This document shows, one piece after another, positions 1-64,000 of a stretch of DNA of 64,000 nt (positions within the stretch are counted from its first letter, which is position 1; each line of letters starts with the position of its first letter). Source of the DNA: Octopus vulgaris (Eukaryota); contig OX597818.1 in assembly GCA_951406725.2 (NCBI GenBank), forward strand, positions 132,494,001 through 132,558,000. The letters are read 5' to 3'. The position numbers and the translations under genes are program-made. The notes under the pieces are model-generated. The model ran no database searches and was not told the DNA's origin. It saw nothing but the letters and a program-made list of their open reading frames with translations.

Positions 1-5
1 ATATG

Positions 6-100
<95 letters not shown>
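1..100. repeat. (AT)n microsatellite
   Basis: Near-perfect AT dinucleotide run. Confidence 0.98.
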
Positions 101-104
<4 letters not shown>

Positions 105-273
105 TTTGAGGCTAGCTAAAGACAAATATGGTCTGTCACAGACTGTGCTCACAAAAAGGTCATTATCATTCACCTTTGTGACTGTGGCGCCAGACATCAT
201 GGTCCGCAGCCAGGTCTGACCAGCATTGGTGGTTAATATGACATGCTGTTAGAGACTTCTTGAGGCAGTCTTT

Positions 274-795
274 GTTCAAGAAGACATAGAAACCCTTGCT
301 TCAGATCGAGTTGGATGGCAAACAAAGGTGTGAAGTGGAGTAAAAGCATTTGAAGAAGCCAGGATAATGCAAGTAAGACACAAAAGAGATCTAAGGAAAA
401 ATTTAATGATTGTGAAGGTTAATGGCAATGACCTTTTTGTGACCACAGTCTGTGACAGTCCATGCTTGTGTTTAGCTAGCCTCAAATCTCATCTGCAAAT
501 GCATATAAAACTAACATCCACCAACTATTCTGACTATATGCCTGTGCACACCTTTGAAAGCAGTGTATGCCAGAAAGTTTGCAAATCAAACAGAGGCCTC
601 AAAAGACATATTAAGACCCACAAAGAGCAGAACCTATCTGCAAGTATTGGTGGTCCAAATCAGAGGTGCAATCTATGTGGGTGTCTTTTCAGAACATTGT
701 CTGGTTTAAAAAGCCACATCAGATGCCATGATGGTGTTAAGGTGTAGGTACAAGAGGTGGTCTAACTCTGTATAAGGAGTAGACAACTGCCATAT
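274..795 (+). mobile_element. 3' end of an RTE-type non-LTR retrotransposon ORF with C-terminal C2H2 zinc fingers (pseudogenised)
   Basis: In frame with ORF 367..747: QEDIETLASDRVGWQTKV*SGVKAFEEARIMQ matches the RTE post-RT 'LAxDRxxW..V..G...FE..R' pattern (stop at 331-333). It is followed by C2H2-like motifs (CQKVCKSNRGLKRHIKTH, CNLCGCLFRTLSGLKSHIRCH, plus one degenerate) and a short 3' tail running into (TA)n. Confidence 0.7.
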
Positions 796-831
796 GTATA
801 TATATATACATATGCGTCTATATATATATGT

Positions 832-953
832 ATGTGGCCTGCTCGCTTAGCCAGCGGGGTGGCATCATTCGAAGGCTAAAACAATGCGAACGCATTGTGA
901 CCAGCGATGTGTAACAACATCTGATGGTCTGGTCGGTCATGTGATCACGTGAT
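832..953 (+). mobile_element. Short retroelement 3'-end fragment inserted in (TA)n
   Basis: GC-richer block of about 120 bp bounded by TA tracts, ending GTCATGTGATCACGTGAT. Family not identified. Confidence 0.4.
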
Positions 954-1051
954 ATATATGTATGTATGTATATATATATGCATGTATATATATATATATG
1001 AATGTATATATACGTATGATTGTATATAATTGTATATATAAATATATGTAA

Positions 1052-1554
1052 ATGTTGCATGGTCGGGTCGTCAGCTACTAAACCGGCAACCCCACCAAGC
1101 TTGCTTGCTGAGGAGGGTGATTTTTGGACACCTTGCAGGATGAAAGACAAAACCCGTCAAGGGCGGAGGAACTCTTGAGAGTCAACAGCCATCCAATAAA
1201 TGTCTTAAGGCTATATCATGTGCGGGAACATAGAAATAATCTGACTGAACGCCTGATCATGCGGATAAACCATTTGGATTAAAGGACTCCTAGCCTTTGT
1301 TAGGGCATCCTTCTAGGAGAAGGTAACTCAGGTAACTGGGATAACTCCGATATAAAACCTGCAGCTCAGTGGTTACCAATGATGTTGACTTGTTCTTCTT
1401 TTCGGATTACGGCTGCTGTTGCTTAGTGAATGGGATTGACTCAGTGCACAGCCTTTCCTCACTTTAAAAAAAATCTTCTTGCACAGGCATTGCATGATAA
1501 CAACATTGATTAAGCTTCGTGCAATGGCCATACTCGATAACGAGGGGGCAGCCA

Positions 1555-1558
<4 letters not shown>
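1052..1558 (+). mobile_element. Non-autonomous RTE-derived element (5'UTR-like part plus 3' tail)
   Basis: Contains CTAGGAGAAGGTAACTC, resembling RTE 5'UTR motifs. Its 3' end (GGCCATACTCGATAACGAGGGGGCAGCCACCATAT) resembles the RTE tail at about 755-795. Flanked by TA tracts. Confidence 0.45.
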
Positions 1559-1597
<39 letters not shown>

Positions 1598-1620
1598 TAT
1601 AATAAGTTTATATATGTGTG

Positions 1621-1697
<77 letters not shown>

Positions 1698-1881
1698 CAT
1701 ATATATATATTTAACAATTAAGGATGACTTATGTCCCTCTTAGCATGTAACATTTATGTGTAATAATGCCCTCTATACAATATAAATACATATATATATA
1801 TATATAAATATATATATATAGATATACATACATATACATGTAAATATATGTATATATATATGTATGTGTGTATACAAATGT

Positions 1882-1933
<52 letters not shown>

Positions 1934-2168
1934 ATACATATATGCATATATAAGTATGTATACATATATGTGTCAAAGGCTAGCAGATGTTTTAAGGGGA
2001 AAAAAAGGAAGCATTTATGTTTATCCCAAGTACAGAGTACCAAGGTGCTGGAAAACTGAACAGCAGTGTATGAAGACTTTCGTGTTTGGTACTGGAACAT
2101 TTATTAAACATAATTTTAAGAAACAAAAAGTTTAAACTCTTGAAGTTCTCTGCTGAAAGAGCAGTGTC

Positions 2169-2460
2169 ACAACCACCACCACCACCATCACCACCACCAC
2201 CATTACCACCACCACCACCAACACAACCACCACCACCACCACCACCATCACCAACACAACCACCACCGCCACCACAACCACCACCGCCACCACAACCACC
2301 ACCACAACCACAACAACCACCACCACCACCAACACAACCACCACCACCAACACAACCACCACCACACAACCACCACCACCACCACCACCACCACCACCAC
2401 AACCACCACCGCCACCACAACCACCATTACCATCGTTATTATCATCATCATCATTATTAA
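2169..2460. repeat. (CCA/CAA)n low-complexity repeat
   Basis: Imperfect trinucleotide array; source of the poly-Pro/His/Gly ORFs. Confidence 0.95.
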
Positions 2461-2473
2461 TTATTAAAACCCC

Positions 2474-2683
2474 GAGCTGGCAGAATCATTATGGCACCAG
2501 GCAAAATGCTGCTAAGCATTTTGTCCATCTTTACTCTATGAGTTCAAATTCTGCAGAAGTCGACTTTGCTTTCATCCTCTTGGGGTTGATAAATTAAGTA
2601 CCATTTGAGTACTGGGGTCGATGTAATCCACTGTCCCCTCCCCCAAATTTCAGGCCTTGTGCCTTTAGTAGAAAGGATTATTA
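2474..2683 (+). mobile_element. tRNA-derived SINE, family A (older tail type)
   Basis: GAGCTGGCAGAA head, B-box-like GAGTTCAAATTC, core GTCGACTTTGC-TTTCATCC...AAGTACC, tail CCTTGTGCC...AGTAGAAAGGATTATT. Confidence 0.85.
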
Positions 2684-2998
2684 TCTTTATTATCTAAGAT
2701 CCATGTTCCATGCTGGCATAGGTTGGATGGTTTGCCAAGAATCCTGTGAGTGAAAAACTGCACTGCTTTGGCATGGTCTCTACAGCTTGATGCTCTTCCT
2801 AGCACCAACCCCTTTACAGTGTGCAGTAGATGCCTTTTTTTTCATGTCACTTGTATTACTGAGGTCACCAGGCATCTCACAAACCAACAAAACCATGGAG
2901 GAAAGATGTTGCTTTTGTATGTTAGATGGTGGTTAAGATGTGAGAGAAGAGGTTGGAATAGAGCAGATTCTTGTTGTAGAGGAGCTACATGGCTACAT

Positions 2999-3377
2999 GG
3001 AGGTGCAATGGCCCAGTGGTTAGGGCAGCGGACTCGAGGTCATAGGATCGCAGTTTCGATTCCCAGACCGGGCGTTGTGAGTGTTTATTGAGCGAAAACA
3101 CCTAAAGCTCCACGAGGCTCCGGCAGGGATGGTGGTGATCCCTGCTGTACTCTTTCACCACAACTTTCTCTCAATCTTACTTCCTGTTTCTGTTGTACCT
3201 GTATTTCAAAGGGCCGGCCTTGTCACTCTCTGTGTCACTCTGAATATCCCCGAGAACTACGTTAAGGGTACACGTGTCTGTGGAGTGCTCAGCCACTTAC
3301 ACGTTAATTTCACGAGCAGGCTGTTCCGTTGATCGGATCAACCGGAACCCTCGTCGTCATAACCGACAGAGTGCTTC
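2999..3377 (+). mobile_element. tRNA-derived SINE, family C, full length
   Basis: A box TGGCCCAGTGG, B box GTTTCGATTCC; near-identical to six other full-length copies in the window; TSD CTACATGGCTACA (2985-2997 / 3377-3389). Confidence 0.93.
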
Positions 3378-3581
3378 TACATGGCTACACATATTTAAGA
3401 TAGAGAGTGAGAATGAATAAAATGCACCTCCAAAGGGATAAGGTGTCTTTGTAGCATCTTATGTTGTAGGAGAAATAGTGGATGGATATCTTTTACCTTT
3501 TGTATGTTTTAATCATTAGACTGTGGCTATGCTGAGGCACCACCTTAGATATGAAATTGCATAAAGCAAAACTATAAATAT

Positions 3582-3813
3582 ATTTCTTTACTACCCACAA
3601 GGGGCTAAACACAGAGGGGACAAACAAGGACAGACGAACAGATTAAGTCGATTATATCGACTCCAGTGCATAACTGGTACTTAATTTATCGACCCCGAAA
3701 GGATGAAAGGCAAAGTTGACCTCGGCGGAATTTGAACCCAGAACGTAACGGCAGACGAAATACGGCTACGCATTTTGCCCGGCGTGCTAACGATTCTGCC
3801 AGCTCGCCGCCTT
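3582..3813 (-). mobile_element. SINE family A (young tail type)
   Basis: Full-length copy; 19-bp TSD AAAGCAAAACTATAAATAT (3563-3581 / 3815-3833). Confidence 0.93.
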
Positions 3814-4182
3814 GAAAGCAAAACTATAAATATCTTCGTTATGTGTTAATGGAGTACATTTGTCAACAACAAAATGAATATAGGCTGCTGAATGGACTGA
3901 TGATCATGAATTTAATTAAAATCTTAATTAATGAACTGAAATATCAGTGGTAATTGCAAATATTTAACATGGATGGTTTCAAAAAATTTAGTAAAGAAAC
4001 TTCTTTAAGCCTTTAAGATTTAAGCCAGCCATATCCACCTTAAATATTTTACCAGTTTTATGTTCAAATGAGCCAGATCCAGTGTCTCACACCTATCCTA
4101 CAATGTCATGCGATGAGAAGTTTGTTTCCCAACCACATGGTTCTGGGTTCAGTCTCACTATGTACCACCTTGGGCAAGTGTC

Positions 4183-4218
4183 TTCTCATTCCTAAGGTAT
4201 GTTTCGATGTTATTATTA

Positions 4219-4255
<37 letters not shown>

Positions 4256-4412
4256 AGTCACTGCCTGGAATCGAACTTGGAATCCTGGGGTTAGTAGTCC
4301 GCACGCTTAACCACTACGCTATATGCCCATGGCATAGTGGTTAAGAGTGCAGGCTACTAACCCCAGAATTCTGAGTTTGATTCCAGGCAGTGACCTGAAT
4401 AATGATAATAAC

Positions 4413-4474
<62 letters not shown>

Positions 4475-4625
4475 CAACATCAAAAAATAGCTTAGGAATG
4501 AGAACCCAGGTTCAAGCTTTCCCCAAGACACCTAATGAAGGCTGGAGGGTATATCAGCTGAAACGTGTTAACAACAAACAAGATGAGGAGAAATATCCAT
4601 CAAATGTAAATAATGTAAATAATGA
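4183..4625 (+). mobile_element. Fold-back element: tRNA-like head, (AAT)n, and a tail with a degenerate hammerhead motif, preceded by an inverted partial copy
   Basis: 4183-4319 is the inverted copy of 4331-4504. Head GGCATAGTGGTTAAG...GAGTTTGATTCC. Tail GACAC-CTAATGA-A-GGCTG...CAGCT-GAAACGT at 4527-4566. Confidence 0.75.
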
Positions 4626-5180
4626 ACAAATCATAAGAGTGTTTAAAATCAGAGTCTGCAACATAGAGCCATTTGTCAATAAAATAGATGTCACATGAAA
4701 AAACATTTAAAAAAAACCCCATCTAGTTAGTGCTACATTTATCATCATTTTGTAAGCAGTGATTATTATCTATTTTCGGTACAGGTAATGTAGATATCCT
4801 AAATTAGGTTTTCATTAAATCTGAATTTCGCATAAACATCAATTTAAAATTTTTTTTACATATTTAGTTGGCTATATAAAAAGGGGAAAATGTGTTTTGT
4901 TAAAATTCTTTCATTATTTTATATCTTTGACCTTTTTTGTTTATAAGTGTATCATACTTATTTCAACTATCTTGGGGTATAAAGGCCATTTTTAATTTTT
5001 GTAGTTGTGGTTTCTATGACAGAAGTCAAGCATTGGCTGTAAATTTTCGTAGCTATATGTAAACAAGATTTCTTTAAAAGAGTATTTTAATTTGCTTGAA
5101 GTGTTGCAATATATGTAAATGAAATATGTTTCAAAAATCTTTTGAGCAATGTAGGTAAGAAATTAGGAAAAATATGTATA

Positions 5181-5556
5181 GGCACAGGAGTGGCTGTGTG
5201 GTAAGTAGCTTGCTTACCAACCGGGTTCAGTGTCTTCTGCTATAGCCTCGGGCCAACCAAAGCCTTGTGAGTGGATTTGGTAAACGGAAACTGAAAGAAG
5301 CCCGTCATATATATGTATATATATGTGTGTGTGCGTATATGTCTGTGTGTCTGTGTTTGTCCCCCTAGCATTGCATGACAACCGATGCTGGTGTATTGAT
5401 GTCCCCATCACTCAGCAGTTCAGCAAAAGAGACCGATAGAATAAGTACTGGGCTTACAAAAGAATAAGTCCCGGGGTCGAGTTGCTCAATTAAAGGCGGT
5501 GCTCCAGCATGGCCGGAGTCAAATGATTGAAACAAGTAAAAGAGAAAAAGAGTAAA
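5181..5556 (+). mobile_element. tRNA-derived SINE, family B (internal TA/TG microsatellite)
   Basis: Head GGCACAGGAGTGGCTGTGTGGTAAG, internal microsatellite, tail CAAGTAAAAGAG; internal deletion in the head. Confidence 0.9.
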
Positions 5557-6154
5557 GGTGATATCAATGAATAAAAACAAAAAGGAAAGCCATTGTATAA
5601 CCTTACCTTGATTGTGTAATGATCCTACAATACTTCGGGAAAGATTCATCTTTTCAAATAGAAGAGGGAATATAATCTAGGAGTTCAGAGAAAAACTGTT
5701 GTTATGAGCAGGTTTTTCTAGCATTTTGTGACTTATCACAAAATAGTTGTAAATGAGTCTTACTGTCTTACAAGCAGTGTCATGTGTTGCCAATCTTCCA
5801 AGGAAATATGTTCCATCATGAGAAAACAAATGAGGAATGGTGGCAGAAAGGGAATATGGCAGTAGAAATTTGTCTTAACAAATTCCTTTTTACCTATGTA
5901 AGTGTGGAAAAAAGAATATTAAAACAATGAGGAAACCGATGATGATGATGATGATATACACACACACACACATATATATATATATTTCAACAATATAAAG
6001 GAATGGCCCTGGTAGGCCATTCGTCTCACCAGAAAGAGCAGCCATACTCAAACCGCTAAATAGTAGTAATTCAGAAATCAAAGGAAAATCAAAAACATTT
6101 ACCTTAATCATGGCGAAAAAAATTTCTATTGAATTTTTTGCTACCCTTATATTG

Positions 6155-6199
<45 letters not shown>

Positions 6200-6200
<1 letters not shown>

Positions 6201-6392
6201 ATGGGAAGGTTTACGAAAATAAACAAAAGACGAATGCAGGTGGAGTACAAACAAGTAAATGTATTAGTATGGCACTCAGGAATAGAAATAGAACAAGTCT
6301 TTTATGTTTCGAGCCTACGCTCTTCGACAGAAAGATACACAGAAAAGAAACAAGGAGAGAAATAAATGCGTGTAGGAGCTAACGGTCCATCA
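6200..6392 (-). mobile_element. Short HHR-bearing element (PLE terminal-repeat-like) abutting (TA)n
   Basis: Same family as 17190-17377, opposite orientation. Minus-strand motif CTTT-CTGTCGA-A-GAGC-GTAG-GCTC-GAAA-CA-TA-AAAG at 6299-6334. Confidence 0.7.
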
Positions 6393-6439
6393 GGATTTAA
6401 GAATATCATCATTATCATCACTTTCACCACTACCATGGT

Positions 6440-6566
6440 GACCGATAGAATAAGTACTGGGCTTACAAAAGAATAAGTCCCAAGGTCGAGTTGCTCGATT
6501 AAAGGTGGTGCTCCAGCATGGCCGCAGTCAAATGACTGAAACAAGTAAAAGAGTAAAAGAGAGAGT
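6440..6566 (+). mobile_element. SINE family B, 3' fragment
   Basis: GACCGATAGAATAAGTACT...CAAGTAAAAGAGTAAAAGAG. Confidence 0.85.
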
Positions 6567-6940
6567 AAGAGTATAGGTTGGTTTTTTTTTTGTGTTTTAC
6601 ACATATTACACAATTAATTCAATAATTTGTTGTCAGTATTGAGATGATGAACTTAACATTAAATGTAGCATGGACCTAAGTACACTTTTTGGTAGATAAA
6701 TAAAATGCCTTCTACTATAAAAATCTAAAAAAAAAAAACAAATAGCAAAGAAGAAATTATGCTTATCCTTATTCTAATAAACTTTAATATTTTTATTTAT
6801 TAGCTGTTTTTCTAATGTTCCTTGATTCATTGCTCTTCTGGCAAAATAAAGAAATCATTACCGTTGTTTTTGTTAGCACTTTTACCATCATCGTTCTTGT
6901 TGTAGTTACTACTACTACGACAACGACTAACCCCTACCAT

Positions 6941-6975
<35 letters not shown>

Positions 6976-7278
6976 ATACGGCTGCTGCTGCTGCTGCTAC
7001 TACTACTACTACTGCTACTGCTACTACCACTACTACTACTACTACTACTACTTTCTGTTTATTTTTACTACTTTCTGTTTATTTTCAGTTTTTTGTGGGG
7101 GTTTATTTTCAAAATTTGAATAGAAGTAAATTTTTTTTAAAGTGAGTCTCATATTTCTTGAAATATATTGATTTCAAAAATAAATTCGTGACCATTGAAT
7201 AGGAAAAGGATAAAGTCTGGAGGGTTTTTTTAATATATATATTTTATTTTATTTTATTTTGTTATAAGAAAATACTTT

Positions 7279-7402
7279 ATATATACATACACATATACAT
7301 ATATACATGAAGATACATACATACATACATACATACATACATACATACATACATACATACATGCATGCATAGATTCATACATACACATACATGCATACAT
7401 GC

Positions 7403-7458
<56 letters not shown>

Positions 7459-7737
7459 CATGCACACATATATGCATATTTGTATGTACATATATGTATA
7501 TATATATATACACACATATATGCATATTTGTATGTATATATATATATATGTATGCATATTTGTATGTATATATATGTATATATATATATATATATACATA
7601 CATATATAAAAAGTATGTGTGTATGTGCATCTGTGCACATACGTACACCTTTACGTATACATGCATATATATTAATATATATGTGTGTGTATGTACGTGT
7701 ATGTGTGTGTGTCTGTGCATGTGTGTGTGTGTGTGTG
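7279..7737. repeat. Compound (AT)/(CATA)/(GT) microsatellite
   Basis: Directly visible. Confidence 0.95.
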
Positions 7738-8195
7738 CTGGTAATTAAATAAGTTGATCAATTATTAAAAAAAACACAAGAGAAAATAAAAAGAAGAAAA
7801 TAAAGAGAAGGAAATAAACACTGAAAGAACTGAATGAAATATTTAAACTGAGAAAGTAATATGAAAGGTGTGATAAGAGGGTGTGATGGAAATGGGGACA
7901 TGGGAGTGTAAATAATAAAAAGTGAGAGGTTAGATAAGGAAAAATAGAAATAAAAGAGGGTGGGGTGGGGGTGGGAAAGGGAAGAAAGGCATAAAGTGTA
8001 AGTTTGATAGAAAGAGAGCAGAGCAAGCAGGAAGAGTAAGTATATAGACAGAGTGTGAGGGACGAAAATAGATTGACAAAAAAAAAAACATATAGATAAA
8101 CATCGGAATATTATATAGAAGATGAGAGTGACAGTTTGATACAGGAGACGGATAAGAGTAAAAAAATTAGATGCAAAAAGAGACAGGAATTTTAT

Positions 8196-8226
<31 letters not shown>

Positions 8227-8254
8227 CACACACACATACACATATCTCTCTTTC

Positions 8255-8666
8255 TCTTTCTCTTTCTCTTTTGCTTGTTTCTGTCATTTGACTGCAGCCA
8301 TGCTGGAGCACCGCCTATAATCGAGCAAACTCGACCCCGGGACTTATTCTTTTTGTAAGCCCAGGACTTATTCTATCGGTCTCTTTTGCCGAACCGCTAA
8401 GTTACGGGGACGCAAACACACCAGCATCGGTTGTCAAGCAATGCTTGGGGGACAAACACAGACACACAAACATACACGCAAACATATATATATATACGTA
8501 TATACGACGAGCTTCTTTCAGTTTCCATCTACCAAATCCACTCACAAGGCTTTGGTCGGCCCGAGACTATAGTAGAAGACATTTACCCAAAGTGCCACAC
8601 CGTGGGACTGAACCCAGAACCATGTGGTTGGTAAGCAAGTACTTACCACACAGCCACTCCCGCGCC
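8255..8666 (-). mobile_element. SINE family B, full length
   Basis: Reverse complement of the family-B copies. Confidence 0.92.
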
Positions 8667-8712
8667 TATATATTCACACACACACATATACATATACACA
8701 CACATATATATA

Positions 8713-8957
8713 GGTGCAGGCATGGCTGTGGGGGTAAGAAGCTTGCTTCTCAACCATATGGTTCTGGGTTCAGTCCCATTACATGGCACCTTGGGCAAGT
8801 ATCTTCTACTATAGCCACAGGCTGGCCAAGGCCTTGTGAGTGGATTTGATAGATGGAAACTGAAAGAAGCCCGTCGTATATGTAAACCCACCAGCACCAG
8901 TCGTCAAGCGGTGATGTGGGGATGAACACAGACACAAAGACACACACATATTCATTC

Positions 8958-9024
<67 letters not shown>

Positions 9025-9125
9025 TGTGTGCGTGCCTGCGTGTATGCGGGTCTTTGTGTCTGTGTTCATCCCAGCATCACCACTTGATGACCGGTGTTGG
9101 TGTGTTTACATCCCCGTAACTTAGT
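8713..9125 (+). mobile_element. SINE family B (older, 3'-truncated)
   Basis: Head GGTGCAGGCATGGCTGTG, internal (GT)n; head-to-head with the 8255-8666 copy. Confidence 0.85.
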
Positions 9126-9479
9126 GAAGTTAAAACAAGCACTGATATTTTGAAAGCATTTAATACACGTGATCCGGATAATCATGCAAGAAAGAAAAAG
9201 AATTCATCTCCTACTTAACGCCTTCATTTAAGACATTTCAAAATATGAATAACAGTAAAATTCGCCCTTTATATACCTATGTCAACAGAATTCACCTACA
9301 GGAAGGAATGAAGAATAATAGCTAGGAGTAGAATATTTATAAAGAGGGGTCTTTTGTGTGCCCCCACAAGCCCTTTTGTATTTTCCAACCTTCACTTTGA
9401 ACTATCAACATCATTCTGACACCCATTTATCACACCTTTACTTCCCTTTCTCTCTTTCTTTCTTTCTTTCTTCATATTA

Positions 9480-9905
<426 letters not shown>

Positions 9906-11503
9906 CATTAAAAGATTTTTTTCATTTATTTATTTGACCCGTTTCCCTCCGATCAACTTTAATAAGTTTAACCTACTGCCTGTCAATCGAAAATCAATTT
10001 CACATTATCTCTGTGCACAGCCTGGATCCCATTTCATATAGCCATTGGACTGTACACGTTATCCATCTCTCTGACTTACATAAAATAATAAATTTTTATT
10101 CCATCTTCCTTCTCAATAACCTGATTGCAATTATCATGGGTTAAGGTGAAACTGAAGTAATATGAAATTGCTCCTCTGAGAAGCCATGTGCCAGGACCCA
10201 GTCACCATATTCTTCCATGTTAAGTGTTCAGTGCAAAGAAATATAAGTAGTCTTTTAAACATCAGTTAGGTTATTTCGTTTTTATGAAGAATTCCTTTAA
10301 TGTTGCAGAATGCCTATAATAATTAAAAGGCTAATATTTAATTTTCCCAATCAGTCGAATGACTTGTGCTTAGCCACTGGCATCCATATTAGGTCAAACG
10401 TCAAGGTTAAATTTCATATTAAAAGGAAAATTTGTTTGATAAATAATGCAGTATCTTTGTTATCACCTACCAATATCTTATTCTCAGAATTTAATTAATT
10501 GAATCAATATTAAAGTTTTCAATTAAAGTTTTAATTTGAATTAAGTGCAACTAAAACAACAACACGTTGGTACTTAGCTTAACCTGACTGAATTTTGTAA
10601 ATTACTTATTTGCATCATTTATAGATTCGTGAGTCATCCAAATCGTTAATAATTAATGGATGTCGATCAAACTGAGAGAAAAGAAAATTTTTTAATCAAT
10701 ATATAGAGGCAAAAATCTATATTTGAAATTAAAAAATTTAAAAACAAAACATAATTGATAAGTATTTAGGGACTATAGTATAACAACAGTCTTTTGGAGA
10801 TATTCTGAAAGAGTATATTTTTTCCAGTTTTTTTTTACATAGAATTACTATTGAATAATAGTTAAAGATTTCTCAACATTCTTTTTTTTTAATATTCATA
10901 AAAATTATAACACGTTGGGAAACATTTTTTATGAATTATTTTTAGAGAAAAATGAAGAAGAATGTTGAGAATTCTTGCTAGTGAGTTATAATTTTTGAAT
11001 TATGAAATATTAAATTACTATAAAACTTTATATCTGAAAAATGTCAGGATTAATAACAACTTAAGCGATCAAACTCACTTCAAATCAAAATAATTCCAAA
11101 TACTTATTTTAATAACTTATTTCCTTCACACGTTCTTAGAATAAATGTAAAGTTACAAAATTTCGTTGACGGTGTAATAGCTAATGCTTTGTACATTAAA
11201 AGTAAAAATACACAAATAGTTGTAATTTATATGCTAATAAGTTTGGTCTTAAATACAGTCAGAAATTATGAGCACGCAAGAAGAATAGAAATTCAGAAAT
11301 AGAAATTTTGGTCTTGGATGCTTTTCATTTTCCTCTTTTTTTTTGCATTCCTTCCAAAATTTGATGTCACCTTACTAGTACAAATCCGGTACTAATACAA
11401 AGACATGGACATGATGTTCAGAAGAAAGGATGAAAGAGGCAATCAAAGGTTGTAAGACGTTACTTGAAGTTGCCTTCATGTACAATCAACAGTATATACT
11501 CTT

Positions 11504-11866
11504 GGTTACGACGACGAGGGTTCCGGTTGATCCGAATTAACGGAACAGCCTGCTCGTGAAATTAACGTGTAAGTGGCTGAGCACTCCACAGACACGTGCA
11601 CCCTTAACGTAGTTCTCGGGGATATTCAGCGTGACACAGAGAGTGACAAGGCCGGCCCCTTGAAATACAGGTACAACAGAAGCAAGAAGTAAGAGTGAGA
11701 GAAAGTTGTGGTGAAAGAGTACAGCAGGGATCACCACCATCCCCTGCTGGAGCCTCGTGGAGCTTTTAGGTGTTTTCGCTCAATAAACACTCACAACGCC
11801 CGGTCTGGGAATCGAAACCGCGATCCTATGACCGCGAGTCCACTGCCCTAACCACTGGGCCATTGC
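11504..11866 (-). mobile_element. SINE family C
   Basis: Reverse complement of the 2999-3377 family. Confidence 0.92.
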
Positions 11867-12058
11867 AGGCTTGAGTGATACTAGAATTACAGGTGACTAT
11901 GACGATGACAGTAAGCTTGACAGAGAAGGTAAACTGAATGTCATCTAGGCTAGAAAACCCTGAGATACAGACAGAAGAATGTAAAGAGACGGACGAAGAA
12001 GGTCACATTCAGCAGAACAGAAGCCTAAAACATGGAGTTAGTATTAAACTTTACTAAG

Positions 12059-12245
12059 ATGGTGAGCTGGCAGAATCGTTAGCGCGTTGGGCAAAATGTT
12101 TAGTGGCTTTTCGTCCGCCGAGGTCAACTTTGCTTTCATCCTTTTGGGGTCGACAAAATAAGTACCAGTTGAGTACTGGAGTCGATGTAATTGACTTCTC
12201 TCTTCTCTCGATATTGCTGGCTTTGTGCTAAAATTTGAAATCAGT
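12059..12245 (+). mobile_element. SINE family A (old tail, internal deletion)
   Basis: Head and core match; TSD-like AGTATTAAACT(T)TACTAA on both sides. Confidence 0.85.
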
Positions 12246-12274
12246 ATTAAACTTACTAAAAAAATACCCCTACT

Positions 12275-12708
12275 CAGGAGTGGCTGTGTGGTAAGTAACT
12301 TGCTAACCAACCACATGGTTCCGGGTTCAGTCCCACTGCGTGGCATCTTGGGCAAGTGTCTTCTGCTATAGCCCCGGGCCGACCAATGCCTTGTGAGTGG
12401 ATTTGGTAGATGGAAACTGAAAGAAGTCTGTCGTATATATGTATATATATATATATATATATATCTATGTATGTGTGTGTGTGTGTATGTGTGTGTGTAT
12501 GTGTGTGTGTTTGTCACTCTAGCATTGCTTGACAACCGATGCTGGTGTGTTTACGTCCCCGTCACTTAGCGGTTCGGCAAAAGAGACCGATAGAATAGGT
12601 ACTGGGCTTACAAAAAGAATAAGTCCTGGGGTCGATTTGCTCGACTAAAAGGCGGTGCTCCAGCATGGCCGCAGTCAAATGACTGAAACAAGTAAAAGAG
12701 AAAAAGAG
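12275..12708 (+). mobile_element. SINE family B
   Basis: Near-consensus copy. Confidence 0.92.
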
Positions 12709-13360
12709 ATACGTAAACATTATTGATGCCACATACATAAGGTATTCTTTTTGTTTAAATGATTTTAAGCTGTGGTATTTCATCCAGGCAAAGTCCCTTT
12801 GAGATTAGTGTTAAAATATATTGTATACCTCAAAAACCAAGCAAAACGAATCGCCCCTGAGGTGAATGAGAGTGACAAATAATTGATATTTTGCTGTAGT
12901 CATCGATGCCGTATATTCGAGTCACCCTTGAAACGAATTCACATCGTTGGTTTGTGATATATGCAATAAGTGTAAAAGCTATCTGCTGATGTGCCACTTG
13001 TGTGACAGCAATAATGTTTACATTACTGGAGTTGCTTCTAACTCAAAATCTAATTTTGTTTTACATATCCATTAGACATTATCCAGAAAGACCCCTGCTT
13101 CACTCCAAAAATTTTCCTAATGATTTTACAGAACAAAAGTTTCCAGTATTTGTTCTCAAAGACAGAACTCTAAGTGGCAAAAGTGAAAGTAGACGATGGT
13201 TTGCATTCAGTGCTAGAAATATCCCTTTCCTCGACTGCTTTGTGGGGTTTTTCTGTCATGCAGTAGACTCAACAACAATTGATCAGGTCCTCCAAACACG
13301 GCTGGGGTTGCATATCAAAAACTGAGAAAATAGTTTAACATGCTACTTGAATACCTAAAC

Positions 13361-13561
13361 CAGTGCTTTTCAAACTTTTTGCTGGAGCGGAACCCCAAGG
13401 AAACATTCCACTGGCTCGAGGAACCCCTGTGCAATAATTTGATAGTCTTATGCACACATATCTGCACAGGAGAATTAAAAATTACTGCCGATTTGAGCAG
13501 TTTTGTAACTTCTTGCGGAACCCTTGCACTGTACTGGCGGAACCCTGGTTGAAAACCACTG
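13361..13561. mobile_element. hAT (Charlie-like) MITE, 201 bp
   Basis: TIRs CAGTGCTTTTCAA / TTGAAAACCACTG; perfect 8-bp TSD ACCTAAAC (13353-13360 / 13562-13569); subterminal GGAACCC repeats. Confidence 0.92.
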
Positions 13562-13919
13562 ACCTAAACAATACCAACACACGAAATCTTCTATTTAAAA
13601 TGATGCAAATTGCAGAGGAAGTAAAGCAGTGATACAAGGGTTTTATTATGTCTCACAAAGGAAACATCATTGGGACAGAAACAACGAAATATATATATAC
13701 CAGGATAATTGAAATAGTAATCTTTCTTGGATGTCTAAGGGATCATAGATATCCTGACTCGTTTGAATCCAGTTAAAACTGAACGTATTGCCTTCATGCA
13801 CAATCAACAAGATTAGGGAGGGCTTCCCTAATTTATTATTCTGCTCAGTATCAAATTACCTTTATCTGTGACTGCAGATTATGTTCAGGGTCATTTACTA
13901 GATCCATTCAAATCTTTTT

Positions 13920-14290
13920 AGGTGTGGTTGTGTGGTAAGAAGTTTGCTTCCCAGTCATATGGTAACGAGTTCAACCCCACTGTGTTGCACCTTAGGCTAG
14001 TGTCATCTACTATAGTCTCAAGCCGATCGACCAAAATCTTGTGAGTGGATTTGGTAGACGAGTGTGTATGTGTCTTTGTGTCTATGTTTGTTCATCTCTA
14101 CCGCTTCAAAACTGTGTTGGTGTCTTTACGTCCCTGCAACTTAGCAGTTCAGCAAAAGACACTGATAGAATAAGTACCAGGCTTTAAAAAAAATAAGTAC
14201 TAGGGTCTATTAGTTAGGCAAAAACGTTTCAAACCGGTGCCCCAGCATGGCCCCTGTCTAATGACTGAATCAAGAAATAAAAGAAAAGTA
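13920..14290 (+). mobile_element. SINE family B (diverged)
   Basis: GTGTGGTAAGAAGTTTGCTTCCC head through CCAGCATGG...GACTGAA tail. Confidence 0.8.
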
Positions 14291-14454
14291 GAAGAAAGAT
14301 AGTCATTGGACAGACTGAGAGGCCATGAAGGATCTCGATTATCCAAAATAGAAATGGTCACACATTTTCAATGAATCAAAATTTAGTTCATGAAAATATT
14401 GAAAACGCACTCCAATTTTCACTAAAACATTAGTTATTTGCAAGATGTGAAACC

Positions 14455-14548
14455 GGCGAGCTGGCAGAAACGTTAGCACGCCGGGCGAAATGCCTAGCGG
14501 TATTTTGTCTACCGTTACGTTCTGAGTTCAAATTCATCCGAGGTCGAC
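14455..14548 (+). mobile_element. SINE family A, head only, with TSD
   Basis: Ends at GAGGTCGAC; 14-bp TSD TATTTGCAAGATGT (14435-14448 / 14549-14562). Confidence 0.88.
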
Positions 14549-14689
14549 TATTTGCAAGATGTAGCCATGTTTAATTTTCGCTGGGAGGGAACCACAAACA
14601 GATAAGTTAACATTCGTTTTGTTCATTATTTTTATTTCGTATTATCTATTCGTATTTTTTATCCTCCTTTATTCCTTAAATTTTTTATT

Positions 14690-15266
14690 TCTTTTGGAAG
14701 AGAGAGCCAGTCGATTAGGTCAACCCCAGTACGCAACTGGTACTTAATTTATCGACCCCGAAAGGATGAAAGGCAAAGTCGACATCGGCGGAATGTGAAC
14801 TCAGAACGTAATGCCGCTAAGAATTTTGTCCGGCGCTGTAACGATTCTTATTTCTTTACTGCCCACAAGGGGCTAAACATAGAGGGGACAAACAAGGACA
14901 GACAAAGGGATTAAGTCGATTACATCGACCCCAGTGCGTAACTGGTACTTATTTAATCGACCCCGAAAGGAAGAAAGGCAAAGTCGACCTCAGCGGAATT
15001 TGAACTCAGAACGTAACGGCAGACGAAATACCTATTTCTTTATTACCCACAAGGGGCTAAACACAGAGGGGACAAACAAGGACAGACATAGGTATTAAGT
15101 CGATTATATCGACCCCAGTGCGTAACTGGTACTTATTTAATCGACCCCGAAAGGATGAAAGGCAAAGTCGACCTCGGCGGAATTTGAACTCAGAACGTAA
15201 CGGCAGACGAAATACCGCAAAGCATTTCGCCCGGCGTGCTAACGTTTCTGCCAGCTCACTGCCTTA
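14690..15266 (-). mobile_element. Stack of three family-A SINE units
   Basis: Three core repeats (CGACCCCGAAAGGA...GGCAAAGTCGAC); junctions at 14848/14849 and 15032/15033. Confidence 0.9.
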
Positions 15267-15399
15267 ACTTTAAATGCATAAAATTATTGGACAAATGTCC
15301 AAGCAATGTTTCAGAGTACATATAAGTACATAAGAGGAAGGAAGTGCAGCAGTTTAAAACGTGAAGATATTGGGAGTCACAATAAAAATACATGAGTAA

Positions 15400-15590
15400 A
15401 AAGACGTTCTTCCGAATGTAATTGTTATGCGAATATTTTGCACTTTACTAGTTAGAGTAGATTCTGCCGAGAAATCTTTCTGTAAATTAAAACCTAAGAG
15501 AAGCTTTTTGAGGAACATGGTGACACAGGAAAGACTGAATAACTCACACATCCTTAGTATTGAGAACGAAATTGCAGGGACAATTGGCTT
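15400..15590 (+). pseudogene. hAT transposase C-terminal dimerisation-domain remnant
   Basis: Translates MRIFCTLLVRVDSAEKSFCKLKPKRSFLRNMVTQERLNNSHILSIENE, matching the hAT 'SAERSFSKLK...LRSTM.QERL..L..LSIE' signature. Confidence 0.8.
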
Positions 15591-16422
15591 GCTTTAAAAA
15601 TAGCATGTAATGCATGTTTGGTTTTGGTTATGAGAATTCTCAATTCTGCATAAATGAACTCATTAAAATAATTCTTGAGAATGTGTTTGAACTTGCAATA
15701 AATTATCCAGTTAATTAAACTGGATTTTTTAGTGTTTTTCTTTTCTCAGATAATATTGTTGGTTGTTGAAAGTTTTTGTCCACGGAACCTTTCACAAAAG
15801 AAATCGGCCCTTTAAACCATAAATTAGTGATATTAAGTCTTGAAATATTGCTTAAAGTCCATATTCTGGAGATTTAGCACCTATATCCTTACCAGCCAGC
15901 CCCAAGACCCGGCATCGCTCTCAGAGGGCTAGATAGTAAGTGAGGAGAAAGGGAAAATTACATTTAGATACATAAATAGACGCAGTGAGAGGAAGAAGGA
16001 AGAGAGAAAGAGAAAAAGAGAGAGGAAGAGAGAGTGAGAGAGAGAGAAAGAAAGAAAGAAAGAAAGAGTTATGAGAGATAGAAAGGTAGGGAAAGACACG
16101 GGAAAAGAAAAGGTGATAGATGAAGAGGAAGGGAGAGGTAAGAGAAAAATAATATATTTAAATTAAATTTGAAGAAACAAGATTTTCATAAGACATTGCA
16201 TTATAGAAAATTCAAAGAAGATAATATTTCTCAATGGCCGGAATACATTTTCACTGGATATTGGAAATACAGGACATTGCTTATTTGATGGTGACACTCG
16301 TTTACAACTATAGAACGATGTCATGACAAAGAGATATAAAGACACCCATAGAAGTATATATGCATAAACATATATGCATATATACATATTACAAGCATAT
16401 ATGCATGCATATATATATATAG

Positions 16423-16630
16423 TTAATCCAAACATGAAAACACAAAGAGAAAACACAACAACGCGAGCACGTGGAACAAATATAGTATTGTTGGACGCTC
16501 AGGAAAGAAGGGAAGAAGGGGGGTTTAACGTTTCGAGCGAAGCTCTTCGTCGGAAACATAGGAGAAGGAAAGATCCAGAGAAGGGAAGACAGAGGAAAAA
16601 AAAATCGCCAACGGTACACACGCGGTCACA
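16423..16630 (-). mobile_element. Short HHR-bearing element in (TA)n, related to 6200-6392 and 17190-17377
   Basis: Minus-strand GTTT-CCGACGA-A-GAGC-TTC-GCTC-GAAA-CG-TT-AAAC at 16523-16557; shares a TAGTAT..GG..CTCAGGAA block with the 6.2-kb element. Confidence 0.7.
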
Positions 16631-16868
16631 TATATATATATACATATATACATATGTACACACACATACCCGCACACACACACGCTCACACATATACACA
16701 TGCGTGTATATATATACATGATGTAATAAATAAAATATATGCATGCATACAAACATATATGTACATACCGCATATATCTTATTTATTACATTATTGTCTG
16801 ACAGCGCGTTCGCGTCAGGGTCGATTCGATTCGTCGTTTCGTTCCACTTCCCTTCCTCCCAGTTTTGT

Positions 16869-16955
<87 letters not shown>

Positions 16956-17011
16956 CAATAGAGCATTAGCGCGAAGCAGTGTTTAGGTATGAGCAGAATT
17001 CAGGTTGGTAT

Positions 17012-17058
17012 ATCTCATTGACAAGAGTTAAAAAACTCGAAACATCGATATCTGAGAT
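17012..17058 (+). ncRNA. Type-I hammerhead ribozyme fold, U3-A8 core variant
   Basis: Stem I ATCTCA/TGAGAT; core TTGACAA; stem II GAGTT/AACTC; GAAA; near-palindromic stem III ACATCGATAT; cleavage triplet AUC. Confidence 0.75.
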
Positions 17059-17189
17059 TCCTAACAGATGGCGACATTGAACGAACTGGGTGTTTTTACG
17101 CCTTTTTACCCCAAGAAAGATTTTTCTCCATAGTAACTATAGTGTATTAGTCTTTTTGTAGTTGAAATATTTGTCACAAATTTCAACTA

Positions 17190-17373
17190 TCACCATGATA
17201 GATCGTTAGCCACTACACACATTTTTTTCACTCCTTGTTTTTTCTGTGTCCCTTTCTGTAGAAGAGCATAGGCTCGAAACGTAAAAGACTTTTTCTATTC
17301 CTGAGCGTTATACTAATACATCTGTTTGTTTTGTACACCACCTGTCTTCGTCTTTTGTTTTTTTGTAAACTGT

Positions 17374-17377
<4 letters not shown>
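17190..17377 (+). mobile_element. Short HHR-bearing element ending in (TA)n
   Basis: CTTT-CTGTAGA-A-GAGC-ATAG-GCTC-GAAA-CG-TA-AAAG at 17252-17287; homologous to 6200-6392. Confidence 0.72.
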
Positions 17378-17442
<65 letters not shown>

Positions 17443-18567
17443 CAACTATATGAAAGCATTACTACCGTTAAAAACAGTAATAATAAGGCGGTTAACAAGA
17501 CTTCTACCATAATAGGTATAATATTAAATATTTGAAAAAAAAAAAGAAGGGTAAAATTACCGCTTGCCAAAAACGAAAGTGAAAGCTTCAAAACCCACAC
17601 ACGATAAATACACACACGAACAATGCTATGAACATTTTCAAAAATAGGCCTACCTTCAGGATGGAATTTGAAGAGAGTTAACATACCCCAATATCAATTG
17701 ATTTCATGCTGTGTATGAGAAAACATGCTTTGCTATCTATTTCCAAAATATTCACTACTGAAGCTAAGAGTTTGTGACTTGAGTCTAATGCCACTGTGAT
17801 CTTCAGGCGAGAACCGTTACAACTCACTATTGGTGTACTTTTATCCTTTGGCATGGGTGTGTGCATGTGTGCGTATGTGGGTGCGTTTGTGTGAGCGCGT
17901 GCATGTATGTGTGTGTATGTGTGTGGGTGTGTGCGTGTGTGCGTGTGTGTGTGGTCTAGTGCTTGTGTTTCTTCATTGGTAAGCTTTCTGAGTGCACTAA
18001 ATGGGCAACGTGTGCCTGGCCTTTTTTATTGGTTATTTTGTGATGAGGTGATTGTATTTCCTTAAAATTATGTATTTTGACATTTATCCAAAGAAATATT
18101 TGTGTGTGTATGTGCATGGCAGATAATGATCATGGCAATAACATACCAGTAATATTAGTATGTTATTTTCCAAATATGGGGTAGGCGATATATATATATA
18201 TCACTTGTGCCTAGAATAGAAAAGATTATTTATAAAATTCGATAAGTTTAAGATATACAAATGATAGCGTAGGTGGATTGTTTCAACTCGTTAAAATGAA
18301 GCGGGTGGGAAGAAGAAAAAAGGGGTTAAAAACAGACGACATTAACAGTGGATGAAAGAATATAAACATCTATGCAGATAGGAAGAGGCAAGATATTCCT
18401 TAACGAAAGAAATAGAGCGACGTGGAGTCGTAATAAATGGAGGATAGATATTAAGCAAAAAGAAAAGAAGATTGTTATCTAGATCAAGGCTATGAATTGC
18501 TCCAGGAAAATTGCTTTTCAAGGCATAGATCTGGCCAAGATTTTTATGGAAAATTAATAGTTCCTAT

Positions 18568-18832
18568 GTTCGAATCCCGGACCGGGCTGCATGTTGTGCT
18601 CTTGAGCAAGACTCTTTATTTCACGTTTTTCCAGTTCACTCAACTGTAGAAATAAGTTGCGACGTCATTGGTCCCAAGATGTATCGGACTTTGGTTTTTC
18701 TCTTGGATAACATCAGTGGCATGGCATGGGTGACTGCTGGTCTTCCATAAACAACCTTCCTTGGACTTGTGTTTTGGAGGGAAACTTTCTAGGTGCAATT
18801 CCATGGTCATTCATGACCAAAGGAGGTCTTTA
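18568..18832 (+). mobile_element. 5'-truncated tRNA-derived SINE (fourth family)
   Basis: Starts at B box GTTCGAATCCC, then CTTGAGCAAG...TTTATTTCAC; TSD TAATAGTTC(C/T)TAT (18555-18567 / 18833-18845). Confidence 0.8.
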
Positions 18833-19127
18833 TAATAGTTCTTATGCATACTAGTTTCACATATTCATACTGCTCACGGTTTCTGAGGAAAAAGACCAGG
18901 TCTGGAAGAAATTGGCATCAATGGCCTTGCAAACGTTACTATCAAACCACAAAGAATTTAAACAGATAAATCAAAACAACTAAACAATCCTTCTAGCCTA
19001 ACATCTTGACCAGTATTTTAATCATTGAGCTCGAGAAAATGGAGTGTAAATTGGCTTCTGCTGGATTTGAACTCAGAGTGTAAAGATCTAGAAGAAATAT
19101 CACTATGTGATTTATTTATTTTTTTTA

Positions 19128-19473
19128 GAAGCACTCCGTCGGTTGATCCGAATCAACGGAACAGCCTGCTCGTGAAATTAACGTGTAAGTGGCTGAGCAC
19201 TCCACAGACACGTGTACCCTTAACGTAGTTCTCGGGGATATTCAGCGTGACACAGAGAGTGACAAGGCCGGCCCTTTGAAATACAGGTACAACAGAAACA
19301 GGAAGTAAGAGTGAGAGAAAGTTGTGGTGAAAGAGTACAGCAGGGATGACCACCATCCCCTGCCGGAGCCTCGTGGAGCTTTAGGTGTTTTCGCTCAATA
19401 AACACTCACAACGCCCGGTCTGAGAATCGAAACCGCGAGTCCGCTGCCCTAACCACTGGGCCATTGCGCCTCC
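19128..19473 (-). mobile_element. SINE family C nested in a decayed family-A copy
   Basis: TSD ATGTGATTTAT (19105-19115 / 19476-19486); the flanks rejoin as GATTTGAACTCAGAG...GCACTAACGACACTGCCA. Confidence 0.9.
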
Positions 19474-20344
19474 ACATGTGATTTATAAAGCACTAACGAC
19501 ACTGCCAACAACTGAGTGGAAGTATATAGATAAATAACTAAATGAATAAGTGAAACAGATACGTAAATAAATAAATAGATCAAAGTGAGTGATTATTATT
19601 ATCGAGTGAAAATTTAGATCAGGAAGAACTCAAAGGAATTTAAAATTAAAATTAATGAATAAATAAGTTAATGAGTAAATAAATAAATTAGCATTATACA
19701 ATTAAATCAGTGATAATTTGCCCAAGCTAATGATTATTGAATAAATACACAATTAAACCATTAGATAAAACAAATGGGAAAATAATTTTTATTCGAATTT
19801 AAATTTCAAGGTATTTAAAGGTATACTGCCTACTGTTAAACTGGGAAGGAATCGTAAAACGAATTGAAATGATTATAAACATTTGTTAATAATAATTAAT
19901 AACGACAGAAAAAGTATTAATATGAAAAGGCAATCTTTATTTCCATGGTAACGAGGACATTGTGTGAGAACACACAATACTGTGCAGTTTACCTTGAGAG
20001 GACCTCTTATGTGGGTTTGTGGTGCATAAAGGCACTCATATTTATATCATTGACAGGCGAAAACTGTCTGTTACGGATGCCGGAACTGTCAGATGATGTG
20101 CATTCGCCCTAATTTTGGGTTCTTCAGTGACAGATATCTAGTAGCGACGAAACAGCCGATTCTCCCGCTAACGATATATAGAACTGTAAACACTTTTCAG
20201 GCACCGGTGTCACAAATAACCAACTGGCTAATTAAAAAATAATTATTAGGAATAGAAGCAGTGTTAATATCAAAAGGCAACATTGTATTAGATCTTTTGT
20301 GCTCAACGAGTTCATATGAGATGTTCTTTTAAGGTAATAGCGCA

Positions 20345-20531
20345 GTATTCTGGGACACCACTTTGGAAGGTTTCAGTCAAACAAACGATCTCAGTACTCA
20401 TCAAGTTTGTTTCTTTGTTTTATCGGTTTCTTAAGTCGAACTGCTAAGTTACGGGAACGTAAACAACCAAAAACTGGCTGTCAAGCAGTGGAGGAGGACA
20501 AACAATACAGACATACAGACACATACGAACG

Positions 20532-20600
<69 letters not shown>

Positions 20601-20775
20601 ACATACACACACACACATACACAGAGGCCTCCTTAACAGTTTCCTTCAACCTCATTCATTCACAAGACATTGATCGGCCTGGACCTATAGCAGAAGACGC
20701 TTCCGTAAGGTGCCGCGCTGTAGGACTGCACCGGAACCCACGTATTAGCAAAGCGAGATTCTTAACCATGCAGCT
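20345..20775 (-). mobile_element. SINE family B (strongly diverged) with (CA)n
   Basis: GAACTGCTAAGTTACGGGAACGTAAACA, internal (CA)n, CTATAGCAGAAGAC. Confidence 0.7.
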
Positions 20776-21337
20776 ATGTTGCTTATATTTCCTGGACAAA
20801 CACTTTGTTTATGACAAAAATGTCAGTGCATCTTATGCATTTTATATCAACAGAGGTAATAGGGTAACGACTTTTCGAATCTTGGTCGGCCATTTTGCTG
20901 ACCGACACCAGTGAGAAATTTATCCTAACTCCATTACAACCTTCAAACGATGACCTCCCCTGTTCGAAGGTTGTAATGGACACAGGTTTGTGTGTCACGT
21001 AGCTAGCTAGAGGCGATGGCCTCTTGGAGCTAACCAGTAGCAGCATTCGTCCTATTTTTCTGGACTGCCATGTTAGCTTGGCGATAACTATTAATATATA
21101 TAAATATATATATATATGTATATATATAATGATAAAATCTCAGAGCGAGTTATAAACAGTAGCGGTAAAACATCGTGACGTGTATATGCCATTCGAATAT
21201 GGCTAACCCCTAAGGGTGGATGTTACTGTAGTTTGCAGCCTCAGGAAGACACCTCCTCCAGCTGGCTATAGACACACTTTCTGTGCCCTATCAGTATTTG
21301 TGAAGGGAAGTCATCCTTCCCGTCTTCAACTTATGAT

Positions 21338-21393
<56 letters not shown>

Positions 21394-21395
<2 letters not shown>

Positions 21396-21556
21396 GACGG
21401 GCTTCTTTCAGTTTCCGTCTTCCATATCCACTCATATGGCTTTGGTCAGCCCGAGGCTATAGTAGAAAAAAACTTGCCTAAGGTGCTATGCCGTGGGACT
21501 GAACCTGGAATCATGTGGTTGGGAAGCAAGGGTCTTACAACACAGTCATGCTTGCA
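21394..21556 (-). mobile_element. SINE family B, 5' half
   Basis: CGACGGGCTTCTTTCAGTTTCCG...GGGACTGAACC. Confidence 0.85.
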
Positions 21557-21786
21557 TATAAATATTTTGATAAGATCAAGGTTGAGAGTGATTTTAAAGT
21601 TTCTACTTGCTAGCCGCTCATCAGACTGATGGCAGCGAGGAAGCAGAAACTTCGAAGTTACTATCGACGTTTCTTTGTAAAAGGTTTACATGAACTCAAC
21701 TAAAAATTAAGGAATGTTTTCAGTTTAACATTAGATTTTTCTTAAATATAAATTTCAGATAAAAATGAATTATACATACATACATA

Positions 21787-22186
21787 GGCGCAGGAGTGGC
21801 TGTGTGGTAAGTAGCTTGCTAACCAACCACATGGTTCCGGGTTCAGTCCCACTGCGTGGCATCTTGGGCAAGTGTCTTCTGCTATAGCCCCGGGCCGACC
21901 AATGCTTTGTGAGTGGATTTGGTAGGTGGAAACTGAAAGAAGCCCGTCGTGTGTGTGTGAGTGTATGTGTGTGTGTGTGTCTGTGTTTGTCCCCCTAGCA
22001 TTGCTTGACAACTGATGCTGGTGTGTTTACGTCCCCGTCACTTAGCGGTTCGGCATAAAGAGACCGATAGAATAAGTACTGGGCTTACAAAGAATAAGTC
22101 ACGGTGATGATTTGCTCGACTAAAGGCGGTGCTCCAGCATGGCCGCAGTCAAATGACTGAAACAAGTAAAAGAGAAAAAGAGAGAG
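21787..22186 (+). mobile_element. SINE family B, full length
   Basis: Near-consensus copy. Confidence 0.93.
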
Positions 22187-22194
22187 ATACATAC

Positions 22195-22412
22195 ATTTCT
22201 TTACTGCCCTCAAAGGGCTAAACATAGAGGGGACAAACAAGGGCAGACAAAGGGATTAAGTCGATTACATCGACCCAATGCGAAACTGGTACTTTTATTT
22301 ATCGACCCCGAGAGGATGAAAGGCAAAGTCGAAATTTGAACTCAGAACGTAACGGCAGACGGAATACGGCTACGAATTTCGCCCGGCGTGCTAACGATTC
22401 TACCAGCTCGCC
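22195..22412 (-). mobile_element. SINE family A (young tail)
   Basis: Head-to-tail match to 3582-3813. Confidence 0.9.
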
Positions 22413-22589
22413 ATATACACGTACATACATACATGCACATGCATATATAGATACATACCCCATGCGAGGATGAACCGGTTCTTCACTGAAGATGGAAGGC
22501 TTCGAATGTCACGTCCGTGTTTTTTGTATCGTCTTCTAAATGGTTTGCGTTTTTGTCCCAGTTTGTATATTTTTACAAATATATATGCA

Positions 22590-23006
22590 TTTATACATAT
22601 GTAAATACAGACATGTATATATACATACACATATGTTTACATACATATATACATACACACACACACACACACATACATACATACATACATACATACATAC
22701 ATACATACATACATACATACATACACGTACATACATACATGCACATGCATATATAGATACATACCCCCTCACACACACACATTCATAAACACATTCATAC
22801 ATACGTTCATACGAACATACATACATATATGCATGCATACGTATGTAAATACAGACATGTATACATACATACACATATGTATACATACATACACACATAC
22901 ATACATACATACATACATACATACATACATACATACATACATACATACATACATACACACATACATACATACATACATGCATGCATGTGCATATACATAC
23001 ATACAT
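22590..23006. repeat. (CATA)n-rich compound microsatellite
   Basis: Directly visible. Confidence 0.93.
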
Positions 23007-23009
23007 GCG

Positions 23010-23305
23010 CAGTGTCTCCTACTATAGCCTCGGGCTGACGAAAGCCCTGTGAGAGGATTTGGCAGACGGAAACTGAAAGAAGCCCGTCGTAAATATATGT
23101 GTGTGTTTGTGTCTGTGTTTATCCCTTCATCACCGCATGACAACCGGTGTTGGTGTGTTTACGTCACCGTAACTTAGCAGTTCGGCAAATATGACCGATA
23201 GAATATATATACTGGGTTTAAAAAATAAGTCCCGCGGTCGATTCGTTCGACTAAGACCCTTCAAGGCTGCAGTCAAATGACTGAAACAAGTAGAAGAATA
23301 AAAGA
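23010..23305 (+). mobile_element. SINE family B, 5'-truncated
   Basis: CTACTATAGCCTCGGGC...GACTGAAACAAGTAGAAGA. Confidence 0.85.
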
Positions 23306-23312
23306 GTACGTA

Positions 23313-23355
<43 letters not shown>

Positions 23356-23680
23356 ATACACACACATATGTACAAATGTACTTGTGTGTACACACACACA
23401 CATATGTACAAATGTACTTGTGTGTACACACACACACACATATGTACAAATGTACTTGTGTGTACACACACACACACACACACATACACACACACACATA
23501 CGCACACACACATATACGAATGTACTTCTGTGTACACACACACACACACACACGCACACATACCCACACACACATATACAAATGTACTTCTGTGTACACA
23601 CACACACATACCCACACACACACATGTACAAATGTACTTGTGTGTACACACACACACAGACACACAAACATATACACACA
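23313..23680. repeat. (CA)n-based minisatellite, unit CATATGTACAAATGTACTTGTGTGTA(CA)n
   Basis: About six units separated by variable (CA)n spacers. Confidence 0.9.
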
Positions 23681-24104
23681 CGAGTTTTTTGTACATAAAA
23701 TAAGAGATAAATTCATTCCGTTTCATATGTATGAAAGAGTCGTATATGTGGGAGTATGTATATCGTATGTTCCCCACTGCCGCCATTAACTCCTCCCTCA
23801 CCCCCCCTCTCTCTCTCTCTCTTTCTCTCTCTCCATGCGTGTATGTAATTATATTTATGTATGTGATATTTAGGTTTTTTGTTTTTATATATATCTGTGT
23901 GCGCAAACCATTTGCGTTATTATTTACACTCACAAAAAGACAATTTAATAAATCATTAAAACCTATATAGTTTTAATAAAAAAAAAAGCAATATATTTTC
24001 TCCAATTTACATCATATTTGTTGTTTGATTGATAATGGCGACCCCCTAGCAAACGAAGTCGTTTGACAGTTCTTTCATTTACTACCTTAATTTAATTAGC
24101 TCTT

Positions 24105-24106
24105 TA

Positions 24107-24158
<52 letters not shown>

Positions 24159-24198
24159 GTTATTATTACTATCATTGTTATTATTGTTATTATTGCTA

Positions 24199-24250
<52 letters not shown>

Positions 24251-24274
24251 TATTGTTATTATTGTTATTATTAC

Positions 24275-24341
<67 letters not shown>

Positions 24342-24381
24342 GTTATTATTACTATCATTGTTATTATTGTTATTATTGTTA

Positions 24382-24421
<40 letters not shown>

Positions 24422-24451
24422 TACTATTATTGTTATTATTGTTATTATTAC

Positions 24452-24520
<69 letters not shown>

Positions 24521-24566
24521 TATTGTTATTATTATTATTATTATTATTATTAAAACGATCAGATTT

Positions 24567-24605
<39 letters not shown>
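24105..24605. repeat. (TTA)n/(TCA)n trinucleotide array
   Basis: Directly visible, with duplicated variant blocks. Confidence 0.97.
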
Positions 24606-24606
<1 letters not shown>

Positions 24607-25009
24607 GTATCGTCATTGTAATCGTTCTTGTTTTCTTTTCCTTCTTCTTTACTGTCTCTATTCCTCTCCCCTCACCTCACTCACCCTGCTATTTGTTTAA
24701 AAAATTTTTCTATCTATTGAACAAAAACGTTTTATGCTATGTATATAAGCATGTATGTATGTATATATGCATGTATTTATGTATGTATGTATGTATGTAC
24801 GTATGTGTGTATGTACGTACATACATACATACATGTTCGTATGTTTGTATGTATATGTTTATAAATGTGTGTATATAACTATATATACACATAAACATAC
24901 ATTTATGTGTGTGTGCGTGCTATGTAAATATATCTATGTATATACACACAGATATCTATGCATGCACACAAAAATATATATAAGTACAAACACACACACA
25001 TGCATGTAT

Positions 25010-25096
25010 GTATTATGTATATATATACATATATGTTTATATATATATATATGTATATACATAAATATACATATATACATATATATACATATATAC

Positions 25097-25141
<45 letters not shown>

Positions 25142-25244
25142 CATACATACATATATATATATTTATATATATATACATATATGTTTATATATATATATAT
25201 GTATATACATAAATATACATATATACATATATATACATATATAC

Positions 25245-25289
<45 letters not shown>

Positions 25290-25344
25290 CATACATATAT
25301 ATATATATTTATATATATATACATATATATATATATACATATAT

Positions 25345-25408
<64 letters not shown>
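25010..25408. repeat. AT-rich compound microsatellite with an internal tandem duplication
   Basis: The block ATGTTTATATA...CATAAATATAC occurs twice. Confidence 0.9.
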
Positions 25409-25411
<3 letters not shown>

Positions 25412-53337: not shown

Positions 53338-53559
53338 AAAAAATATAGTCGAAGATACAGTTGTGTTCTTTTTTTCAAGTTGGTAGGGAATAATATGAAG
53401 GATTTATATTTATAGACGCAGACATGGCCGTGTAATTAAGAGGTTCGCTTCATAAACACCCAATTTCGGGTTCAGTCCCGCTGCGTCATCGATAGGTGTC
53501 TTCTACACAAGCTTCGAATTGATCAGGGCTTTGTCGTTGAAATTTAATAGGTAGAAGCT

Positions 53560-54740
53560 GCCTGGAATCAGCACTGCTCATCATACACTGCTATCTGGTA
53601 TAGCAGCCGTGCACTCCAACAGGTTCCTCCCCTCTTACTTCTTGATCTCATCATTTCATCTTCATCTTTATCGCTCATGACTCCATTTTCCTTTCACTCA
53701 ATCCCCGAGGATATGGGCTTTAAGTTTTAAGTTCTGACAATGTGGTCAAAATGTTTCACTTTTCGCCATCTGACTAACGTCACCTTCTTTCTAACACCTT
53801 CGCCTTTCCTCCAAGATCTGATCGGCAGCGCTAGACTGTAGCACATCGTCACCAACACCTGAAGTGTCTTAGTGTCAGCACCCACTAAAGTCCCTGGTTT
53901 AAATTCGTACCCATTACAGCGTTACTGGCCAGATCAGATATTTAGAAGTTTCAACTTCACGTTCTTGCTGAAGGTACAATCTTTCCATGTTGTTTTGATC
54001 AACACTAGAATCTAAGGTCTTGAATTTGTTAACCTGGGCTAGTTTTTTTTCTAGGCATTACACAATAATCCGCTTTGGTTCCCTGATGGATGCCATGATC
54101 TTGGACGTTTTTAGTGCTGATTCCTAGTTGAAATTCATTAGTGACTTGACTAATTGTGTTAATCAGTCCCTGGACTCAGTCGACAAGGTAGCGATCAGCA
54201 CGATGTCACTAGCAAAGCAAAAGTTATTTAGCCGCCGGCCATTGATATGCTCACAGATCCAGCCACGACCATCTGCTGACTTCTGCAGCCCACCTACAGA
54301 ATAGAGTTTAAAGCTGATAAGTGAAACAAGACACTCTAGTTGAACTCCTTTCCTGATGGCCACCAACTCCCTAAATTTGCATTTCACTTCAGCAAGCACC
54401 TGCTCGTCCACTTACTGCGGAGGCCTCACTCGTCATCATCTGCGACACTTTCCGCAATGATGAAGGCCTGACTGAGTTAAAGGCCTTTTTATAATCAATA
54501 AACACCATGTATAGTAAAACATCGTTTCCTAACTTTCTCCATGAGGAACTTGATATTAAAAATCTGGTCCATCGCGCCTACCTTTTATGAAACCCCATCT
54601 GCACTTCTGCGAGCAGTTCTGCAACAGGATTCTCAAAAAGATCCTGCTGCTATGACCGACGGGGCTATGATATGATTTTCTGAGCAATCAGAAGTACCTG
54701 CAACCTTGGGCAGTACCTTAAAGGCTGTTCGTATCCAATT
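53560..54740 (-). pseudogene. Degenerate RTE-clade LINE reverse transcriptase
   Basis: VFIDYKKA, RKGVQLECLVSLISFKLY (GVRQGCxLSPxLFxLY), INGRRLNNFCFASDIVLIA (NNLRFADDIVL); many stops and frameshifts. Confidence 0.85.
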
Positions 54741-54994
54741 TGCAAGCCATCTTGACATCTCATTTGTTATACAACTTTATAAAAACTATACGTGTACATA
54801 TACATACAATATACATACATACATACATATACACACTCACACATATATACATACAATATATATACATACATACATACATGCAAACTTACATAAATACACA
54901 CATATATATATATATGAACATTTAATGCGGCTATAGGGTCAAGTTTTGACTGCTATTTCAGCGTGGTGGTATCTCTCAGATACCTTAATTTATA

Positions 54995-55038
<44 letters not shown>

Positions 55039-55152
55039 TATATATATATATATATTTATTTATAAACTTTACCGAACGTGACTAAGTGCGTCAAGACACC
55101 TACATTGCAAGAGGAGCTAAAATGCTCTTAATGGTGTAGGGAAAGCCCATAA

Positions 55153-55192
<40 letters not shown>

Positions 55193-55342
55193 GTAAAATA
55201 TGAAAAATCTACGAAAATGCACATATATATACATATGCTGTCGTGGGGATAATCACTTCACCGAAATGCTTTCTTACTGTATATATATATATATATAATA
55301 TATATATGAAAAGGCACTGCGTATATATATATATATGTATTA

Positions 55343-55405
<63 letters not shown>

Positions 55406-55669
55406 TGCTTGTATGTATGTATACTTATACATTAAGCGTGTGTATGTGTGTATTGGAAAAAAGTTTATTGTTAGAAAATGAAACACTGTTTATTAATAAT
55501 AATAATAATAATGATAAATAATCTGTCGGTAAAAATGAAATCAGTCAAATAGAATGCTGCTGTTTGAATTTAGCAGTTTCATTTGCTGATTTCAAGGATT
55601 TTCAAGATTTCGATTTGTGGTATTCATAAATTTATTACTTAACAACTTTATTACTAATTTCCTATCGAA

Positions 55670-55850
55670 TGCGGTGGACTGGCAGAATTGTTAGAGCACC
55701 GGTCAAAATGTATTGCAGCATTTAGTCCGTTTTTACGTTCTGTGTTTCAATCCCGCGGAGTTCGACTTTGCTTTTCATCCTTTCGGAGTCGATAAAATAA
55801 TTATTAGTTACACACATTGCTGGCCTTGTGCCAAAACTTGAAACCATTAT
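55670..55850 (+). mobile_element. SINE family A (old)
   Basis: CTGGCAGAATTGTTAG, CGACTTTGCTTTTCATCCTTTCGG, TGCTGGCCTTGTGCCAAAA tail. Confidence 0.8.
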
Positions 55851-56934
55851 TTAAATCCTATAATAGATTTAGTCTCGGAGAAAATTTCCGAATAAAAGGA
55901 TTTTTCCATTACTTTGCGGTATTGTGGATTGTTCCTTGAACATTTTAAAAATCTCATGAATTCACGCAGATTTTTAAATATTGCTTTAATGGGATTTTCC
56001 TTAGTTTTCACTCTCGTATATCAACATCATATTTTCTCCCCAAACTAAATTTTTAACACCACAAAATGGTTGAGGAGCGAACTTCTTAACACAGCGATAT
56101 ACGAGATCGTCTGTTTGTAACACTAAGATTTATTTAGATATTCGCAAGAAGACAGAATAGTATGCGTAGGTTTGTCTTTATATGAGCGTGATTTTCGATA
56201 TCTATGTGTATATGTGCATTCTGAAGCTAAATCATACATGACTTTTATCGAGAAATCAACACGTGTTTCAGAATGAAGAATAGAATCTAAAATCTCCAGT
56301 TCAGAAATGTGTTGATAGTGACAACAATAATAATAAGAATAAAAGAATATGAATGATTAATTACATCGTGAAAGTATCATGAAACATCATTTAAAACGCA
56401 GATACGCCATTACATTCAGTGCATTTTGTCATAATATATAACACAAAGCTTTAAAACTTCGTCATCTACATAACACCTACAACTTAACCATTGGCACAAA
56501 TTCTCAGTGCCACGAAATAAAACTAAAATATATAACATTATGAACCTATGTTTTAAATGGCCATTATGACAACGACACTGTATTTGGCTTGCGTTTCAGT
56601 ACACAATCTGAGATCAAATTACTTGTCAATCAAGTACGAATTCTAAATAAAAAATAACTCTGTTTATTTCTATCATTGGCTGCCTCACATGTTACATTTA
56701 TTTTATAGGCCAGAGTACGCTGTACTAAGAAAATCCATCATTTCTATAGATTTGACCCGAATTTACTTGATGGTTTGATTCTCTTTTTTTATAGAGTGAT
56801 ATTTATTTTATGTTTACACATTCTTTGGTCTTATTAATTCACTTCGTTTATTTATTGCTTCTGCTTCTTTTTTAGTTAGTTTCCGCACGCGTTTATCTAT
56901 TTACGAGAGGAATAAAAAAAAATATATATGAGCA

Positions 56935-57493
56935 TGTATGTATGTATGTATGTATGTATGTATGTATGTATGTATGTATGTATGTATGTATGTATGTATG
57001 TATGTATGTATTTATGTATGTATGTATGTATGTATGTATGTATGTATGTATGTATGTATGTATGTATGTGTGTATGTATGTATGTATGTATGTGTGTATG
57101 TATGTATGTATGTATGTATGTATTTATGTATGTATTTATGTATGTATGTATGTATGTATGTATGTATGTATGTATGTATGTATGTATGTATGTATGTATG
57201 TATGTATGTATGTATGTATGTATGTATGTGTGTATGTATGTATGCATGTGTGTATGTATGTATGTATGTATGTGTGTATGTATGTATGTATGTATGTATG
57301 TATGTATGTATGTATGTATGTATGTATGTATGTATGTATGTATGTATGTATGTGTGTATGTATGTATGTATGTATGTATGTATGTATGTATGTATGTATG
57401 TATGTATGTATGTATGTGTGTATGTATGTATGTATGTATGTATGCATGTATGTATCTCTCTCTCTCTCTCTCTTTCTCTCTCGCCCTCTCTCA

Positions 57494-57540
<47 letters not shown>
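56935..57540. repeat. (TATG)n of about 520 bp, then (CT)n and (TA)n
   Basis: Directly visible. Confidence 0.98.
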
Positions 57541-57545
<5 letters not shown>

Positions 57546-57748
57546 CTTTATTTAAAGCAGCAGAAAATTCAACAAAATCTGTTACTCTGAGTTTCTCGTT
57601 GCCGATCATCTATCTGATGAACGGCAACGAGAAACTCAGAGTACAGATTTTGTTGAATTTTCTGCTGCTTTAAATAAAGCATATTACTCTACCACTGGTA
57701 TTTGAGTACTCTTTTTCCACCTTGTTTCACATTTATGTGTTTACTCCG

Positions 57749-57750
<2 letters not shown>
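57546..57750 (+). mobile_element. Fold-back element in (TA)n: near-perfect hairpin of about 65 bp whose apex carries CTGATGA...GAAAC
   Basis: 57546-57610 is the inverse of 57616-57679; CTGATGA-ACG-GCAA-CGA-GAAACTC at 57614-57637. Confidence 0.75.
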
Positions 57751-57845
<95 letters not shown>

Positions 57846-57867
57846 GTATTATATATATATATATATA

Positions 57868-59131
57868 TCAGGTCATCCCATAAGTTCTGTCCGAATTTTG
57901 AATAAAGAAAACAAGTGATCAAATGTTATATTTAATTGAAATTTAATCATCAATGTACTTTCCCTGATTATATCTATGACTTCCTTCCATCTATTTACAA
58001 GCTTTTTAATCCCATCGATGTAAAACTCTTTTGGTTTCAAAGCGAAGAACTCTGAAATGTCAGTTTCGCCCTCCTCCTGGCTTGCGAAAGTTATGTCCCA
58101 CAAATGATTCTGTAAACTACGAAACAAATGGTAGTCTGAAGGAGCAAGGTTGGAAAATAAGGTGGATGAGGAATTTTTTCCCAACCAAGCACTTCAATCT
58201 TCTGTGATGTGATATTTGCAGTGTGGGGTCACGCATTGTCCTGATGAAAACTCTCTTTTTCGATTCACTCTTTTTTTCTTCAAAGCTTGGTTCAAACGCT
58301 TTAATTGCTGACAGTAGACTTGAGCATTGATTGTTGCATTAGGTGGTAACAATTCAAAGTGAATTACTCCTTTGCAATCCTATCAGATAGAGAGAAGAAC
58401 CTTTTTCCTACGAAGTTCCTTTCTCTGTTGTGGCTGAGCTTTTTTTCCTTTTACCAAGCCACTGTTTACGACATTTAACATTTCGATAGAAGATCCATTT
58501 TTCGTCATCAGTCACAAGTCTATCCAAAAAGGGTGAAATGAGTTCGCGAGAATGAAGAGAAGAGCAGATGTCAACTCGGGATTCGGGGTTGCTTTCGAAC
58601 AATTCAAGAGGCACCCATTTTCCAAGTTTATGAACCATTCCAAGTTGTTAAAGATGACGATGAACAGTTGTATGTTTTGAACTAAGCTTTATTACCAATT
58701 CTTCAACTGATAATGCAGGATTTTCTTCAAGTAATGCCTCAAGGAGCTTATCATTAAACTCAACTGGACGTCCTGTTCGATCTTCATCTTCAAGGCTGAA
58801 ATCTCCACTTCTGAATTTTGCAAACCATCTTCTGCAAGTTCTTTCATTCAAGCATTCTTTCCCATAAACTGGGTGTATGTTTCGAGTCGCTTCGGCTGCA
58901 GAGTTTCCTTTTTTGTACTCATAAAGCATTAAGTGCCTCAAATGCTCTTTGGATACTTCCATATTAGAAAGGGTTTTAATCAAAGAAATTTTAATTCTAT
59001 TATTCTGTAAAATAATATTTAATTAGTTTAAATGTACACAAATGCGAAAAAATATTTTTTAATTCCATTAGACATTCTAAAATACTATTAAATTTCATTC
59101 AAAATCGGACAGAACTTATTGGATGACATGA
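57868..59131 (-). mobile_element. Full-length (about 1.26 kb) mariner transposon with a disrupted transposase
   Basis: About 35-bp TIRs TCAGGTCATCCCATAAGTTCTGTCCGAATTTTGAAT, TA flanks; ATG at 58962, stop near 57943; Mos1-type HTH, GRP, WVPLEL, DDEKWIFY, HQDNA, LAPSDYHLF. Confidence 0.95.
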
Positions 59132-59298
59132 TATATAAATTTAGTTAGGTATTAAATAACCACCTAAGGGATATTAAATATCCATAGAATTTACTGGTTA
59201 TTTTACCCATATACACAACAATGTTATGAACTATAATCCTTTTCTTATTTTAAAAAATGTGTGCATTGGCTCATGTATGTGAGGGTGAGTATATATAT

Positions 59299-59765
59299 AT
59301 ATATAAGAAAAATAAAAACGGAAAATACGCACACTTACATGGTTATAGTATAATTTTTAATGTATCGACCGGTTTCGCAATCGCTATTCATGATACAATG
59401 TGTTTTTTTTAAACCTGTCTCCTGCCTGTACACATATTTTTCCCCACCCAAAACCTAAACAGTTATCTCCCTTACAGACAAGAATAACAACAATAATAAC
59501 AACCAATTACCTCTCTTTACTTGTCAACTTGTAAAATCATTCACTCGTGAATCTCATTATAAACAACATGGACCCATTTTCTTCTTAAGAAGCAATATAT
59601 TTTCATATAAATTAAACATTGTATCATGAATAGCGATTGCGAAACCGGTCGATACATTAAAAATTATACTATAACCATTTAAGTGTGCGTATTTTCCGTT
59701 TTTATTTTTCTTATATACATTACAATCCACCACGTGGGGACAACCGAAATCCATCTTTTCTGTTA
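59299..59765. mobile_element. Fold-back element between TA tracts; ~100-bp inverted arms each containing an HHR fold
   Basis: 59301-59401 is the inverse of 59616-59716, with a spacer of about 214 bp. Confidence 0.8.
59620..59656 (+). ncRNA. Minimal type-I hammerhead fold, A3-U8 core variant (mirror copy at 59361-59397, minus strand)
   Basis: TGTATC-ATGAATA-GC-GATT-GC-GAAA-CCGG-TC-GATACA: 6-bp stem I, palindromic stem III ACCGGT, GUC triplet. Confidence 0.75.
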
Positions 59766-59772
59766 CTACTAC

Positions 59773-59817
<45 letters not shown>

Positions 59818-61101
59818 CACATATATATATATATATATATGAATGTATGAGTATATGTATATATATATATACGTGTGTGTATGTATATGTGTACGTGTGA
59901 TTGTGGGTGTATTTGTATCGATATATATATGTATGTGAGTGAATGAATAATGTGGTATACATGAAGATATAGCGTGTTTATCTTGTTTACTTTGTTGTTT
60001 TGGCTCGTTGTTCGTATTTTGGACATTTCGTTTGTATTTGTATTACTTTGGTTTTATTGTGTGTATTTAGATCGTTTTTCGTTGTCCGTATTGAGCTGGT
60101 TTCGTTTTTCGTTTTGTTTCAAAGAATGAGAAAATAGTTATCTCACTTTAAACTATAACTTTAATAAAATGTAAGTTTGATTTATATTATAAATTCCTCT
60201 ATTTAGATTTGAATTAATATATAAACTAATGTTTTACCATGAATATATCTACATATGTGTATGGAATTGGATATGTATACATACATGCATATTCACATAT
60301 AAATTAGAAATGTCTGTATATGTGTCTGTATGAATGTGTGTATTATGCAGCAAAATCGGTTATAGAACTAGACACTAATAGGGGAGGTCATCGCTCTCAT
60401 TTCTAGCCTTACATGATACACATAGACCCGGGTTTCTGATTAGTTACCCGTTTTTAATGTGTGATAATCACCAGCTTGTTTCTTTATTATGATAATCAAA
60501 TATCGTTACAGAGAGGGACAACACAGGACGTTACAGACATTTAGATAAGCTTAACGAGTTTATGTTAAAAATTGGATAAATTCTATATACAAATTATAAT
60601 TTAAAAATTTATACAGACTTGTTCACAAAATTTGGTTGGGTAACCAGCGACTACACCATGCTTTTACCATGGGTGGTATTAAGTAGGGACAGTCACTTCT
60701 AACTTCCTCACGACATCCTTCCATCTTTTCTCATCTTCGTGACAGGTGCCTCCTCTCCAGCCTTATCTTGCTCTTCAGGTGGTATCTGAAGTAATATATC
60801 AATCTAGTGCCGGAGATGAAGGATCCTGTCTTGATTCCTTGCATTCTTGAAAGTGATCGCAAAACTGACTTCAGTTTTTTTTCTAAATGTTACCTTTTTA
60901 TCTACAACTGTTCGTTTGATGTTCCTTCCTGCACTCAATAATTTTCAAATATAATTGGACGAAATATTCGCCTTAAAAGACAGAAATCTCGATGAAATCA
61001 TCTACGTGTGTTGACGTATGTCTTCTGCCAACACAAAATGTTACATGATACTCCATTGATTTCGACTTATATGCGATCATGGGATGACCTACTCATTATA
61101 T

Positions 61102-61263
61102 GGCGCAGGAGTGGCTGTGTGGTAAGTAGCTTGCTTATCAGCCACATGGTTCCGGGTTCAGTCCCACTGCGTGGCACCTTGGGCAAGTGTCTTCTACTAT
61201 AGCCTCGGGCCGACCAATGCCTTGTGAGTGGATTTGGTAGACGGAAACTGAAAGAAGCCCGTC

Positions 61264-61316
<53 letters not shown>

Positions 61317-61530
61317 TGTGTGTGTTTGTGTGTCTGTGTTTGTCCCCCTAGCATTACTTGACAACCGATGCTGGTGTGTTTATGTCCCCGTTACTTAGCG
61401 GTTCGGCAAAAGAGACCGATAGAATAAGTACTGGGCTTACAAAAGAATAAGTCCCGGGGTCGAGTTGCTCGATTAAATGCGGTGCTCCAGCATGGCCGCA
61501 GTCAAAGTGACTGAAACAAGTAAAAGAGTA
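61102..61530 (+). mobile_element. SINE family B, full length
   Basis: Near-consensus copy. Confidence 0.93.
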
Positions 61531-61854
61531 CATTAGCATGTAGTGTGGCTGAGTATTTCACAGACACGTGCATCATTAACGCAATTCTCAAGTAGAATCA
61601 ACGTGACATAATATGTGAGAAAACTGGACGTTTTAATTGCAGCTACAAACCAGCCGACAACTTTCATATAGATTCTGTCAACGCAATTTTATTCAAAGTT
61701 TAAGAAGATTCGAGGTAATGGTAAAGGAATTTGGCCATGAAGCTACACAGTAGAATCGCACACGGAACCTAATGGTTGCGAATGGAACTTCTCAAACTCT
61801 CAGTCTATGACGGCTTCCATATATTCATATACACACAATCATATATACGTGTAT

Positions 61855-62230
61855 GGAGGCGCAATGGCCCAGTGGTTAGGGCAGCGGACTCGCGGTCGTT
61901 GGATCGCGGTTTCGATTCCCAGACCGGGCGTTGTGAGTGTTTATTGAGCGAAAACACCTAAGGCTCCATGAGGCTCCGGCAGGGGATGGTGGTGATCCCT
62001 GCTGTACTCTTTCACCACAACTTTCTCTTAGTCTTACTTCCTGTTTCTGTTGTATTTCAAAGGGCCGGCCTTGTCACTCTCTGTGTCACGCTGAATATCC
62101 CCGAGAACTATATTAAGGGTACACGTGTCTGTGGAGTGCTCAGCCACTTACACGTTAATTTCACGTGCAGGCTGTTCCGTAGATTCGTATCAACTGGAAC
62201 CCTCGTCGTCGTAACCGACGGAGTTCTTCC
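61855..62230 (+). mobile_element. SINE family C
   Basis: 12-bp TSD ATATACGTGTAT (61843-61854 / 62231-62242). Confidence 0.93.
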
Positions 62231-62469
62231 ATATACGTGTATATATTCAAATACTTTAAAGAATTAGGTAGTAATTTACTAAGGTGCCATTATATGAGAT
62301 TCATATAGACATATGTATGTATGTGTGTGTGCACGTGTGTGTGCGTATGTGTGTAAGTATAAATATTTGTTTGTATGTGTATTTATGTATGTATATATGA
62401 ATAGAGCGTTTAGCAAGACACACTTAAGCAGTTTCCCAATTATTGTCGTCCAAACATTTTAATCATTTG

Positions 62470-62790
62470 AGTTTCTCGCCAAAGACAACACTTTCGTACC
62501 CACCCTGTTTGCCAGATTTAGCATCTGCTAACTTCCATCTCTTCCCCGAGATGAAAATGCAGCTGGAAGGTCGCCGTTATAACACCGTTGTCGTGATCCA
62601 GAGCGAATCGCATAAGGTCCTCGACTCGCTTAAGGAAAACAACTTCCAGGCCGGATTCCAAGAGCTGCAGGACCGGTGCATTGCTGCACAAAGTGACTAT
62701 TTCGAAGGGGATGATGTTAAAACTTCGGTAAATAAATTATTATTTTTTTTTATTAAACACAACTTTCTGAGAACCTTTTGATTCCACCTC
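62470..62790 (+). pseudogene. Mariner transposase C-terminal fragment with probable right TIR
   Basis: YPPCLPDLASANFHLFPEMK..LEGRRY...CIAAQSDYFEGD matches HPPYSPDLAP.DF.LF...GDYFE. Confidence 0.85.
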
Positions 62791-62892
62791 AAAGTCCTAG
62801 ATATAATCCATTTTAATGCTGTAGGGTACGACTTAAAATAATTCAGCGGCTATATATAACGAGTCGGACGATCCTGCAGCGGTACTCTTATC

Positions 62893-63304
62893 AGCGAGTT
62901 GGCAGAAACGTTAGCACGTCGGGCGAAATGCTTAGCGGTATTTCGTCTGCCGTTACGTTCTGAGTTCAAATTCCGCCGAGGTCCACTTTGCCTTTCATCC
63001 TTTCGGGGTCGATTAAATAAGTACCAGTTACACACTGGAGTCGATGTAATCGACTTAATTCGTTTGTCTGTCCTTGTTTGCCCCCTCTGTGTTTAGCCTC
63101 TTGTGGGTAATAAAGAAATAGGTATTTCGTCTGCCGTTACGTTCTGAGTTCAAATTCCGCTGAGGTCGACTTTGCCTTTCATCCTTTCGGGGTCAATAAA
63201 TTAAGCACCAGTTACGCACTGGGGTCGATGTAATCGACTTAATACCTATGTCTGTCCTTGTTTGTCCCCTCTGTGTTTAGCCCCTTGTGGGTAGTAAAGA
63301 AATA
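62893..63304 (+). mobile_element. Dimeric family-A SINE within a single TSD
   Basis: TSD GGTACTCTTATC (62881-62892 / 63305-63316); internal junction AAAGAAATA|GGTATTTCG at 63120/63121. Confidence 0.93.
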
Positions 63305-63905
63305 GGTACTCTTATCGGCCCTAAGATTTCTCCGTCTTTCATTGCTGTTTGTTTTCCTTGGAAAAAAAAAATTCAATATATCTGTTTGCTGACCTATAAT
63401 TCTTTTTAGAGTTTTGCCAGTGTTAAAGACAGTGACGATGAACTGCTGACGATATCAGAAACTAGTCAGATCAATATGATAGATGTTTGCTTGTGCATTT
63501 ATAAATTTTGACTTATGAATGGTAATTTTGATTTATGAATGGTTAAAAAAAAAAAAGCTGGGAAGAAATTCTGGAATGTTCATGTTTCTGGGTGGGACGG
63601 AAGGACGGATGGATGGATGAAAAGATTTTGTGTAATGGTTAATGTGGGAATTATGGTATGATTGAGATGCAGTAGGAGTAACGGTAAGAGAAAAGGGAGC
63701 TATGACGAATGAGCTTGGATAGAGGTCGGTGTGGAAGCAATTAGCTACTCTAAGGAGCAGAGAGCATGATAATAGGGAGACAATCAGCGGAATGAAGGAA
63801 CAAGGTATGCACGTAGTCAATGGATTAGTGAATTAGTCGTTGCTCATCTATCGAGAGATAAAACAACGACAAAGCTATATTGGGTGGCTTCGTTGTTGTT
63901 TAACC

Positions 63906-64000
63906 GGAGGCGCAATGGCCCAGTGATTAGGGCAGCGGACTCGCGGTCATAGGATCGCGGTTTCGATTCCCAGACTGGGCGTTGTGAGTGTTTATTGAGC
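63906..64000 (+). mobile_element. SINE family C, 5' end (runs off the window)
   Basis: GGAGGCGCAATGGCCCAGTG head. Confidence 0.92.

Follow-up and report, generated by a model that had tools for sequence, protein, structure and literature searches.

A hammerhead-shaped motif with a U3-A8 core in a dispersed octopus repeat that likely derives from a Penelope-like element

In this work, we analysed a stretch of 64,000 nucleotides of Octopus vulgaris DNA (referred to below as the window) and found in it a repeat whose motif has, by its letters and pairing, the shape of a type I hammerhead, with a U-A pair at positions 3-8 of the core. The motif (motif A, 17012-17058, plus strand) lies within a dispersed multi-copy repeat, element A (16954-17190, plus strand), whose 3′ limit is uncertain between 17150 and 17190. 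A type I fold with a family-wide U3-A8 pair, situated in such a repeat, is likely to mark the 5′-truncated end of a Penelope-like element (a pseudo-LTR plus tail) inserted in a (TA)n run, and we assign to this reading a probability of roughly 60%.

The letters and coordinates of motif A agree exactly with those given in a preliminary description of this DNA, and its 6-bp stem I, 5-bp stem II, near-palindromic stem III with a mismatch beside the core, and UUGACAA core with a U3-A8 pair (U17018-A17023, a Watson-Crick pair) were all confirmed. The 5′ strand of helix I (17012-17017, plus strand, as are all parts of the motif) forms six of six Watson-Crick pairs with 17053-17058. The core U3 U4 G5 A6 C7 A8 A9 (17018-17024) passes with no extra base into helix II (17025-17038), which has five base pairs (17025-17029 with 17034-17038, the first pair being G10.1-C11.1) and an A4 loop. 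Then follow G12 A13 A14 A15.1 (GAAA, 17039-17042), the helix III segment, which is a 10-nt palindrome with one mismatched pair (17042-17051), and C17 as the H17 nucleotide (17052), so that from the hammerhead numbering the cut is predicted between 17052 and 17053. The bases conserved in type I cores (U4 G5 A6 A9, G12 A13 A14, A15.1-U16.1 and H17) are all present. In the Octopus vulgaris copy, 8 of the 10 positions of the helix III segment are self-complementary and C15.2 faces A16.2; this 15.2-16.2 mismatch is predicted to weaken the hammerhead of the present copy. Beyond a 3x2 internal loop, helix I can add five pairs in a predicted fold (17004-17008 with 17061-17065, one of them G-U); the 5′ side of this possible extension, including the 3-nt loop strand, occupies 17004-17011, and its 3′ side, counted with the helix I strand and the 2-nt loop strand, 17053-17065. 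Such a geometry would be compatible with a contact between loop 1 and loop 2, and the distal helix is variable among copies.

Motif A is not a chance product. We scanned both strands with a descriptor in which positions 3 and 8 were left free, and 100 block-wise dinucleotide shuffles of the window served as the null. With the strict descriptor (helix I of at least 6 bp, helix II of at least 5 bp, a Watson-Crick pair at 3-8), the window gave one match and the shuffles none (0/100); with the loosest one (helix I of at least 4 bp, helix II of at least 3 bp, any letters at 3-8), 5 of the 100 shuffles gave a match. The scan with free positions 3 and 8 found four matches in the window, all with Watson-Crick pairs there: 17018 (U-A), 59626 and 59391 (A-U, inverted copies) and 61096 (a loose match). 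A chance resemblance with no ribozyme ancestry could find support in the ordinary folding energy of the motif (z -1.22; 20 of 200 shuffles fold equally well) and in the lack of an Rfam match. In the minimum-energy fold (-14.1 kcal/mol), some core bases are paired with helix III, the hammerhead-shaped fold being at -7.4. Rfam gave no match at the gathering score across the 64-kb window, but it is a weak test here, since the other hammerhead motifs of the window were missed equally; over 16954-17376 it returned four chance-level matches (E 1.9-6.1), with no hammerhead among them. Against chance stand the empty shuffles and the fact that in other copies the palindrome is restored at precisely the position expected from the model, and we regard this explanation as barely credible. 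Patterns of the family with positions 3, 7 and 8 left free found no loci in viral contigs and none in metagenome contigs. Three loci were picked up by a looser U3-A8 pattern; by eye they are without helix I, and they were taken as chance.

Element A directly follows a (TA)n run of 75 nt (16879-16953), its likely insertion target, and the 423 nt of 16954-17376 are enclosed by two such runs. The window as a whole has the character of animal DNA, being AT-rich and full of repeats, among them 69 (TA)n runs, and no second copy of element A was found in its 64 kb. Part of the stretch is contained in 20 of the 24 listed sequencing runs, four of which were compared at 80% likeness and a reporting limit of 4%, namely X2, X5 and X6 (contig runs with organism codes A, B and C, respectively) and X22 (raw reads). 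X22 was uninformative, with five reads on the stretch, all less than 90% alike and none on element A. In X2, X5 and X6, and thus in three organism codes, element A is multi-copy, and the contig depth shows strong homology among copies over 16954-17118, which has faded out by ~17150. The summed depth over motif A in X5 amounted to 6,173-20,476 vs. 16-45 for single listed contigs, summed depth not being equal to copy number. One X2 contig spans 16976-17128 with two differences; X2 is only guessed to be RNA, so this is no sign of transcription.

The preliminary description predicted, as a test set beforehand, that stem III would be perfect in the family. This proved to be the case: position 17050 is G in 95%, 95% and 75% of the depth in X5, X6 and X2 (95, 83 and 8 contigs), thus indicating that the family helix III is a perfect 10-nt palindrome and that the present copy is the exception. 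Conservation of U3 and A8 in other copies, also expected there, apparently holds as well. No alternative letter at U3 (17018) or A8 (17023) occurs among 40 of the 75 variant rows, and no variant at all falls within 16954-17045 (helix I 5′ strand, core and helix II) among the same 40. The depth in the bin of 17018 and 17023 was 80, 12,000 (X5) and 1,361 across the three runs. The lowest best-run share among the 40 of 75 rows is about 12%, and, if the rows are sorted by share as they seem to be, alternatives at U3 or A8 should lie below that value.

Judged by these 40 of 75 rows, U3-A8 is likely the family state of element A and not decay. The opposite explanation, in which an ordinary C3-G8 core has decayed in this copy or in a small subfamily, would involve two changes that are both transitions, one of them at a possible CpG, in a copy that carries other private changes (e.g., at 17050). 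A C3-G8 minority might hide in the variant rows beyond these 40, and the lower depth over the core would also be compatible with one. As no row at 17018 or 17023 appears in the three runs among the 40, with shares down to about 12%, we consider decay improbable. In X5, the depth is about 20,000 over helices II-III, 12,000 (~60% of that) over the core and 6,173 over the helix I 5′ strand, and four joints (each in one contig) bypass the core region of element A or put other sequence in its place; together these data point to some copies of element A without the motif A core. Single X5 contigs were also seen to join the 5′ part of element A (from 17000) to a word in the imperfect inverted repeat between elements A and B (17159-17189), without the hammerhead section, which suggests that relatives of element A without the ribozyme exist. 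In helix I, the single variant listed, 17055 A>G (18-32% of the depth), keeps the pairing as U-G.

Other pairs at positions 3-8 do exist in the window, as the preliminary description stated. A C3-G8 motif at 30706-30801 (plus strand) has a 3-bp helix I and a long branched helix II opening with a U-U pair, and an A3-U8 motif at 59306-59720 is present as two inverted copies, 98% identical over 105 nt, with a helix II of 2-3 bp. By analogy, the inverted layout at 59306-59720 resembles a 5′ inversion of Penelope-like elements. To call the C-G (30.7 kb), A-U (59.6 kb) and U-A forms "internal covariation" was, however, an overstatement. No blastn similarity was found among these three motifs, nor between element A and the motifs at 16.5, 30.7, 36.9 and 59.6 kb, so that the U3-A8, C3-G8 and A3-U8 motifs represent unrelated families and three independent agreements with the known pair; on comparison of their sequences, they are not alignment covariation among homologues. 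The motif at 16553 (minus strand) is a minimal hammerhead motif with C4, about 460 nt upstream of motif A on the opposite strand, and together with motif A and the motif of element B described below it makes three hammerhead motifs within about 750 nt. At 36720-36950, a minimal hammerhead-like family forms an inverted pair inside (TAA)n, with U6 at 36879 (plus strand) and C6 in the other copy.

The novelty of the U3-A8 pair was likewise claimed too strongly, as it is already in print for natural hammerheads and for Penelope-like elements. The C3-G8 pair is established by crystal structure (PMC3884650). U3-A8 was reported as natural covariation in 2011, in a paper which states that activity in vitro had already been demonstrated for covarying 3-8 pairs (Perreault et al., PMC3088659), and about 1,300 U3-A8 hammerheads, located by way of a Penelope-like Cercyon element, were described in 2014 in Schistosoma mansoni (Cervera and De la Pena, PMC4209133). 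The 56 rows of Fig. S3 in PMC4209133, counted by eye, include two with U3-A8, one with U3-G8 and none with A3-U8; four of them have a 10-nt palindromic helix III, and two are without an extra base after A9, which the other 54 possess. Neither A3-U8 nor U6 is among these 56 rows, which came from a descriptor that fixes the core. A3-U8 was not found in the literature searched, nor is element A described in the literature listed for octopus hammerhead ribozymes; repeat libraries and most subscription papers lay outside both searches.

Downstream of element A lies element B (17193-17376, plus strand), a separate, very high-copy repeat flanked on its right by a (TA)n run of 58 nt (17377-17434). It bears a minimal hammerhead-like motif (17252-17287, plus strand, with the core at 17256-17262) on the same strand as motif A and 238 nt downstream of it (17018 to 17256). 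The second motif that the preliminary description placed next to the first is thus present, but it carries U at the conserved position 6, a fact left unmentioned there. The motif has a 4-bp helix I, an extra A after A9, a 4-bp helix II, a 4-nt palindrome and A17283 as H17; apart from U6, it keeps the core bases and helices, and position 7 varies. U6 is the family state of element B, given that A at 17259 (position 6) accounts for 0.1-0.5% of the depth in three runs and U6 for more than 99%. The sibling of element B at 6392-6203 (minus strand, 82% over 191 columns) also has U6 (6330, minus strand). This U6 is more unusual than U3-A8.

Contig depth and blastn show that elements A and B are separate families. 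The summed depth of element B is hundreds of times that of element A, with millions on B in X5, and the 5′ loose ends of element B are varied. The depth at the A-B junction (17149-17178) is 179-295 in X5, 10-23 in X6 and 0 in X2, the X5 values being 1-2% of the depth over motif A, and no piece bridging A and B is found among the 24 listed pieces (44,441 further ones are beyond the list). Element B likely landed at the same target as element A. The same 10-mer occurs at 16949-16958 and 17436-17445, on both sides of the block formed by A, B and the (TA)n run; as a target-site duplication it is a weak candidate, for it recurs in unrelated surroundings at 20779-20788, and TA repeat makes up half of its letters.

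These data bear on a further explanation, according to which A and B would be a functional two-ribozyme cassette that releases or circularises the fragment 17053-17283. The two motifs are indeed on the same strand, with predicted cut sites 231 nt apart. In a double hammerhead, each 5′ helix I strand must pair with the 3′ strand of its partner. Whichever way the helix I strands of A and B are crossed, the first pair is a mismatch, which makes the two incompatible as a dimer. Moreover, the motif of element B, being minimal, would depend on a partner of its own kind, helix III of motif A is mismatched in the present copy, the A-B junction is rare, and U6 is family-wide in element B; the natural A6C change lowers Mg2+ cleavage strongly, making it much slower, U6 itself not being covered in the sources (PMC3088659, PMC7151607). 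Release or circularisation, as put forward in the preliminary description, is therefore not supported, and we find such a cassette highly improbable.

The derivation of element A from a Penelope-like element is supported by the short palindromic helix III in the family, its dispersed multi-copy character, the (TA)n target (for this copy only), and the occurrence elsewhere in the window of several more such minimal motifs, two of which lie in inverted pairs. For the most part, the published hammerheads of Penelope-like elements occur singly in truncated elements; they have a palindromic helix III and show little activity in vitro (PMC4209133). Penelope-like elements typically target microsatellites and have inverted 5′ copies, Neptune and Naiad preferring (TA)n (PMC8557442), and such elements tend to insert beside one another (PMC6765202). 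One octopus is reported to harbour 31 recently active Penelope-like families, the accessible part of that report containing no mention of ribozymes (PMC13282606). Close in kind are the Cercyon U3-A8 hammerheads of S. mansoni (PMC4209133), which are also type I, with U3-A8, palindromic helix III and many dispersed single copies. In the two published U3-A8 rows, A9 is followed by an extra base, the palindrome measures 4 nt and helix I has 3-4 bp, whereas element A has no extra base, a 10-nt palindrome and a 6-bp helix I; a parent ORF is known for one of these rows and none lies beside the element A copy. Rows 1-3 of Aedes aegypti and row 2 of Saccoglossus kowalevskii in the same Fig. S3 share the 10-nt self-complementary helix III with motif A, and the Saccoglossus row is also without the extra base after A9; unlike motif A, all these rows keep C3-G8. 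The variants of Perreault et al. (PMC3088659) show the same compensatory change but differ in hosts and surrounding structure.

If element A is such a truncated end, then in the tandem transcript of its parent two copies of motif A would pair through the 10-nt palindrome and be cut after C17, in line with the dimer principle for hammerheads (PMC4209133, PMC6765202). Alternatively, a single motif A in the parent transcript might fold on its own, helix III then having 3 bp, and cleave at the same place. Insertion by the element's endonuclease, which would prefer AT-rich or (TA)n targets, combined with 5′ truncation, would produce solo ends such as element A. With its mismatch beside the core, and with neither a partner of its kind nearby nor a parent ORF, the present copy is likely a weakened relic. 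No RT or GIY-YIG Pfam family was found in the 19 frames scanned (from 149 frames of at least 90 aa in the window), where Pfam detected C2H2 fingers and a Tc1-type transposase only, so that the link to Penelope rests on architecture and context. A short ATG frame of 21 codons (17068-17133, plus strand) begins 16 nt after the predicted cut, and 8 of its 17 listed variants are synonymous, vs. 3/17 and 5/17 in the other frames; this is a faint hint that it could possibly be the start of the parent ORF (the "tail"). In Anolis PAc, the hammerhead lies across the beginning of the ORF, depends on protein for its cleavage and is dispensable for insertion in vitro (PMC11167929).

Elsewhere in the window, a frame of the Tc1/mariner transposase type (43903-44679, plus strand; Pfam HTH_Tnp_Tc3_2 and DDE_3) is interrupted by a (TA)n run, and further mariner-like fragments were seen by eye near 57.9-59.0 and 62.4-62.8 kb, two of which were scanned with no Pfam match. 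A frame at 334-747 (plus strand) has weak C2H2 zinc-finger matches (E 3e-05, under the curated cut-off). At 57545-57750, a long near-perfect inverted repeat was noted by eye between two (TA)n runs.

Counting against a Penelope-like origin are the absence of an extra base after A9 in motif A and its helix I of 6 bp, which may contain an internal loop, and in those features its frame is closer to canonical retrozyme hammerheads. Element A might thus be a solo unit of a non-LTR retrozyme, i.e., a canonical type I hammerhead with a loop 1-loop 2 contact and cleavage as a monomer, giving a circular RNA of ~240 nt from tandem arrays located elsewhere. The 6-bp helix I, short helix II, low GC and unit of a few hundred bases do recall the non-LTR retrozymes of coral, mussel and axolotl (PMC7229834). 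The internal loop, the possible distal helix and the A-rich loop 2 point the same way, as does the unit of about 200-240 nt vs. 220-240 bp in coral retrozymes (PMC7229834), and solo retrozyme monomers are recognised (bioRxiv 10.64898/2026.07.22.740005). Those retrozymes, however, form tandem arrays and their circular RNA is shown (PMC7229834), whereas element A occurs in a single copy in the window, with no tandem units at this locus and a contact between loops that is predicted. None of the 15 listed joints (there are three further ones) returns within element A, as seen in contigs only, and its 3′ homology fades gradually with no unit boundary. The distal helix also varies: three listed variants keep its pairing, and a letter at 17065, in 17% of the X5 depth, breaks a pair, although such variants are weak evidence either way, since transitions tend to preserve pairs on the plus strand. 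On balance, a retrozyme origin appears unlikely but, with this canonical-like frame, not implausible.

Similarly tentative is the idea that element A belongs to an undescribed family whose hammerhead has a fixed U3-A8 pair in an otherwise canonical-like setting (helix I of 6 bp, an internal loop, helix III of 3 bp) and cleaves as a monomer, this family being one of several independent microsatellite-targeting families, each having fixed another core variant (U3-A8, A3-U8, U6). If this were true, the window would hold a natural panel of core variants, and the huge U6 family B would either be retained despite having no catalytic activity or be active when other metals or proteins are present.

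Our results add one more animal repeat family with a U3-A8 hammerhead core, U-A at positions 3-8 having been established before. The hammerhead model is unchanged, as both the 3-8 pair and its U-A form were known. Annotation based on Rfam misses motifs of this sort. A useful by-product is that core variants occurring naturally within a single genome can now be put to the test, chiefly the family-wide U6 of element B and the A3-U8 pair of the motif at 59.6 kb.

Follow-up and report, generated by a model that had tools for sequence, protein, structure and literature searches.

A fold-back 3' end of a Penelope-like retroelement with a hammerhead core in which A3-U8 likely replaces C3-G8

The 64-kb window, the whole stretch of DNA analysed here, is microsatellite-rich, animal-type DNA and contains a 467-bp locus in which the pLTR, or non-coding 3' end, of a Penelope-like retroelement (PLE) of Neptune type is joined to an inverted piece typical of such insertions. 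Sequence comparisons suggest that the locus is a 5'-truncated, fold-back copy from a clade whose hammerhead motif has an A3-U8 pair, likely in place of C3-G8, that is predicted to permit weak cleavage; we give this reading a probability of roughly 0.68. The locus itself is an ordinary dead fragment. The interesting part is a series of four states of the 3-8 pair across related families.

The motif TGTATC-ATGAATA-GC-GATT-GC-GAAA-CCGG-TC-GATACA occupies positions 59620-59656 of the forward strand, and the identical 37 nt recur on the reverse strand at 59361-59397, in the inverted arm. Both copies and their numbering are present in the sequence as the initial annotation had claimed. The motif is of the minimal type I, with a 6-bp stem I, an A3-U8 core, a 2-bp stem II, a palindromic stem III and a GUC triplet (A3, 59626; U8, 59631; G10.1, 59633; C11.1, 59640; A15.1, 59644; U16.1, 59649; C17, 59650), and the predicted cut lies after C17, between 59650 and 59651. 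The forward-strand motif has U4, G5, A6, N7, A9, G12, A13, A14, A15.1-U16.1 and H17 all in place over 59627-59650. The consensus letters C3 and G8 are absent and are replaced by A3 and U8 in both the window and the family, so the hammerhead is classed as a variant. Matches to an 18-nt core pattern number two in the window against 0.01 expected, and 0 of 100 shuffles contained two. Rfam scans returned no hammerhead family match at E ≤ 10, and folding of a 48-nt monomer was no better than that of shuffles (z about 0), with a predicted fold lacking stem III. Thus, the case is one of comparison. Just 3' of the hammerhead (window about 59675-59685), the family reads ATG-TAAGT or GTAAGT, a possible splice donor of the kind present in intron-bearing pLTRs; the right arm of the window has a private G>T change at 59679 within this stretch.

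The retroelement part of the locus spans 59403-59775 of the forward strand as a 5'-truncated 3' end (3' UTR and pLTR) that terminates in (TAC)n running into (TA)n. From 59400 on, 371 nt are part of a dispersed repeat with 1,504 first-look candidates, 40 of which were scored and have 90-96% identity. Relative to longer copies, the window copy begins some 47 nt past the stop codon of GIY-YIG, and no coding remnant of the PLE was found in the window. Upstream in the longer copies (L031, which is rearranged, and L032) are a GIY-YIG domain above the cut-off (Pfam E 2e-7), a reverse transcriptase (RT) fragment below it (RVT_1 E 0.004) and, in the linker between the two, a CGRPNCGTC-type (CxxC) motif. 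The RT-linker-GIY-YIG order and the linker motif indicate a Neptune or Nematis PLE, as far as the accessible text of PMC8557442 describes these groups; the assignment as Neptune-type follows the domain order and the linker, a motif that Nematis also has, and is to that extent provisional. The initial annotation had not recognised the element, and both hammerheads and inverted pieces are to be expected at the 3' end of a Neptune PLE. A short conserved island, TTATCTCCC, lies 5' of the hammerhead at 59463-59476 (forward strand); it is found in copies of all four families and is possibly a protein-binding or promoter element. Elsewhere in the window, SINE-like repeats form two 184-bp tandem duplications at 14849-15216 and 62937-63308.

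The inverted repeat consists of two arms, 59297-59411 and 59606-59720, which are 95% complementary and separated by 194 nt. The reverse-strand piece (59301-59401) is an inverted copy of about 59616-59716 that ends at the second, shorter 3' end of the family, where it is joined to (TA)n. An extension of about 55 nt is present in one arm only (59717-59775, forward strand) and probably represents the PLE 'tail' between two fixed 3' ends. The (TA)n flanks at 59289-59305 on the left and 59776-59871 on the right are likely the target microsatellite. Fold-backs were found at 9 of 30 similarity-ranked loci of the family and at 8 of 9 hand-picked loci, several of which were chosen as inverted pairs and four of which, on one contig with equal spacing, may represent one event. 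The arms stop at different points in 14 of the 17 fold-back loci, near window position 59716 in one arm and near 59770 in the other, and usually run into (TA)n. This arrangement matches the inverted 5' piece and one-ended tail described for PLEs in the available parts of the literature, and the two reverse-transcription start sites that delimit the tail of a lizard PLE (PMC11167929), so the paired occurrence of the motif is read as a product of insertion. The caution that the two arms are not independent evidence thus holds, as they are the fold-back of a single insertion; the fold-back adds no evidence, since each hammerhead would be locked in a duplex. For 59297-59765 a long hairpin (about 105 bp) is predicted in which the motif is buried and, because the two motifs also lie on opposite strands, the window copy is probably inert. 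The fold-back was also considered as a functional dimer and rejected on the same two grounds, as no transcript would carry two sense motifs.

Four fold-backs (L036-L039; G000:C10, 2.49-2.87 Mb) are near-identical, share the same 1.28-kb spacing and lie beside a mariner-like transposase fragment; they are probably one insertion copied by segmental duplication. Over 59560-59765, run X11, guessed to be RNA, shows A>G differences at 15 places and T>C differences at 14, in clusters that include A3, A6 and A9. The clusters occur in single low-depth contigs of this run and are absent or at trace level in the other three runs. They may reflect A-to-I hyper-editing of fold-back transcripts.

Genome-wide comparisons bore out A3/U8 as the family consensus. 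A 31-mer spanning the motif has 153 exact copies genome-wide and 0 in the control, and among 29 copies selected by homology and ranked by overall similarity, A3 is found in 29/29 and U8 in 28/29. Counts in the 2.8-Gb assembly used the fixed frame xUGANyA-GC-N4-6-GC-GAAACCGGUC, for which all controls gave 0, and yielded 789 matches with A3/U8, 35 with A3 and another letter at position 8, 24 with U8 and another letter at position 3, and 1,247 with neither. Among the first 100 listed of these 1,247, 94 are U3-A8, 4 are U3·G8, 2 are G3/A8 and 0 are C3-G8. Matches with a change on one side only are spread across subfamilies and letters, which is the pattern expected of post-insertion decay. Since the copies are not independent, these counts show family states rather than selection. 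With at least 789 matches in the genome, the variant is not rare here, as the initial annotation had supposed. A3 and U8 persist in A-U subfamilies with as little as 77% DNA identity in the endonuclease region, while stem I, loop II and position 7 (A or U) vary. The single-change copies L133 (A3/A8) and L147 (C3/U8) were assigned to the A-U family. On these sequence comparisons, A3-U8 is the normal state of the clade and not that of a decayed copy.

Positions 3-5 of the motif read AUG, and the ORF of a lizard PLE begins within its hammerhead (PMC11167929), which raises the question of whether A3 is kept as the first letter of the element's start codon rather than for pairing with U8. However, of 7 copies tested, 5 reach a stop after 10, 12 or 18 codons in the frame opened by this AUG, and the frame differs from one subfamily to another. 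Nor would a start codon account for the coupling of position 8 to position 3, and the related families have GUG or UUG at these positions. The start-codon reading was rejected on the short, non-conserved frames and is scarcely credible.

Covariation was analysed in 20 hand-picked A-U and U-A rows chosen by pattern. In these rows 85.9% of cells pair, compared with 22-40% when the partners are slid, and stem I covaries, with two-sided changes at all 6 pairs. Positions 3 and 8 are pairable in 20/20 rows (13 A-U, 6 U-A, 1 U·G). Measures of pair count and pair type on the 20 rows were not above shuffles (205/500 and 471/500, respectively). Stems II and III are uninformative because they have 2 bp each and are invariant in rows selected on those letters. 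Folding predictions showed stem III to be stable only as a dimer, the strand-swapped dimer formed through the palindrome having -18.1 kcal/mol vs. -4.0 kcal/mol per monomer. A non-hammerhead dimer is predicted to be 2.5 kcal/mol more stable than the strand-swapped hammerhead dimer.

Related families have other letters at positions 3 and 8. In the U3-A8 family the motif lies 3' of the GIY-YIG region, which has 55-67% protein identity to that of the A-U family. A search favouring G or C at both positions returned 73 matches vs. 19 in the control (11 vs. 1 for G3-C8 alone) and supplied the seeds for the G-C and U·G families; all families were reached by patterns that require the catalytic letters. 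The G3-C8 family, gathered by DNA similarity from its seed (258 candidates, 30 loci taken), has this pair in 26/30 loci; its stem I has 7 bp and its triplet is GUA. The family obtained from the C3-G8 seed L106 has U at position 3 in 25/30 loci. In this U3·G8 family, also gathered by DNA similarity (194 candidates, 30 loci taken), U3·G8 occurs in 22/30 loci and C3-G8 in 3/30, and stem I is weak. The U3·G8 state is ambiguous, because C stands just before U3 in 22/30 loci and the core is also readable as C3-G8 plus one additional U. A surplus pyrimidine likewise precedes position 3 in the U3-A8 family and is common to its sister U·G family; much of the U3-A8 family (L040-L069) lacks the first pair nucleotide of stem I, yet was amplified. 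G5, A6, A9, G12, A13, A14 and the NUH triplet (GUC, GUA or GUU) are kept in all four families.

Relationships between the families were estimated from the endonuclease regions, which have 61-71% DNA identity between families. A DNA tree of 37 regions and 651 columns, excluding the ribozyme and leaving out L075, whose endonuclease belongs to a neighbouring U-A copy, resolves four family clades, each with 100/100 support. The tree requires three changes of the 3-8 label, and A-U and G-C form one side of a 100/100 branch. Alternative groupings of A-U with U-A (p 3.7e-5) and of A-U with U·G (p 3.2e-5) were rejected. In the protein tree, A-U groups with G-C at 83/73 only, and the order of events stays undecided because the tree lacks a reliable root. 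The path of C3>A plus G8>U proposed in the initial annotation found no footing, as a related family with a clear C3-G8 consensus was sought and not found, and the sister family of A-U is G3-C8. Positions 3 and 8 change together across the related families, and each change ends in a pairable state. The proposal that selection acts on this pair accordingly stands to the extent of the coupled, pairable changes, although such selection would act on the source elements and not on the window copy.

Several other groups were examined and set aside. Small C3-G8 groups (L101/L119, L129, L115 and L074) are without RT or GIY-YIG similarity, and the DNA search from L114 led to an unrelated repeat. A small, old G3-C8 group (L206, L207, L210-L212 and L215) has only about 50 nt in common and no PLE match; its members are hammerhead-like, their stem II having 3 bp and their palindromic stem III being longer, and in L207 another motif lies back-to-back on the opposite strand. 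An abundant C3/U8 repeat, the one amplified unpaired match seen, accounts for 9/30 loci (L070, L072, L076, L078-L080, L086, L088 and L091), is homogeneous and holds CUGAUUA and GAAACCGGUC. It has neither stem I and stem II pairing nor a PLE protein match and was taken as a non-hammerhead. A tandem repeat of about 359 bp was observed in both orientations at G000:C1, about 20.002-20.005 Mb (L093-L099). Each unit contains a canonical C3-G8 type I hammerhead with a longer stem II, and similar units occur at 44.91 Mb and 92.89 Mb of C1. We take this repeat to resemble a retrozyme-type array.

The support for the 3-8 pair comes from only three lineage-level changes, and by a hand estimate the chance that all three are pairable at random is about 6%. 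This figure leaves room for a relic, in which the ribozyme was lost early in the Neptune lineage and the pairable states are a coincidence carried by amplification. Variation in the window's subfamily is only somewhat lower at core positions than in the rest of the UTR (7/377 vs. 401/10,065), as in neutral decay after insertion, and in a more distant PLE fragment inspection by eye did not find the motif in the 520 nt 3' of the endonuclease. However, the UTRs barely align between families, yet the hammerhead and TTATCTCCC are the recurring short matches, each weak alone. The A-U clade shows covariation in stem I, positions 3 and 8 stay constant where position 7 changes, and no amplified unpaired family appeared in the same fixed frame. 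A relic is thus quite improbable, and it is likely, judged by these comparisons, that the 3-8 pair has been kept by selection. A stronger statement, that the pair walked through A-U, G-C, U-A and U·G in one genome without passing C-G and with cleavage kept throughout, is tentative and falls somewhat short of even odds.

The reading of a hammerhead kept by selection suggests the following scheme. In an active tandem element, two motifs on the same strand would associate by their palindromic stem III, and cleavage after C17 would process the element RNA; self-cleavage is predicted to need such a dimer or the element's own protein. Selection on source elements would have kept positions 3 and 8 paired while their letters drifted, and exchange between A-U and G-C by two transitions through G·U is a plausible route, since these are sister states. 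The window copy would have arisen by reverse transcription with priming on both strands of a (TA)n target, at the two fixed 3' ends, and its read-through RNA would form the hairpin of about 105 bp that buries the motif. Most likely, the motif would work as a minimal PLE hammerhead does, weakly and as a dimer or with help from a protein.

The amplified lineages with imperfect folds (weak stem I in U·G, missing first pair in U-A) speak against the hammerhead reading. They would fit a fold kept for a non-catalytic role, such as protein binding, RNA dimerising or positioning of reverse transcription, with a structural 3-8 pair and negligible cleavage. PLE minimal hammerheads cleave poorly even as dimers (PMC4209133), and in the available text on the lizard PLE, insertion in vitro is unimpaired with hammerhead mutants, and RNA-seq showed no ends at the cut site (PMC11167929). 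However, the lizard motif cuts once its protein is added, and only then (PMC11167929), and the catalytic letters and the NUH triplet are kept in four families, albeit from seeds selected on them. A purely non-catalytic role is therefore unlikely but deserves some weight, and a catalytic, if weak, hammerhead is preferred.

Pair 3-8 is formed only in the active tertiary fold, and its remaining pairable through four states would be evolutionary evidence of selection on that fold. An engineered A3-U8 core, in work of Przybilski and Hammann from 2007, reportedly retains some activity. If the reading is true, the families provide a natural series of compensatory mutations that includes purine-3/pyrimidine-8 cores, and searches based on CUGANGA miss thousands of functional PLE ribozymes. 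Neither Rfam nor CUGANGA descriptors, even when extended to U3-A8, pick up these motifs, so claims of a PLE being without a hammerhead may need rechecking. The A-U, G-C, U-A and U·G cores form a natural set for tests. PLE hammerheads are of debatable importance in vivo, as they cleave weakly and one in vitro system carries out insertion without need of them. Natural U3-A8 cores are already published. Natural A3-U8 or G3-C8 cores were not found in the literature searched, a search that depends on spelling and covered part of the key hammerhead papers. The C3-G8 pair has been confirmed, and an engineered G3-C8 is mentioned, in the accessible part of PMC3884650.

Comparisons with known systems, as described in the accessible sections of the respective papers, place the motif close in form to the minimal hammerheads of metazoan PLE pLTRs (described by Cervera and de la Pena in 2014, PMC4209133). 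These have the consensus CUGANGAH, show low activity as dimers and include a U3-A8 family in Schistosoma. The window motif shares with them the type I topology, the palindromic stem III of 2 bp, for which a dimer is predicted to be necessary, G10.1-C11.1, the location in the pLTR, and opposite-strand copies 100-700 bp apart among mostly truncated copies. It differs from them in its A3-U8 core (and G3-C8, U3-A8 and U3·G8 in the related families), a 2-bp rather than long stem II, no extra nucleotide between A9 and G10.1, and a 6-bp stem I. The element resembles the Neptune PLEs (PMC8557442) in its RT, CX2-5CxxC linker, C-terminal GIY-YIG and 5' truncation, and also in the inverted piece at the 5' end, the tail on one end only and the (TA)n flanks, whereas its tail of about 55 nt is longer than their 30-40 nt. 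In the PAc hammerhead of the Anolis Poseidon PLE, cleavage is lost with C3G or G8C and partly restored in the double mutant (Frangieh et al. 2024, PMC11167929). Dependence on the 3-8 pair and a tail defined by two reverse-transcription start sites, both predicted for the present family, are found in that lizard PLE, but the PAc core is canonical C3-G8, belongs to another PLE clade and had its cleavage assayed in vitro. Natural hammerheads with U3-A8 cores are known, and a 2-bp stem II is common (Perreault et al. 2011, PMC3088659). The present motif resembles these variants in the compensatory 3-8 change and the 2-bp stem II. In contrast to them, it has a purine at position 3 and a pyrimidine at position 8 (A-U here, G-C in the sister family), a state that marks a whole retroelement clade.
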